A stretch of DNA of 60,079 nt, filler included. It is 9 parts of 9 records of this genome, joined end to end, with 100 filler letters (N's around TTAATTAATTAA, not from the genome) between each part and the next. Parts side by side here need not be neighbours in the genome. Positions count along the whole stretch, not along the records: positions 1 to 5,985 come from SRR31156797_42732; 8 more parts are not named here. The stretch is one strand, 5' to 3'. The translations under genes were made by a program, and so were the position numbers. Position 1 is the first letter of the stretch, and each line of letters opens with the position of its first letter. Below, one piece after another: positions 1 to 60,079 of this stretch. Under the pieces are notes generated by a model, which was given only the letters and a program-made list of their open reading frames with translations, ran no database searches and was not told the DNA's origin.

Positions 1-2
1 AT

Positions 3-590
3 CCTTCCCGAAAGCCAACCGGCGCCGCCCCCAAGCAGGTACAAGGGGGATACGGCCGTACCCGCCGCAAAGAAAAAAGCGGCAAGCCCTCCCCGTATAA
101 AATCTCCGGACGTAACGGCACAGGCCATTATTGCGGTGCAGGGAAGACAGGGAACAAGGCTCATGAGCAGACCCAGCAATGCCGGCTGAAACGGCGTGCG
201 CTTCAACCCGGAAAACTTTTTTTTGCAACAAACAGGGTTTCCGCCGGGACGGCACACATTGATTCCGATCAGGAGAATGAGGATGCCCCCCGTGATCATC
301 ACGGCCCTGGCCGGAAAAAGTTCCTTGCCGACATGGCCCAGAAGTCCGCACAGCAACCCTATGGCCGTATAGCCGGCGATCCTGGAAACGGTGAAAATAA
401 AAGATGCGTTCAATCCGCCTTTAAACGTATTTTTCGTTCCCATGATGTATGTTCCCAGAAGGGGCATACAGGAAAGACTGCAGGTGGTGAGCCCATACAT
501 CAGTCCGACGAGGAATACGCTTGAATAGAGACTGACACCGCCAATATTGAAGATATTGGTAATGTCCTGGGGAATCAGGGATGGAGACAT
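3..590 (-). CDS. UreH/DsbD_2 (TauE/SafE-like) multi-TM membrane protein with conserved Cys motifs; 3' end runs off the window
   Basis: Not in the ORF track; translated by hand from ATG at 590: MSPSLIPQDITNIFNIGGVSLYSSVFLVGLMYGLTTCSLSCMPLLGTYIMG...SRIAGYTAIGLLCGLLG...LLGLLMSLVPCLPCTAIMACAVTSGDFIRGGLAAFFFAAGT. The frame is open to the window edge and starts 18 bp after the activase stop. Confidence 0.75.
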   Translation of the reverse strand, partial: MSPSLIPQDITNIFNIGGVSLYSSVFLVGLMYGLTTCSLSCMPLLGTYIMGTKNTFKGGLNASFIFTVSRIAGYTAIGLLCGLLGHVGKELFPARAVMITGGILILLIGINVCRPGGNPVCCKKKFSGLKRTPFQPALLGLLMSLVPCLPCTAIMACAVTSGDFIRGGLAAFFFAAGTAVSPLYLLGGGAGWLSGR

Positions 591-608
591 GATTTCATTC
601 CAATTCTT

Positions 609-1430
609 TCAGCAGACTTGAGCCAGGGAGGTGTTTGTCGTTTTATTCCAGGTTTCCCTTGCGAGGATCGCGGCGCCGAGGGCCGTGGTTATCTGGGGCG
701 TCGCCGGAACATGAACCTTTATGGCCAGTTCGTCTTCAAGGGCTTTTACAAGTCCCGCATTGAGGGCCGGGCCGCCGTCGAAAACCAGGTTCTCTTCAAG
801 GCCGATTCTCCGGGCCATTCTGGAAATTCTTCTTGCAATGGAAAAATGGGCCCCGGCTATGATATCGCCGGGCTTCTTTTTCCTTGCGATGAGAGAAATG
901 ATTTCACTTTCGGCAAACACGGCGCAGGTGCTGTTGATCTTGAGGGGGGCCTCGGCATTGATCGACAAGGGACCAAGATCTTTCACATCGATTTCCAGAA
1001 TCCGTGTGACCGTCTCGAGGAATCGTCCCGTGCCCGCCGCGCATTTGTCGTTCATGGCGAAATTCCGGGTCACCCCGTGGCCGTCCAGGGAGATGACTTT
1101 ACTGTCCTGTCCCCCGATATTTATGATGGTCCTGACCGGGCCGTCCACATTACGGCATGACCAGACCGTGCCCTTAACGTTGGCGGTAATTTCACTGATC
1201 ACATCATCCGCAAAGCTGATGAGCCTGCGGCCATAGCCCGTGGCCATGACCCGTTTTATCTCTTCCCTCTCGATGCCGGTATCGGAAAGAATTGCCGTGA
1301 CGGCACCTGTGGCCGTTTCCTGGCAGCTGACGCCGGTTGCGGCGACCCTGCTTCCCAGAATTTTATCATCTCCGAAGAGCACGGTTTTGGTGGTTGTAGA
1401 GCCGATATCAATTCCTAAAAAACAATCCAT
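609..1430 (-). CDS. ATP-dependent [4Fe-4S] activase/reductase (HgdC/BcrAD/BadFG ASKHA family; probable DCCP reductase)
   Basis: GIDIGSTTTK, ATGYGR, (N)IGGQDSK, NDKCAAGTG and STCAVFAESE motifs. Confidence 0.93.
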   Translation of the reverse strand: MDCFLGIDIGSTTTKTVLFGDDKILGSRVAATGVSCQETATGAVTAILSDTGIEREEIKRVMATGYGRRLISFADDVISEITANVKGTVWSCRNVDGPVRTIINIGGQDSKVISLDGHGVTRNFAMNDKCAAGTGRFLETVTRILEIDVKDLGPLSINAEAPLKINSTCAVFAESEIISLIARKKKPGDIIAGAHFSIARRISRMARRIGLEENLVFDGGPALNAGLVKALEDELAIKVHVPATPQITTALGAAILARETWNKTTNTSLAQVC

Positions 1431-1432
1431 TG

Positions 1433-2707
1433 TCAGATCCTTCTTCCTTTCAGTGTTTCCATGAACGCCTCCACCCTTGTTCTCAGCTGTTCCGTGTCTT
1501 CCGGGCTGTAGTCGGTTTCGATCTTGAGCTGGGAGATTCCCTTTTTATTCAAATCCGCTTCAATGCCCCGCAACTCCACATCATAGGGGTGGCACCCTTT
1601 GAGCACATGGTGAATGACGCCCTCGATCTTGTAGTCATCGATCATCTGCAGCAATTTATTGCGCCGGTCCGATGTATTTGAAAACACGGGACAGGTACAG
1701 GGCTGGAGATATCTGTCGGCAATGCCGTGGAGCATGTCATCCAGGAGCCGTTCATCAATGGCGACCATATCGTTGAGATAGCGGTTGGATGTGCACAGCT
1801 CGTCACACACCAGGGCCCCCCCGGAGGCTTCGATCAGGCTGGGGACCTTCCAATTTGGAAATACCACGGGAGAGCCTGTCAAAAGAACCCTGGGAGCGCT
1901 TTCCGGGGTTACGGTGACGTTGTTTTCCAGACGAGTCTCCAGGGCATCATTGAGTTTTCCCATGGCTTGGGTCCATTCGGCCACATGATCGTAGAAAAAT
2001 GCGTTGACGACTTCTATGGCGTCCCTTCCGGACAGGGCGTGGGTGTTTGATTTTCTGATATCCCTGAACCGGCAGAATTCCTTTTGGGCGGAGTGGTAAA
2101 TGGCGATGGCTTTTTTGAGCCTGCCGGCCGTTATTCGGTTTCCCGTGAGCCTTTCAAGTTCGACCTTCAGTCTTTCGATCTCCCGTAACCAGAACAGTCT
2201 TGAATTCTCAAGGGTTTTGATTCGTGGAAGGTCCAGCATCATTACCGGAACGAACTCGGACAGGATCTCCCCCATTTTGACCTTCCAGTCGCAGGTGGCG
2301 GGAATGATCACAAGGTCGCAGGCCTGGTAAAAGGGCAGCACGGACACAGAGGAAAAGCCGGTGGCGGCTTTTACCATGGGACAGGCGACCTCGGGAAAAA
2401 ACGTTTCCCCTGCTTCGGCCGCATCCGCGGATCCGGCGCAGAGCCGGACCGGAAAGGCGCCGGCGGCATAAATAAGCTCTTCAGGGACGGACATGCAGTA
2501 GATCCCAACGGTTTTCCTGCCTTTGTTTTTTACAATGCCTTTTTCCTTGTTGTCAGCAAACTGTTTGAAAAAATCGTCAAAATAGGTCATTTCCGGGGGA
2601 CGGGTATGATCCGCTTCAATTTCGTCAAAAATCTCCCTCACCGTCATGGAAAGATGGAGCTTGAATCGTTTTTTAATTCGTTCGCTTCTATCGCTGCTGT
2701 CTAACAT
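1433..2707 (-). CDS. Double-cubane cluster-containing anaerobic reductase (DCCP; 2-hydroxyacyl-CoA dehydratase subunit D family)
   Basis: Single ~420-aa HGD-D-family chain with Cys motifs in both halves: GIYCMSVPEE, RLCAG, ACPMVK, ATCDWK, DELCTSNR, PCTCP, KGCHPY. C-terminal IETDYS...QLRTRVEAFME. Confidence 0.85.
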   Translation of the reverse strand: MLDSSDRSERIKKRFKLHLSMTVREIFDEIEADHTRPPEMTYFDDFFKQFADNKEKGIVKNKGRKTVGIYCMSVPEELIYAAGAFPVRLCAGSADAAEAGETFFPEVACPMVKAATGFSSVSVLPFYQACDLVIIPATCDWKVKMGEILSEFVPVMMLDLPRIKTLENSRLFWLREIERLKVELERLTGNRITAGRLKKAIAIYHSAQKEFCRFRDIRKSNTHALSGRDAIEVVNAFFYDHVAEWTQAMGKLNDALETRLENNVTVTPESAPRVLLTGSPVVFPNWKVPSLIEASGGALVCDELCTSNRYLNDMVAIDERLLDDMLHGIADRYLQPCTCPVFSNTSDRRNKLLQMIDDYKIEGVIHHVLKGCHPYDVELRGIEADLNKKGISQLKIETDYSPEDTEQLRTRVEAFMETLKGRRI

Positions 2708-3702
2708 TTTCTACCTTTCAATTTTGTTAAAGATCCTGATTTGGACATTTTCTCTCCGGCCAGGCTCTTTTGTCGCTTGATAAACCCTTCGGCAGATGAA
2801 GGAAAGACGGTAAGACCGCCCACGGTCGCCCTGAGTGCGTCATTTTCCGGACAAACCTCGATGCAGCGCATGCACAGGATACAGTCCTGGGTAACCATGT
2901 TTACCTTACCGCGCTCCTCCGCGATTTCCATGATATCCATGGGGCAGGCCCTTGCGCAATTGCCGCATCGCGTACATTTCTGCCCCTCTTTCTTCAGGGA
3001 AATCACGCCGATCTTGTCAAACAGGGAAAGCAGCGCCGCCATAGGGCAGTAGGCGCAAAGGTATCGTCTTTTTAAAAATGATGCCGTGAAAAGCAGGGCG
3101 AATATGATCATTGACAAGGAAGTTAAAACCAGCTTGGTCGGGCTTGAAAAATCGATACCGATATTTGAAAAATCCCCGTGGAAAAGCGGTAAAAGCGGTT
3201 TTGCCGGGCATATCTGGCAAAAGGGTACGGCAAGGTCCTCCGGCAGCTTGGAAAGGCCGAAAAATGAATTGCCGATTCCCAGGGGAAGCACGATCATCAA
3301 AACGAGGAGAATGTATTTGACGGAACCGTATGCCGGCCTCGTTACCCAGGCAAACCGGGTAGCGTCGATTTTCAGGGCTTCCCTGAGCATGGTCAAAAGG
3401 TCCTGGATGAACCCGATGGGGCAGGCCCAGCCGCACCACGCCTTGCTGAAAGCGACGGCCCAGAGAAAAAAGGTTCCGAGGTAGATGAGAAAAACGATGC
3501 CGAACCCGCCGATCAGGGTTTCAAACGGAACGGACAAAAACCGCTGGAACGGATAGATAAAACAATATCCCCCCCTGTATTTTGCATAGACACAGGCAAA
3601 TGTCGGGATGGCGTTTCCGATTCCCAGTCCGGCAAGTGCGCCGTATATAAGAAAAATGAAACAGAAGAACTGAACGGCCAGCCTGATCCTATCGACCCGC
3701 AT
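2701..3702 (-). CDS. Membrane 4Fe-4S binding protein (NapH/MauN-like polyferredoxin)
   Basis: Several TM segments, CGWACP, CQICP, CAYCP and two CxxCxxCxxxCP motifs. Start placed at ATG 3702 after an AAAGGAAG RBS (ORF track starts at 3729). Its stop overlaps the DCCP start. Confidence 0.88.
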   Translation of the reverse strand: MRVDRIRLAVQFFCFIFLIYGALAGLGIGNAIPTFACVYAKYRGGYCFIYPFQRFLSVPFETLIGGFGIVFLIYLGTFFLWAVAFSKAWCGWACPIGFIQDLLTMLREALKIDATRFAWVTRPAYGSVKYILLVLMIVLPLGIGNSFFGLSKLPEDLAVPFCQICPAKPLLPLFHGDFSNIGIDFSSPTKLVLTSLSMIIFALLFTASFLKRRYLCAYCPMAALLSLFDKIGVISLKKEGQKCTRCGNCARACPMDIMEIAEERGKVNMVTQDCILCMRCIEVCPENDALRATVGGLTVFPSSAEGFIKRQKSLAGEKMSKSGSLTKLKGRKC

Positions 3703-3761
3703 GGTATCTCTTCCTTTCCGCGGCGCCATTGAAGGCTGTTGTCTTTAAGCCCCCGAGGGCC

Positions 3762-4709
3762 CTATCGTTTTTCATACCATTTCCTCCTCTTTCTTCTTAT
3801 GGCGGCTCCAAAACAGACGGCGGTACCCGTGAACATCATTACCGTGTATCCGGTCTCCTTGCTTTTCCAGTCCAGGGGGGTGGGATGAACCACCAGGAGC
3901 CTGGATGTCCTGAAAACCTCCTTTGTGTATGACTGGCCGTTTAGGGTGCCCTGGCTGTCAATGGTGTATTCCGCGGTCACGAGATATTTACGGGGGTCCT
4001 TGTTGATTTTCTCACCATGGAATGCCTCTTTGATCAGGGTGAAATCGGTTCGTCCGTCTTCAGCGGTCTTGACTGATTTCTTCCAGTCATCATTTGTCGT
4101 CATGGATACGATGCCGCCGGAAACAGGCGTTCCCTTGAAGCGTACCTGGAAAGGAATCCGGTCCCCCGTGTATTTCTTTTGCGGGGAAAAGTCGTTCCCG
4201 TCGTCTTCCGTCATATCAACAAGTTCAAAAACGGGCCTGCCGTTATGCATTCCGGGGTATGAGCTCTTGTCACTCTCAAGTTCTTCGACCTCCTCTCCCG
4301 TGTTCCGAAAAACCTGCCGGGCGAAGAGATGATACCGGACGCCATCCACGACGCCCATGTCACCGTAGGCCGTGAGGGCATACCTGCCTTTTTGAAAAGC
4401 ATCGTCATGGACCCGGCATGAGTCCTCCATTTTTTCAGGCTCAAGCAGGTGAATCGTGTTGTCGGGCATCCTGATCCAGCAAGAGATGTTCTTCAAGGAA
4501 TCAGGGCTGCCGCTTTTGTTGGGAAAGATGCCTGATTTGATGATGAAGTCCGCGGGTTTTGACATGGGTGCCCGTTTTTTGTGCCCGTTGCTCTTCGGCA
4601 TTTTTGATGTTTCCGGGCGTTCGAGCCAGATGAACTCACCTGCCGGAAACGCACATAACGGTTCTGCCAGGAGAGCCAGGCACAGGGCTGCAACTGCAAG
4701 CAGTCTCAC
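3762..4709 (-). CDS. DUF4198-like exported protein with C-terminal membrane anchor
   Basis: Signal peptide; GDRIPFQVRFKGTPV...KTAEDGRTDF DUF4198-like C-domain; hydrophobic helix followed by RRKRRK at the C-terminus; GGAGG RBS before the GTG. Confidence 0.6.
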   Translation of the reverse strand: MRLLAVAALCLALLAEPLCAFPAGEFIWLERPETSKMPKSNGHKKRAPMSKPADFIIKSGIFPNKSGSPDSLKNISCWIRMPDNTIHLLEPEKMEDSCRVHDDAFQKGRYALTAYGDMGVVDGVRYHLFARQVFRNTGEEVEELESDKSSYPGMHNGRPVFELVDMTEDDGNDFSPQKKYTGDRIPFQVRFKGTPVSGGIVSMTTNDDWKKSVKTAEDGRTDFTLIKEAFHGEKINKDPRKYLVTAEYTIDSQGTLNGQSYTKEVFRTSRLLVVHPTPLDWKSKETGYTVMMFTGTAVCFGAAIRRKRRKWYEKR

Positions 4710-4763
4710 TTTTTCCTCCAGTTCCTGTTCTTTAGTTAGTGTTTAATAATTATCAAATGTCGA

Positions 4764-5573
4764 TTATTGGATTTCAAACCGAAGGGTTGCCGTATAATTT
4801 GCTGTAAGGCATTTTTTCTTCAGGTCTTCAGGCGCGGGATTGTTGACAACGGCTTTCAACAGCCAGGGACCGTAATGGAGAAGGCGGATTTCAGCAACAC
4901 CGTTCGAGTCGGTGGTTGTCGTAAACGCATAATCCCCCTTGGATGAAAAGCCGTCGTATGTCCCGAAAACATTGATGTAGGGGGCGGGTTTTCCCTTGTG
5001 CAGGACCTTCACTTTAAGGCGGTCTCCCTGGCTGAGCTTGAACGGATTATCAAGGGGGATGATTTCAATGTTGTGACCCGCAGGCCGGGAGTAATCACTT
5101 GTGCCGGAATCTCCCGTGGAAATCAGGGCCTTGGTGCATTGTTCATAGTACATGCTGAGGACGATGTTCTCAAGGCCCTCCATGGATCCCATCTTGTGGT
5201 GGATTTTATCATTTTTCATATACATGGTATAGATACCGGGGGTTGTGGTTGCGGCAACGGTGTAAGTTCCTTGTTTCTTCATGCGGAGGGAAGTTGTGAG
5301 GTAGCCGCCTTCACCGGGGGTGAGATCTTCCGCCTGGCCTTCAGGTCCCATGAGTTTGAATTCGGTCAACATCTCTTTGGGCAAAAAGTCCTGAACGGGA
5401 AATCGGTGTCCAAAACCGAAGTATACTTTTGAATAGGCCCCCATTTTTTTGCTGAACTTGGGAATGTGATTCGTTGCATTGAGAGACAGCATATGGCTGA
5501 AAGAGGCCTGGGGCAGGACCAGCATGAATGTAATGATAATACCTAGTGTTGATTTGAAAAGTAGTTTTCTCAT
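4764..5573 (-). CDS. DUF4198 (NikK-like periplasmic metal-uptake accessory) protein
   Basis: Signal peptide ending ASFS-H (His at the mature N-terminus), FGFGHRFP, EIIPLDNP...GDRLKVKVLHKGKP, TDSNGVAEI...GPWLL. Confidence 0.8.
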   Translation of the reverse strand: MRKLLFKSTLGIIITFMLVLPQASFSHMLSLNATNHIPKFSKKMGAYSKVYFGFGHRFPVQDFLPKEMLTEFKLMGPEGQAEDLTPGEGGYLTTSLRMKKQGTYTVAATTTPGIYTMYMKNDKIHHKMGSMEGLENIVLSMYYEQCTKALISTGDSGTSDYSRPAGHNIEIIPLDNPFKLSQGDRLKVKVLHKGKPAPYINVFGTYDGFSSKGDYAFTTTTDSNGVAEIRLLHYGPWLLKAVVNNPAPEDLKKKCLTANYTATLRFEIQ

Positions 5574-5622
5574 CTGAAGTTTCCTTTTCTGTGTTGTAAA
5601 GGGTTTCTACAAGCGCAACAAT

Positions 5623-5685
5623 ATTAGCTACAATAAAATTGCTTGATTGATTGAGCTAATTACGGCATGCCAAACATTTTGTCAA
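5623..5685 (-). promoter_or_regulatory. Putative promoter and inverted-repeat operator of the DUF4198-DCCP operon
   Basis: TTGACA on the minus strand at 5680-5685. Inverted repeat ATTAGCT(A)CAAT (5623-5634) / ATTGAGCTAAT (5650-5660) overlaps the expected -10 region. Confidence 0.4.
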
Positions 5686-5758
5686 TATATTATTTTTTCT
5701 AACACAACCAAATGATGAGGCCGGTCTCAGTCTACCATCCGTATAGACAGAGGGATGG

Positions 5759-5924
5759 CATGCAGACGATGACAAGCGATTACGTGATTGTGGGGTCCGG
5801 TCCCGGCGGTGCTACGGAGGCAAGGGATCTTGCCAGGGCAGGCAAAGAGGTGATTGGCCTTGAAAAGGGACAGCGTCACAAGCTCTCCAGGAGCAAACTC
5901 AAGGCCTATGGCATCTACGACTAA
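5759..5924 (+). pseudogene. Truncated FAD-dependent (GMC-type) oxidoreductase, N-terminal Rossmann fragment
   Basis: DYVIVGSGPGGA...LARAGKEVIGLEKG, then a stop after ~55 aa. Confidence 0.65.
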
Positions 5925-5928
5925 TTTT

Positions 5929-5983
5929 ACCATGAAGGACATGAAGTTATAGACGCTTCATGTCCTTCATGTTCTTCATGGTG
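5929..5983. repeat. Palindromic REP-like element built from CATGAAG/CTTCATG units
   Basis: Perfect 16-bp inverted repeat CATGAAGGACATGAAG (5931-5946) / CTTCATGTCCTTCATG (5956-5971), plus an extra TTCTTCATG unit at the contig end. Confidence 0.7.
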
Positions 5984-5985
5984 GT

Positions 5986-6085
5986 NNNNNNNNNNNNNNN
6001 NNNNNNNNNNNNNNNNNNNNNNNNNNNNNTTAATTAATTAANNNNNNNNNNNNNNNNNNNNNNNNNNNNNNNNNNNNNNNNNNNN
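5986..6085. other. Artificial contig spacer
   Basis: N44-TTAATTAATTAA-N44, with stops in all six frames. Identical spacers at 12091, 21334, 27424, 32605, 38386, 47950 and 54092. Confidence 0.99.
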
Positions 6086-6172
6086 CTGCAGTCCATGCTC
6101 AATGCCGAACAGGATCGCAAAGAGAGCGAACAGACGCCTGATGACAGGATAATGGTGGAGAAGAACTGGTGA
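6086..6172 (+). CDS. C-terminal fragment of a BatB/BatC-like protein
   Basis: LQSMLNAEQDRKESEQTPDDRIMVEKNW*. The EKxW ending is typical of BatC-like proteins, and the stop overlaps the batD GTG start (GTGA). Confidence 0.6.
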   Translation: MQSMLNAEQDRKESEQTPDDRIMVEKNW

Positions 6173-7896
6173 GAACGTTTGTATTGACCCTGACTCTGGG
6201 GCTCGGCCTGCTGCTGTCCGCAGTGGCCGGAGAGATAAAATTCTATTTTGAGAGTTCCGAAGGTTATCCGGGAATGCCTGTTCAGCTGGTTCTGCATGCG
6301 GTGGACGAGAGAGGCATTGACCGACCCGACCTGCCCGAGATCGCCGGGCTGAGCTTTGCCGAAGCGGGTCAGTCACGCTATGAGGAAAGGAGCCTCGGCA
6401 GCGGCGGAAGAAGCCGCAGGGTCACAACGGAGTACCGCTGGCTGGTCACTCCCCTTCAGTCCGGACGCTTTACCATACCCCCTGTTACGATTGAGATGAA
6501 GGAGGAGAGCGTCACGACCGAGGCCTTGTCCCTTGTTGTGAAGGAACCGGGTCCCGTAGAGGGCTATCATCTTTTTCTTACGAGCGATTCGAAGACCGTC
6601 TTTCCCGGTATGCCCGTGAGGCTGACCCTGAAATGGCTCTTCTCGTCAGAGGTGAGTCGCCCCGATTTCACGCTTCCCTTTCTTGATAGGGAGGACCTGA
6701 GGGTGGAGGACCTTCCGGCACCCTCGTCGTCCACATCTGATATCTTTCAGTTCGAAGAGTCCGGACATACCCTCTATGCCGTTCAGTCGGCCGAAATATT
6801 TGAGGGTAATCAGTATGCCTCTATCAGCATATCCTGGGATCTGTACCCGGAAAAGGCGGGCGTCCTTGAGCTGGAACCGGCCTATCTCGCCTTTCAGAGG
6901 GGCGTAAGAGATTCATACGGCCGCAAGCGCTTTTCACCGGCGGTGATTCCTTCCGAAGCCCTGAGGCTGACCGTAAGGGAGATCCCTCCGGAGCTAGCCG
7001 CATTTCCAGGCGGTGTCTTCATTGCCCGTGAGACACTGGAGATAGAAGCCTCACTGGACCAGCAGAGGGTCTATCCGGGAGATCCCCTTGAGCTGACCCT
7101 CCGCATGAAAGGTCTGGTCAATCCCGGACTCAGCCGCTTCAGAGGAGTGGACTCTCTGGGAACGGGACTCTTTCGAACCGAGCCAGGGAGCCTGCGCGAC
7201 AGGGTGGAGGGCAAGGAAAAAATCCTGGGCCAGACGATCCGGATGCTGAGGCCGGGGTTGTCCGAGTTCCCTTCTCTGGAGTTTCCCTACTACAATATGG
7301 CCGCCGGGCGGGTGGAGACGGCCCGCAGCGGCCCGCTTCCCCTGGAGGTGCTTGAGCTGGAGAGCCCGGGTCCTAATGTGCTGAGAGATCAGTCCTTTCT
7401 GAAAAAGGAGGAGCCGGAGGAGGAGGGAGCCCTTCTGCTGAAGGGAAACCATAAGATTCCTTCCAGAGTCCTTCCTGATATTCTCTATACACGGCGCTGG
7501 CTGTTCTACCTTCTCGCTCCGATACTGCTTGTCCTCTCGCAGCTTCTCCGATTCACGGGGCTACATCTCAGATTCAGGGAGCGATTCAGAGGCGGGGAAT
7601 TCCATGAGTTCAAACGGGCTGCCCGGAACCTTGCCGCAGGACGGGGCGATGAGCGCGCCGCTCTCGTTCATCTCCAGAGAACGGGGGGGCGATGGCTGGA
7701 CAGCTGCCGGCTTTCCCCCGAACAAGATGAAGGGGAGGGAGATCTTATCCATGCCTTCCGTAAGGACATGGGGGCTCTGGACAGGGAACTGTGGATGACT
7801 GATGATCCTGTGGATGCGGACCTGAAGGCGCGCTTGATCAAGTGGCCGGGCAGGCTGTCAGGCAGGATAGGGAAGGCAGGGGAGAGAAGGGCATGA
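6169..7896 (+). CDS. batD: BatD family protein
   Basis: Signal peptide; repeated Ig-like modules (TPLQSGRFTIPPVTI, VFPGMPVRLTL, VYPGDPLELTL, FPSLEFPYYN); C-terminal TM segment. Confidence 0.8.
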   Translation: MRTFVLTLTLGLGLLLSAVAGEIKFYFESSEGYPGMPVQLVLHAVDERGIDRPDLPEIAGLSFAEAGQSRYEERSLGSGGRSRRVTTEYRWLVTPLQSGRFTIPPVTIEMKEESVTTEALSLVVKEPGPVEGYHLFLTSDSKTVFPGMPVRLTLKWLFSSEVSRPDFTLPFLDREDLRVEDLPAPSSSTSDIFQFEESGHTLYAVQSAEIFEGNQYASISISWDLYPEKAGVLELEPAYLAFQRGVRDSYGRKRFSPAVIPSEALRLTVREIPPELAAFPGGVFIARETLEIEASLDQQRVYPGDPLELTLRMKGLVNPGLSRFRGVDSLGTGLFRTEPGSLRDRVEGKEKILGQTIRMLRPGLSEFPSLEFPYYNMAAGRVETARSGPLPLEVLELESPGPNVLRDQSFLKKEEPEEEGALLLKGNHKIPSRVLPDILYTRRWLFYLLAPILLVLSQLLRFTGLHLRFRERFRGGEFHEFKRAARNLAAGRGDERAALVHLQRTGGRWLDSCRLSPEQDEGEGDLIHAFRKDMGALDRELWMTDDPVDADLKARLIKWPGRLSGRIGKAGERRA

Positions 7897-8675
7897 GAAA
7901 GCTGAAAGTATTCCTTTTGTTTGTTATGGTTCTTTTTCCCCTCATTTCCTATGCGGAGGAGCAGCCGACAGCGTCGGCTGACGGTCTGTTCAGGATGGCT
8001 CTGAAGGGAGAGGCGTCCTTCGATGGCGCCATTGAAATATGGGCTGAAGAGATCAGAGGCAGGGCGCTTCCCCCTGCCTCCCTCTACTACAATATGGCCA
8101 ACGCCCTCGCGCTGGACGGCAGGGAGGGCCGGGAAGAGGCGGCGCTGGCCCTCTATAGTCAGGCGCTGATCCTGGAGCCCGGTAACAGGGACTTCAGGTT
8201 CAACAGGAACCTGCTTCTGGAGAAGCGGGGGCTGGACATTCCCGGGCGGTCTCCGGCCGAGGGCTTGCTCTGGTTCCCCCTCTGGTGTCTGGGTGTCCGG
8301 GGCTTCTGGGCCCTGCTGCTTATAGCAGCGCTGGCGTCGCTGCTGTTCGTGCTCGTAGCCATCTGCCGCAGGAGGATTCCTTCTCTGACAGTGATTCTGG
8401 GCGCCCTGATCTTCCTTCTCTATGGCGGAGCGGTCATGGCTGCCTGGGAGTATCGAAGCGCAGGAACGGCCGTCGTCCGGAGCGGAGAGCTCAGGCTCTA
8501 CGAGGGGGACAGCCCCCTGTATCCCTCTTCCGCCGTTCTCAAAGGAGGGGAAGCGCTGAGGATCCTGGAGGAACGGGACGGCTGGTATCGGATCAGATCT
8601 GCGTCGGACGGCCGCGAGGGCTGGTGCGAAGGCTTCTCTGTCCTCAGGGCCGAAGAGCTTGTGGACTCCTATTGA
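7893..8675 (+). CDS. BatE-like TPR plus SH3 domain membrane protein
   Basis: Signal peptide from ATG 7893 (ATGA overlap with batD), LYYNMANA TPR, two TM segments, C-terminal SH3 (GEALRILEERDGWYRI...EGW). Confidence 0.75.
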   Translation: MRKLKVFLLFVMVLFPLISYAEEQPTASADGLFRMALKGEASFDGAIEIWAEEIRGRALPPASLYYNMANALALDGREGREEAALALYSQALILEPGNRDFRFNRNLLLEKRGLDIPGRSPAEGLLWFPLWCLGVRGFWALLLIAALASLLFVLVAICRRRIPSLTVILGALIFLLYGGAVMAAWEYRSAGTAVVRSGELRLYEGDSPLYPSSAVLKGGEALRILEERDGWYRIRSASDGREGWCEGFSVLRAEELVDSY

Positions 8676-8740
8676 AACGATTTTGTATATAAAGTAATGT
8701 ATATATAGTAGGCTTTTTCAGTCTGCATAAGGAGTATCTC

Positions 8741-9109
8741 ATGAAAGAAAACGTGGCCATATTGGGTGCCAGTCAGAAGACGGAACGCTATTCATATAAA
8801 GCTCTCAAGATGCTGGAAGAACACGATCACCGTGTTTATCCCGTGCATCCTGCCCTCGAAGAGATCGAGGGGCATAAGGTATACAGCACTCTGTCCGAGA
8901 TCGACGACAAGATCGACACCCTGACCGTTTACGTCAGCCCCAAATGGATCAAGGATATGATCCCCGCCATACTCGAACTGAAGCCGGGACGGGTCATCCT
9001 GAATCCGGGTACCGAATCGGAGGAACTGAAGGCCGAGCTGGCGGCCGCAGGCATCCCCTATCAGGAGGCCTGCACACTGGTTCTGTTAAGGACCGGCCAG
9101 TTCGCCTGA
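8741..9109 (+). CDS. CoA-binding protein (YccU-like)
   Basis: VAILGASQKTERYS, VYPVHP, NPGTES, ACTLV; AGGAG RBS. Confidence 0.9.
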   Translation: MKENVAILGASQKTERYSYKALKMLEEHDHRVYPVHPALEEIEGHKVYSTLSEIDDKIDTLTVYVSPKWIKDMIPAILELKPGRVILNPGTESEELKAELAAAGIPYQEACTLVLLRTGQFA

Positions 9110-9112
9110 TTT

Positions 9113-10816
9113 CTATCTTTCGGGAAGCCCGGACAGGGCTTCCTCCAACAGATCCCGGCTCAGGATTTCCGGAAGGATCTGAGGCTCCTCACCGGGAAGA
9201 TAAAGAATATAGAGAGGCACTCCGGCTCGCCCGAAACGGTAGATCCATTCCATAGCCACAGGATTGCTCACCGTAAGATCCGCTTTCATCCTCCGAACCC
9301 CCTTTCCTTCGAAAAGGCTCAACACATCATCCGCATTCAGGACGGTCTTCTCATTCACCTTGCAGCTGGTACACCATTCGGCTGAGAAGGCCAGGAAAAG
9401 CGGCTCATCCGGGCCCGCTTCTATCTCGTCCGGTGCGAACTCCTCCCAGTTCCCCTTTGGAAGCATCGGAGAATCTGCATCTTCGAAATCCAGCAGAAAG
9501 TACCCGGAAACCAGGATCAGCAGGAGGGGGAGGATGCGGAAGACCCGTCTCCACAGCTTTTTGCGACTGCTTCTGCCGCTCCATCCCCATATCCAGGCGC
9601 TGAGAGTGAGGACCAGAAGGAACCAGAGCATGGATGAGAATCCCGCTCCGATCTGCCTGATCAGTGTACCGCTCAAGTAGACGACCGTTGCTATGAGCAG
9701 AAAGGCCATCCCCTCTCTGAAGCGGTCCATCCATTTTCCCGGTTGGGGGAGGATCCTGAAGAAGCCGGGGAAGAATCCCAGAAGGAGGAAGGGCAGGGAG
9801 AGTCCCAGACCCGTCAGGGTCATAATCAGAAAAATGACGAGTGCGGACTGGGAGAAGGCGAATCCCATGGCGCTGCCCAGGAAGGGGGCCGTACAGGGGG
9901 TCGCCACGAATACGGCGAATACGCCTGTGAAAAAGGAGCCCGTATATCCCTTGCGCCTCGATAGCTGGTCGGCTTTGTTCATCCCCGAAGACGGTGGAAT
10001 CAGGATAAAAACCTCGAACAGGGAAAGGGCGAACAAGTAGATTATCCCGATCAGAACGGCCAGAAAGAGGGGACTCTGAAATTGGAAACCCCATCCCAGC
10101 AGCCGCCCGGACTGCTGGAGGATCACGATGACAAGAGATAGGATCCAAAAGGAAGCCAGTATGCCGGCCGTATAATAGAGGCCGTGTCGGATAAGAACCG
10201 CTTTCCTTTCACCGCTCTGGCCGATCAGGTTCATCGCCTTCACAGAGAGCAGGGGGAGGACGCAGGGCATCAGATTCAACAGGAAGCCGCCTGCCAGGGC
10301 CATGAGCAGGAAAACCCAAAGGGGGGAACCGGCCTGTTTTACCGGCTGTCCCGATACGCTCAGGGAGAAGGGCATCTCATGGGAGGAGGGGAAATAACAG
10401 ATGCCCTCCTCGTCGCAGAGCTGATAGTGCAGTGTTATGGCCCCGGTCAGTTCTCCCTCCGGCACGCTTTCGGATATTCTCATTTCAAGGCCGAGCTCAG
10501 CGCTGTGGTAGTACTGGATAAGACCGGCCTCATCCACTTTCCCTTCGGGATAGAGGGTGGAACCGAATAGGATCTGTCTGTTTTCATCGACCCCTATTTT
10601 GAAATTATCAGGGTCATGGGTCTGATGATAGCCCTCGGGAAAGATAATCCGAACGGTGAGAAGGGCCGTTTCTCCGGGACGGTATGACTCCTTATCCAAT
10701 GCCAGGGAAAACTCTGGCGAGGGAGGAGCCTGAATCCCCGGCAGGGATAATTGGGCGGGGAGGGCCGACGCAATCAATAAAAATAACAGGCCTGCAATGT
10801 ATACTGTTTTATTCAT
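9113..10816 (-). CDS. dsbD: Thiol:disulfide interchange protein DsbD family
   Basis: N-domain LCDEEGICY, TM LNLMPCVLP and ATPCTAP, thioredoxin WCTSC. Start placed at MNKTVY (10816). Confidence 0.9.
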   Translation of the reverse strand: MNKTVYIAGLLFLLIASALPAQLSLPGIQAPPSPEFSLALDKESYRPGETALLTVRIIFPEGYHQTHDPDNFKIGVDENRQILFGSTLYPEGKVDEAGLIQYYHSAELGLEMRISESVPEGELTGAITLHYQLCDEEGICYFPSSHEMPFSLSVSGQPVKQAGSPLWVFLLMALAGGFLLNLMPCVLPLLSVKAMNLIGQSGERKAVLIRHGLYYTAGILASFWILSLVIVILQQSGRLLGWGFQFQSPLFLAVLIGIIYLFALSLFEVFILIPPSSGMNKADQLSRRKGYTGSFFTGVFAVFVATPCTAPFLGSAMGFAFSQSALVIFLIMTLTGLGLSLPFLLLGFFPGFFRILPQPGKWMDRFREGMAFLLIATVVYLSGTLIRQIGAGFSSMLWFLLVLTLSAWIWGWSGRSSRKKLWRRVFRILPLLLILVSGYFLLDFEDADSPMLPKGNWEEFAPDEIEAGPDEPLFLAFSAEWCTSCKVNEKTVLNADDVLSLFEGKGVRRMKADLTVSNPVAMEWIYRFGRAGVPLYILYLPGEEPQILPEILSRDLLEEALSGLPER

Positions 10817-10922
10817 ATATAGGAATATAATTAAGTATGATGCAGAAATCAATATTGACCGTTGCGAATAAGGCTGTTACATTAGGCTATATTATTGAAT
10901 GAGAAGGTATTAAAGAAAACAA

Positions 10923-12090
10923 ATGGCTGAAGAACTATCGTACATTCTAATCACACCCTATACGATTGCCAAATCCAGAACGGGAGGCGTTCTTTCGCGC
11001 CTCCTTTCAAGAATCGACCTTGATCTGATCGGAGCTCAGATATTCGCTCCCACCCAGGAACTGACAGAGGCCTACGCTGCGTCGCTCTACAAACAGGCTC
11101 AGAAAACCAACTCGGTCAGTCCCCGTCTCTTAAGCGACTTCGTCCTCAAGACCTTCGCCCCTTCCGAGGGAAGGCGCCACAGGGTCATGCTGCTCCTTTT
11201 CAAGGGGGAAGAGGCCTGCCGCAAGCTGTCGGATATTGCCGGCGCTCTTTATGCCGAAAACCGGAGCATCGAGTCGGTTACCGGTGAAACCATACGCGAT
11301 ACCTATGCGGACTTCGTAACCGATGCGGACGGCAATGTCCTTTATTTCGAGCCCGCCGTAATGACCCCCAGGGCCCAGAGCACGGCCATTGAAAACATGA
11401 AGCTCTTCGCTCCCTTTATGAAGAGCGAAGCCAATATCGTTGAGAACGTGGTCTACCCCGCCCATGCCAAGGTGGAGAGAACCCTGGTCATTATCAAACC
11501 CGACAACTGGAAATACGCCAGTTCCAGGCCCGGTACGATCATCGATATGTTCAGCCGAACGGGACTGCGCCTGATCGGCTGCAAGAAGTATCAGATGAGC
11601 GTGGAAGAGGCTCTTGAGTTCTATGGACCCGTTAAGGATGCCCTTATCAGCAAACTGGGGCCCATGCTCGGCATGCGCGCCAAGTCGGTGCTGGAGAAGG
11701 AGTTCAATCTTCCCCTCTCTGAAGAGCTGGACAAGACCCTGCAGGATAGCTTCGGTGTGGAGTACGCCACCGACCAGTTCAACAAGATAGTAGAGTTTAT
11801 GTCAGGCACCCGTCCCGACAAATGCCCGGATGAGGAACTGGCCAGCCCCGGTAAGGTGAAGTGCATGGTCCTGATCTACGAAGGCGAAAACGCCGTCGAG
11901 AAGATCCGGGACGTACTCGGGCCCACCGATCCGACCAAGGCTCCCGGGGGAACGGTTCGCCGCGAGTTCGGACACGATGTTATGGTGAACACCGCTCATG
12001 CCTCCGACTCTCCCGATAATGCCAAACGCGAGATGAAGATCGTCAAGATCCAGAAGAACAACTGCGGCAAGCTTATGAATGAGTTCCTGG
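10923..12090 (+). CDS. ndk: Nucleoside-diphosphate kinase, long form with two NDK-like domains (3' partial)
   Basis: Second half has ERTLVIIKPD...GPTDPTKAPGGTVR...NTAHASDS; first half is a degenerate NDK-like domain. Confidence 0.85.
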
Positions 12091-12247
12091 NNNNNNNNNN
12101 NNNNNNNNNNNNNNNNNNNNNNNNNNNNNNNNNNTTAATTAATTAANNNNNNNNNNNNNNNNNNNNNNNNNNNNNNNNNNNNNNNNNNNNGTTTACACCG
12201 GCCCCGGCCAAAACGGAAACCGCATAAGGCCTAGTTAAATTTGCACT

Positions 12248-12282
12248 AAAAGGGCAGCCCCAAACCAAGGGGGCTGCCTTTT
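12248..12282. terminator. Bidirectional intrinsic terminator
   Basis: AAAAGGGCAGCCCC-loop-GGGGCTGCCTTTT; a second hairpin TGCCAAACTCCC...GGGAGTTTGGCA follows. Confidence 0.7.
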
Positions 12283-12378
12283 CTCTATTGCCAAACTCCC
12301 AGCACACCGTGGGGAGTTTGGCACAATAAGTTGCCTAACCTTATGAACCCGGGCCCGATTAATCCGATTGGGCGGATG

Positions 12379-15300
12379 TCAGAATTCATAACGCAGTCCC
12401 CCTGACAACTGAGAGGCCTTGAAATCACCACTTCTCTCTCCGTCATAACGAAGGTGCATGCTGAAGCCGGATTTGCTCAGCAGCATGATGCCGGCTCCGA
12501 TTAAGATCCCGTTCTGATCGATATCCCGGCTTTTTGTTGTAAAAGAGGTGGCTGGAGCATCTTCGAAGCAGACCGTGATATTGCGGCTGTCCACATCATA
12601 GTTGTGGCGCCAGGCCAAACTGATTTCCGGGATGAATATCCACGCCCCCTCTTCATAGGGCTTGGTCAGGCGCACCCCTATATCTGAAATCAGCGCATCC
12701 GTCTCCTGGTCATCATAAACCAGGTTTAACCCGCTGGTGCCGGACTCCCGGTAAGCGTCTTCATATAAACGACTGTACTGAAAAGCGGCAAACGGCTGTA
12801 ACATCAAATTATTCATCTCAACATTGTATCCGGCCTGGGCATACAGCGAGTAGAGATTTCCATCATGGTTGCTGAAGGCGCTATCGTTAGTACCGCCAAT
12901 TTGAATCTGGCGTACACTATCAATGGATTCTCTTGCGTAGGAGAAAGCAAAATCCAGATAGTATTTATCGCTATACATACTGCCGTAGAGGGAAAACATG
13001 GTGCTTTGAATCTCACTTCCCCCCCTTTCTTCATTAAGATCAACCGTGGTATTGGATTGACCGTAACTTAACCCTCCGAGCAACCCATCCTTAAAAAGCC
13101 GGTCCAGACCAATGACACCGCCTGTGAGCTCATAATCGAATCCGGTGAACCCTTGGTTTGTATCCTGGTCTGCAAATTCGGCAAACCCCTCGGCCCATAG
13201 ACTATAGGGCAATGACTGCTGTGCACCGGGTATCACGCCGGATGTGTCCAGGTATGAACGGATGCTGTGGATCCGCTTTACAAGTGTCTGGGTATATCGT
13301 TGTGCCGCCTCAAACGTCGTTGTGGTTGAGGCATCTAAGGATTCGGGGCTTAAATTGTCGTATGCCTTGCCGATGGATTCTTCGTCCGGGAGGGTGAATA
13401 GTTCGGAGAGCAGCCGGGCCGATTCCTTTGACCCTCCGGCGAGCTGCAGTCGGTTGAGGGCCTTGCCGATGGTTCTTTGATTCTGGTTGAATGATTTTAC
13501 TTTTGGTGAATAATCAATGGTGGTCCGAATCGATAGTTCTCCTGGATTTGGTTGGGACAGTTCGCAATCAACCAATGGGGAGTTGAGGAAAAGAAGGGTT
13601 AAACCGGAATCTACAAGGTCTTCATCACTTGAATAGATTGTATGCTGAAGTGCTCCGGGTTTGGCCCAACCGGAATTGACCATCGCTATTGTCAGGGCTC
13701 CATCAAGGGTTGAGCTGCCACTGACATCTAAATGATCTGCCTTTTCGGTTTTTAAATCCAGATCAACGTACAGATTGCCGGAATTTGTCTGCACAAGGTC
13801 ACCGGTTAAATTCGTTTTTATGACGGTTCCGGGGCCTCCAGGAGACAATGTCCCTGAATTTGTAAGGACACGACCATTTCCCAAATGGGCATTGGTACCC
13901 GAATTAAAGATAGATCCTGACCGGTTTGTGAAGGTATTATCGCCTGAGCCAAGGTTCACACTGCCGGTAATCGTTCCGTGGTTGTGAATGGTTTCATTGC
14001 CGCTTTCAGCGATAATGGCCGATCCACTGGCGGCTGAAATATATCCCCGGTTGGTCAGTGTATTATCCGTTCCGTTTTTAATAACAATCCCGCTGGCCGA
14101 TCCAGAACCACCCTGGACACCGCCACCATCAATGCTGATGGTCACCCGGCCAGCACCGTTGAGCCCTACGCTTTGGGCCACGATGCCATGGGCATCTTCT
14201 CCTTGAACACGGATGTCCCCATTGATGCGGACATCAACCGCAGCACCGATTCCAAGATAGGTAATGTCGTCATTCTCCCCCTGCCGGCCTCCGGCGCTCT
14301 GGGCAAAAAGACCGTGGGCCGAACTGCCGGATGTCAACACATCCCCGGTAAGGGAAATATCGACAGCACCGGCCGAACCCAGTCCGCCTACGGTGCCGGC
14401 AAATCCCGGGCCCAGCTCGGTATCACCGGTCACACCCCCGCCGCCGCCCACACTCTGAGCAAAAACGGCTATTGCGCCCGGGCCATGGGTGATGATTGAA
14501 CCATGACTTTCAATCTTTACCAGGCCACCGTTACCGCCGCCGCCCCCGTCCCTGGCCAACCCGAGTCCGATTCCAAAGTCAAGCAATCCCCTATCCACAT
14601 TACCGGCGATGCCGCCGCCGCCACCGACACTTTGGGCCACAAGCCCGTTGGATGCCGCACCCCAGGTTTCGATCCGACCATTGTGGTTTATTTTTACCTC
14701 TCTTCCATCACCGGCGGCACCGCCTTCTCCGCCAATACCGATGACGCCGACAAGCCCAAGAGCGGCTTTACCGCCGATGCCGCCACCGCCGCCGACGCTT
14801 TGGGCAAATATACCATTGGACCCCTTCCCAAAGGTTGTGATGGCGCCGTGGTTGATCACCTCAACATTTTGTCCGTCACCACAGCTGCCTGCGGATCCAC
14901 CGACCACAATCTGGAGATCCTCCAATCCTTTTAAGGGAGTGAATTCAAGCAGCACTTCAGCGATGGAGGGGGCTAAATCATCTATTTCCCCGAGAAAGTC
15001 CAGGGGGATGCCATGGGCGGCATCCCCGCCGACGCCGCCACCCCCGCCAACGCTCTGGGCGAAGATGGCGTCGGCCTCATCACCAAGGGTTATGATCCGG
15101 CCGGTATTGTTGATGTCCACCACACCTCCGTTGCTGGCACCGCCTCCGTTTCCACCCACAGCGACATTCATTGTTTTAAAAAAATCCTGGGCAAAAGATG
15201 CCAGGCGCTCCTTGAGCTTTTTTTTGCCAGTCCCGGGGATCCAGTCTTTGGGATTTAAATCCACGGTCAGCGCCCGGGCACTGCCGCCGCTACCGCCGCC

Positions 15301-18300
15301 GCCGCCCACACTTTGGGCGAATATGCCCCGGGAGCCATGATCCAATGTAATGATGCTGCCGCTGTTCAATACATCTGCCTTACCGCCATGACTGCCCTTA
15401 CCGCCGCTGCCGCCAACGGCTACACTGACATTTACCGGTTGTTTTGCTTCCTTTTTTTTTCCCTCCTCATCCGTACTGCCATCCAACTCCAGGGTCACAG
15501 TTGCCGAAAGACTGGAACCGCCGTTGCCGCCGCCCCCTCCGGTGCTCTGGGCCAGGATGCCGTGGGACAGGGTCCCAAGGGTGGTAATGGCAGAGACATT
15601 ATCCACATCCACGGTGCCGGCGAAGTTGCCGTCACCGCCGCCGCCGCCCACGGCGACACCGATGTTCCAATTGGCCCCTTTTTCGTTGGAGACGCCGAAG
15701 TTTGCTGCGACGCTGTCACCGCCATTGCCACCGCCACCGCCAATGCTCTGAGCCCGGATACCGCTGGCATTGTTTCCCGAGGTGGTGATGACATTTTTAT
15801 TGATGACGGTCACTGCCTGACCATATCCGCCGTTGCCGCCGGAACCTCCCACGCCAACGGAGAGATTTTTGGTCTGGGCGCCGCCAAAGGTGCCCGTCAG
15901 ACTGGTTCCGCCGTTGCCGCCACCGCCCCCGATGGACTGGCCAACGATGCCGGAGGCCGTATCACCGGTGACAAAGACCGCATCCTCATTGGTGATGGTT
16001 ACGGTGTTGCCAAAGCCGCCCTCACCGCCCTCACCTCCAATACTAACCCCTATATTCAAGGTTTTGGGTTCCTGCTCCTTGGATCCCGTCGAGAGGCCGG
16101 CCTGTCCGACTATGGCCATGTCGCCATTGCCGCCCCCACCGCCAACCGACTGGCCAATGATGCCGTGGGCGCCATTCCCTCGGGTAAAGACCTGACCACC
16201 GGTATGGTTGGTGATTCTCACCATGCCGGCTTCGTTACCGCTGCCCCCGCCGCCGCCGACGGAGACTCCCGCTGCTGCAGATTTTTCGGTGGCGACCACC
16301 AGCTGACCGGTCAAAGCCAATCCGCCGTTGCCGCCGCTGCCGCCGATGCTCTGGCCGAATAGTCCATGGGATTCAGTCCCAAAGGTGTTAATTTTTCCAT
16401 AGTTATTGATTTCGACATTGCGGGCAATATTGCCGTTACCCCCGCCACCGCCTATTGTTACGCCTGCACTTCCTGAATTCTTGGTCAAGCTGAGATTCCC
16501 GGATACGGCCAGGCCGCCGTTGCCCCCGCCGCCGCCGACGCTTTGGGCAAAAATACCATTGGCATGTTCGCCAAGGGTGGTTATGTCGGTGTGGTTATCG
16601 GCATCCACCAGGTTCCCCTCACCGCCATTGCCGCCGCTGCCGCCGACAGCCACCGAAACATTCAGGTTTGTCCCGGCACTGAAACCGGCCGAACCGCTGA
16701 AGGCAAAGCCGCCGTCACCGCCGCCGCCGCCAATGCTTTGGGCGTGGATACCGTCCGAGCCATCTTCAAGGGTAATGATGGAACGGCCCTGGCTGATTAC
16801 CCGGACCTCGCCGCTGTCACCACCGTTACTCCCGGAGCCGCCGATGGAAACGCCCAAGGCTCCGCCGCTGCCCACGGCCACGGCCAGGCTGCCGGCGAAC
16901 CCGCCGTCACCGCCGCCGCCGCCGATACTCTGCGCATAAAGGGCATGGGCTCCCAGGCCCTCGGTCAGGATGAGGCCGTCTTGGATATCGAGGGTTACAT
17001 TGCCGCCGCGGCTGGCCCCTCCCCCTTTGCCGCCGACGGATATGGCTGCAGCACCGGCCGGAATCCCCTCCACCGATACTGCCAGGGCACCGGAGAGTGC
17101 AAATCCGCCATTGCCCCCGCCACCGCCCACGCTTTGCCCGAAAATACCGTGGGATTTGTTTCCGGCTGTGGTGATGTCGCCTGAATGCTCAACAACTACC
17201 GCCCCACTATCATTTCCGTCGCCTCCGGCCCCGCCGACGGATGTTGAGACGGCCAGCACACCGGCGCTGCCTGCCAGGGCAGATCCGCCGTTACCCCCGC
17301 CACCCCCCACACTCTGGGCCAAAATACCGATTGCGCTGTCGCCTTCCGTATCAATGGTATTGGTATTGATCACTTCCACCGAGCCACTTGAACCGCCGGC
17401 TCCGCCCTTTCCGCCGAGCCCCACGCTGGCTGATCCTCCGCCAACAGCAAATGTTCCGGTAAAGCCGCCGTTGCCGCCACCCCCGCCGACGCTCTGGGCT
17501 AAAATGCCTGTGGACAATTTTTCAATCGTTGTTATGGCGGCTGCATTATTGACAATCACCCGTTTACCGTCACCGGCTACACCGCCTTTCCCGCCGATGC
17601 CGACCGACACGTTTAAGGCACCGCCCGAGGCTGTATAGGCGGAGCCACCATTGCCGCCGCCCCCGCCGATGCTCTGGGCGGAAATACCTATGGCGTTAAT
17701 TCCAGCGGTATCAATGTCCGTTGAATTTGAAGTGTTGATGGTGACGGTTTCACCGGCATTTCCGCCGCCGCCTCCATTTCCGCCAAGCGCAATGGAAGCT
17801 GAAATGGGGCTTGAGGTAGAAATGGAGCCACTGACAGCCAATCCGCCTTTTCCACCCCCTCCGCCGATGGATTGTCCATGAATACCATGGGCATCATTGC
17901 CCTGGGTGTCGATATCGCTGCCTGCAGCTGCAATCTCCACATCATGGCCGTCCCCTCCCAGGCCGCCATCCCCGCCGACCGCAACACTGATCCCTGACCC
18001 AAAACTGATGGCATCCCCTCCGTTACCGCCACCGCCGCCGATGGACTGGGCAAATATTGCCGTGGACCGGTCTCCAATGGTTTGCACGGATCCGGCATCC
18101 AGGATGGTAACCTTGTTGGCGTTCCCGCCTGAACCGGCTTTGCCCCCCACAGTAAACAAACCGCCGGCATCGCCGCCGTCTCCGCCGCCGCCGCCAATTG
18201 ACTGCGCCAGCAGGCCAACGGCATCGCTGTTTTTCGTCTCCACAAGACCACTATTGTTGACGGTCACCCGGGCACCGTCGGAATACCCGCCCCCATTGCC

Positions 18301-19419
18301 GCCGATGGCGACAAATCCGCCTGAATCGCTGCCTGATCCCGCACCGGCACCCAGACTGATTGCATGGATCCCATTGGCTCCTGCGCCGCTTGTAAGGATT
18401 GAACCATCATTGTCCACCATGACATTTCCCGCATCGCCGCCGCTGCCTCCTTTGGAGCCCAATGCCACTAGAGAGGAGGGATTTCCTCCTGATCCACCGT
18501 CGCCACCGTGGCTCTTAGCATAAACGCCGTGGCCTTTTTTCCCATTGGTCACGATGCTGGAATCCTCGCCGAGCCCAACATAGACCAGGGCGCCTTGGCC
18601 CCCGCTGCCGCCGGCACCGGCATCGGATGCGAACAAGCCAAAGGCACCGCCGCCGTTGCCGCCTTTACCCCCCTGGCTGATGGCGCTGATACCTGCTTTT
18701 CCCTCTAAGGTGCTGCTGACCGTGATACCGGCATTGCTGTTGACCGCCACTGAGCCGGCATCGCCGCCGCATTTTCCGTCATCGCACCATGTGTAAAATA
18801 ATATGCTGCTGCAGCCGCCGTTGCCTCCATTTCCGCCAGTCGACTTTACAAATATGCCGTCGGCATTCGTGGTATTAAAGGGTCCATTATTGTTCACCGT
18901 AAGGCTGCCGGTAATAGTCCCGGCGGCATCCTCCGCTTTTGCCGTTAAAAGTTCCGCCAGTTCCAACCCTGTATAATTTTTCGGGCCAATGGTATAGGTG
19001 GGGTCGTCCTCCCCATCTGAAAAGATATAGTCTCCCTCGAACAGAAGCGGAGTCAGCCCGTCCAGAGAAACAACATTTTTCAGGGGATCGGAGGTATCAT
19101 CCGGGTTTATGTCGTAATCCAGGATGACATTAAATTCCACTATGGGCGCATGGGCACCAAAGGTACCGGTGCGTATCAATGCAATACCGACGACATTGTC
19201 ATCAATATTCGTTATGCCGTCCACACCATCCCCGACATTGATGGTATCGACCCCGTTTGTGTAACTGATTCCATTTGCCGGAATGTCGGGATTATGGCTG
19301 ATATCCCCGGCCGCAACGATACTCCAAGCCGGAATTGTAAGCGCTGCTGCCATAAATAAAGCCCGGAAAAATAGCATTAACCTCAGTCGTTTGATTTGGC
19401 TCTCAGATGACGCTTTCAT
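12379..19419 (-). CDS. Giant glycine-rich repeat autotransporter (type Va), probable adhesin
   Basis: N-terminal hydrophobic signal; ~25 repeats centred on (A/G)QS(I/V)GGGGGxGG; LSPGG linker; C-terminal beta-barrel ending GLRYEF. Start placed at ATG 19419 after AGAGGGGG (track start 19458). Confidence 0.92.
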   Translation of the reverse strand: MKASSESQIKRLRLMLFFRALFMAAALTIPAWSIVAAGDISHNPDIPANGISYTNGVDTINVGDGVDGITNIDDNVVGIALIRTGTFGAHAPIVEFNVILDYDINPDDTSDPLKNVVSLDGLTPLLFEGDYIFSDGEDDPTYTIGPKNYTGLELAELLTAKAEDAAGTITGSLTVNNNGPFNTTNADGIFVKSTGGNGGNGGCSSILFYTWCDDGKCGGDAGSVAVNSNAGITVSSTLEGKAGISAISQGGKGGNGGGAFGLFASDAGAGGSGGQGALVYVGLGEDSSIVTNGKKGHGVYAKSHGGDGGSGGNPSSLVALGSKGGSGGDAGNVMVDNDGSILTSGAGANGIHAISLGAGAGSGSDSGGFVAIGGNGGGYSDGARVTVNNSGLVETKNSDAVGLLAQSIGGGGGDGGDAGGLFTVGGKAGSGGNANKVTILDAGSVQTIGDRSTAIFAQSIGGGGGNGGDAISFGSGISVAVGGDGGLGGDGHDVEIAAAGSDIDTQGNDAHGIHGQSIGGGGGKGGLAVSGSISTSSPISASIALGGNGGGGGNAGETVTINTSNSTDIDTAGINAIGISAQSIGGGGGNGGSAYTASGGALNVSVGIGGKGGVAGDGKRVIVNNAAAITTIEKLSTGILAQSVGGGGGNGGFTGTFAVGGGSASVGLGGKGGAGGSSGSVEVINTNTIDTEGDSAIGILAQSVGGGGGNGGSALAGSAGVLAVSTSVGGAGGDGNDSGAVVVEHSGDITTAGNKSHGIFGQSVGGGGGNGGFALSGALAVSVEGIPAGAAAISVGGKGGGASRGGNVTLDIQDGLILTEGLGAHALYAQSIGGGGGDGGFAGSLAVAVGSGGALGVSIGGSGSNGGDSGEVRVISQGRSIITLEDGSDGIHAQSIGGGGGDGGFAFSGSAGFSAGTNLNVSVAVGGSGGNGGEGNLVDADNHTDITTLGEHANGIFAQSVGGGGGNGGLAVSGNLSLTKNSGSAGVTIGGGGGNGNIARNVEINNYGKINTFGTESHGLFGQSIGGSGGNGGLALTGQLVVATEKSAAAGVSVGGGGGSGNEAGMVRITNHTGGQVFTRGNGAHGIIGQSVGGGGGNGDMAIVGQAGLSTGSKEQEPKTLNIGVSIGGEGGEGGFGNTVTITNEDAVFVTGDTASGIVGQSIGGGGGNGGTSLTGTFGGAQTKNLSVGVGGSGGNGGYGQAVTVINKNVITTSGNNASGIRAQSIGGGGGNGGDSVAANFGVSNEKGANWNIGVAVGGGGGDGNFAGTVDVDNVSAITTLGTLSHGILAQSTGGGGGNGGSSLSATVTLELDGSTDEEGKKKEAKQPVNVSVAVGGSGGKGSHGGKADVLNSGSIITLDHGSRGIFAQSVGGGGGSGGSARALTVDLNPKDWIPGTGKKKLKERLASFAQDFFKTMNVAVGGNGGGASNGGVVDINNTGRIITLGDEADAIFAQSVGGGGGVGGDAAHGIPLDFLGEIDDLAPSIAEVLLEFTPLKGLEDLQIVVGGSAGSCGDGQNVEVINHGAITTFGKGSNGIFAQSVGGGGGIGGKAALGLVGVIGIGGEGGAAGDGREVKINHNGRIETWGAASNGLVAQSVGGGGGIAGNVDRGLLDFGIGLGLARDGGGGGNGGLVKIESHGSIITHGPGAIAVFAQSVGGGGGVTGDTELGPGFAGTVGGLGSAGAVDISLTGDVLTSGSSAHGLFAQSAGGRQGENDDITYLGIGAAVDVRINGDIRVQGEDAHGIVAQSVGLNGAGRVTISIDGGGVQGGSGSASGIVIKNGTDNTLTNRGYISAASGSAIIAESGNETIHNHGTITGSVNLGSGDNTFTNRSGSIFNSGTNAHLGNGRVLTNSGTLSPGGPGTVIKTNLTGDLVQTNSGNLYVDLDLKTEKADHLDVSGSSTLDGALTIAMVNSGWAKPGALQHTIYSSDEDLVDSGLTLLFLNSPLVDCELSQPNPGELSIRTTIDYSPKVKSFNQNQRTIGKALNRLQLAGGSKESARLLSELFTLPDEESIGKAYDNLSPESLDASTTTTFEAAQRYTQTLVKRIHSIRSYLDTSGVIPGAQQSLPYSLWAEGFAEFADQDTNQGFTGFDYELTGGVIGLDRLFKDGLLGGLSYGQSNTTVDLNEERGGSEIQSTMFSLYGSMYSDKYYLDFAFSYARESIDSVRQIQIGGTNDSAFSNHDGNLYSLYAQAGYNVEMNNLMLQPFAAFQYSRLYEDAYRESGTSGLNLVYDDQETDALISDIGVRLTKPYEEGAWIFIPEISLAWRHNYDVDSRNITVCFEDAPATSFTTKSRDIDQNGILIGAGIMLLSKSGFSMHLRYDGERSGDFKASQLSGGLRYEF

Positions 19420-19846
19420 TAACCCCCTCTTTTTTAAGCAGATTAATACAGCCTTCATGAATCCAGTGTATGACAGCCTGGATATTGCACTAAATTGAAA
19501 GAAAAAAAGGCAAAACCTTAGGAGATGTTATGGTAGATTTAGTTACTTGCTCAAAATGGGATTTAAGAGGTTGCCACGACATTCTATAGCACGAAAGAGA
19601 TTGAGTTCACAATATGCGGGCACGTGAAATTTATAATTTGACTTTGACGGTGAAAATAGGTGATACCATATTGCAGACCGGCTGCCTTTTTGCGTATGAC
19701 GTATAAACTCCGTTTCCGGTATGATGTTTTTTCACAAGAAGAAAAGTATCTTATGTGACAGATGCACTGGTTTTTTAAATGATTTCTATCCTCCGGTTTG
19801 AGTAAAAGTGAGGAACTTTTAAAAGGAAGCCCTATCCACGAGCATT

Positions 19847-19878
19847 AAAAAAGCTTGGCCTCAAGGCCAAGCTTTTTT
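19847..19878. terminator. Bidirectional terminator downstream of the PEP-CTERM genes
   Basis: AAAAAAGCTTGGCCT-CA-AGGCCAAGCTTTTTT perfect hairpin. Confidence 0.85.
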
Positions 19879-19909
19879 ACATTTAGGGGAACACCGGATG
19901 CGGGATGGG

Positions 19910-20482
19910 CTATCTTTTCCTTCCCATTCCGGCGATGCCAAGCAGGCCTAATCCAAATAAGAAGAATGTGGCCGGCTCGGGATTGGGGGTCGGTTCTTCC
20001 GGGCGATTCAGTGTAATGGAGCCTGTAAAAAACGCATTTGAGGAAATCATCCAGAGACCTGTCGCGCCAGCCAAATTAAATCCATCCAAAGCCAAACTGC
20101 CGTCTATGTCAGAAAAGGTGGTTGCCGAAAATCCAAAGAAACCGCTAGGAAGGTCGGGGATTGTCAAATCGTTGAAGCTAGCTGAAATAAAAAGTTCGGT
20201 TTCATTTTTTATTTCCAGGGTGCCCGCATAAATTCCTTCAGAATAAGAGGTGGTTTTCAATAGGAAAGATGTGCCGGATTCAAAAAGATAGTCGTTGATT
20301 TCCATACCGGTTACATCTGTTTGTATTTCAAAGCCTGCTTCGGGATTCCAGGTTTCTGAAATATTGGTTGAGATGAGACCGCCCAAGTCTATCGAGTCGG
20401 CAAAAGCCCCTTCAACCGAAGTGCAAACAAGAATAATTGAACATAACAAGGATAATCCGTATTGCTTGATTTTATGTTTCAT
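19910..20482 (-). CDS. PEP-CTERM sorting domain protein
   Basis: Signal peptide; C-terminal PNPEPATFFLFGLGLLGIAGMGRKR. Confidence 0.9.
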   Translation of the reverse strand: MKHKIKQYGLSLLCSIILVCTSVEGAFADSIDLGGLISTNISETWNPEAGFEIQTDVTGMEINDYLFESGTSFLLKTTSYSEGIYAGTLEIKNETELFISASFNDLTIPDLPSGFFGFSATTFSDIDGSLALDGFNLAGATGLWMISSNAFFTGSITLNRPEEPTPNPEPATFFLFGLGLLGIAGMGRKR

Positions 20483-20500
20483 TATAGAAATCCTTTATTT

Positions 20501-21067
20501 TTAATTTTTTCTTCTTTTAAGGCCCGCAATGCCCACAAGGCCTAATCCGAGGAGGGTCAATGATGTTGGAATCGGGGTTGTGATATCCGGGGCAGTGTAT
20601 TTTATTGTCAATCGACCGGAATAGTTCTGGGACATATCGGTGAACGTTTGCCCTTTAAAAAGGTTTAAGGTCATTATGAATTCCGGCATGACTAGGAATT
20701 CGTCTTCCCACAAACCGGAGATCGTCGTGTAGCTGCCTGTAACGAAAAGGGCTGTGGGCAAGGAAAAAAACTGAGAGGTCTCTGTTCCTGTTAATAAGAC
20801 TTGCCCATCCGAAAGCCTGGTCAGGCTGCTGTTTGTGAAGGTAGTGCCGTTCCAGGTGGATTCGAATGATATCTCATTGGGATCGGGGATGAAAATTGAG
20901 TCGCTATCCGGTAAAACAGTACCAAATGCCATTGACAGTTGTTTGGTTTCACCGGAATATAAAAAATCTCCGGAAATGTGTGCTACGGCAGCAATAGCAG
21001 AATTTGATAACAATATTCCACAGGTCAGCACAATTACCACTGATAAATATTTAGCATGTTGCATCAT
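20501..21067 (-). CDS. PEP-CTERM variant (TPIP/VPLPA-CTERM-like) protein
   Basis: Signal peptide (AIA-A); C-terminal TPIPTSLTLLGLGLVGIAGLKRRKN. Confidence 0.85.
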   Translation of the reverse strand: MMQHAKYLSVVIVLTCGILLSNSAIAAVAHISGDFLYSGETKQLSMAFGTVLPDSDSIFIPDPNEISFESTWNGTTFTNSSLTRLSDGQVLLTGTETSQFFSLPTALFVTGSYTTISGLWEDEFLVMPEFIMTLNLFKGQTFTDMSQNYSGRLTIKYTAPDITTPIPTSLTLLGLGLVGIAGLKRRKN

Positions 21068-21110
21068 TGAATATGATCTCCATTTTTACATTCTTTTAAG
21101 CTCTTTATAA

Positions 21111-21126
21111 AGCAATTAAGATGCCA
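21111..21126 (-). promoter_or_regulatory. Sigma54 (-24/-12) promoter
   Basis: Minus strand TGGCAT-CTTAA-TTGCT matches TGGCAC-N5-TTGCW, ~45 bp upstream of the PEP-CTERM pair. Confidence 0.75.
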
Positions 21127-21543
21127 TAGAGTAATTGTTTTTTTAAATGGCGGGGGAACGCCTGGAAAAACAGTTCATAAAAAAATACAGAATATGAAGA
21201 CTATGTTCATTTGATAATCCTAATGGGAAATTAATGTGATAAATTAAGTAAAAAAAGTTATCTATATTGAGTAATATCCTTCTGCTTTGCCAAAGCCATG
21301 TATCGGGCATGAATCAAAAAACTTGTGGGGAAANNNNNNNNNNNNNNNNNNNNNNNNNNNNNNNNNNNNNNNNNNNNTTAATTAATTAANNNNNNNNNNN
21401 NNNNNNNNNNNNNNNNNNNNNNNNNNNNNNNNNTCCGGTATATTAAGTGCAAAAACCGCAGACAGATGCTGTTTTCAAAAATCTGGAGAATAAAAAGATG
21501 GTGGGGACTATAGTTCCGGTCACAGGATTATCGCAATTATGAA

Positions 21544-21580
21544 TGTCAAATTGTACGGGGGTTGGCCGTACAGTTTGACA
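21544..21580. promoter_or_regulatory. RHH antitoxin operator (inverted repeat) upstream of the GNAT TA pair
   Basis: TGTCAAA-T-TGTACGG-N7-CCGTACA-G-TTTGACA; TGTACGG...CCGTACA resembles operators of DUF1778-GNAT operons. Confidence 0.75.
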
Positions 21581-21674
21581 GCTAAGGCAATATGATTTAT
21601 TTTGTTCAATATGGATAAAGCCTAAAATTTGTTCATCGAGTAAATGTAAAAATCATATCCAGGAGGACAAAATA

Positions 21675-21944
21675 ATGGCTACTGCACGGCTCGACATGAG
21701 GTTAAGCAAAGATATTAAAGCAAAAGCTGAAAAAGCCTCGGCTTTATTGGGATTAAAAAGTCTGACAGAGTATGTTGTTACTCTAATAAATAATGACGCA
21801 ACAAAAGTAATCGCCCAGCATGAAAGCATGACTCTCAAAAGCGACGTATTCGATAGGTTTATGGAGTCATGTGATAAAGTAGAAATGCCGAATAAAAATT
21901 TAGTTGAAGCTCTATCGTTCACTAAGGCTAAGGACGCTGAATGA
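21675..21944 (+). CDS. DUF1778 ribbon-helix-helix antitoxin (AtaR/TacA/KacA family)
   Basis: MATARLDMRL...AEKASALLGLKSLTEYV...PNKNL; AGGAGG RBS; ATGA overlap with the GNAT gene. Confidence 0.9.
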   Translation: MATARLDMRLSKDIKAKAEKASALLGLKSLTEYVVTLINNDATKVIAQHESMTLKSDVFDRFMESCDKVEMPNKNLVEALSFTKAKDAE

Positions 21945-22477
21945 AGTTACGCATAGAGTTCATCGAACTCAATAAGGCAATTCACGATAGGGCCGGTTTC
22001 GAGTGTGGGGAAAAGGAACTTGATACATTCCTTAAAACACAAGCATCAAAGCATATGAATGTTGGTATCAGCAAAACCATGGTTCTTGTTGATAATTTGG
22101 TAAAGGCAGAAAATAAAAATCCAATTTGTGCTTTTTACACAGTTACTCCCAGCTCAATAAAAAGAGAATCTCTGCCGGCCAAGCTCGCCAAGAAATTACC
22201 TCATTACCCTATCCCTGTATTTTTAATCGCCAAACTAGCCATCAATAAAAATTATCAGGGAAAAGGGTTTGGCAAAATTACTCTTATAAAAGCACTTGAG
22301 TTCTTGTGGCATGTTAATTCACAAATGGCAGCATTCGCAATTATAGTTGATTGTTTAAATGATAATGTATTGGCATTTTATAAAAAATATGGCTTCAAGA
22401 TTTTAGGCGAATTCAACGGTAAGACAAGAATGTATATCCCAATGAAAACTATTAAAACTCTATTCCAGAATGGGTAG
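21941..22477 (+). CDS. GNAT acetyltransferase toxin (AtaT/TacT family)
   Basis: HDRAGFECGEKELDTFL, LPHYPIPVFLIAKLAI, YQGKGFG, FYKKYGF. Confidence 0.92.
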   Translation: MKLRIEFIELNKAIHDRAGFECGEKELDTFLKTQASKHMNVGISKTMVLVDNLVKAENKNPICAFYTVTPSSIKRESLPAKLAKKLPHYPIPVFLIAKLAINKNYQGKGFGKITLIKALEFLWHVNSQMAAFAIIVDCLNDNVLAFYKKYGFKILGEFNGKTRMYIPMKTIKTLFQNG

Positions 22478-22494
22478 AAGAACCAAAGAAATAG

Positions 22495-22702
22495 TTGGCC
22501 GGACTCACACAACAGATTGATATTGCAATATTTCTATTAAAGCCATATGGTTTGTTTCGGTCTTAAAATCGCCTTTTTAGGTGCTGGTTTCCGATAACGG
22601 CAAAAAAGATGCGATCCCGAGATCAATGCAGGTCATTGCCGGGCAAACAGCTCAGGACTACAACATGAGAAATAAACGGCGAGGTGCTTTTAGGGAAGAT
22701 CG
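22495..22702 (+). mobile_element. Remnant A of a REP-associated tyrosine transposase (RAYT/IS200-like) element
   Basis: ~85-bp leader shared with 24319-24405, followed by LVSDNGKKDAIPRSMQVIAGQTAQDYNMRNKRRGAFREDR, which resembles the RAYT segment after the HUH motif. Confidence 0.65.
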
Positions 22703-23773
22703 TCAATCAGTAGCCCATACAAATTTTCTGATCAAATCATGGTACCATGTCCACTTCTTTGTCAAAAATTGAAATTGTCCGGCAACTATTCCAGGGCTTA
22801 GTCCTATTTCCTTTGCGAACATTCGGACTTTGTCTTTTGATGTCAGACTGGGTATTATTTCTCTACTGTTGTCTGGAAACAAAATTTTTGCCGAAAACTC
22901 GTTTGCTCTAACTTCTGCAGGGTCGTCGCTTTCATCATTGATATATAAATTTTTCTTATTATCGTTGAGCACATGCCCTGCCTCGTGAAAAAAAGAGAAC
23001 CAAAACTTATCTTCTCCCTTTCCCCTCAAGGTCATTAGAATCATTGCCTTGTTGGGCTGCAACCACTTTGTTGCTCCATTCCATGGAACTTTTTTCATTT
23101 CAGGTACAAAAGCAAGAGCTACCCCAGCCTCGGCGCAGAGTTTCGTCATTTCAGGGATAAATTTCGAAGGGGTTTCCACGGTCAGGGATCTTATTTGGGC
23201 TATAGCCTCCTTGAATCGATCTTTATTATGTGGTGCACACTGAACCTTTTGCGCTGCGAGTTCCCCTTGTCTGATCCATGCTGCTGCATGTCCTGGGATT
23301 GATTCAAAACAAACAGATCTTCGAGCAGCTACCTTCGGATCTATCCAAATTTTTTCCCACGCAGTTACACTGCTTACGCTAAAAAATTTCAGAATGTCTC
23401 GTAGTTGTTCATTTTTATTTGATGTTTTGCTGATCAGACCTCTTTTTTGCAATTCCAAAACCGGTATTGTTTTCAGCCAATCGATATGTTTATTTAACTC
23501 TTCAAGTTGTTTTATTTTTTCAAGTTGCTCTCTATAATTGACCTCAAGGTTATTCCAAAATCTTGCGGGAACGCCGGTAACCAGTTCAAGCTTATCCGCA
23601 GTTTCATAGAGAATGGGTTGTTCTCCCTTGTAAATACGATTGATTGACTGTACCGTTAGCCCCGTTCTTTTTGACAGCTCTTTTTGGGTCATGCCCATTG
23701 CTTCAGCAGTCTCTTTTAATGTTTCCCCGGGTGGTATGGCATAGTCGGGTTCAAAATTATATTCTTTAACCAT
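22703..23773 (-). CDS. higA: HigA-family XRE antitoxin fused to an ImmA/IrrE-like metallopeptidase domain
   Basis: PDYAIPPGETLKE, HTH, FWNNLE; C-terminal FFHEAGH (HExxH) and EVRANEFS. Confidence 0.88.
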   Translation of the reverse strand: MVKEYNFEPDYAIPPGETLKETAEAMGMTQKELSKRTGLTVQSINRIYKGEQPILYETADKLELVTGVPARFWNNLEVNYREQLEKIKQLEELNKHIDWLKTIPVLELQKRGLISKTSNKNEQLRDILKFFSVSSVTAWEKIWIDPKVAARRSVCFESIPGHAAAWIRQGELAAQKVQCAPHNKDRFKEAIAQIRSLTVETPSKFIPEMTKLCAEAGVALAFVPEMKKVPWNGATKWLQPNKAMILMTLRGKGEDKFWFSFFHEAGHVLNDNKKNLYINDESDDPAEVRANEFSAKILFPDNSREIIPSLTSKDKVRMFAKEIGLSPGIVAGQFQFLTKKWTWYHDLIRKFVWATD

Positions 23774-23784
23774 TGCCTCCCCCC

Positions 23785-24120
23785 TTAATGTGTATCTTCA
23801 ATTTCTATATTTTTAATTTTATGGACTTTTGTTTTGTCTATTCCTCCATTCTCTTTTATGGGAACAGGCTCATTGTCCGGTACGAATAGTAAACGATATG
23901 GATGTTCAAGATCTACAGAGAATTGGCCTTTTCTTTCACCTGTAAGCTCATGTAGCCTTGGTGGTGGTAGATAGGAGATGTCACTCAAAGTTATTGCTGC
24001 ATTTAGCTCTGACATTCTTTGCATAAGTTTCTTTCCCCTAACCTGCCCAAATTGCTTTAGTATTTCTTTGCGTGTCGAGCATTGTTTTTGCAATTTCTTT
24101 GTTTTAAATGATATATCCAC
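23785..24120 (-). CDS. higB: HigB/RelE-family toxin
   Basis: MDISFKTKKLQK, RLHELTGERKGQFSVDLEHPYRLLF, IEDTH; lies upstream of higA. Confidence 0.88.
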   Translation of the reverse strand: MDISFKTKKLQKQCSTRKEILKQFGQVRGKKLMQRMSELNAAITLSDISYLPPPRLHELTGERKGQFSVDLEHPYRLLFVPDNEPVPIKENGGIDKTKVHKIKNIEIEDTH

Positions 24121-24143
24121 TATACTTTCCTGTCAATAAAAAG

Positions 24144-24164
24144 TATTAACATGAAATGTTAATA
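24144..24164. promoter_or_regulatory. Palindromic operator upstream of higBA
   Basis: TATTAACAT-GAA-ATGTTAATA, perfect 9-bp arms. Confidence 0.7.
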
Positions 24165-24318
24165 GTTATAGAAAGGGTCGAGGCCATTTGATAAGAGATT
24201 CATGCCTGCGCCAATCGGGAAACAATAAACTTGAGAAGTATATATGAAAAGGCGGCATACCTGCCAATGTATAGGCTTGGGCTGTGTCTGGGACCTGGTG
24301 TGGGTCGGTTTCGTCTGG

Positions 24319-24664
24319 TGGGTCGGGCTCACACAATAGATTGATATTGCGATGCTTTCATTAAAATTATATGGTGTGTTTTGGCCTTGAAATCACCTTT
24401 TTAAGGGTAAAATGGCACTTGTAACAAATGGTCTCAAAGCATTGCGGTTGGAAGCAAAGAGTCTGTTGAGAATATAAAAGATCAGCTTGGTGTTAAAGCA
24501 ATTCATCGGAAAATACATGAAAGCGTCAGCTGTTTTGAACTGCGTGAGGGCCTTTCTCCTTATATTGCTGATTTTGATACTGAAAATGTAAGGCTAAGCA
24601 TAGAAAATATCCGCCTTTAGGAGCTTTTTCAAATATTAACAGATGATTACGTGAGCCTGGTCCA
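24319..24664 (+). mobile_element. Remnant B: internally deleted RAYT element (MITE-like) with imperfect terminal inverted repeats
   Basis: Leader homologous to 22495-22580. 24411-24620 translates to KWSQSIAVGSKESVENIKDQLGVKAIHRKI...FELRE...YIADFDTENVRLS, resembling a RAYT C-terminus. Ends TGGGTCGGGCTCACACAAT / ATTACGTGAGCCTGGTCCA. Confidence 0.65.
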
Positions 24665-24712
24665 GTAGTGAAGCCAGTAGTGAGTAATTTAAAATGAATG
24701 AGTAAGGTTTAG

Positions 24713-26191
24713 ATGGATAATCAATTAAACAATATAGGTTCAGAGATAGATGTTGCTATTGAGGGAAATGATGGTCCTACATTGAACACTTTGATAGATA
24801 GGTGCAACGAAACATTAGAAAGTGCAGATTTTCAAAATAGATCCATCATTCATTTCTTTAAGGCAAACTGTTACAGTGCTCTGGCTGGCATGCAATCTGA
24901 TAAACCAGGCTATATGTGGAGTTGGCATCAAAATGATAAAGTCATAGAGATACTAAATTTACGAAAAGCAATATCTGAGCCTGAGTTTTCTAATTTAGAT
25001 CCAATTTTTCAGTGTAAAATATTAACTAATCTCGGAAATAACCTAAATCAATTCGGTCGATTTATAGAGGCAATACAAGCGTGGAATTCTGCATTAGATC
25101 TAATTCCTAATTTTGCCATGGCTTTAGGGAATAAAGGTGTTGGACTTATTCATTATGCCAAAAGTCTCTATGACTATGGGCATGCGGGGATTTTAGTTGC
25201 GCACGCTAAAGGTGATTTAAAGGAATCCATTTCTAAAGGCGCATTGTGGGATAGTGGATTGCACCCCGAAGCCAAGGAGTACTTTAGTGTAAATTATAAT
25301 GGTGCTAAAGACTATTTAGAAAAAATTGACTATGATTTTGAGTTCGACCTTGATCAATGGACAATTGGAGAAAACAAAAAAGAAGTAGCGTATCGCACTT
25401 GGTGCTTGAGGCATGGTCTATTTTTAACGCCATTGAATGACGTCTGTAGAAAATCTGCTTCTGCACAAGATGTTCTTCACCTCCCTAATCACACCTACAT
25501 AATTAATGAGAAGCCTCGTTTCCCCAATTATTACAATATAATGAAGCAGGAGTATGTCACTGCGCGCTTTATATTATTCGAATCTATTGACAATGAGGAT
25601 GAACATATGGCGGATAAAGATGTTATGCTTCTGAATGGTTTTGATGGTGTTCAATTTGGGTACAGAAGTGAACAGCTTAAAACCGCTTATCGTTTGGCAT
25701 ATTCACTGTTAGATAAAATCGCACTTTTCTTAAATGGATATTATGAAATTGGCTTGAAAACTAATGCTGTAAGCTTTAGGAGAATTTGGGGGCAAACTAA
25801 AAATAAAAAATTTGAGATTTACCCTTGTTTTAAGGGAAGCAAAAATTGGCCGTTACGAGGACTCTATTATCTATCAAAAGACCTATTTGACGACAACTTT
25901 GTTGATGTGGCCTTGCCTGAAGCTAAAGAGTTAGCCGGACTGAGAAATCGTATTGAACATAGATATTTAAGCCTTCAAGAGTATGCAGCACCTGTTAAAC
26001 ATACAGATACGCATTCATACATAACTATTGATGATTTCCAATTAAAAACAATGCGAATAATGTCGATGGTTAGAGAGGCTTTAGTATATCTATCTCTTGC
26101 AATGCACCGAGAAGAAAAAATACGTCATAAAGAGGATGATAACTTGTCTTTATCTATTCAATCTATGCCAATTGAAAGGTTTTATGAGTAA
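24713..26191 (+). CDS. TPR plus LA2681-family HEPN domain protein (predicted RNase)
   Basis: TPR-like ILTNLGNNLNQFGRFIEAIQAWNSAL; AYSLLDKIA; NWPLRGLY; HEPN RxxxxH motif RNRIEH; lower GC than flanks. Confidence 0.82.
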   Translation: MDNQLNNIGSEIDVAIEGNDGPTLNTLIDRCNETLESADFQNRSIIHFFKANCYSALAGMQSDKPGYMWSWHQNDKVIEILNLRKAISEPEFSNLDPIFQCKILTNLGNNLNQFGRFIEAIQAWNSALDLIPNFAMALGNKGVGLIHYAKSLYDYGHAGILVAHAKGDLKESISKGALWDSGLHPEAKEYFSVNYNGAKDYLEKIDYDFEFDLDQWTIGENKKEVAYRTWCLRHGLFLTPLNDVCRKSASAQDVLHLPNHTYIINEKPRFPNYYNIMKQEYVTARFILFESIDNEDEHMADKDVMLLNGFDGVQFGYRSEQLKTAYRLAYSLLDKIALFLNGYYEIGLKTNAVSFRRIWGQTKNKKFEIYPCFKGSKNWPLRGLYYLSKDLFDDNFVDVALPEAKELAGLRNRIEHRYLSLQEYAAPVKHTDTHSYITIDDFQLKTMRIMSMVREALVYLSLAMHREEKIRHKEDDNLSLSIQSMPIERFYE

Positions 26192-26504
26192 GTTTCATAT
26201 TAATTTATATGGTTATCCCTTGTATCAATCCGAGTTAGCTAACAATTATTATTAATGCTGGATTATAATTTCTCTAAACAATGACTGCTATAAAACAAAA
26301 AAAATAAACCAGATAAATTGGTTATTTTCTTGTTAAAAGTTTTGGATAAACGTTGGAGTAAAAAGGAAGATTGGCCGAAGATGATTGGTTTTCAATTGAT
26401 GCTTTCCAAAGAATGGGAAAGGCTGTAAAAACCATGCGCAGAAATTAAATACAAATATTTGAGAACAAGAAAATTTCAGGCCATAACATTGGTTTCAGGA
26501 GAAT

Positions 26505-27386
26505 ATGAACGCAGAAAAACTCAAACTTGAACAGCAGCTCTGGAATATTGCCAACACCCTGTGGGGAAAAATGGGGGCAGATGATTTCCGTGATTATATA
26601 CTGGGATTTATCTTTTATAAGTATCTGAGTGAAAAGATGTATGCCTATGCAGATAAAATTCTGAAACCGGATGGGATTTTATATTCAGATATTGATGAAA
26701 TCAATGAAACGGGGCAGGCGTATTTGCGCGCTGTTCGTGAAGATGCCATTGAATATCTTGGTTATTTTCTTAAACCTTCTGAGCTTTTTTCTGAATTGGC
26801 CCGTCGGGGTAATGGGAATGGGAAACATAAATTTATCCTGGATGATCTGACCCGGGTTTTAAACAATATTGCCCAGAGCGCCAGGGGTACAGACAGTGAA
26901 GACGAGTTTGACAACCTGTTTGAAGATCTGGATTTGTCCTCCAGCAAATTGGGTAAGACGGAAAATGCCCAAAATGAATTGATTGTTAAAGTGCTCAGTC
27001 ATCTATCGGATATCGATTTCAAGCTGGAAGATACCGAGGCTGATGTGCTGGGGGATGCCTATGAATACCTGATCGGCAAGTTTGCATCAGGGGCCGGTAA
27101 AAAAGCAGGTGAATTCTACACGCCCCAGCAGGTGAGCATGGTCCTGGCAAAGCTTGTTACCACGGGCAAAGATCAATTAAAGTCTGTCTATGATCCCACC
27201 TGTGGATCTGGTTCTCTTTTGCTGCGGGTATCCAAAGAAGTTAAGGATGTGGGCCGGTTTTACGGGCAGGAGAGCAATCCCACCACCTACAACCTGTGCC
27301 GCATGAACATCATCATGCATGATGTGCATTACAGCAAATTTGATATTAAAAATGAAGATACCCTGGAGCATCCCCAGCATGAATGA
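26505..27386 (+). pseudogene. hsdM: Type I R-M methyltransferase subunit, truncated before the catalytic NPPF motif
   Basis: LWNIANTL, FRDYILGFIFYKYLS, LGDAYEYLI, GEFYTP, VYDPTCGSGSLL; stops at DTLEHPQHE*. Confidence 0.88.
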
Positions 27387-27423
27387 GCAGAATTTTGAGG
27401 ACTATAAAAGCAAATACCTGGAT
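27379..27423 (+). pseudogene. hsdR: Fragment resembling the C-terminal region of type I restriction subunit HsdR
   Basis: Alternative frame reads MNEQNFEDYKSKYLD, matching my recollection of the HsdR C-terminal EQxFEDYKSKYLD segment. Confidence 0.6.
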
Positions 27424-27523
27424 NNNNNNNNNNNNNNNNNNNNNNNNNNNNNNNNNNNNNNNNNNNNTTAATTAATTAANNNNNNNNNNNNNNNNNNNNN
27501 NNNNNNNNNNNNNNNNNNNNNNN

Positions 27524-27934
27524 GAAATCATAAAATATAGTTTGACCATCGTTCACTTCATCGATCATGTAATTAATTGTGTCTACTACTGCATCCGGAT
27601 CCACATGCCCATGATACGGCAAAAGCGAGCCAACCCGGTTCAGTTGCATGTCCTCATTATATGTTCCACGGTCAAGCGGAAGCACAAATTGTCCAAACCC
27701 TTGAAATGCAGGATGATCTACAACATCACGGATAGTATCACTGGTTTCTATATAGGTATAGTTTCCCACAGCATTTTCTCCTTTATTTAAGACTTCATTA
27801 CTGGTCGGGTTTGACGTAATTGTTGTACCTTCAGGTACAGGATGAATGACAGTATCTTTTTCCATGCAGCCTGTAATAAATATTGTCAGGATCAACAGTA
27901 GTCCAATTATAACGATTGGATTGATTTTTATCAT
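27524..27934 (-). CDS. Lipoprotein-type alpha/beta hydrolase, N-terminal part (3' partial)
   Basis: MIKINPIVIIGLLLILTIFITGC signal/lipobox after GGAGGTG; TIRDVVDHPAFQGFG...IFYDF. Confidence 0.6.
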
Positions 27935-27944
27935 CTTTAAACAC

Positions 27945-27985
27945 CTCCGGTATTTTTTATCTCCGGTATTTTTTATCTCCAGTAT
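27945..27985. repeat. 16-bp tandem repeat, ~2.5 copies
   Basis: CTCCGGTATTTTTTAT x2 plus CTCCAGTAT. Confidence 0.85.
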
Positions 27986-28173
27986 CATTTCATTCAAACG
28001 TGTAATCACAGTTATCTGCTGCCGGTCCATACACACAACTCACCCCCATACATCTAAAACATTACAGATGGCTTGATTCGGGGTTCCTTGATTGCTAGTT
28101 TTGGTTGTTCCTCGATGCCTTTCAAGCTAATTAAAATGAAAAATGCAGGAAATAAATTAACCTGCAACTTACA

Positions 28174-29271
28174 TTAGTCCAGTTTCTTTTCATGCAGGAA
28201 TTTTGAGAGTTCATCTGCCACTTCAAGATTGTTCGTATCCGAGAACGGAAAGTGGGTGTTCCCAATAATTCCAATTTCCGGTAAATGGACAATAGTAACA
28301 TCTCCACCATGACTATTAACAACTTCAGCCCATTGTCTGGCTCTTTCCATAAACACACGCCATTGTTCCTGTCCAGGGTTAGTGCTTGGTTCATCAGGAA
28401 TATTATCCCCGAAATAAATTACAATTGGAATTTGTGTTAATTTTTCAAAATCCTCATCAGGAACTATATTTAAAGCTGTATCCGGTGCATCACTTTCTGG
28501 ATATGGATATCCAATTCCTGGTTCGTATGACACAATAGCTTTAACATTAGAATTTTTAATTGCCGTTACCCAACCTTGTGATCCACTTGCTGAATGTGTA
28601 ACCAAAATACCGGGACCTATTTTATCAAACAAAGCTGAAACTGCATTAGTATTCACTTCCACATCAAATGAGTTAGGACTTGGAACAGCTTGACGGAAAA
28701 ACTGATTTAATGATTCTTCATCACGCGGGAAAGCAACATTATCATAATAATCTGGCCATACTCCTAATCTGAAAATTCCGAACCACAGTTGTTCATCCGG
28801 TGCAACAGGAACAGATATATTTACAGTGCTCTTACCTGCCTCACCACGACGAGGTTGGTCAAGCAAATAGACAGAAAATCCTCTTCTCAGGAAAATATTT
28901 TGAAATCCTTCACGTCCATCAGGAGTAGATTCCCATGTCTTGGTAGATTGTCCATAGCCATGCCAAAACACTAAAGGAAGTTCCCGTGTACTTTCCGGAA
29001 TCTGATAAAAGACATAAGCATGGTCTCCATGAAGGGTTTGTCCAGTAGAATTTGGTCCACTTGGATTATAGGCTCCTTGTAAGATGGGATCAAAAATTCC
29101 CGGTTCTGTAATTACTGTTCCACCAACGGCAAAACTGCCCTGTTCCTCAATAATCAATAATGATTCTGACTCACTACAATTCATTGTTGTAAAAACAAAA
29201 ACTAAGATAGCGACAAGTAATACTGCAGCTACCATTATAATGCTTTTATTTGTTATTCTTCTATTTGTCAT
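28174..29271 (-). CDS. Secreted or membrane-anchored alpha/beta hydrolase (esterase-like)
   Basis: N-terminal TM; EQGSFAVGG, WHG, WESTPDGREG, DQPRRG, THSASG nucleophile elbow, GNTHFPF. Start placed at MTNRR (29271). Confidence 0.85.
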   Translation of the reverse strand: MTNRRITNKSIIMVAAVLLVAILVFVFTTMNCSESESLLIIEEQGSFAVGGTVITEPGIFDPILQGAYNPSGPNSTGQTLHGDHAYVFYQIPESTRELPLVFWHGYGQSTKTWESTPDGREGFQNIFLRRGFSVYLLDQPRRGEAGKSTVNISVPVAPDEQLWFGIFRLGVWPDYYDNVAFPRDEESLNQFFRQAVPSPNSFDVEVNTNAVSALFDKIGPGILVTHSASGSQGWVTAIKNSNVKAIVSYEPGIGYPYPESDAPDTALNIVPDEDFEKLTQIPIVIYFGDNIPDEPSTNPGQEQWRVFMERARQWAEVVNSHGGDVTIVHLPEIGIIGNTHFPFSDTNNLEVADELSKFLHEKKLD

Positions 29272-29481
29272 TTTTTCCCTCTCAAAAAATAAAACATAAA
29301 ATTTATTCTCTTTTGCATCATATCTTGCTACCATATTTGAATGGTGTCAACTAATTTTTGCCATATATTCTGTTTGAGTAATCAGTCATTATGCCCAGTA
29401 AATTTTTAGTTAATCATGACAATATATGATAGACTGCTCAGTCATATATATGATGACTGTACTCATATATAAGACAAAGCA

Positions 29482-29610
29482 TTATAGTATTCTGATAACC
29501 TTTACTGGTACGCCAGCCACGACTGTATTAGGAAGAACATCTTGCATAACGACAGCTGTGGCTGCTACAACATAGTTCCCCCCGATAGTCATACTGGGTA
29601 AAATGGTTAC
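29482..29610 (-). pseudogene. Remnant of a hexapeptide-repeat sugar O-acetyltransferase (C-terminus only)
   Basis: VTILPSMTIGGNYVVAATAVVMQDVLPNTVVAGVPVKVIRIL*, with no upstream body. Confidence 0.75.
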
Positions 29611-29739
29611 AAGTATCAAATGACGTCTGATCATCTTTGTCCAGAAGTGGCAATCTCATACAGCCAAAACCTAGCTTTTTTGTCATTTTAAAATTTTCCT
29701 GTGTTCACCGTTTTATTAAATCGTGTAGATTCAGAAACT

Positions 29740-30279
29740 TCAAGGCATCCTGCTGATCAATTCTAACCAACCAGAAACATCTTTTTTTGCATCACTTACA
29801 CGTGAACCGTGGATAGCGAGCCCTTTCAAAAGTGTCGCTTCCGGGCAAAGTTTTAAAATATCATTTTCACTGCGCCTCATCCCACTTCCTTCATGCGTAC
29901 AGAATGGAACAATAGTCTTTCCTGAAAGGTCATATTCTTCCAGAAATGTGAACACAGGCATTGGCATCGTTCCCCACCAGTTCGGATAACCCAGGAATAT
30001 AACGTTATAAGACTCCATGTTCTCCACATGAACGGAAAGTTCCGGTCTGGCATTTTCATTCAATTCCTTTTTTGCCACGTTGGTGGTTGCAGCATAATCC
30101 TTTGGATAGGGCTTTACTGTATCAATCTGAAAAGCATCACCACCTATTATTTCCCGGATCATGTTGGCCACTACTTTTGTGTTACCTACCGACAGATTCA
30201 CGATCTTTCCACTGACATAATTATTCCCTTTACGAGAATAATAGGCTATCTGAGATTTTCCCTCATTCAAATTCGCCAT
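29740..30279 (-). CDS. Flavodoxin (Flavodoxin_4 type)
   Basis: AYYSR, VGNT, LGYPNWWGTMP, PFCTHEGSG. Confidence 0.9.
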   Translation of the reverse strand: MANLNEGKSQIAYYSRKGNNYVSGKIVNLSVGNTKVVANMIREIIGGDAFQIDTVKPYPKDYAATTNVAKKELNENARPELSVHVENMESYNVIFLGYPNWWGTMPMPVFTFLEEYDLSGKTIVPFCTHEGSGMRRSENDILKLCPEATLLKGLAIHGSRVSDAKKDVSGWLELISRMP

Positions 30280-30329
30280 TTCATCCCACACTTTTTTGTT
30301 TAACGGCACTTAAATATCTCAAATACTGA

Positions 30330-30971
30330 TCACTCTCTAATGAAGTTTGTAAAAATCAGGTCTTCCTTAATAGGGAGTTGCACACCAGCCTTCATGCCAG
30401 CTTCCTTACACTTAAGGAACCATGCCATATTTCGTGCAAGCACACGCATGGTCTGCAATCCTTCAAGATCCTTTTTCACATCTTCCGGCTTTGCTCCATG
30501 AACCATATTCCAGTATCTGGATGAAATTACGGGCATCTCCGAAATGGTAAAATACTTATTAAGCTGGTCAAGTGTGGCTGTGGTTCCTGCTCTGCGTGCA
30601 GAGATAACTGCTGCTGCAGGTTTCAGATAAAACGTATTTCTGCCTCCAAGCAGGTTTGTATAGAATGCACAGTCCATAAAAGAGGTTATAGCGCCAGTGG
30701 CAGCGGCATAGTGTACAGGTGAACCGAAGAAAAATCCATCAGCATCTTTGGCAATGTCAAGGAAATCGTTGACTTTATCGTTAAATGCACACTTTCCAGT
30801 TTTGGCACAGCTCCTGCATGCAGTGCACCCGGATAGTGGTTTTTTCCCAATCCAAAAAATCTCTGTGTCGATACCTTCTTCTTTCAATGTCTCTGCTACT
30901 TCCGTAAGAGCGGTACAGGTGCAACCTTTCTCACGCGGACTTCCGTTTACTAATAATACTTTCATTTTCAT
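30330..30971 (-). CDS. Iron-sulfur flavoprotein (Isf) / FMN reductase family
   Basis: NGSPR, CTACRSCAKTGKC, GSPVHY, SARRAGT, SSRYWNMVHG. Confidence 0.9.
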   Translation of the reverse strand: MKMKVLLVNGSPREKGCTCTALTEVAETLKEEGIDTEIFWIGKKPLSGCTACRSCAKTGKCAFNDKVNDFLDIAKDADGFFFGSPVHYAAATGAITSFMDCAFYTNLLGGRNTFYLKPAAAVISARRAGTTATLDQLNKYFTISEMPVISSRYWNMVHGAKPEDVKKDLEGLQTMRVLARNMAWFLKCKEAGMKAGVQLPIKEDLIFTNFIRE

Positions 30972-30986
30972 ACCTCGTTGTCATAA

Positions 30987-31408
30987 TCACAAATTGTTGT
31001 ACTCATCATCTGCTACCGGTTCCAGCCATTCAGCAGGGCCAGCATTGACATTCGTCTCAACAGAAAGGTGTACGAACCAGCTGTCATGTGCTGCACCATG
31101 CCAGTGCTTTACGTCCGGAGCTACTGTTACTACATCACCTAGTTTAAGTTCCCATGCAGGTTTTCCTTCCTCCTGGTAATAACCACGTCCACCTGTAACT
31201 AGCAGGATCTGTCCTCCAGCATGCTTATGCCAGTTATTCCGACAACCTGGCTCGAATGTCACATTGCCGATGGGAAAATTGAATTCATTATCCCTTCCCA
31301 CCAGCATGCAAGCCATGCATTACCTGAAAAAGACTTGCTGAACATTTCAGGAAGCTGCTCTCCTTTCGGGAAGATCACGCTTTCACTTAGATCATTTGAA
31401 TTAATCAT
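30987..31408 (-). pseudogene. Cupin domain protein with a 1-bp frameshift near 31310
   Basis: MINSNDLSESVIFPKGEQLP...FSGNAWL in one frame continues as MLVGRDNEFNFPIGNVTFEPGCRNNWHKH...WHGA in another. Confidence 0.8.
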
Positions 31409-31476
31409 TTTTTGAAGCTCCTTTGATTTTTATAATGCCGTTTTTTAAGTTGTAAAAAATAATGAGTTGAAAATCC

Positions 31477-32604
31477 TTACTTGTAGGAAGTCTCGTAGAT
31501 GGCAACACAGTCATCAATACTAAGCTCGTTCCTGTCACATGTAAACAAAAAGCCCATGGTATCCTTTGCGTTCTTAGCCATTGTCTCGAATTCGTCAGGT
31601 TTGATGCCATAATCGGACATCCTGAGGTCTGCAACTCCACAGTCTTCCTGCAATTTTACAAGCATTTTGATGAAATCCATCGGCTCTTTGGCATCCTCCA
31701 TTCCCATGATCTTTGCCATTTGTACGAACCTGTCATCACAAATATGCTTGTCAATAAAATGAGTGAAATACGCCTTGCTGATCATGATAAGACCGGCACC
31801 ATGCGGAAGTTCCTGGTGATAGGCTGACATTGCATGTTCCAGTGAATGCTGACTAGTGACAAGACCTACACACATCACTGTACCGGAAAGAGTATTCCCG
31901 AAAGCAACCTTTTCACGTGCATCCAGATCATTCCCATTCTTCACAGTTTTTGCAAGATTTTTTGCAATATTCTCTATTGCGGTGATGGCATACATGTCGC
32001 TCATAAGATTGGCACCGTTGGAAACGTACCCTTCAACGCTGTGGAATAATGCATCAAATCCCTGGTATGCAGTAAACTTTGGTGGTACGGTCAGCATAAG
32101 CTCAGGATCGACAATAGCCAGGGCAGGGAATAGTTCCTCGTGTACAAATCCGGTCTTCTCATGCTTTTCTTCGTGAGTGATCACTGTGCCCGGGTCGGTC
32201 TCTGAGCCTGTTCCGGCTGTAGTTGTAATGGCCATGATAGGCAGAGGGCTGTTCTTTAAAGGCATTCCTTTTCCGCTACCTGAAGGAATATAGTCCCAAT
32301 AATCACCTTCGTTTGTAGCCATTACAGCAATGCCTTTGCTGCATCCATGCAGCTTCCACCACCTAAAGCGACAATAAAATCACAGTTATTCTCTTTTGCA
32401 AAAACACCGCCAGCCATAACTGTTGATCTTAATGGGTTTGCTTCAACTTTGTCAAACACTACAGTTTCCACACCTGCTATTTTCAGTTGCTCTTCGGTCC
32501 TTGCAAGATAGCCGGTCTCTCTTGCAGACTTGTCGTTAGAGACAACTATTATAACTTTCTTGCCAGGCATTTTCTGCTCATGCAGATTATTTAATTGACC
32601 AGCA
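31477..32604 (-). pseudogene. Iron-containing alcohol dehydrogenase with a 1-bp frameshift near 32333 (5' partial)
   Basis: VEANP, ALGGGSCMDAAK, then a frame change to (G)IAVMATNEGDYWDY, TTTAGTGSE, GFDALFHSVEG, HSLEH, PHG. Confidence 0.85.
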
Positions 32605-32704
32605 NNNNNNNNNNNNNNNNNNNNNNNNNNNNNNNNNNNNNNNNNNNNTTAATTAATTAANNNNNNNNNNNNNNNNNNNNNNNNNNNNNNNNNNNNNNNN
32701 NNNN

Positions 32705-33039
32705 GCGAAGAAAAATTGAACAAGCTTTTTCTTATCAAACGGGGAGAGGCAAGGATTGTCAGAAAAACCAACGATGGGCAGGTCGTTATCTGCCGGTTAG
32801 GCAAAGGGGACTATTTCGGGCACCTCCCCTTTATGCATCTCGGCCAGGAACCCGAATTTGCATCGGTTTACGGTTCTGAAGGACTTGATCTTGTTCAAAT
32901 CGATGGGGCAAAACTGCAAAGCGAGTATGACCGGCTCTCAACTACATTTAAAAATATCGTAGACAATATGGCAACCTGCATGGTCGTCACATCGGATCTG
33001 GCGGATAATCCCGCTTTCGTCAAAGGGGAGACTGTCTAA
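32705..33039 (+). CDS. Cyclic nucleotide-binding domain protein (5' partial)
   Basis: LFLIKRGEARI...LGKGDYFG...ASV cNMP-binding pattern. Confidence 0.75.
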
Positions 33040-33079
33040 ACGTTCAGCGATCCGGCAACGAAAATGATCGAAAAGGTAA

Positions 33080-33439
33080 ATGCAAATGACTGAAAAGAGA
33101 CAATATTCCAGGGTGGACTCTATCTTTTTGATCACCTATGTACATCTTGATAAAGATGGTCATCAGATTATGCAGGGGATGGGACGGACGATCAATGTGT
33201 CCGAATCGGGCATTATGTTGGAAACCCATGTCGCCCTTGATACCCATGCACACATGGATGTCGTCGTTGGACTTCAGGAGGAGATGGTTACGATACGCGG
33301 AAAAGTGATTTTTTCCCATCCTTCAGATCCCGCAAGATTCCAGTCCGGTATCGAATTCCTTGATATCGAGTATCCCTCTTTACAGCTCCTACGCCGCTAT
33401 ATTCAAGCCTTCAAGGAAAAATCTGTGCAAGAAAAATAA
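33080..33439 (+). CDS. PilZ domain protein
   Basis: EKRQYSR (RxxxR) and NVSESG ((D/N)xSxxG), GIEF. Confidence 0.85.
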   Translation: MQMTEKRQYSRVDSIFLITYVHLDKDGHQIMQGMGRTINVSESGIMLETHVALDTHAHMDVVVGLQEEMVTIRGKVIFSHPSDPARFQSGIEFLDIEYPSLQLLRRYIQAFKEKSVQEK

Positions 33440-33526
33440 GATTTTTACTTGACACGGGCTCAATCAAAGGTATTTTCCTACCTGAAAACATTCTTTCAGA
33501 TTAACAAAAGAAGAGGAAGAAAGTAA

Positions 33527-34423
33527 ATGACCCGTGTCGTCCAAAAAACCGATTTTCCTGATTTAAAGCTGCTCCAGCGTGGAAAAGTAAGAGACATGTA
33601 TGATCTCGGCGATGCCTATTTAATGGTAACGACGGATCGCATGTCCGCGTTCGACGTGATTCTGCCGGAGCCTATTCCGGATAAAGGCGTCGTTTTAACC
33701 CAGATTTCATTGTTTTGGTTCGATCGCATGTCCTCCTTGGTTGAGAACCACGTTATTACCGATGATGTTTCCAAATACCCGGCGTCTTGCCAACCATATG
33801 CCGAAGATCTGGAAGGTCGAAGTCTTCTGGTAAAAAAGGCCAAACCCCTTCCCGTTGAATGCGTTGTGCGTGGTTACATCACCGGCTCCGGATGGAAATC
33901 CTATAAAAAAGATGGAACGGTGTGTGGTATCCAACTTCCTGCCGGACTTGTGGAGTCCGAGAAACTTGCCGAACCCATTTTTACGCCATCTACCAAAGAA
34001 GAGTTGGGAAAACACGACATCAATATCGATTTTGATGAAATGGTCAGGCGCATAGGCGTTTCAGTGGCACAAAAAGTAAAAGACCTCTCCCTGGCGATTT
34101 ATAATGAAGGGGCGAAAATTGCCGCTGAAAAAGGTATTCTAATTGCGGACACAAAGTTCGAATTCGGCTTGGTGGACGATGAGGTAATTCTTATCGATGA
34201 AGTATTGACCCCTGATTCCTCACGATTCTGGTCCGAAGCGACCTATACACCGGGCGGATCACAGGATAGCTTCGACAAGCAATACCTTCGGGATTACCTT
34301 GTTTCAATAAATTGGGATAAAACACCACCGGGACCGAACCTGCCGAAAGAAGTGGTCGATAATACACGAGTAAAATATGTTGAAGCATTGACGCTGCTGT
34401 CTGGAAAAAACCTTGGATTATGA
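33527..34423 (+). CDS. purC: SAICAR synthetase
   Basis: [48 protein letters not shown]. Confidence 0.97.
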
Positions 34424-35360
34424 TACGGTAGAGATTCCACTGGCGAGAATCAATCCAACGGATCTCACCTATCGGATATCTACCGACGAAGACACTACCG
34501 CTCTGGCGCTGTCCATCAGCGCCATCGGTTTGATCCATCTTCCCTGCCTGGTAAAAAGAGGATCTTCTTTTACTGTAATAAGCGGATTTCGTAGGATTTC
34601 GGCCTGCAGGTCATTGGGTTTCGAAAGCCTACCGGCCCGACTTTATTCACCCGATTTAAAAAAAGAACTGTATGCACGGATTGCCATTGACGAGAATGCG
34701 TTGCAACGCCCTTTGAACATTGTCGAGCAATCCCGTGCGTACCAACTCCTTCTGGGCTGTAGTGATTCAGAGAGCGATACCCGGGCTTTCGCAAAGTCTG
34801 TCGGGCTCCCATATAAAAAAAAAGCATTGGCGCACATCGGGTCCATCGCAAAAATGCCTGATTTTCTTCAACGGTCGATTCTGGAGGGAGTGATGGCTGT
34901 TTCCGTTGCCTCTCAGCTTTGTCGATGGGAATCGGGGGATGCGAAATTGTTGAACGATCTGTTCAAACGGTTATCTCCCGGTTTAAACGTTCAACGGGAG
35001 CTCTTGACATTGCTCACCGAAATTTCCTTAAGGGACAACACTCCCATCGGGCAGCTCCTTCAACGTGCGTCACTGGAAGACAATGGATCCGAAGAAGGAA
35101 AATCAGCTCCACAGAAACTCCAGGAGATCCGGAGCCATTTAAAAAAGGTTCGATTTCCTTCGTTGAGCAGCCGTGAAGCTGCGTTTTACCAAACACTCAA
35201 ATCGATGAAAATCGACTCGCGCATTCAAACGCTCCCCCCACGCTTTTTTGAAAGCAACACCTTTAGGGTGACATTGAATATCGATTCTCGCACCCAGTTG
35301 CGCTCCCTGTTGCCGGAATTGACTAAACTGATCAACCATCCCGATTTTCTACCCGAATAG
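34413..35360 (+). CDS. ParB N-terminal (ParB/Srx) domain protein
   Basis: [37 protein letters not shown]. Confidence 0.75.
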
Positions 35361-35660
35361 CCTTCTCCCAAGATGCCAGTTTAAAAATTGGACCCTGAAC
35401 CCTGTGGCGTGGTTCCGCATTTCTACCCGCGGCCAATCTTAATATTGTCGAATTGTTTAACGAACGGTCAAATGCCAGATTTGGGTTTGATCGTTGAACG
35501 ATGCGTTTTTTTGAAAAATGCCCGATTTCACGCCATATTGGGACCTCTGTAGTTTTAGGCAAAAAAATATTAAAAACTAAAAAAAATGAATATAAAACAC
35601 TTGACAAGTCTAACATATGATTTGTAGATTATAATAAAAAATAAATGGAATTCATTTTTT

Positions 35661-36293
35661 ATGGGAATCAGGGAGAGAAAAGAGAGAGAACGTGAGCGCA
35701 GAAGGCAGCAAATCATGGTCGCTGCCAAAAGGGTTTTCACCGTTAAAGGATTCAGCAAGGCCACGATGGAGGACATTGCAAAGGAAGCAGAATTGAGTCC
35801 CGGAACCCTCTACCTCTATTTTAAAAATAAAAATGAGTTGTACGCCTCCCTTTCACTTCGAATTCTTCAATACCTGATGATTCGTCTGGAACATGTCAGC
35901 AATGAACCCGTTTCCGATGCAACACAACGTCTGAGGGCCTTAAAAAATGCCATGTACGATGTTTATGAGTTCGATCCCCTCATACTCATAAACATGTTTC
36001 ACATGCAATCCAGCGAAACGCTGAAGAAGCTGTCTCCCGACCTGCTCGGCCAAATTAAAACACTGAGCCGTAGTGCATTGAAAGTAATGTCGGATATCTT
36101 CGAGGATGGAATAAACAAAAATCGATTTGTCGGTCATCGACCCACGGCCATTGCAGACATTCTCTGGTCGCTTTTCAGCGGAATTGTTCTTTGGGAAACA
36201 AGCAAAAGAATGATCAATGGAAACGAAGATGTCCTAAAAGAAACATTTGATACAGCATTCGAAATATTTTCAAGAGGTATTCTGCAACAATAG
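35661..36293 (+). CDS. TetR/AcrR family transcriptional regulator
   Basis: AAKRVFTVKGFSKATMEDIAKEAELSPGTLYLYFKNK. Confidence 0.95.
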   Translation: MGIRERKERERERRRQQIMVAAKRVFTVKGFSKATMEDIAKEAELSPGTLYLYFKNKNELYASLSLRILQYLMIRLEHVSNEPVSDATQRLRALKNAMYDVYEFDPLILINMFHMQSSETLKKLSPDLLGQIKTLSRSALKVMSDIFEDGINKNRFVGHRPTAIADILWSLFSGIVLWETSKRMINGNEDVLKETFDTAFEIFSRGILQQ

Positions 36294-36472
36294 AATCCAA
36301 ATGATGACTATTTACTACAATAGCACCATTTAGGGAGAGGAAAGGGGGGATTGAAAATGAGGTAGGGAAATCCTTTCAATTATCCAGGCTGGAGCGTGGG
36401 GGCCTTAAATTGAGGGAATGACCAAAAAGTCGTGTCAACGAACCTTTTAACTTTAATTGGAGGAGTGCAAAA

Positions 36473-38385
36473 ATGGCCGACAAAGAAGTCGTTGAAACAT
36501 CAGAGGCGCAAATCGCCGTACACTGGAAGGAAGAGGGGTACTACTATCCATCAACTGAATTCGTAGCTCAGGCGAACATGGCGGATAAAAGTATTTACGA
36601 CCGAATGAGCCTGGATAACTTCCCCCAATGCTTTAAAGAGTATGCTGACCTTCTAGATTGGTACGAATACTGGGAAGAGATCCTCGATACCAGCGATGCA
36701 CCCTGCTACAAATGGTTTAAGGGCGGCAAAATAAATGCCAGCTACAACTGCATCGACCGGCATTTGAAAGAGAACAAGAACAAAACAGCCATTCATTTCG
36801 TCCCCGAGCCGTTAGAGGAGGGCTACCAGCACATTACCTACCAAGAGCTTTTTGTACGGGTAAACGAATTTGCAGCGCTGCTTAGGGATTTTGCCGGTTT
36901 GAAAAGAGGAGACCGGGTTACCCTGCACATGCCCATGATCCCCGAGCTACCCATCACCATGCTGGCCTGCGCCAGGCTTGGAGTCATCCACTCCCAGGTT
37001 TTTGGAGGTTTCAGCGGTACGGCTTGTGCCGATAGAATCGTCGATTCGGGCAGCAACGTCCTGATTACCGCTGATGCGTACTACCGCAGCGGCACACTTC
37101 TGGATCACAAGCAAAATGCGGACATTGCCGTCGAACATGCAGCCAAAGATGGGCAAAAGGTTGACAAAGTACTGGTATGGCAAAGATATGCCGGAAAGTA
37201 CTCTGCTGAAACGCCCATGGTCGATGGACGTGATTTCTTTGTCAATGACGTGTTGAAGGATTTTTATGGTGCGCGAGTCGAGCCGGAGAAAATGAACTCG
37301 GAGGACCCGCTATTTCTAATGTATACCAGCGGAACAACCGGAAAACCAAAGGGATGCCAGCACGGTACCGGTGGTTATCTCTCCTACGTCACGGGAACTT
37401 CGAAATATGTTCAGGATATTCATCCGGAGGATGTCTACTGGTGCATGGCAGATATCGGATGGATCACCGGTCATTCGTATATTGTATACGGTCCTTTGGC
37501 CAACTGTGCGTCCACAGTTATTTATGAAGGTGTCCCCACCTATCCGGATGCCGGTCGATCCTGGCGTATCGCCCAGGATCTGGACGTGAATATTTTCCAT
37601 ACTGCGCCCACGGCCATCCGCGCATTGAGAAAACTCGGTCCGGATGAACCGGCAAAGTACAACTATCATTTCAAGCATATGACAACCGTTGGCGAACCCA
37701 TCGAGCCGGAAGTCTGGAAGTGGTACCACAAAGAAGTGGGAAAGGGAGAAGCCATTATTGTCGATACCTGGTGGCAGACGGAAACCGGCGGTTTTCTCTG
37801 CAGCACCCTGCCTGCACTTACGCCAATGAAGCCGGGAAGTGCCGGACCCGGCATGCCGGGCATTCACCCCATCATTTACGACGATGAGGGGGCCGTATTA
37901 CCTCAAGGTGCAGGAAAAGCGGGAAATATCTGCATTCAGAATCCCTGGCCGGGTATGTTTATGACAATCTGGGGAGACAGAGATCGGTTTGTAGACACCT
38001 ACTTTACCCGCTATTGCAAGGATCCCAATAGCAAGGATTGGCGCGATTGGCCCTACCTGACTGGCGATGCCGCTGTGGAGGCTGAAGATGGGTATTTCCG
38101 TATTCTGGGACGCATCGATGATGTCATCAATGTTTCCGGTCACCGTTTGGGCACCAAAGAGATCGAATCCGCCGCCCTGGTTTGCCCTGAAGTTGCTGAA
38201 GCGGCTGTGGTTCCGGTCTCTCATGAGATCAAAGGGAAGGAGCCGGATCTGTACATCGCTCTGAAACCTGGGATCGAGGCCAGTGATGAAATCGCAAAAA
38301 AGATTAACGATACGGTGTGTGATGAAATTGGAAAGATTGCGAAACCTCGGAAGGTCTGGATCGTCAAGGACATGCCTAAAACCCG
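36473..38385 (+). CDS. acs: Acetate-CoA ligase (3' partial)
   Basis: YTSGTTGKPKG, ADIGWITGHSY, DTWWQTETG, GRIDDVINVSGHRLGT, MPKT. Confidence 0.96.
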
Positions 38386-38486
38386 NNNNNNNNNNNNNNN
38401 NNNNNNNNNNNNNNNNNNNNNNNNNNNNNTTAATTAATTAANNNNNNNNNNNNNNNNNNNNNNNNNNNNNNNNNNNNNNNNNNNNT

Positions 38487-40679
38487 GAGATACGAACTCC
38501 TATGAATGCAATTATTGGGATGACAACCTTAGCACAAAAGAAACGAAACTTTGAAGATATTCAACCATATTTAAATAAAATACTCGTATCTTCTAATCTA
38601 CTTTTAGACATTATCAATGAGATATTAGACTTTTCTAAAATTGAAGCAGGCAAAATCGAACTTGAAAAGATACCTTTTAATCTTTATAAAATCACTAACA
38701 ATCTTCAAACACTTTTTGAAAGTGCTTGTAATGAAAAAGGACTAGAATTAAAAGTTAAAATTGATCCAAATATCCCTAGATCTTTAATAGGTGATCCAAC
38801 AAGAATCAAACAGATTTTAACAAACTTTACCTCCAATGCACTCAAATTCACTAAAGAGGGTTCTATTACAATAGATATCCATATAGAAAAACATATAGCA
38901 ATAAAAAACAAAAATAAACACTTTGACTATACAGATTCTTTAGGGGTAAATTCTCATGATCAATACTTGATCTATCTAGGGGTAAGTGATACAGGTAAAG
39001 GGATCGCAATAGAGAATCAAGAGAAACTTTTTTGTGCTTTTACACAAGAGGATGAATCAACCACAAGAAGACATGGAGGTACAGGTCTTGGTCTATCTAT
39101 CTCAAAAAGGTTTGTAGAACTTATGGATGGAGAGATAGGACTTGTAAGTGAAGAGAATAAAGGGAGTACTTTTTATGCCTTAATTCCATTTAATGAAGCA
39201 CTCCCTTTTAGCCAATCAAAGCATCTTGAAAACTCTTTAAATACTTTAGGGGAAGCAAAGATCCTTACACTTGATGATAGTACACACGATAGTATTATTT
39301 TACAAGAGATGCTGGAGCGATATCTTTTTAAAGTGGATCATACCAATAAAGAAACCGATGCTCTTACACGTATTAAAGAAAACAAATATGACCTTTTGAT
39401 CCTTGATTGGATGCTTCCAAATATCTCTGGAATAGATCTTTATAAGCAGGTTTTAGAAGATACATCCATTGTAGATAAACCAAAAGTGATTATTGTAAGT
39501 GCCTATGATAAATATGATATTGTACAAAATGCACAAGGGATAGAGCTTCCATATATCTTAGAAAAACCATTTACCTCTTCTGAACTTCTACGTGCAATTA
39601 TGGAAACTTTGCAAAATAATAATACAGAAACTCCCCAATCTTGTGCAATAGATCTAGAGATCAATAGAATTGATTTTAAAAACCAAACTATCCTTCTTGC
39701 AGATGATAATGAACTCAACCAAGAAGTTGCAAAAGAGATTTTAGAGAACTGTAATCTAAAAGTAATTCTTGCCAATAATGGACAAGAAGCCTATGAGCAG
39801 TTTTTTCAAGAAAAAGAAGATATAAAGCTACTTTTAATGGATCTACAAATGCCTGTAATGGATGGATATGAAGCCTCAAAAATGATACGACAACAAGAAA
39901 AAGGGAAAGATATCCCTATTATTGCTCTTACTGCAGATGCAATTTTTGGAACAAAAGAAAAGGTACTTGCAAATGGTATGAATGACTATGCAACAAAACC
40001 AATTGATCCAAACATATTGATCCAAATCATTGCAAAATATCTTAACTTTCAAGCAAAAGAGCATAATGAAAGTGTACATACACAAGAATCTGATCTAAAA
40101 ATATACTCATTAGATATACAAAAAGAGATTGAAAGAATAGCTGGAAATAAAGAAGTTTACTACAATATCTTACGAAAATTTGCTAAAAACTATGCTCATT
40201 TTGTTCAAGAGTGTATCAAACTTAATACAGCTTATGAATATGATACTCTATATATCCAACTCCACCAGCTTAAAGGGGTCGTTGGAAATATTGGTGCCCA
40301 TAAATTGATGGAGACCATAAAAGATGCAGAGATTCTTGCAAAAGCTAAAAAAAACTCCTACGAAGAGCTGATTATTATTGAATTTGAGATACAACAGATC
40401 ATCGATTCAATAAAAAAAGCCCTTCCAAACAATATACAAAAAAAAGAAAAAATAGCATATGATGCAACATTATCTAAAAAGCTTTTAGAAGAGATGATAT
40501 CTTTACTTCAAAGTGGGGATTCGGATGTGGAAAAAACGATAGAAGCACTTCAAAAGCAACAACTCGATTCCCCTTTAGAAGAGCTTTTAGAAAAGATCTA
40601 TACAAATGTGGATGAGTTTGAATATCAAAAAGCTTTACACTTAGCTTTACAAATGAAAGAGGTAATAGAAAATGGATAG
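38487..40679 (+). CDS. Hybrid sensor histidine kinase (HisKA-HATPase-REC-REC-Hpt; 5' partial)
   Basis: EIRTPMNAIIG H-box, DTGKGI, GGTGLGL, two receiver domains (LDWMLP, MDLQMP), LHQLKG Hpt. Confidence 0.93.
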   Translation, partial: EIRTPMNAIIGMTTLAQKKRNFEDIQPYLNKILVSSNLLLDIINEILDFSKIEAGKIELEKIPFNLYKITNNLQTLFESACNEKGLELKVKIDPNIPRSLIGDPTRIKQILTNFTSNALKFTKEGSITIDIHIEKHIAIKNKNKHFDYTDSLGVNSHDQYLIYLGVSDTGKGIAIENQEKLFCAFTQEDESTTRRHGGTGLGLSISKRFVELMDGEIGLVSEENKGSTFYALIPFNEALPFSQSKHLENSLNTLGEAKILTLDDSTHDSIILQEMLERYLFKVDHTNKETDALTRIKENKYDLLILDWMLPNISGIDLYKQVLEDTSIVDKPKVIIVSAYDKYDIVQNAQGIELPYILEKPFTSSELLRAIMETLQNNNTETPQSCAIDLEINRIDFKNQTILLADDNELNQEVAKEILENCNLKVILANNGQEAYEQFFQEKEDIKLLLMDLQMPVMDGYEASKMIRQQEKGKDIPIIALTADAIFGTKEKVLANGMNDYATKPIDPNILIQIIAKYLNFQAKEHNESVHTQESDLKIYSLDIQKEIERIAGNKEVYYNILRKFAKNYAHFVQECIKLNTAYEYDTLYIQLHQLKGVVGNIGAHKLMETIKDAEILAKAKKNSYEELIIIEFEIQQIIDSIKKALPNNIQKKEKIAYDATLSKKLLEEMISLLQSGDSDVEKTIEALQKQQLDSPLEELLEKIYTNVDEFEYQKALHLALQMKEVIENG

Positions 40680-41730
40680 ACCAAATATATTAATAGTAGA
40701 TGATGCCCCAGAGAATTTAAAAAAACTAAAAGCGATTTTAAAAGATGATTACTCAATTAAGATAGCTAAAAATGGACAAGAAGCGATAGAGGTACTTCAT
40801 AAAAATCACTCTATTGATCTTATTATTAGTGATATTAGTATGCCTGTGCTTGATGGATATCAATTTTGTGAATATGTTAAAAGAACTGATCAATATAAAG
40901 AGATCCCTTTTATTTTTATTACTGCAAGCCATGATAGTGATGATGAGATACATGGCTTTGAACTTGGTGCTGCTGATTTTATCACAAAACCTTTTGCCGC
41001 TACAAAAGTACAAGCACGAATTGGTGCACATATCGCTTTATATCAAAAGTCTATAGAACTTCGTGATTATAAAAAAAATCTTGAAGAAAAAGTTCATGCT
41101 GGGCTTCAAGAGATTATTACTTTAAATAGTGAGATCACTGCCACTCAAAAAGAGGTGATCCTCACTATGGGAGCTATAGGAGAATCAAGATCAAAAGAAA
41201 CAGGAGATCATGTAAAAAGAGTCGCTGAGTATTCATTTTTATTAGCTGAACTCTATGGACTTACACCCAAAGAGTGCGAAACCCTAAAAATGGCAAGCCC
41301 TATGCATGATATAGGAAAAGTGGCTATTCCTGATCATATATTAAATAAACCTGGACGTCATACTGATGAAGAGAGTAAGATCATGAAAACCCATGCTGAA
41401 CTTGGATATACCATGTTACAACACTCTGATAGAGAGATCTTTAAAACAGCTGCTATTGTAGCTTTAGAACACCATGAAAAATGGAATGGCTTAGGCTATC
41501 CAAAAGGTTTACAAGAGGAAAACATACATATTTATGGAAGAATCACTGCACTTGCAGATGTATTTGATGCTCTTGGACATGATAGATGTTATAAAAAAGC
41601 ATGGCCACTTGAAGATGTTTTAGAGCTTATTAAAAAAGAGCGTGGGGAGCATTTTGATCCAAGACTTGTGGATCTATTTTTAGATAATCTTGAGAGGTTT
41701 TTAATGATCAAGACAAAATTTGATAATTAA
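40672..41730 (+). CDS. Response regulator with HD-GYP phosphodiesterase domain (RpfG-like)
   Basis: ILIVDD, SDISMP, ETGDHVKRV, MHDIGK, HHEKWNGLGYP. Confidence 0.95.
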   Translation: MDRPNILIVDDAPENLKKLKAILKDDYSIKIAKNGQEAIEVLHKNHSIDLIISDISMPVLDGYQFCEYVKRTDQYKEIPFIFITASHDSDDEIHGFELGAADFITKPFAATKVQARIGAHIALYQKSIELRDYKKNLEEKVHAGLQEIITLNSEITATQKEVILTMGAIGESRSKETGDHVKRVAEYSFLLAELYGLTPKECETLKMASPMHDIGKVAIPDHILNKPGRHTDEESKIMKTHAELGYTMLQHSDREIFKTAAIVALEHHEKWNGLGYPKGLQEENIHIYGRITALADVFDALGHDRCYKKAWPLEDVLELIKKERGEHFDPRLVDLFLDNLERFLMIKTKFDN

Positions 41731-41742
41731 GTCTTGATCATT
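41703..41742. terminator. Hairpin between convergent genes
   Basis: AATGATCAAGAC...GTCTTGATCATT followed by a T-run. Confidence 0.55.
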
Positions 41743-41744
41743 TT

Positions 41745-41978
41745 TTAGTTTTTTAATAACTCTACTATCTCATGTACGCTTAGTAGTTTCCCAGTACTTT
41801 TTACTTCTCCATCAACAACAAGACCAGGAGTATTCATCACTTGATATTCCATAATCTTCATCACATCATCTACTTTTACTACTTCATGAAACCCACCAAG
41901 CTCTTTTAAAGCCTCTTTTGTATTGTTTTCGAGTGCTGTACATTTTGCACATCCAGTTCCTAGTATTTCTATTTTCAT
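41745..41978 (-). CDS. Small redox-active disulfide protein (Thioredoxin_3 family)
   Basis: MKIEILGTGCAKC, VMNTPGLVVDG. Confidence 0.92.
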   Translation of the reverse strand: MKIEILGTGCAKCTALENNTKEALKELGGFHEVVKVDDVMKIMEYQVMNTPGLVVDGEVKSTGKLLSVHEIVELLKN

Positions 41979-41987
41979 TTTTTCTCC

Positions 41988-42950
41988 TTATAATAAAAAA
42001 TTAAATATATACCCAACACCAATGATCCCAATAGTTACTATTGTAAAAAACAGAACTATCAACTTTGTATGGAGTATTCTTTTTAAGATCATAGCTTCAG
42101 GAAGACTAAGTGCAGTCACTGCCATCATAAAACTAAGAGCAGATCCTAAGACCATCCCTTTTGCTGTTAATACTTCTACAAGTGGCATCACTCCTGCTGC
42201 ATTTGCATACATAGGAACCCCCATCAATACAGCTACAGGAACTGTATACCATGCCTCTCCACCTGCATATTTTACTATAAAATCTGCTGGGATATATCCA
42301 TGGATAAATGCTCCTACTCCTACTCCAATCATCACATAGATATAGATCTTTTTAAAGATATCAGCTGTATACTCCCAAGCCTCTTTTACACGCTCTTTGA
42401 AACTAAGCTCAATCTTTACATCTTCAAGTTCACCCTCCATAGGAGTGATCGGGATCAAGATATATTTTTCTACATTTTTTATCTTTCCTATAAAATATCC
42501 ACCAAAGATCGCTACAAAAAGTCCAAATCCTATATAGATAGCAGTCACTTTCCAACCAAAAAGTCCTAGAAGCATCGCTATTGCTATCTCATTATTAAGA
42601 GGAGCTGAGATAAGAAAAGAAAAAGTGATCCCAACTGGGATTCGTGCTTGCATAAATCCAAGGAACAAAGGGATGGCACTACAGGTACAAAATGGTGTAA
42701 TAATTCCAAATAAAGCAGCAAGTACATTTCCTGTAAACTCTGATTTTCCTTGAAGATATGCTCTTACTTTCTCTGTATTAAAATAGCTTCGTAAAAAACT
42801 CACCGCAAAAATAATAGCAACAAGTAAGATAAATATTTTTATCGTATCATAGATAAAAAAATGTAATGCACTTGCAAGCTTCGAATCAGCTTCTAAAGCT
42901 AAAGTTTGATACACAAGTATTGTAACTAAACTCTCCCACCAATCAAACAT
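41988..42950 (-). CDS. arsP: ArsP-family (DUF318) permease
   Basis: FFIYDTIKI, TPFCTCSAIP, GVPMYANAAG, SLPE. Confidence 0.88.
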   Translation of the reverse strand: MFDWWESLVTILVYQTLALEADSKLASALHFFIYDTIKIFILLVAIIFAVSFLRSYFNTEKVRAYLQGKSEFTGNVLAALFGIITPFCTCSAIPLFLGFMQARIPVGITFSFLISAPLNNEIAIAMLLGLFGWKVTAIYIGFGLFVAIFGGYFIGKIKNVEKYILIPITPMEGELEDVKIELSFKERVKEAWEYTADIFKKIYIYVMIGVGVGAFIHGYIPADFIVKYAGGEAWYTVPVAVLMGVPMYANAAGVMPLVEVLTAKGMVLGSALSFMMAVTALSLPEAMILKRILHTKLIVLFFTIVTIGIIGVGYIFNFLL

Positions 42951-44091
42951 AAAAACCTCCTACAATTCCATACAAACAAAATCCTATAATAAAATAATAG
43001 ATAGGAAACTTATATTTTCTCATCATAATAAACCCAGATATTGCAATAAAAAGATCTAAAATACTCCCTACTCCACTTATAAAGATAGGATTACACAATG
43101 CTGCAAATAAAAGGGCTACTACACTTGCATTGATCCCTATAATAGCTGAAGCAATTATTGGTTTTTTAGAATAACTTTCAAAACTTTTATAAAAAGCTAT
43201 GATCAATAAAAACCCTGGTAAAAATATCGCTAAAGTTGCCACAAGTGCTCCTAGAAAAGGACTATTTTCGAAACTCACCGCTCCAATATATGAGGCGATC
43301 GTAAACATAGGTCCAGGGACTGCTTGGGCTAAAGCGTATCCTACTAAAAACTCATTCTCAGCCACAGGAACATTTTCAGCAATCAGAGGTAATACCACAT
43401 GCCCTCCTCCAAATACCAAACTTCCCACTTGATAAAAAGAGTGAAATAAAGTATACAGTTCATTTGAACTTACTAGAAAAAAAGTGAGTAAAAATGGGAG
43501 GACAAATAAAAATAAAGCAAATAGATTTGGTCTTTTATACTCATCTATCTTTTGCTTTTTAGAAGTGATAAAAACAGCTCCTAAAACACCTGCTACTATG
43601 ATCACTAAGATTTGGATAAAAAAACTTGTAAAAAGAAGTAAGACTAAACTACTAAGAATAAAAATAAAAACTGTAAATTTTGTTTTACAAAAGTTTTTAA
43701 ACATCCCATAGGTAGCATCAGCGACAACAACTACAGCAAAAAGTTTTAAACCATCTATTAATCCATTCATCAAAGAAGACTCGGAAGAGCTTAGTGAAAA
43801 TGTAGCTAAGAGATAAAGTAAGAGAAAAGAGGGAAGAGTAAAACCTATAAAAGCCCCTACTCCACCAAGAAGTCCCCCTTTTTGTAACCCTATAGCAAAA
43901 CCTACTTGAGAAGAGCTAGGACCTGGCAAAAACTGACTCAATGCCACTATCTTTGAATAGCTTTCATCACTGAGCCACTGTAACTTTTCAACAAAGTTTT
44001 TTCGAAAATACCCTAGATGTGCAATAGGGCCTCCAAAGCTTACAAGTCCTAAAAGTAAGAACTGATAAAATATCTCAACTTGTTTTTTCAT
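42943..44091 (-). CDS. chrA: Chromate efflux transporter
   Basis: SFGGPIAHLG, QFLPGPSSSQ, VFGGGHVVLP, AQAVPGP. Confidence 0.93.
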   Translation of the reverse strand: MKKQVEIFYQFLLLGLVSFGGPIAHLGYFRKNFVEKLQWLSDESYSKIVALSQFLPGPSSSQVGFAIGLQKGGLLGGVGAFIGFTLPSFLLLYLLATFSLSSSESSLMNGLIDGLKLFAVVVVADATYGMFKNFCKTKFTVFIFILSSLVLLLFTSFFIQILVIIVAGVLGAVFITSKKQKIDEYKRPNLFALFLFVLPFLLTFFLVSSNELYTLFHSFYQVGSLVFGGGHVVLPLIAENVPVAENEFLVGYALAQAVPGPMFTIASYIGAVSFENSPFLGALVATLAIFLPGFLLIIAFYKSFESYSKKPIIASAIIGINASVVALLFAALCNPIFISGVGSILDLFIAISGFIMMRKYKFPIYYFIIGFCLYGIVGGFYV

Positions 44092-44111
44092 CTTTTAAGA
44101 GTGTTTTAACT

Positions 44112-45029
44112 CTATTCTCCCCATTCTAGCTGATAATAATAGTTTTGGATATTGTTGTAGTTAAGTTGTTTATAGTGGTTGATATGACTAAACTTCTGAG
44201 TTTTCACATGTTTTACCACCTCATCACTCTCTATCCCATCTTCATACGCTTGTTGTACATCTGATCTCATGATTTGTAGATACTCTAAAGTATCTTTATA
44301 AGAATCTTTATCATACTCTTTTCCATGACCACCTAAAAGATATTTTGCATCAAGTTTTGCTAAGTTTTCTAAAGCTTCAATCCAACCATCTACATTAGAA
44401 GCCTTTCTATAGTTTAAAAGTCTTCCGTTAAAGACGATATTTCCTACAAATAAAAAACTATCATCTTCACTATAGATAGCAATGTCACTTTTCTCTTCAG
44501 AGATTTTACTTGGTTTGATTATTGTTAACGTTTTTTTAGAACCTTCTATTTTATATCCATCTTCAACTAAAGTATCTGCATAAATAAGTTTTGTTCCAAC
44601 AAGAACCTTCTTATCTAAGATCATCTCCATACGTTTAAACTTATCAAGATTTTGTTTTATATCCTCGTTGAGATTTTTATACCCAACTATCTTTGCTCCT
44701 TGTTCTTTAAAAAAACCTGCCCCTTGTACTCTATCATCATGAAAGTTACTCAAAACCACATGACTTACTTTGTGATTTGGATACTCTTTTTTCATCTCTT
44801 TATAAAACTCTTTTGCAAAGATATATGTTGGCCCTGCATCTAAAACTACTAAACTCTCACCAATATCCACATAACACATATTTGATACAAATCCATTATT
44901 TGATTTCATCGGTGGATGGATATCTCCTATAACACAATGGATATCTTTAGTAATTGTGATCGGTTTTAGATTATATACATTTGCAAATACTGAGCTAAGA
45001 GCTATACATAAAAAAAGAACTCCTTTCAT
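44112..45029 (-). CDS. Secreted metallo-beta-lactamase-fold protein (SoxH-like) with a degenerate metal site
   Basis: Signal peptide; NNGFVSN, VVLDAG, SNFHDDR, FVGNIVF, LLGGHG. Confidence 0.75.
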   Translation of the reverse strand: MKGVLFLCIALSSVFANVYNLKPITITKDIHCVIGDIHPPMKSNNGFVSNMCYVDIGESLVVLDAGPTYIFAKEFYKEMKKEYPNHKVSHVVLSNFHDDRVQGAGFFKEQGAKIVGYKNLNEDIKQNLDKFKRMEMILDKKVLVGTKLIYADTLVEDGYKIEGSKKTLTIIKPSKISEEKSDIAIYSEDDSFLFVGNIVFNGRLLNYRKASNVDGWIEALENLAKLDAKYLLGGHGKEYDKDSYKDTLEYLQIMRSDVQQAYEDGIESDEVVKHVKTQKFSHINHYKQLNYNNIQNYYYQLEWGE

Positions 45030-45030
45030 C

Positions 45031-45435
45031 TTATAAACCTAATGCTTCTTTTACTTTAGGAAGTAAAATCTCTTCTATCTCTTTATACGTTGCTTCAAAT
45101 GCTTCAAACCCTTTTCCATCTGGATCTTCAAATCCTACATGAATCTTTGGCGCAGGCTTTGGAAACATTGGACATGTTTCATTGGCATGATCACATACAG
45201 TTACTACAAGATCATATTCATTCTCAATCACAGTATCAAGCACTTTTGAGTGATATTCATCTTTCCAGATCCCTTTGTCGCTTAATAGTTTTTGTGCATT
45301 TGGATTTACTCTTCCACTCGCACGTACCCCTGAACTATCCGCTGATACACCATCAAGTTTTGCATTGATTAAAGCCTCTGCTATAATACTTCGACAACTA
45401 TTTCCCGTACATAAAACTAATACTTTTTTATCCAT
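45031..45435 (-). CDS. arsC: Thioredoxin-coupled arsenate reductase (LMW-PTP type)
   Basis: CTGNSCRS P-loop, TVCD...CP, FEDP. Confidence 0.93.
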   Translation of the reverse strand: MDKKVLVLCTGNSCRSIIAEALINAKLDGVSADSSGVRASGRVNPNAQKLLSDKGIWKDEYHSKVLDTVIENEYDLVVTVCDHANETCPMFPKPAPKIHVGFEDPDGKGFEAFEATYKEIEEILLPKVKEALGL

Positions 45436-45457
45436 TTCCTTTTTCCTTTTTATAAAT

Positions 45458-46150
45458 TTAGATTGAACACTCTTGGGGAGTTCGACACTTGATAAACTTC
45501 ATAAAAACTAGTCCTGCAAAAAGTGCACCTAGTATTGTAGCAACTATATATAACCAAACGGTTTCAAGATTTCCTGAAACAAGAGCTGGTCCAAAAGAAC
45601 GTGCTGGATTCATACTTGCCATAGTAATTGGTCCTGCAAACATCGCTTCAAGCCCAACAGTTAAACCTATTGCCAATCCTGCAAAAGATTTTATCGCCTT
45701 TCCATGCACTGCACTTCCACAGATCACAAGCATTAAAATAAACGTTAAAATAAACTCCATAATAAAAGCCTGCATTTGTGAACCCCTTGGAAGGGTACTT
45801 CCTAGATATGCTAGCTCACTCATACTTTTTGCCTCTTCTAAAAAAATAAGGTATAACATACCAGCAGCAACTATTGCTCCTAATACTTGAGCTATGATAT
45901 AAGGGATAGTATCTTTTTTATCAAACTCTTTCATTGAAGTAAATGCAAGAGTCACTGCTGGATTCATATGTGCTCCGCTAATATGTCCAAAAGTATAGAT
46001 AAGTGATACAACTACAAATCCCCAAGTAAGTGCCACACCACTATGTCCTAAAGCTCCTGTAAGAGTCTCAACTACTATTGCCCCACACCCTGCAAAGATC
46101 ATTATAAAAGTCGCTATAAACTCAACCACATATCTTCTATTTATCTGCAT
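45458..46150 (-). CDS. MIP-family aquaporin/aquaglyceroporin (putative arsenite channel)
   Basis: HISGAHMNPAVT and ASMNPARSFGP (two NPA motifs); overlaps the arsR stop. Confidence 0.92.
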   Translation of the reverse strand: MQINRRYVVEFIATFIMIFAGCGAIVVETLTGALGHSGVALTWGFVVVSLIYTFGHISGAHMNPAVTLAFTSMKEFDKKDTIPYIIAQVLGAIVAAGMLYLIFLEEAKSMSELAYLGSTLPRGSQMQAFIMEFILTFILMLVICGSAVHGKAIKSFAGLAIGLTVGLEAMFAGPITMASMNPARSFGPALVSGNLETVWLYIVATILGALFAGLVFMKFIKCRTPQECSI

Positions 46151-46451
46151 CACATTCCTTTTTTAGCTTGGGAATATCCATCTTTAAATAACTTATCTCT
46201 TTTAAAATAGATTGACGGAACTGATCAAGAGGAGCTCTTATACTATAATACGCCCAACGCCCTCGCCTATCCACTTTTAAAAAGCCTGCTTCTTTTAATA
46301 TTTTTAAATGTCGTGAAATTCGTGATTGGATCATAAGAAAGGAGCTTTCTATATCACAAACACACACCTCACCATTGATATCTATAAAATGAAGAATTCG
46401 AAGCCGTGTTTCATCATTTATAGATCCAATGGTTTTTAAAAATATATCCAT
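46137..46451 (-). CDS. arsR: ArsR/SmtB family repressor
   Basis: DETRLRIL, EVCVCDI, QSRISRHLKIL, RRGRWAYY. Confidence 0.93.
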   Translation of the reverse strand: MDIFLKTIGSINDETRLRILHFIDINGEVCVCDIESSFLMIQSRISRHLKILKEAGFLKVDRRGRWAYYSIRAPLDQFRQSILKEISYLKMDIPKLKKECDADK

Positions 46452-46492
46452 ATCTTTATCCTTTGAAGCAATTGTAGCAAAATAATTTTAAT

Positions 46493-46512
46493 ATATCAAG
46501 ATATATTGATAT
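46493..46512. promoter_or_regulatory. Putative ArsR operator
   Basis: ATATCAA-GATATA-TTGATAT inverted repeat ~40 bp upstream of arsR. Confidence 0.7.
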
Positions 46513-46524
46513 GTAATTAAAAAT

Positions 46525-47169
46525 TTATGCCCAGAGCTGAAGATCTGGGATATGAGAAAGAGCTTTTAAGATGTCTGTTTTAGAAACAATCCCTACTAAA
46601 AGATCATTTTCACTTACCACTGGCATCGCATCTATATCATGACTTATCATCACTTTTGCTACTCTTCTTATATCTGAGATTGGATCTGTTGTAACAAACT
46701 CTGGAAGCTCAAGATCTTCAAGTTTTGTATTTAAAAGCTCTTTGGCTTCATCAAAATCATCCATAAGTAAATTAAGTATCATTTTTTTATTGATCAGTGT
46801 AACTATTTGATGAGAGATCGTTACCACTGGAATTTGTGAGATCTTATTTTCTCTTAAAAGAGTATAAGCTTCATGAAGTGTAGCCCCTTCATTAATAGAG
46901 ATACACTCTTTTGTCATAATATCTTCCACATGATAGACTCGCTCAGTAGTATTTAACTTCGCAATCTTTTTATAACTATTGATCGCTTTATCACTATATG
47001 ACAGCCCCTCTTTTTTCTTTTTATCCTTAAGATAATCATCAAAATATAAATAAAGATCATCATCTGGCTTTAATCTAGAAGATGCTAAACCATCAACTTT
47101 ATCAACACTATAAAGATTATCTGCGGTACTTCGAAACTGTACACTTCCTTTATTATATACTGCAAACAT
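46525..47169 (-). CDS. CBS domain pair protein
   Basis: HVEDIMT, ISQIPVV, IDAMPVV...LVGIVSKTDIL. Confidence 0.88.
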   Translation of the reverse strand: MFAVYNKGSVQFRSTADNLYSVDKVDGLASSRLKPDDDLYLYFDDYLKDKKKKEGLSYSDKAINSYKKIAKLNTTERVYHVEDIMTKECISINEGATLHEAYTLLRENKISQIPVVTISHQIVTLINKKMILNLLMDDFDEAKELLNTKLEDLELPEFVTTDPISDIRRVAKVMISHDIDAMPVVSENDLLVGIVSKTDILKALSHIPDLQLWA

Positions 47170-47313
47170 TGTAGATCCTTTGTTTATTATTGATTTCTAT
47201 AAATAATCTTAACACTGAAATTTTAAACATCTATAAAGAAAAATGATTAATATTTTTAGCAAGATAATAGAGAAAAAGGGGTACAATTTTCTATTATTAA
47301 TAAGGAATACCCC

Positions 47314-47526
47314 ATGAGTTTTAACCCAGATGATTTTTTTACAACCACAACAATTGAAGATATTGCCCCAAAATTTCCAGAATTAGAAGAGATGGACTTT
47401 TCAAAAGAGAGTTTAAATGATCAACTTGTACAAAGAAACTACGAGATCACTTCTGCTGAATATAAAGATTTTTTATACACTTCACTCAAAGAATACTACG
47501 CTTTTGAGGTTGATACAATCGTTTAA
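47314..47526 (+). CDS. Small acidic hypothetical protein
   Basis: AAGGA RBS, followed by a perfect hairpin. Confidence 0.65.
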   Translation: MSFNPDDFFTTTTIEDIAPKFPELEEMDFSKESLNDQLVQRNYEITSAEYKDFLYTSLKEYYAFEVDTIV

Positions 47527-47549
47527 GATGCTTTAAATAAAGCATCTTA
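47524..47549. terminator. Hairpin/terminator
   Basis: TAAGATGCTTTA-AA-TAAAGCATCTTA. Confidence 0.6.
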
Positions 47550-47694
47550 CAGAATAAATAAAATATTACTTAAAAAAAATATTTACAAACGTCTCAATTG
47601 AAGCAGTGAAACAGTTTAAATATGCTAAAATTTACAATTGAAATATAATAAATACTATTATAGAAAGTTTTTATTACATTTAAGGAGAAACAAT

Positions 47695-47949
47695 TTGAAG
47701 TATAAGTTTTATGGAACTTTCCTAAATACGAGTACAATTCTATTTTTTACTTTCTCCAACTTACATGCTCAAAGTAATGATATTTTAGCATCTATTTCCA
47801 ATGACTTACACCACTATAATAACGTTGCTACCATTACAAAACAAAATGAACATTATCAGCCTTATATCATCTCTACCTTTCAAGGAAAAGAACTAGAACT
47901 ATTAGGTGTATCAAACCTAAAAGAAGCTCTTCAACTTGTCCCTGGAGTA
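47695..47949 (+). CDS. TonB-dependent receptor plug N-terminus (3' partial)
   Basis: AAGGAG RBS and TTG start; signal peptide; ATITKQNEHYQPYIIS...LGVSNLKEALQLVPGV. Confidence 0.75.
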
Positions 47950-48049
47950 NNNNNNNNNNNNNNNNNNNNNNNNNNNNNNNNNNNNNNNNNNNNTTAATTA
48001 ATTAANNNNNNNNNNNNNNNNNNNNNNNNNNNNNNNNNNNNNNNNNNNN

Positions 48050-48379
48050 CTCCATGTGACCCTGGTTCCCCTCCAGCATGATCATGAGTTGCAAGCCCCA
48101 GGTTGTTCCAATAGTAGTAGCAATTCCCGCGTCGGCATAAGCAAGTTCCTCTATGGCCACGGCCAAAGAAAAAAGCGACGCCCCCGCCCCTCCATATTCC
48201 TCAGGTACGATCAGGCCCATATAACCCTGCTCGGCCAGGATTTTGATTATGTCCCAATTAAATTTATTTTCAGGATCCCGATCCGCCGACTCGGCCCTGG
48301 GGCGAACTTCCCGGGCGCAGAGCTTTCGCAATTCGCTCTGAATAGCCTTTTCCTCGTCAGTAAGAGAAAAATCAATCAT
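48050..48379 (-). CDS. Acyl-CoA dehydrogenase family protein (3' partial)
   Basis: MIDFSLTDEE, VPEEYGGAG, IEELAYADAG. Confidence 0.9.
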
Positions 48380-48837
48380 TGCGTCCTCCGGTCGCTGTTG
48401 GGTTTGATTTCAAAGGAGACCGTTCCGGGAACGGAACGGCCTGCCATAAAACGCATGGCAAAACTTTGGGCATAGTTTTCAGCATCCTTCCTGGACGCCC
48501 ATTCATAGATACCCATGAAATCCCCGCTGTTTTCATCCATCAGCCATAATTTGGACCTGAAGCCCGGCAGACCGCAGAAAAAGGGAATCGTGAAAATGGA
48601 GAAGATCTTGTTGATTCCTGGATTCATCCTGGCCAAGTGGAACCTGACCTTAAAAAGCACTTCAGGATTAGGTTCGGCCCGCCATGATTTTCTTTCCATC
48701 TGTCGGAAAATAATGAACTTTTGTCCGTTGACATCAACAACGTCGCCGACTCTGGCCTGATTGAATCGCAGGCGCCCCAGGATGAGCAGAAGATTTGCTT
48801 TTAAGAAGCTGATCCAGGGATTCATTCTATCCTCCAT
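48376..48837 (-). CDS. YdhR-family putative monooxygenase (dimeric alpha/beta barrel)
   Basis: GLPGFRSKLWL, FMGIYEWAS...AENYA. Confidence 0.7.
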   Translation of the reverse strand: MEDRMNPWISFLKANLLLILGRLRFNQARVGDVVDVNGQKFIIFRQMERKSWRAEPNPEVLFKVRFHLARMNPGINKIFSIFTIPFFCGLPGFRSKLWLMDENSGDFMGIYEWASRKDAENYAQSFAMRFMAGRSVPGTVSFEIKPNSDRRTQ

Positions 48838-48866
48838 ATTGTAGTCGGCCTCGCCGCATTATTTAT

Positions 48867-48892
48867 TTAACCAATATGGTTAATTTAGTTAA
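48867..48892. promoter_or_regulatory. Putative TetR operator 1
   Basis: TTAACCAATATGGTTAATTTAGTTAA upstream of ydhR; near copy at 49518. Confidence 0.75.
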
Positions 48893-48938
48893 TTTTAAGT
48901 CCAAAAAAATGCCGCCAAGTTTATTATTCAATTTGTTT

Positions 48939-49505
48939 TTACTTTAATATTCCATGAAGAACGAGCTTGAACATTTGTCGTATACGATCCGCGCATTCCC
49001 TGCCTGTCAGACCGGAAGTTACATTAAAGTGAACCACTGCGCGCAATAAATCAAAAGTTAGTTCCGGATCAACATTCGAACGCAGCACGCCGCTCTCCAC
49101 GCCATTTTTCAATAAACCGATCAAGTGCTGAGTCATTTCATCATTATGTCTGATCACCTGTTGTTCGATGGCCGGATATTCCATGAGAACTTCATTCATA
49201 TAATTTGTGGCCCCGTTTTCAAAAAACGCCGCATACACATCCACCATCTTGCCGAGAGCGCTGACCATATCCAGATCCTCGTCAATAATCTCAACCACCC
49301 TGGATTGCATCTCGTGAATGTGTCCGATTATTACCCTTTCAATAAGCTTTTCTTTTGTATCAATTATTTTATAAAGGGTTGGTTTTGTTATGCCGGCCGC
49401 AACCGCCAACTGATCCATGTTCCATCCCTTTAGTCCTCGATCTGCTATAAGCTCTCTTAGTTTATCCTGAATTCTTTGTTCCAGAAGCTGATCATTAACT
49501 TTCAT
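48939..49505 (-). CDS. TetR/AcrR family regulator
   Basis: RGLKGWNMDQLAVAAGITKPTLYK HTH. Confidence 0.88.
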   Translation of the reverse strand: MKVNDQLLEQRIQDKLRELIADRGLKGWNMDQLAVAAGITKPTLYKIIDTKEKLIERVIIGHIHEMQSRVVEIIDEDLDMVSALGKMVDVYAAFFENGATNYMNEVLMEYPAIEQQVIRHNDEMTQHLIGLLKNGVESGVLRSNVDPELTFDLLRAVVHFNVTSGLTGRECADRIRQMFKLVLHGILK

Positions 49506-49517
49506 TTCTATCTCCTG

Positions 49518-49543
49518 TTAACCAATATAGTTAATGTGGTTAA
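49518..49543. promoter_or_regulatory. Putative TetR operator 2 (autoregulatory)
   Basis: TTAACCAATATAGTTAATGTGGTTAA; 23 of 26 positions identical to operator 1. Confidence 0.75.
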
Positions 49544-49664
49544 ATTTGTCAACCCCTATTCTTTAAAAATACAAGCGATGGAATATAAGCTCCAATTGAC
49601 GGCCTATGTCAGCCGTCAAGATACTTTTAAATGATTCAGATGCAGGACTGCCGGAATACTGTCT

Positions 49665-50531
49665 TTACAAATTCAAAAGCCGGACCGCATTTTCCCCTTT
49701 TATTTTATTTCGGAAATCTTCGCTTATATCAACGCCGTCGAGCGCATCAAGCGTTTCCTTGAATCCAAGAGCCGGGTAATCAGTGGCGAATAAAAGCTTG
49801 TGTTCACAACCGTATTTGGAAAAGGCGTCCCAGGGCAAATGATTATAAAGCGGGTGGTAAACCGAAATATCAAGATAAACATTAGGATGGCGATGCAGCA
49901 TGGCCCAGGCCTCCCATTGCCAGGGGAAGCCGCAATGCCCCAAAACTATTTTCAGGTTTCTGAACTTGACCGCAACCGGCTCGAGCTTCATTGGATGCGC
50001 CAGCCTTGTATCCGCAAGAGGCAGCGACCTCTGAACCGCGGCGTGCGACCAGACAATCAGGTCCAGATCCAGGCAGGCTTTCCAGAATGCATCGTAAACC
50101 GGGTCAGTAACGTCAATTTCCTGCAGCTCCGGATGAAGCTTGATCCCGCGGCAGCCATACATGTCAACAGCCCTTTTCAGCTTGTCAATCGCCGCCCGGC
50201 CCAACCGGGGATCCACCCCGGCAAATGGTATGAAGCGGTCCGGGTAGGCTTTTGTCATTTTCTCCAGGTCGTCGTCTGTCACGACCTCCACACCATGGCT
50301 GGTCGTTAAATCCATTCCGACAATAACCGCCTTATCAACTCCACTAGCGTCCATGTCGGCGACGATATCCTTTAGTCCTCTCTGATTGAAAACGAATTCA
50401 AACCCGGCCCGGCTTCGTGCGGCTTCCTCCTCGCTCAGATTCGCCTCAAACAATCTGGATGTCATCCCTTCAAAATCAGGAATAATCCCGGCTTCTTTAC
50501 AATAAGGATGGATATGAAAATCAATGATCAT
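49665..50531 (-). CDS. Amidohydrolase_2 family protein
   Basis: IIDFHIH, GIKLHP, VLGHCG, NVYLDIS, LFATDYP. Confidence 0.92.
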   Translation of the reverse strand: MIIDFHIHPYCKEAGIIPDFEGMTSRLFEANLSEEEAARSRAGFEFVFNQRGLKDIVADMDASGVDKAVIVGMDLTTSHGVEVVTDDDLEKMTKAYPDRFIPFAGVDPRLGRAAIDKLKRAVDMYGCRGIKLHPELQEIDVTDPVYDAFWKACLDLDLIVWSHAAVQRSLPLADTRLAHPMKLEPVAVKFRNLKIVLGHCGFPWQWEAWAMLHRHPNVYLDISVYHPLYNHLPWDAFSKYGCEHKLLFATDYPALGFKETLDALDGVDISEDFRNKIKGENAVRLLNL

Positions 50532-50770
50532 TCTCTTTCTCCCATCAATTTAATTCGAGACTATGGAAATACTTCCATTATTCTTGTTACGTAGAGCGAC
50601 CTTGATGTCAAGATGCAATCAACCAGGAAAATAGTTATTTGAATTATTCGGCGGAAAGATAATAACTCATATTAGTGATTTAAAGCCGAAGACTCGCCGC
50701 CCGCCCCCGGACGGCGAGTTATAATAACAGTATTTAACGATTAATTTTTAAAACTAATAAACGCCTTTTC

Positions 50771-51610
50771 TCATATTCCATTAACAAGCAGGGAGGCCTC
50801 ATGCCCGGGAATAATGAAGCCGGGTTCGTCGCGGGAAGCCAGGATTCTAATTTTGGCCACGCTGTCATAAAAAGCATAAAAATCATAGGTAATGCCGCCG
50901 GGCATGCCCAATTCCATGCCCGGCGGGGCCTGGGGAATTTCATGCGCCTGGCCGTTCATATCCATCATTTCCGGCAAATATGGAAACGCGGAAATATAGG
51001 AAGTAAAAAGGTCCCCCACCAAAACAACCACTCCCTTTTCAGTTTTAACAGCCACTGACTGGCCGCCCCTGGTGTGCCCCGGCGTCTTATAAAGTTCCAG
51101 ACCTTCCTGCAATTTCAAATCTCCGTCAATCATGTACCTTTTCAATGGCCCGAGCTCGTCAACCAGGTCCGGGTCATAATCCCGGCGCAACTTCTGGACC
51201 GGCAATGGGTCGATCAGATTTTGCCATTCATCCTTCTGGAAAATAAAATCAGCATCCGGAAACAAACCGCAGTTTCCGGCATGGTCGTTATGCAGATGGG
51301 TGTAAATGACGGTGTTAATATCCCCGGGGCTCAAACCTTCCTTTTCCAAAGACTGCAAAACATAGCCTTCACCGCCCTCCGCCGGCAATCCGGCCCAGGC
51401 CTTGCCGTCGACGAAAAATTTATCGGATATGCCTGTATCAACCATGATGTTGCAGCCGGGTCTCGTGAGGAGGAATCCCATATAAGGCGCGCTTACGCTA
51501 TAATCATTTTTTATTTCCGGCGCCCCGAACGGATAGTGGACTCCGACTAATGTGGAAAACGGCATGGTAATTTTCCCCAAACATAAAACCTTTATACTCC
51601 AGACACCCAT
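50771..51610 (-). CDS. N-acyl homoserine lactonase-like metallo-beta-lactamase fold protein
   Basis: VDTG, THLHNDHAG, TPGHT, LVGD, IPGHE. Confidence 0.85.
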   Translation of the reverse strand: MGVWSIKVLCLGKITMPFSTLVGVHYPFGAPEIKNDYSVSAPYMGFLLTRPGCNIMVDTGISDKFFVDGKAWAGLPAEGGEGYVLQSLEKEGLSPGDINTVIYTHLHNDHAGNCGLFPDADFIFQKDEWQNLIDPLPVQKLRRDYDPDLVDELGPLKRYMIDGDLKLQEGLELYKTPGHTRGGQSVAVKTEKGVVVLVGDLFTSYISAFPYLPEMMDMNGQAHEIPQAPPGMELGMPGGITYDFYAFYDSVAKIRILASRDEPGFIIPGHEASLLVNGI

Positions 51611-51668
51611 TTTTAAAACCTCCTAAGGACGGAAACTAGGAAAAGCGGCATAAACTACAATGAACTTA

Positions 51669-51731
51669 TTGGGTTACGCTTCGCTAAGCCAACCTACACA
51701 GCATGGCCGACACGCGGCCATGGCGCCCTGC
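51669..51731 (-). repeat. Pair of GTAG-type REP-like hairpins
   Basis: Minus strand GTAGGTTGGCTTAGCGAAGCGTAACCCAA (51669-51697) and GCAGGGCGCCATGGCCGCGTGTCGGCCATG. Confidence 0.55.
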
Positions 51732-51799
51732 TGCGTACCTAGTGCCTAAAATAATATAGACACCCATAATTTATCAATCATGGACACATATAGCAGCAG

Positions 51800-52738
51800 C
51801 TAAAAAGAAACATTATCCAGGCCTTTAAGTCCAAGAGTTTCCCTGGCTTCATCAGGCAAAGCCGGTTCAAGGCTCAGCTGCCGGGCCATGATGACCGCCA
51901 TTTCAACCTGATCGGCGCTGGATGTGGCCGGCCTGCCCTGACCCGCGTATAGAGAATCTTCCATACCAACCCGGATATTTGGAGCGCCCATGGCCATGGC
52001 CGCGGCCGCCAGGGGCATCTGCCAACGCCCAGCCCCGGCAACAGACCATGTGTAATTACTCTCTCCCAAAAGATCATTCGCCTCATCATGCAACTGAACC
52101 AGATGCTTGACCGACGGCTTCATCCAGCCAACTATGGGACCGAGCACAAACTGTAGGTGAGGTTTGGATTCCACCAGCCCCTCCGACATGAGCCAGGTCA
52201 CATAACCCAGGTGGCCAAGCTCGTATATCTCAAATTCCGGCTTGGTCCCTGTTTCCTTCATTGTCCTGGCGTAAAACAAATCCTGTTCAAAGGTCGGCGC
52301 CATACCGATGATCGACCTGGACATTTCCAGGTAATCCTTTTCCCAATCATGCTTGAACCTGCCTTCATACTTTTCAGCCATTTGGAAAATTCCGAGGTTA
52401 AACGGCGCCGGGTCAAATGAACACATTTCCGGCTTCAATCTGGTTATCGGCCTGATTTTTTCCTCCAGGCTCATACCCGGCCCGCCGCCGGTGGTCGGCA
52501 ACAGGATAAGATCGCATCTTTCCCTGATCTTGCTGCATACTTCATGAAACAGATCCGGATCGGACAACGGCCGGCCGGTTTCAGGGTCGCGGACGTGGAT
52601 ATGGGCAATGGCCGCGCCGGCTTCCCATGATTTAACCGCATCATTGACAATTTCATCGGGAGTGATCGGCAAATGTTCGCTCATGGTCGGAGTGTGTATA
52701 GACCCGGTTACCGCCGCGGTAATGATAAGTTTTCTCAT
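51800..52738 (-). CDS. Beta-keto acid cleavage enzyme (BKACE/DUF849, Kce family)
   Basis: IITAAVTG, LPITPDEI, AHIHVRD, TTGG, KPEFEIY, RVGMED. Confidence 0.92.
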   Translation of the reverse strand: MRKLIITAAVTGSIHTPTMSEHLPITPDEIVNDAVKSWEAGAAIAHIHVRDPETGRPLSDPDLFHEVCSKIRERCDLILLPTTGGGPGMSLEEKIRPITRLKPEMCSFDPAPFNLGIFQMAEKYEGRFKHDWEKDYLEMSRSIIGMAPTFEQDLFYARTMKETGTKPEFEIYELGHLGYVTWLMSEGLVESKPHLQFVLGPIVGWMKPSVKHLVQLHDEANDLLGESNYTWSVAGAGRWQMPLAAAAMAMGAPNIRVGMEDSLYAGQGRPATSSADQVEMAVIMARQLSLEPALPDEARETLGLKGLDNVSF

Positions 52739-52896
52739 AAATTCCAGTCCTTTCTTTCCCGAATTTCATATGGCCGCGCCGTCTTCGGTGGGGAATGACT
52801 TTTACTCCCCGGCATCCGGCCAAGGCGGATGTATCAAATTGAAGGATGATATTTATTATTAACTTTATTTCAAGACATTCCACATGTCAAGACATT

Positions 52897-52912
52897 TTCC
52901 ACAATTATGGAA
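52897..52912. promoter_or_regulatory. Putative XRE-cupin regulator site 1
   Basis: TTCCACAATTATGGAA, just upstream of a minus-strand TTGACA. Confidence 0.65.
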
Positions 52913-53127
52913 TTTGTTGCATCAATACCTTTCTCAAAGCAATAAAGTGCGCATTTTTAAACAGTTACCAGGTGTTCTCAATTATGAACAAAACCGCTAC
53001 GATTTGTTGGCGGGAATTAACACTTATAACCAAGTCTGTTAATTTCATATTTAATATCAACCATTTTTACTCTTGTTTTCCGATATTTTAAGCCCTAAGC
53101 CATACGGATAAAAAGTCTTGACATCAT

Positions 53128-53143
53128 TTCCATAATCGTGGAA
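53128..53143. promoter_or_regulatory. Putative XRE-cupin regulator site 2
   Basis: TTCCATAATCGTGGAA, 1 mismatch to the reverse complement of site 1, just downstream of TTGACA at 53118-53123. Confidence 0.65.
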
Positions 53144-53181
53144 TATTTTCTCCATCAGTTATCAGGGAAGAAAGGTCATTC

Positions 53182-53790
53182 ATGAAAGATATTGGGACAA
53201 GGATACGCAACGAAAGAAGAAAACAAGGTTTCACATTGGAGCAGATTGCAACCCGGACAGGCCTTTCGAAAAGCTATCTGAGCAACCTGGAACGCGGGCT
53301 TACCGAACCGACGGTCAGCGTCCTGAAAAAGATATCCGCCAAACTCCAGATCAGCCTGGTGGAACTGTTCGGCGAAGATGAAGACAACAGCAATGAATTG
53401 GGATATCCCGAGCAAAACAATGGAGGCCGGCCCAGCCGGTTTATATCAGACGTTAAAGTTGTTCATCCGGATCAGCGCAAGACCTTCACCCTGCCCGGAT
53501 CGAGCCTGACTTACGAACTGCTTACCCCGGACTTGAATCGGCAATTCGAGTCCTACCGATTCACGGCCGAACCCGGTGAAAAGATGGGTGAAGAACCCAT
53601 GGTCGATCCACCGGGTGAAAAATTCGCCCTGGTCCTGAAAGGAAACATGGAAACGACAATCCAGGGCCAGGTTTACACGCTCGGCCCGGGCAGCTCGGTC
53701 TATTTCCCGGCCCACTACCCGCACTCATGGCGCTGCATCGGCGACGAGCCCCTGGAAGTGATTGTGGTGGTTTGTCCCCCCTGGTTCTAA
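53182..53790 (+). CDS. XRE-family HTH regulator with C-terminal cupin domain
   Basis: IGTRIRNER...TLEQIA...LSKSYLSNLERG; GEKFALVLKG...YFPAHYPHSW. Confidence 0.93.
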   Translation: MKDIGTRIRNERRKQGFTLEQIATRTGLSKSYLSNLERGLTEPTVSVLKKISAKLQISLVELFGEDEDNSNELGYPEQNNGGRPSRFISDVKVVHPDQRKTFTLPGSSLTYELLTPDLNRQFESYRFTAEPGEKMGEEPMVDPPGEKFALVLKGNMETTIQGQVYTLGPGSSVYFPAHYPHSWRCIGDEPLEVIVVVCPPWF

Positions 53791-53814
53791 ACCCGGATAT
53801 TGCAATCCGGGTTT
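53790..53814. terminator. Terminator between convergent genes
   Basis: AAACCCGGAT-ATTGCA-ATCCGGGTTT. Confidence 0.7.
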
Positions 53815-53835
53815 AAAGGGGTCAGGCGTCTTTTC

Positions 53836-54090
53836 TTATTTCATCATGCGTTCATCAAGCCAATTAAGAATATATTCAGCCGACAACATGGGCGCGCCCA
53901 ACTGGCAATGGAACTGGCCGCCTTCGGCCGTGGAAAATTCCTTGTAAGTCTTTTTGACTTTCAAAGCGTTATAAAAAATCTTGGACTGCTCGTAAGAACC
54001 GGCCACCTGGTCGTCCACGGAATTAAGCACCAGCATTTCACATTTAATTTTCTCAATGCTTTCTGTTTGATTGAACTTTTTTAGCTTCCG
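53836..54090 (-). CDS. Alpha/beta hydrolase C-terminal fragment (5' partial)
   Basis: IEKIKCEMLVL...EFSTAEGGQFHCQLGA...ILNWLDE. Confidence 0.7.
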   Translation of the reverse strand, partial: RKLKKFNQTESIEKIKCEMLVLNSVDDQVAGSYEQSKIFYNALKVKKTYKEFSTAEGGQFHCQLGAPMLSAEYILNWLDERMMK

Positions 54091-54191
54091 ANNNNNNNNN
54101 NNNNNNNNNNNNNNNNNNNNNNNNNNNNNNNNNNNTTAATTAATTAANNNNNNNNNNNNNNNNNNNNNNNNNNNNNNNNNNNNNNNNNNNN

Positions 54192-54908
<717 letters not shown>

Positions 54909-55099
54909 CTACTTTTTAAACGAGCTACTGCTTTTCATTACTACCATTTGACGTAAAATAATCAATATAGCTAGGTTATTGCTACTCCAATAACCCGCCA
55001 TCCTTATGGTGAAAAAGTATGTGCTACAAATTGATATGTACGCAAGTTTTTAGCGAAAAAAGTCAAAAATAATTATTAGAGAATTGGAGAAAGTTAAGC

Positions 55100-55504
55100 G
55101 TGGTTCAAAAAGCCGAAGAGATGGACAAGCCTGATGAATACTGGAAAGACCAGTTGTCTGAGGAAGAATATTATGTATGCCGTCAGCGAGGAACGGAGGC
55201 GCCGTTCTCCGGGAAGCTACTGCATAATAAGGAGACGGGTGCCTACCACTGTACTTGTTGTAATGCGCCACTTTTCCGTTCAGAAAATAAGTATGACTCA
55301 GGGTGTGGATGGCCGAGTTTTGATGCCCCAATTAGTGATCAGGCAATACGCTATTTAGAAGATCTAAGTCACGGAATGGTGAGAACTGAGATACGTTGTG
55401 CAGCGTGTGATAGCCATCTTGGACATGTTTTTCCTGATGGCCCAAAGACGACTGGCGAGCGTTTTTGTGTTAATTCGGTGTCGTTAATTTTCAACAAAAA
55501 GTAG
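55100..55504 (+). CDS. msrB: Peptide-methionine (R)-S-oxide reductase
   Basis: [36 protein letters not shown]. Confidence 0.97.
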
Positions 55505-55526
55505 TAAAATTAGCGAAATAGTTACG

Positions 55527-55560
55527 AAAAAGGTTGGTGAAATTTCACCAACCTTTGTTT
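55527..55560. terminator. Bidirectional terminator
   Basis: AAAAAGGTTGGTGA-AATT-TCACCAACCTTTG. Confidence 0.8.
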
Positions 55561-55568
55561 TATCGGCT

Positions 55569-56414
55569 TTATTTCAACGCATTAGTGATGACGCTAGGGT
55601 GGTATTGTCCCTTTTCAATCGATTCCACAACGATTTCCGCAACATCATCAAGTCTTTCAAATGTCTCTTGGTCAAATCCATACATCAGTGCAAGCTCAGC
55701 TTCAGAAGCGATAGGCACATCGAACTCTTTACCAACCATTGCCCAAATATAAGCGAGTTGGGTTTCTCCTGCACCATGGTAGCTACTGGCTAAAGATTTT
55801 AGGATCTCTAGATTAACGTTATTTGCTGGGCTTAGTTCCAACGCATGGTTAAGTAGTTGTATGGTTTTTTCTCGGTTACGCGTGATATAGAAGGTTGCCA
55901 GCGCATATTGCAAATGTGCCGTTTCTAACTCAGGTTTCCCTTCGAGTTGTAAAAATTCTCGGCGGGCTCTGTTGTCGCCTTCCTGACTCCACAGAAAATA
56001 AAGCGATTCTGGTGTTCGGTTCTGTTCAAGTTCAGATACCAAACGTTTCATGTCCTCACCTGCGTTAACCAAAGCGTTGACACGTTTTTGTTTAAGTTCT
56101 GTTTGATCAATGGCTTGGATTTGAGAAGCTAACTCTAAGCAACGACGGTAATCGCGAGTGAGTTGATGTTCCTTAATTTTATTCTCAACGCTCGGATTTT
56201 TAAGAACATCAAAACGGTGCCAAATAAGATCGGTTCGAGGAAGTCGACATTGGCCATCATCGACATTCAATCGCTCACATTGCAGCCCCGGGTTATCGGC
56301 ACAAAGCTTGTCGGTATTTTTTCTGTTCTCAAAACATCCAGAAAGTATCAATGGTAGAGAACAATAAATGAGTATATTTATACTTTTCATAAAGTTTGGT
56401 TTATCGATGTTCAA
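55569..56414 (-). CDS. DUF2989 family lipoprotein
   Basis: Lipobox LSGC, DGQCRLPRTDLIW; usual Vibrio position between msrB and yeaC. Confidence 0.8.
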   Translation of the reverse strand: MNIDKPNFMKSINILIYCSLPLILSGCFENRKNTDKLCADNPGLQCERLNVDDGQCRLPRTDLIWHRFDVLKNPSVENKIKEHQLTRDYRRCLELASQIQAIDQTELKQKRVNALVNAGEDMKRLVSELEQNRTPESLYFLWSQEGDNRARREFLQLEGKPELETAHLQYALATFYITRNREKTIQLLNHALELSPANNVNLEILKSLASSYHGAGETQLAYIWAMVGKEFDVPIASEAELALMYGFDQETFERLDDVAEIVVESIEKGQYHPSVITNALK

Positions 56415-56605
56415 TATCGTTTATTAATTATACTGCAGTGTGCAGTGTTCGTGCCACGTTGTCTAAGTTAGCGGTGATACTGATTAGACAAGTGTGACGA
56501 GGACGTAACCTGAGTTGTGATCTTATACACTTATTTATTTCGCATGCCTTGACTAACGATGCCAACGAGATATGTTGACGCAAACTGTTAAATTAGGAAT
56601 TTGTC

Positions 56606-56905
56606 ATGGACGCAAATCAACTTGTTGATGCCATCACTCCCGAAGCATACGAACGTTTATTGTACGCGGTAGAAACAGGCAAGTGGCCTGAAGGTACTGC
56701 ACTTAGTCAAGAGCAGCGAGATTCTTGTATGCAAGCTGTGATGTTGTTCCAATCTAAACACAATAACGATGCTGATCACATGAGCGTTGGGCTTGGTGGT
56801 GAGATGGTGTTTAAATCTAAAGCAGAACTTAAAAATCGTTTCCAAAACGAATCATCGCAAATCACTCAACAAGAAATTTTACGCGTTAATGCAAATGAAG
56901 AGTAG
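56606..56905 (+). CDS. yeaC: YeaC family protein (DUF1315)
   Basis: ITPEAYERLLYAVETGKWPEG...CMQAVML. Confidence 0.9.
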   Translation: MDANQLVDAITPEAYERLLYAVETGKWPEGTALSQEQRDSCMQAVMLFQSKHNNDADHMSVGLGGEMVFKSKAELKNRFQNESSQITQQEILRVNANEE

Positions 56906-56923
56906 TTGCGGCAACTGAATACA

Positions 56924-56953
56924 GAAAACCCCGTATCGTGATACGGGGTTTTC
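56924..56953. terminator. Bidirectional terminator
   Basis: GAAAACCCCGTATC-GT-GATACGGGGTTTTC. Confidence 0.85.
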
Positions 56954-56967
56954 TTACTTTAGCTCGG

Positions 56968-57981
56968 TTAAATGCTCATCTCTCCACGGAGAACTTGTTG
57001 CATCCTATCTTTTACTTCTTCGTACGACAGGTTTTGGCTTAATAAGTAGTGCAATTTCGCTAATGCGGCTTCTGGAGTCATATCAAAGCCACTGATCACG
57101 CCCGCATCTGCCAGCGCACAGCCTGTCGCATAACCTCCCATGTTTACCTTGCCTGCTAAACACTGAGTTAAGTTGACCACAATAACGCCGCGTTGTGAGG
57201 CGTCCTGAAGCTGAGCAAGCAGTTCCGCATTTTGAGGCGCATTACCGACCCCAAATGTCAGCAATATCATTGCATTGACTGGTTGAAGCAGTGTGTTACG
57301 AATCACTTCGTGTGAAATGCCCGGGTACATCGTGATTACGCCGATTGGCTGAGGGGTAATTTTATGTACTTTAAACTCACCTTCTGGAACTTTACCTACT
57401 TGAACGCCGTTACTTACTTGAATATTAATACCCGCTTCAAGTAATGGTGGGATGTTCGGTGAAGTAAATGCATTGAAGCCATCCGCATGCGATTTGGTGC
57501 TGCGGTTACCACGCATTAACTGGTTATTGAAGAACAGTGTGACTTCATTAATCGGGTAGTTAGCCGCGATGTGCAGTGCATTGAGTAGGTTTGCCTGACC
57601 GTCCGAGCGTAGCTCAGCCAGTGGGATTTGTGAGCCGGTCACAATCACAGGTTTTGCTAGGTTTTCCAGCATGAAAGAAAGAGCAGAGGCGGTATACGCC
57701 ATGGTGTCTGTACCATGCAAAATGACAAAGCCGTCATACTTTTCATAGTTATCATGAATGTCGTCAGCGATTTTCTGCCAGTCTTCTGGAGTCATATCGG
57801 AAGAGTCAATCAATGGTTCATATTCATGAACGGTAAATTCTGGCATCTCTTCTCGGTGGAACTCGGGCATGCTAGCCAGTTGTTTTTCCATAAAGCCAGC
57901 AACGGGCACGTAACCGTGAGCGGATTTTTTCATGCCGATGGTGCCACCGGTATAGGCGATGTATATGTGTTTTCTTGCCAT
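56968..57981 (-). CDS. ansA: L-asparaginase 1
   Basis: YTGGTIGM, HGTDTMAY, TGSQIP, RGNRSTK. Confidence 0.97.
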   Translation of the reverse strand: MARKHIYIAYTGGTIGMKKSAHGYVPVAGFMEKQLASMPEFHREEMPEFTVHEYEPLIDSSDMTPEDWQKIADDIHDNYEKYDGFVILHGTDTMAYTASALSFMLENLAKPVIVTGSQIPLAELRSDGQANLLNALHIAANYPINEVTLFFNNQLMRGNRSTKSHADGFNAFTSPNIPPLLEAGINIQVSNGVQVGKVPEGEFKVHKITPQPIGVITMYPGISHEVIRNTLLQPVNAMILLTFGVGNAPQNAELLAQLQDASQRGVIVVNLTQCLAGKVNMGGYATGCALADAGVISGFDMTPEAALAKLHYLLSQNLSYEEVKDRMQQVLRGEMSI

Positions 57982-58044
57982 GATTTAAGCAACTCAAGGT
58001 TCGGGGAATATTGTGTCGCGATTATAGCGAAAAGTTAGTGAATA

Positions 58045-58075
58045 AAAAGGGGGACTATGCGTTTAGTCCCCCTTT
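58045..58075 (-). terminator. Intrinsic terminator after sppA
   Basis: AAAGGGGGACTA...TAGTCCCCCTTT. Confidence 0.8.
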
Positions 58076-58137
58076 ACAGGTCAAAATGACAATGAATGTA
58101 ACGTTAACCTGAGTGAATGATTACTCGGTTTGAATGG

Positions 58138-59985
58138 CTATTGCATCTGACAGTTCAAACATAGCGCGTAGTAACCTTTAGGATCATTGAAGCTGCTCAT
58201 CAAGCTTGCATCATTGATCAGTTGTTTGGTTGCTGGCTGCAGCGCTACTGGAATCATGCTTGAGATATCTAAACCCAAGCTGACTTTCAGTTGGCCAAAC
58301 AGGTCTTGCAGGAATTCTTGTGCAGGGCTAAGAGGTTTACTTACCCAGAACAGACTGTAGTCATCCAGGTTGGCTAACTCAGCCGCCATAGCCACAGCAT
58401 CATCGAAGTCGCCCAGCTTATCTACTAGACCCAGTTTTTGGGCATCCAGCGCTGTCCATACTCGGCCTTGCGCAATTTTATCCACCTCATCTACGGACAT
58501 TTGGCGATTTTCTGCGACTAGAGTGATAAAGCGTTGGTAGCCATTTTCAATACCCATTTGTAGCACCTGCTTCACACCTTCGTTAAGTCCGGTTGTAATA
58601 CCAACACCAGATAGAGGGGAAGTGCCCACGCCATCGGTGTAAATACCCATTTTGTTTAATCCTTTTTCGAATGTGGTGATCACACTGAAAATACCGATTG
58701 AGCCTGTTAAGGTGGTTGGTTGAGCAATAATTTTATGAGCGCTCATCGAGATCCAATAACCGCCAGACGCAGCCAAGCTCGACATCGAAACCACAACCGG
58801 TTTACCCGCATCTTTAAGGGCTTGAATTTCATTACGAATCACTTCTGATGCGAAAGCGCTGCCTCCCGGGCTATCAACACGCAGAACGACTGCTTTTACA
58901 TTTTCATCGTTACGGGCTTGGCGTAAAAGAGCAGCAGTACTATCACCTCCGACGCTGCCGCGAGGTTGTGAGCCATCCATGATCGCACCGCTAGCCACAA
59001 CCACAGCGATCTCACTAGCCGCTGTAGCATTTGTGTTATCGATAGTCGCGATATAGTCATAGTAGCCAATGGCGTTGTAGCTATCCTTTCCATCGCTACC
59101 AAAAGATTCAGCAAGTTCTTCGCGGATTTGTTGACGTGAAGCGAGTTCATCCACCAAACCTAAGTTAAGTGATAACTGAGCGAGATCTCCGGAGTTCTGC
59201 TCCAGTAGTTCGATAAACTCTTCCATGTTTGGAGTAAGCGTATTTGCGTCAATACCACGGTTGGTCGATACATCATCGATATACGCCCCCCAAAGCTGAG
59301 TGAGCCAACGTGAAGCCGATTCTCGTGCTGCGTCAGACATATCATCCCGAACAAACGGTTCGATTGCCGACTTGTAAGTACCAACACGGAACACGTGCGT
59401 ATTGACATCAAGCTTTTCTAACAAGCTTTTGTAATACAGGTTGTAAGCACTGTACCCATGAAGCAGCACAGCACCATCTGGTGATAAGAAAACCTTATCG
59501 GCATAGCTCGCGAGATAGTACTGACTCTGGTTATACATAGAACCAGAAGCGAATACCGGTTTACCGGATGCTTTGAACTCATTGATTGCCTTGGCAATAT
59601 AACGAAGCTTGGTCAAATTGGTTTCAGGCATATCACGCAGTGCCAGTACTAGACCAGTAATGCTGTCATCATCTTTGGCATGGCGAATGGTATCGACAAT
59701 ATCGAACAGAACGTTCTCTTTCGGTAAATCTTGCCCAAGTAGGGAGCCTGTCATGGAATCCATTGGGTTAAGGTAACTGCTTTGTTCAACGATAGGACCG
59801 GTAAGGTTCAGGACTAAAGCTGATGATTTCTCGACGGCAGGGGCTGGAGCTTCATAAGCATATAAGAAGTAAACGAGAGCTATACTGAGTAAAAAAATCA
59901 GGTTAGTGAGGGCTAGGCGAATGAAAGTGATTAGCTTCCAAATCCATTTAAAAATTAACCCAATAAAGCGGAATATTGTTTTCAT
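58138..59985 (-). CDS. sppA: Signal peptide peptidase SppA (protease IV, long form)
   Basis: N-terminal TM, GTYKSAIEP, RVDSPGGS, AASGGYW, TGSIG. Confidence 0.96.
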   Translation of the reverse strand: MKTIFRFIGLIFKWIWKLITFIRLALTNLIFLLSIALVYFLYAYEAPAPAVEKSSALVLNLTGPIVEQSSYLNPMDSMTGSLLGQDLPKENVLFDIVDTIRHAKDDDSITGLVLALRDMPETNLTKLRYIAKAINEFKASGKPVFASGSMYNQSQYYLASYADKVFLSPDGAVLLHGYSAYNLYYKSLLEKLDVNTHVFRVGTYKSAIEPFVRDDMSDAARESASRWLTQLWGAYIDDVSTNRGIDANTLTPNMEEFIELLEQNSGDLAQLSLNLGLVDELASRQQIREELAESFGSDGKDSYNAIGYYDYIATIDNTNATAASEIAVVVASGAIMDGSQPRGSVGGDSTAALLRQARNDENVKAVVLRVDSPGGSAFASEVIRNEIQALKDAGKPVVVSMSSLAASGGYWISMSAHKIIAQPTTLTGSIGIFSVITTFEKGLNKMGIYTDGVGTSPLSGVGITTGLNEGVKQVLQMGIENGYQRFITLVAENRQMSVDEVDKIAQGRVWTALDAQKLGLVDKLGDFDDAVAMAAELANLDDYSLFWVSKPLSPAQEFLQDLFGQLKVSLGLDISSMIPVALQPATKQLINDASLMSSFNDPKGYYALCLNCQMQ

Positions 59986-60079
59986 TGTGTCTCCAGCAAA
60001 ATATTCGAATTGCTTGTTAATACCACCGATGAGATTGATTCGGAATATTAATATACCTAAGTAACCTCAAGATGCTGGT

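Follow-up and report, generated by a model that had tools for sequence, protein, structure and literature searches.

A DUF4198-like protein (X), a NapH-like membrane polyferredoxin, the double-cubane cluster protein DCCP and its predicted reductase DCCP-R form a conserved unit that is spread over distant phyla, and the recurrence of the operon carrying them suggests an uptake machine, reductive and metal- or vitamin-B12-related, that has not yet been described. Our reading, held tentatively at slightly less than an even chance, is that the operon encodes an envelope-spanning module for acquiring a metal or metallocofactor, with an ATP-driven reductase of low potential at its center. The operon occupies positions 3-5573 of the window, as we call the whole analyzed stretch of 60,079 nucleotides, and consists of six genes, all on the minus strand. 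Because the window is stitched together from several contigs (at least nine, joined by N...TTAATTAATTAA...N, with the first joiner, at 6030, beginning near 5991), the genuine operon context spans only positions 1 to ~5990. ORF calls bore out an earlier note on this DNA, which had described six co-oriented genes with a 7-nt overlap between the NapH-like and DCCP genes (2701-2707) and a 2-nt spacing between the DCCP and DCCP-R genes (1431-1432). Likewise, Pfam and NCBIfam profile searches upheld its gene order, namely DUF4198, DUF4198-like, NapH-type, DCCP, activase and DsbD_2. The upstream region, presumed to hold the promoter, reaches the contig end (5574-5990) and contains a 70-aa ORF divergent to the operon (5712-5924, plus strand). 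It harbors 7 promoter-like sites, which is not above the 4.6 ± 2.8 expected by chance, and an Rfam search of it returned no family. We found no published account of a NapH-coupled DCCP operon system in the literature.

The central gene of the operon (1433-2707, minus strand, 424 aa) encodes a DCCP of class I length with an N-terminal extension. Its product scored 382.1 bits against the double_cubane profile NF040772 (cutoff 350) and 344 bits against HGD-D, and aligned from residue 34 onwards with PDB entries 7yyl and 6eno (E about 1e-76). The alignment with DCCP proposed in the earlier note succeeded for seven of its listed cysteines, C71, C90, C109, C139, C305, C339 and C372, all of which match Cys residues of 6ENO/7YYL and are invariant in 27 homologues; C337, also on that list, is an extra, non-invariant Cys. 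In the accessible text of PMC7317905, this double-cubane motif comprises six cluster ligands and a nearby seventh Cys (Cys94 of DCCP_Ch). The adjacent gene (609-1430, minus strand, 273 aa) encodes an ASKHA 'archerase' ATPase, the predicted DCCP reductase DCCP-R, which scored 268.6 bits against TIGR00241 (cutoff 125.4) and 196.9 bits against BcrAD_BadFG, shows the cluster-Cys contexts NDKC130AAG and STC169AVF, and adjoins DCCP in 72 loci. Judged by profile, 7-Cys motif and adjacent archerase-type reductase, the product of 1433-2707 is thus confirmed as a DCCP-family member. The identities of a 2-hydroxyacyl-CoA dehydratase (HadC, 129.9 bits vs a cutoff of 700) and of a benzoyl-CoA reductase (BzdN, 91.3 bits vs 453.8) were rejected. 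As previously remarked, neither a second HGD-D subunit nor a CoA transferase is present, the contig having a single HGD-D gene.

The NapH-like protein (2701-3729, minus strand, 342 aa; Fer4_5 and dicluster ferredoxin matches; AF2 model with a pLDDT of 87) has four TM helices predicted from hydropathy, two cytoplasmic CXnCP motifs and two [4Fe-4S] motifs. At 28% overall identity, its motifs C99x3C103P, C225x2C228P, C252/255/258/262 and C283/286/289/293 align to E. coli NapH. Four additional cysteines that E. coli NapH lacks (C46, C56, C171 and C174) fall into predicted periplasmic loops. Among DCCP-adjacent homologues, 15 of the 16 Cys positions are conserved in 53/53 sequences and C46 in 52/53. 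The protein scored below the cutoffs of the NapH/MauN profile TIGR02163 (82.5 bits vs 213.05) and of NF007013 (82 bits vs 234); no napG/napA or mau genes were found on the window contig or flanking the related loci, and no FMN-binding domain accompanies the protein. When co-folded with DCCP, as had been suggested earlier, the NapH-like protein passed the controls with a score of 0.67, the best of three controls reaching 0.00; the mark applied was attained by 116/157 solved complexes and 2/215 mismatched pairs in calibration, which is only a rough guide here owing to our self-made alignments. At least 66% of the contacts agreed between runs, and the partner pLDDT was at least 85. In the predicted contacts, residues 250-261 of the NapH-like protein, its first [4Fe-4S] motif, meet residues 313-336 of DCCP, which lie just ahead of the ligand C339. 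This face differs from the docking site of DCCP-R on DCCP, which was assigned to the C-terminal helix, the D400-405 loop and N111 next to the C109-equivalent Cys (PMC9351452, text seen in part). Within the NapH-coupled group, the predicted interface residues of DCCP are no better conserved than its other residues (mean entropy 2.04 vs 1.60, one-sided p 0.99).

On the periplasmic side, the operon encodes two DUF4198-related proteins. DUF4198a (4764-5573, minus strand, 269 aa), a secreted NikK/Zcp-type periplasmic metal-binding protein, shows both characteristics of DUF4198 (PF10670; NikK/Zcp), a profile score above the cutoff (144.8 bits vs 34) and a mature N-terminal His. The latter, already listed in the earlier note, is H27, the first residue past the signal peptide, and is invariant in 8/8 orthologues. 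The family profile matched Neisseria gonorrhoeae Zcp with an E value of 4.5e-32; no His of DUF4198a aligned at the sites of the Zcp His ligands mutated in 9mhk. According to the parts of PMC12537917 at hand and to PDB titles, DUF4198 proteins bind Ni or Zn via the N-terminal His. The second protein, X or DUF4198b (3762-4709, minus strand, 315 aa), has a signal peptide and, C-terminally, a membrane anchor with RRKRR after it. It has neither DUF4198 characteristic, as its PF10670 score of 20.5 bits is under the cutoff of 34 and a W-(W/L)-E motif takes the place of the N-terminal His in a 14-sequence alignment. Yet X matched the DUF4198a family in hhalign (98.6% probability, E 7.7e-16), and its AF2 model (pLDDT 81.6) retrieved Zcp (9mhn, E 6.8e-11) and the Ni-bound DUF4198 protein 9gcb as top Foldseek matches, so that we regard X as a divergent relative with the DUF4198 fold rather than a typical member.

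The last gene of the operon encodes a DsbD_2 (CcdA/UreH-like) membrane protein (3-590, minus strand, 196 aa; PF13386, 58.1 bits, cutoff 24.9). It runs off the window start, leaving the 3' end with about 35-40 residues missing. Alongside its above-cutoff score, the protein displays the conserved Cys of TM1 and TM4 in Pro-containing motifs that mark DsbD_2/CcdA-like proteins. Both motifs reported earlier, CSLSC (C37/C41) and PCLPC (C148/C151), are present; across 23 sequences, C37, C41, P43, P147, C148 and P150 are invariant and C121 nearly so, but C151 is not conserved in relatives. A Pfam search detected no thioredoxin-like gene in the operon.

In the window's clade, which comprises 13 genome loci (clade A: L001-8 and L019-23, DCCP identity at least 55%) and 11 metagenome loci (identity at least 61%), the order X-NapH-DCCP-DCCP-R-DsbD_2 persists as far as the contigs reach. 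In the clade-A genomes, NapH is found at 13/13 loci and X and DsbD_2 at 12/13 each, both misses lying at contig ends; in the metagenome set, X and NapH occur at 11/11 loci and DsbD_2 at 10/11, the exception being L100, which ends after DCCP. The genome carriers belong to Thermodesulfobacteriota, Lentisphaerota and Pseudomonadota, and the window's DCCP clade spans four phyla. X was matched in 9/401 sampled genomes of one phylum, and in 8/9 of these the NapH-like gene adjoins it. Beyond the clade, DsbD_2 is absent from one clade-B subclade (L018, L030, L031, L033, L034) and from most archaeal loci. At the NapH-DCCP loci of archaea and other phyla, the gene before NapH always codes for another extracytoplasmic, membrane-anchored protein, and no importer was seen there. 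In a quick DCCP tree, 46/50 rows of one half are NapH-coupled and 25/30 rows of the other half are uncoupled; the coupling label changes twice on the tree compared to 20.9 times in shuffles, none of 500 shuffles being that low. The expectation that other genomes, too, would have a DUF4198-like protein, the polyferredoxin and DsbD_2 alongside this DCCP clade was therefore correct. As to the proposal of a six-gene unit, the core X-NapH-DCCP-DCCP-R stood, but DsbD_2 and the N-terminal-His DUF4198 proved to be frequent, dispensable accessories.

The neighborhoods of these loci connect the module with uptake. A TonB-dependent receptor lies beside it at 11/13 clade-A genome loci, 7/12 loci of the sister clade (clade B, 40-46% identity) and 5/5 long metagenome loci, and ExbB/ExbD/TonB genes follow downstream in L008, L020, L021 and L023. 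No curated NCBIfam class fits the clade-A receptors. Of the neighbors anticipated in the earlier note, the TonB receptors were thus found, but no NikR was seen and a Fur gene lies near one locus only (L005). In clade B, a cobalamin riboswitch directly precedes the operon in 8/11 loci scanned, and cobamide genes surround it, the neighbors including CobN, ChlI/D-like, CbiK, CbiX, CbiZ, BtuR, CbiB and CbiM/Q. This riboswitch control ties the module to the metallocofactor economy, cobalt or a corrinoid being the most likely cargo in the sister clade only; in the window's clade, the riboswitch was found at 0/24 loci and is likewise missing from the window.

In the acquisition reading, the cargo, a metallocofactor or a complexed metal, would reach the periplasm through a TonB-dependent receptor, and the membrane-anchored X would keep it beside the NapH-like protein. 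On the cytoplasmic side, ATP spent by DCCP-R would drive electrons of very low potential onto the double-cubane cluster of DCCP. DCCP, seated on the NapH-like ferredoxin domain, would pass these electrons into the Fe-S chain and on to the family-specific four-Cys site at the periplasmic face. Upon release of the reduced cargo, the N-terminal-His DUF4198 protein would catch the metal, which may then enter via the Cys-lined DsbD_2 permease. Given that dithionite and Ti(III) citrate cannot reduce the DCCP cluster (PMC9351452, available portion), electrons should run from DCCP to NapH and not in the reverse direction. Substrate, metal and direction of electron flow are what we infer, and the reductive metal or metallocofactor function advanced in the earlier note is accordingly partly supported. 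Several points weigh against the acquisition reading. The operon's contig, ending ~420 nt upstream of it, carries no TonB receptor; a canonical DUF4198 is found in only some related loci; and the periplasmic-side proteins contain no recognizable redox cofactor. Ordinary Ni, Co, Cu or Zn ions can be reduced without a potential this low. The same weight attaches to the conservation result at the predicted DCCP interface, to the missing riboswitch and unclassified TonB receptors of the window's clade, to the absence of DsbD_2 from one clade-B subclade and most archaeal loci, and to the selenium link that others have made for free-standing DCCPs. Moreover, the membrane domain has not been solved for any NapH-type protein, and the trans-membrane electron route is therefore not established.

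A more specific proposal, possible though rather doubtful in our estimate, is that DCCP serves in this lineage as an ATP-powered electron injector and not as a substrate-reducing enzyme, with electrons passing from DCCP-R to the first cubane, the second cubane, the NapH [4Fe-4S] clusters and the outer four-Cys site. Bacteria might use them, together with TonB receptors and the anchored DUF4198-like protein, for the reductive release of cobalt or another metal from inert complexes or for extracytoplasmic corrinoid reduction; in Thermoplasmatota, the same core combined with surface beta-propeller proteins would act on other cargo. If true, this would make the DCCP injector the first machine known to send ATP-energized electrons of very low potential outwards, into the periplasm or, in archaea, onto the cell surface.

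The reverse arrangement, which we consider unlikely, would make the NapH-like protein a membrane electron source or anchor for DCCP-R/DCCP, with DCCP reducing a small substrate, possibly a metal or metalloid species, possibly some other small molecule, at its double-cubane cluster in the cytoplasm, and the TonB receptor, DUF4198 proteins and DsbD_2 merely importing it. In vitro, DCCP reduces acetylene, azide and hydrazine, and its substrate channels are narrow, according to the available parts of PMC7317905 and PMC9351452; the window's DCCP bears the N-terminal extension typical of that class, and the DsbD_2 gene immediately follows DCCP-R in most loci. Canonical NapH is, moreover, seen as a quinol-side electron entry protein in the accessible part of the Meheust et al. 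preprint. However, DCCP-R is where a donor should dock, and a ferredoxin domain docked by C339 of DCCP, as in the co-fold model, would better fit an acceptor. Such cytoplasmic chemistry also gives the four outer-loop Cys no role, and the anchored extracytoplasmic protein of archaea and other phyla precedes NapH without any importer.

Still less probable is a device for envelope stress or metal/metalloid resistance, for example for the periplasmic reductive removal of toxic species, which an ECF sigma factor or two-component system would turn on and which would not serve nutrient uptake. Its basis is the ECF sigma gene directly upstream of X in the nearest relatives (L001, L097, L099, L102), with a zf-HC2 anti-sigma in L102, two-component genes upstream in L006 and L021, and HlyD/MacB or RND efflux genes near the L001, L004 and L019 modules. 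TonB-dependent uptake systems are, however, also among the targets of ECF sigma factors, TonB-dependent receptors with ExbBD/TonB constitute import machinery, and control through a repressing cobalamin riboswitch, as in the sister clade, is what characterizes supply systems. Finally, that an ordinary DCCP/DCCP-R pair has a Ni/Co-type uptake cassette on one side and unrelated membrane proteins on the other by mere chance is hardly credible, for although 25/71 DCCP/DCCP-R loci with enough upstream DNA have no adjacent NapH-like gene, chance adjacency is contradicted by the identical gene order in 24 clade loci from distant phyla, the clustering of coupling on the tree and the X-NapH linkage, and the 7-nt NapH/DCCP overlap in the window also speaks against it.

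One of the known systems nearest to the module is DCCP/DCCP-R of Carboxydothermus hydrogenoformans (6ENO, 7YYL), a pair of the same family with the 7-Cys motif and an adjacent archerase-type ATPase. The DCCP literature, as far as its accessible text goes, presents this pair as a soluble two-component system whose physiological role is not known, and the available text of PMC9351452 contains 'membrane' and 'polyferredoxin' 0 times; the window's DCCP, in contrast, belongs to the separate, NapH-coupled half of the DCCP tree. In Firmicutes and Actinobacteria, others have tied free-standing DCCPs to selenium metabolism, not metal uptake (PMC5322559, Table 1; PMC10418091, in part). 2-Hydroxyacyl-CoA dehydratases and class I benzoyl-CoA reductases share the HGD-D fold and an archerase activator with the DCCP pair, but have a 3-Cys motif instead of the 7-Cys double-cubane motif (PMC7317905, excerpted text). 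NikK of Ni/Co ECF transporters and Zcp share with the operon a protein of the DUF4198 family, members of which bind Ni or Zn, whereas X lacks the N-terminal His and has gained a membrane anchor. Polyferredoxins of the NapH/NosR/PceC type, described in the accessible part of the Meheust et al. preprint as NapH-like systems forming modular links from cell electrons to extracytosolic redox partners, have the four TM helices, two CXnCP and two [4Fe-4S] motifs of the NapH-like protein, which differs from them in its four extra invariant outer-loop Cys and in its predicted cytoplasmic partner, the ATP-driven DCCP. Clusters of a TonB receptor, DUF4198 and a PepSY-like protein likewise place a secreted DUF4198 beside a TonB receptor and a membrane redox protein, and the same portion of the preprint counts 1,500 PepSY clusters with DUF4198. 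Whereas those are PepSY/flavin systems, the present operon has an Fe-S protein of the NapH-like kind in the membrane, with an ATPase-driven reductase as its predicted electron supplier.

The operon consists of six minus-strand open reading frames, and its anatomy, including one overlap and one short gap, is as the earlier note had described it. Its first gene, DUF4198a (4764-5573), encodes a protein of 269 aa that matches the Pfam DUF4198 family with 144.8 bits (cutoff 34), and is followed by X (DUF4198b; 3762-4709, 315 aa), an anchored DUF4198-like protein with a sub-threshold Pfam match to the same family (20.5 bits). The NapH-like polyferredoxin (2701-3729, 342 aa) contains Fer4_5 as well as a dicluster ferredoxin and reaches 82.5 bits with the NapH/MauN model, against a cutoff of 213. 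According to the ORF listing, its gene overlaps by 7 nt with that of the double-cubane cluster protein (DCCP; 1433-2707, 424 aa), an HGD-D protein scoring 382.1 bits with the NCBIfam double_cubane equivalog (cutoff 350), and a spacing of 2 nt separates DCCP from its reductase ATPase DCCP-R (609-1430, 273 aa), which is of the acyl-CoA-dehydratase-activase type (TIGR00241, 268.6 bits). The last gene, DsbD_2 (3-590; 58.1 bits with DsbD_2), is truncated by the window start and yields 196 aa. Eight N...TTAATTAATTAA...N linkers interrupt the window, at 6030, 12135, 21378, 27468, 32649, 38430, 47994 and 54136, marking it as a concatenate of at least nine short contigs in which gene order across linkers is artificial. 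Because of these linkers, the true operon context is restricted to positions 1 to about 5990, and the missing upstream genes reflect a contig break and not a biological finding. An Rfam scan of the window returned zero families, and promoter-like and terminator-like sites within 1-6030 showed no excess over chance. A search at E 1e-8 matched no Pfam family to a divergent 70-aa ORF (5712-5924), perhaps a gene fragment, whose N-terminus is of the GxGxxG type (VIVGSGPGG); a hairpin with a 17-bp stem comes after it (5931-5971). A separate contig carries, one beside the next on the minus strand (41988-45029), genes for an ArsP-type permease, a chromate transporter and a protein of metallo-beta-lactamase fold; they are unrelated to the operon.

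DCCP aligns with the solved protein of C. hydrogenoformans (6ENO, 7YYL) at E ~1e-76 from residue 34 onwards, and it therefore carries an N-terminal extension. As described in PMC7317905, the characteristic 7-Cys motif comprises the six ligands of the [8Fe-9S] cluster and a neighbouring seventh Cys (Cys94). The corresponding residues of the window's DCCP are C71, C90, C109, C139, C305, C339 and C372, all of which match Cys residues of the 6ENO/7YYL chains and are invariant across 27 homologues. These seven had been listed in the earlier note together with C337, which proved to be an additional residue that is not invariant among the 27. DCCP-R likewise retains both cluster-Cys contexts, C130 and C169. 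Measured against the criteria for 2-hydroxyacyl-CoA dehydratases and benzoyl-CoA reductases, amino-acid fermentation and aromatic reduction were rejected as functions.

Scanning a single genome for each species gave 553 relatives, and the six window proteins were placed by tblastn on the best 80 of these loci (handles beginning with L denote DCCP loci in other genomes and metagenomes). Among these best 80 of 553, NapH-like, DCCP and DCCP-R follow in the same order at every one of the 13 loci whose DCCP identity is 55-69% (L001-8, L019-23). These loci represent the genomes of the window's own clade, clade A; X and DsbD_2 are each found in 12 of the 13, the misses (L019, L022) lying at contig ends. 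Judged from the titles of their records and the labels on the tree, the carriers belong to Desulfovibrionales, Syntrophaceae, Lentisphaerae, Rhodospirillales, Sedimenticolaceae, Rhodomicrobiaceae and Hyphomicrobiales. A metagenome scan with X as query gave zero relatives and one with DCCP gave 12 loci, 11 of them at 61-72% DCCP identity. X, NapH-like and DCCP stand together in 11/11 of the latter, and DCCP-R and DsbD_2 each in 10/11, the miss being L100, which stops after DCCP. The X family itself is small: out of 1.84 billion, 77 representatives match at E 1e-30 and 207 at E 1e-10. The Atlas clusters nearest to it are unnamed. In a sample of 401 genomes from a single phylum, X was matched in 9, and in 8 of these a NapH-like gene adjoins it. 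The gene module is conserved and has spread horizontally.

The association with the membrane protein also divides the DCCP family. Considering the best 80 of 553 loci, a NapH-like gene lies directly upstream in 47 of the 79 with a near-full DCCP match, and in 46 of the 71 that have 1.2 kb or more of DNA upstream. On a quick maximum-likelihood tree, such coupled DCCPs account for 46 of 50 rows in one half, and uncoupled ones for 25 of 30 in the other. The coupling label changes only 2 times on the tree vs 20.9 in shuffles, with 0/500 shuffles as low. Clade A and its sister clade B lie in the coupled half with 14 and 15 rows, respectively, and support 100 each, B consisting mostly of Desulfobacterales and Syntrophales with one planctomycete and one spirochaete; this half also contains a Thermoplasmatota clade and a mixed one. 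Bacillota, Chloroflexota and Actinomycetota, along with a few archaea, make up the uncoupled half. Free-standing DCCPs have been linked bioinformatically to selenium metabolism according to PMC5322559 and PMC10418091. A selenium link was rejected for the operon, as sel, yedE and yedF genes are absent from all flanks scanned.

Hydropathy assigns four membrane segments to the NapH-like protein. Of its 16 Cys residues, 15 are present in all 53 DCCP-adjacent homologues, archaeal ones included, and C46 in 52 of the 53. Eight belong to two ferredoxin motifs, and C99/C103 and C225/C228 form CXnCP motifs common to E. coli NapH. The remaining four, C46, C56, C171 and C174, are specific to the family, E. 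coli NapH having no Cys at these positions; they lie on two loops that would face the periplasm under the N-in, four-helix topology we infer from the basic N-terminus and the loop charge. The AF2 model of the protein is confident (pLDDT 87), and neither sequence profiles nor Foldseek returned a PDB counterpart of its membrane domain. When NapH-like and DCCP were co-folded on family alignments, the pair scored 0.67, as compared to 0.00 for the best of 3 controls. In the calibration of the tool, which applies here roughly, since our own alignments were used, 116/157 solved complexes and 2/215 mismatched pairs reached the mark. Across runs, contact agreement was at least 66% and partner pLDDT at least 85. 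The confidently predicted contacts join residues 117-123, 250-261 (the first [4Fe-4S] motif), 292-294 and 313-325 of NapH-like with DCCP segments 198-212, 313-336, which immediately precedes ligand C339, and 347-357. According to PMC9351452, DCCP-R docks on DCCP's C-terminal helix, the D400-D405 loop and N111, beside the C109-equivalent Cys. This face lies near the other cubane and differs from the predicted NapH face, so that DCCP-R and NapH could bind DCCP simultaneously and wire DCCP-R through both cubanes to NapH. Within the coupled group, the DCCP interface residues were not better conserved (entropy 2.04 vs 1.60 for the rest of the protein), and group-specific positions are few (P336, D313, E319, R351). 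Altogether, the co-fold supports, rather than shows, NapH-DCCP binding.

On the other side of the membrane, the X proteins of clades A and B can be aligned end to end. Common to them are a signal peptide, a beta-sandwich of the DUF4198 type and, at the C-terminus, a helix with basic residues after it. A W-W/L-E motif stands at the position of the N-terminal His of DUF4198 proteins. Profile comparison relates X to the canonical DUF4198 family with 98.6% probability, and the top PDB matches of its AF2 model (pLDDT 81.6) are the gonococcal zinc-capture protein Zcp and a Ni-bound Ideonella DUF4198 protein. Proteobacterial X proteins (L006:7901-9001, L007:7857-9002, L021:7777-8964) contain inserts rich in Met, for instance MMMMM or MGMG...MRMG, that separate the WLE motif from the DUF4198 core. 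The window protein has a short version only. The inserts could point to a soft metal, for example Cu(I). DUF4198a has His27 as its first mature residue and is homologous to Zcp (E 4.5e-32). In DUF4198a, the His positions altered in the triple mutant of Zcp are unmatched, and the homology does not identify its metal. For DsbD_2, the CxxxCxP motif in TM1 and PCxP in TM4 are kept in 23/23 sequences; the second Cys of the PCLPC motif named in the earlier note is not conserved.

Archaea carry a different version of the same core. In Thermoplasmatota, NapH-like and DCCP are followed by two DCCP-R paralogues, and at L038-L049, L053 and L060 two to four genes for secreted beta-propellers (PQQ_2, WD40, FG-GAP) precede NapH-like, the last protein bearing a C-terminal TM helix. 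One such locus, L042, also has a NosD-like protein downstream. In L026, L027 and L051, which comprise one locus each of Methanosarcinales, Iainarchaeum and Woesearchaeota, DsbD_2 and a second NapH-like paralogue occur a few kb upstream of NapH-DCCP, with two tandem DCCP paralogues in L026 and L051. An anchored extracytoplasmic protein, NapH-like, DCCP and DCCP-R therefore constitute a recurring design, one that favours an Fe-S chain working in the outward direction.

Flanking DNA scanned with Pfam revealed that the module is linked to TonB-dependent receptors, which adjoin it in 11/13 clade-A genome loci, 7/12 clade-B loci and 5/5 long metagenome loci. ExbB/ExbD/TonB follow DsbD_2 in L008, L020, L021 and L023, and a receptor plus a canonical DUF4198 gene do so in L001 and L096-98. 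In the nearest relatives of the window (L001, L097, L099, L102), an ECF sigma gene lies immediately upstream of X. Clade-A flanks further contain FeoB, ZIP and Fur in L003/L005, two-component genes in L006 and L021, and DUF2946 in L020 and L021. A small secreted protein of ~150-170 aa without Pfam match follows DsbD_2 in L001 (12738-13181), L020 (8815-9264), L021 (12855-13373) and L023 (6478-6945); the three alphaproteobacterial copies align well and that of L001 only weakly, at 23-25% identity. The corresponding position in L097, L098, L099 and L102 is taken by unassigned ORFs of 158-169 aa. At L101, a metagenome locus with 61% DCCP identity, five TonB-receptor ORFs and three TP_methylase genes flank the module, and a cobalamin riboswitch is absent.

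Clade B is embedded in cobamide genes: CobN and a tetrapyrrole methylase (L012), FecCD/ABC and BtuR (L014), CbiK (L017), ChlI/ChlD-like, CbiZ and BtuR (L018), CbiX (L029), CbiB (L030), CbiZ and methylmalonyl-CoA mutase (L034), and CbiM/CbiQ (L009). When 14 TonB receptors were typed with NCBIfam, none scored above a curated cutoff, the best matches being BtuB-type models for L014 and L030 (327-330 bits vs 599.7), and the receptors thus do not identify the cargo. In 8 of the 11 scanned clade-B loci (L012, L014, L017, L018, L030, L031, L033, L034), Rfam places a cobalamin riboswitch on the operon strand immediately before the receptor or X, with none in L009, L010 and L013. This riboswitch control directly links the sister clade to cobalt or cobamide supply. 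Rfam found no cobalamin riboswitch in 24 clade-A loci and the window, to which a similar link might be extended by homology only.

We propose that ATP-energised electrons would pass from DCCP via NapH to the periplasmic face, where X would present a TonB-imported metal complex or corrinoid, and that the freed metal would then be taken by DUF4198a and DsbD_2. The direction from DCCP to NapH is suggested by the report in PMC9351452 that the DCCP cluster is not reducible even by dithionite or Ti(III) citrate. The main rival explanation is cytoplasmic chemistry in which NapH serves as donor or anchor. A role in stress or detoxification is less likely, and chance adjacency is excluded. Should electron export hold true, it would represent a new route to very low-potential chemistry outside the cytoplasm and a new step in cobalt and cobamide acquisition in anoxic habitats.

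Papers of 2020 and 2022 (PMC7317905, PMC9351452) give the physiological role of DCCP as unknown. The operon family offers these proteins a concrete, testable context, comprising a conserved membrane protein predicted to bind DCCP, conserved periplasmic partners, TonB receptors and, in the sister clade, cobalamin riboswitches. Carriers that are cultivable or have complete genomes include Lentisphaerae bacterium WC36 (L002) and delta proteobacterium NaphS2 (L012), as well as one found among the homologues, Desulfosarcina ovata. In a literature search of incomplete coverage, we found nothing tying DCCP to a membrane polyferredoxin, TonB receptors, DUF4198 or riboswitches. Within the literature found, where the selenium link is the only published context, the component families are known and the system as a whole is undescribed.
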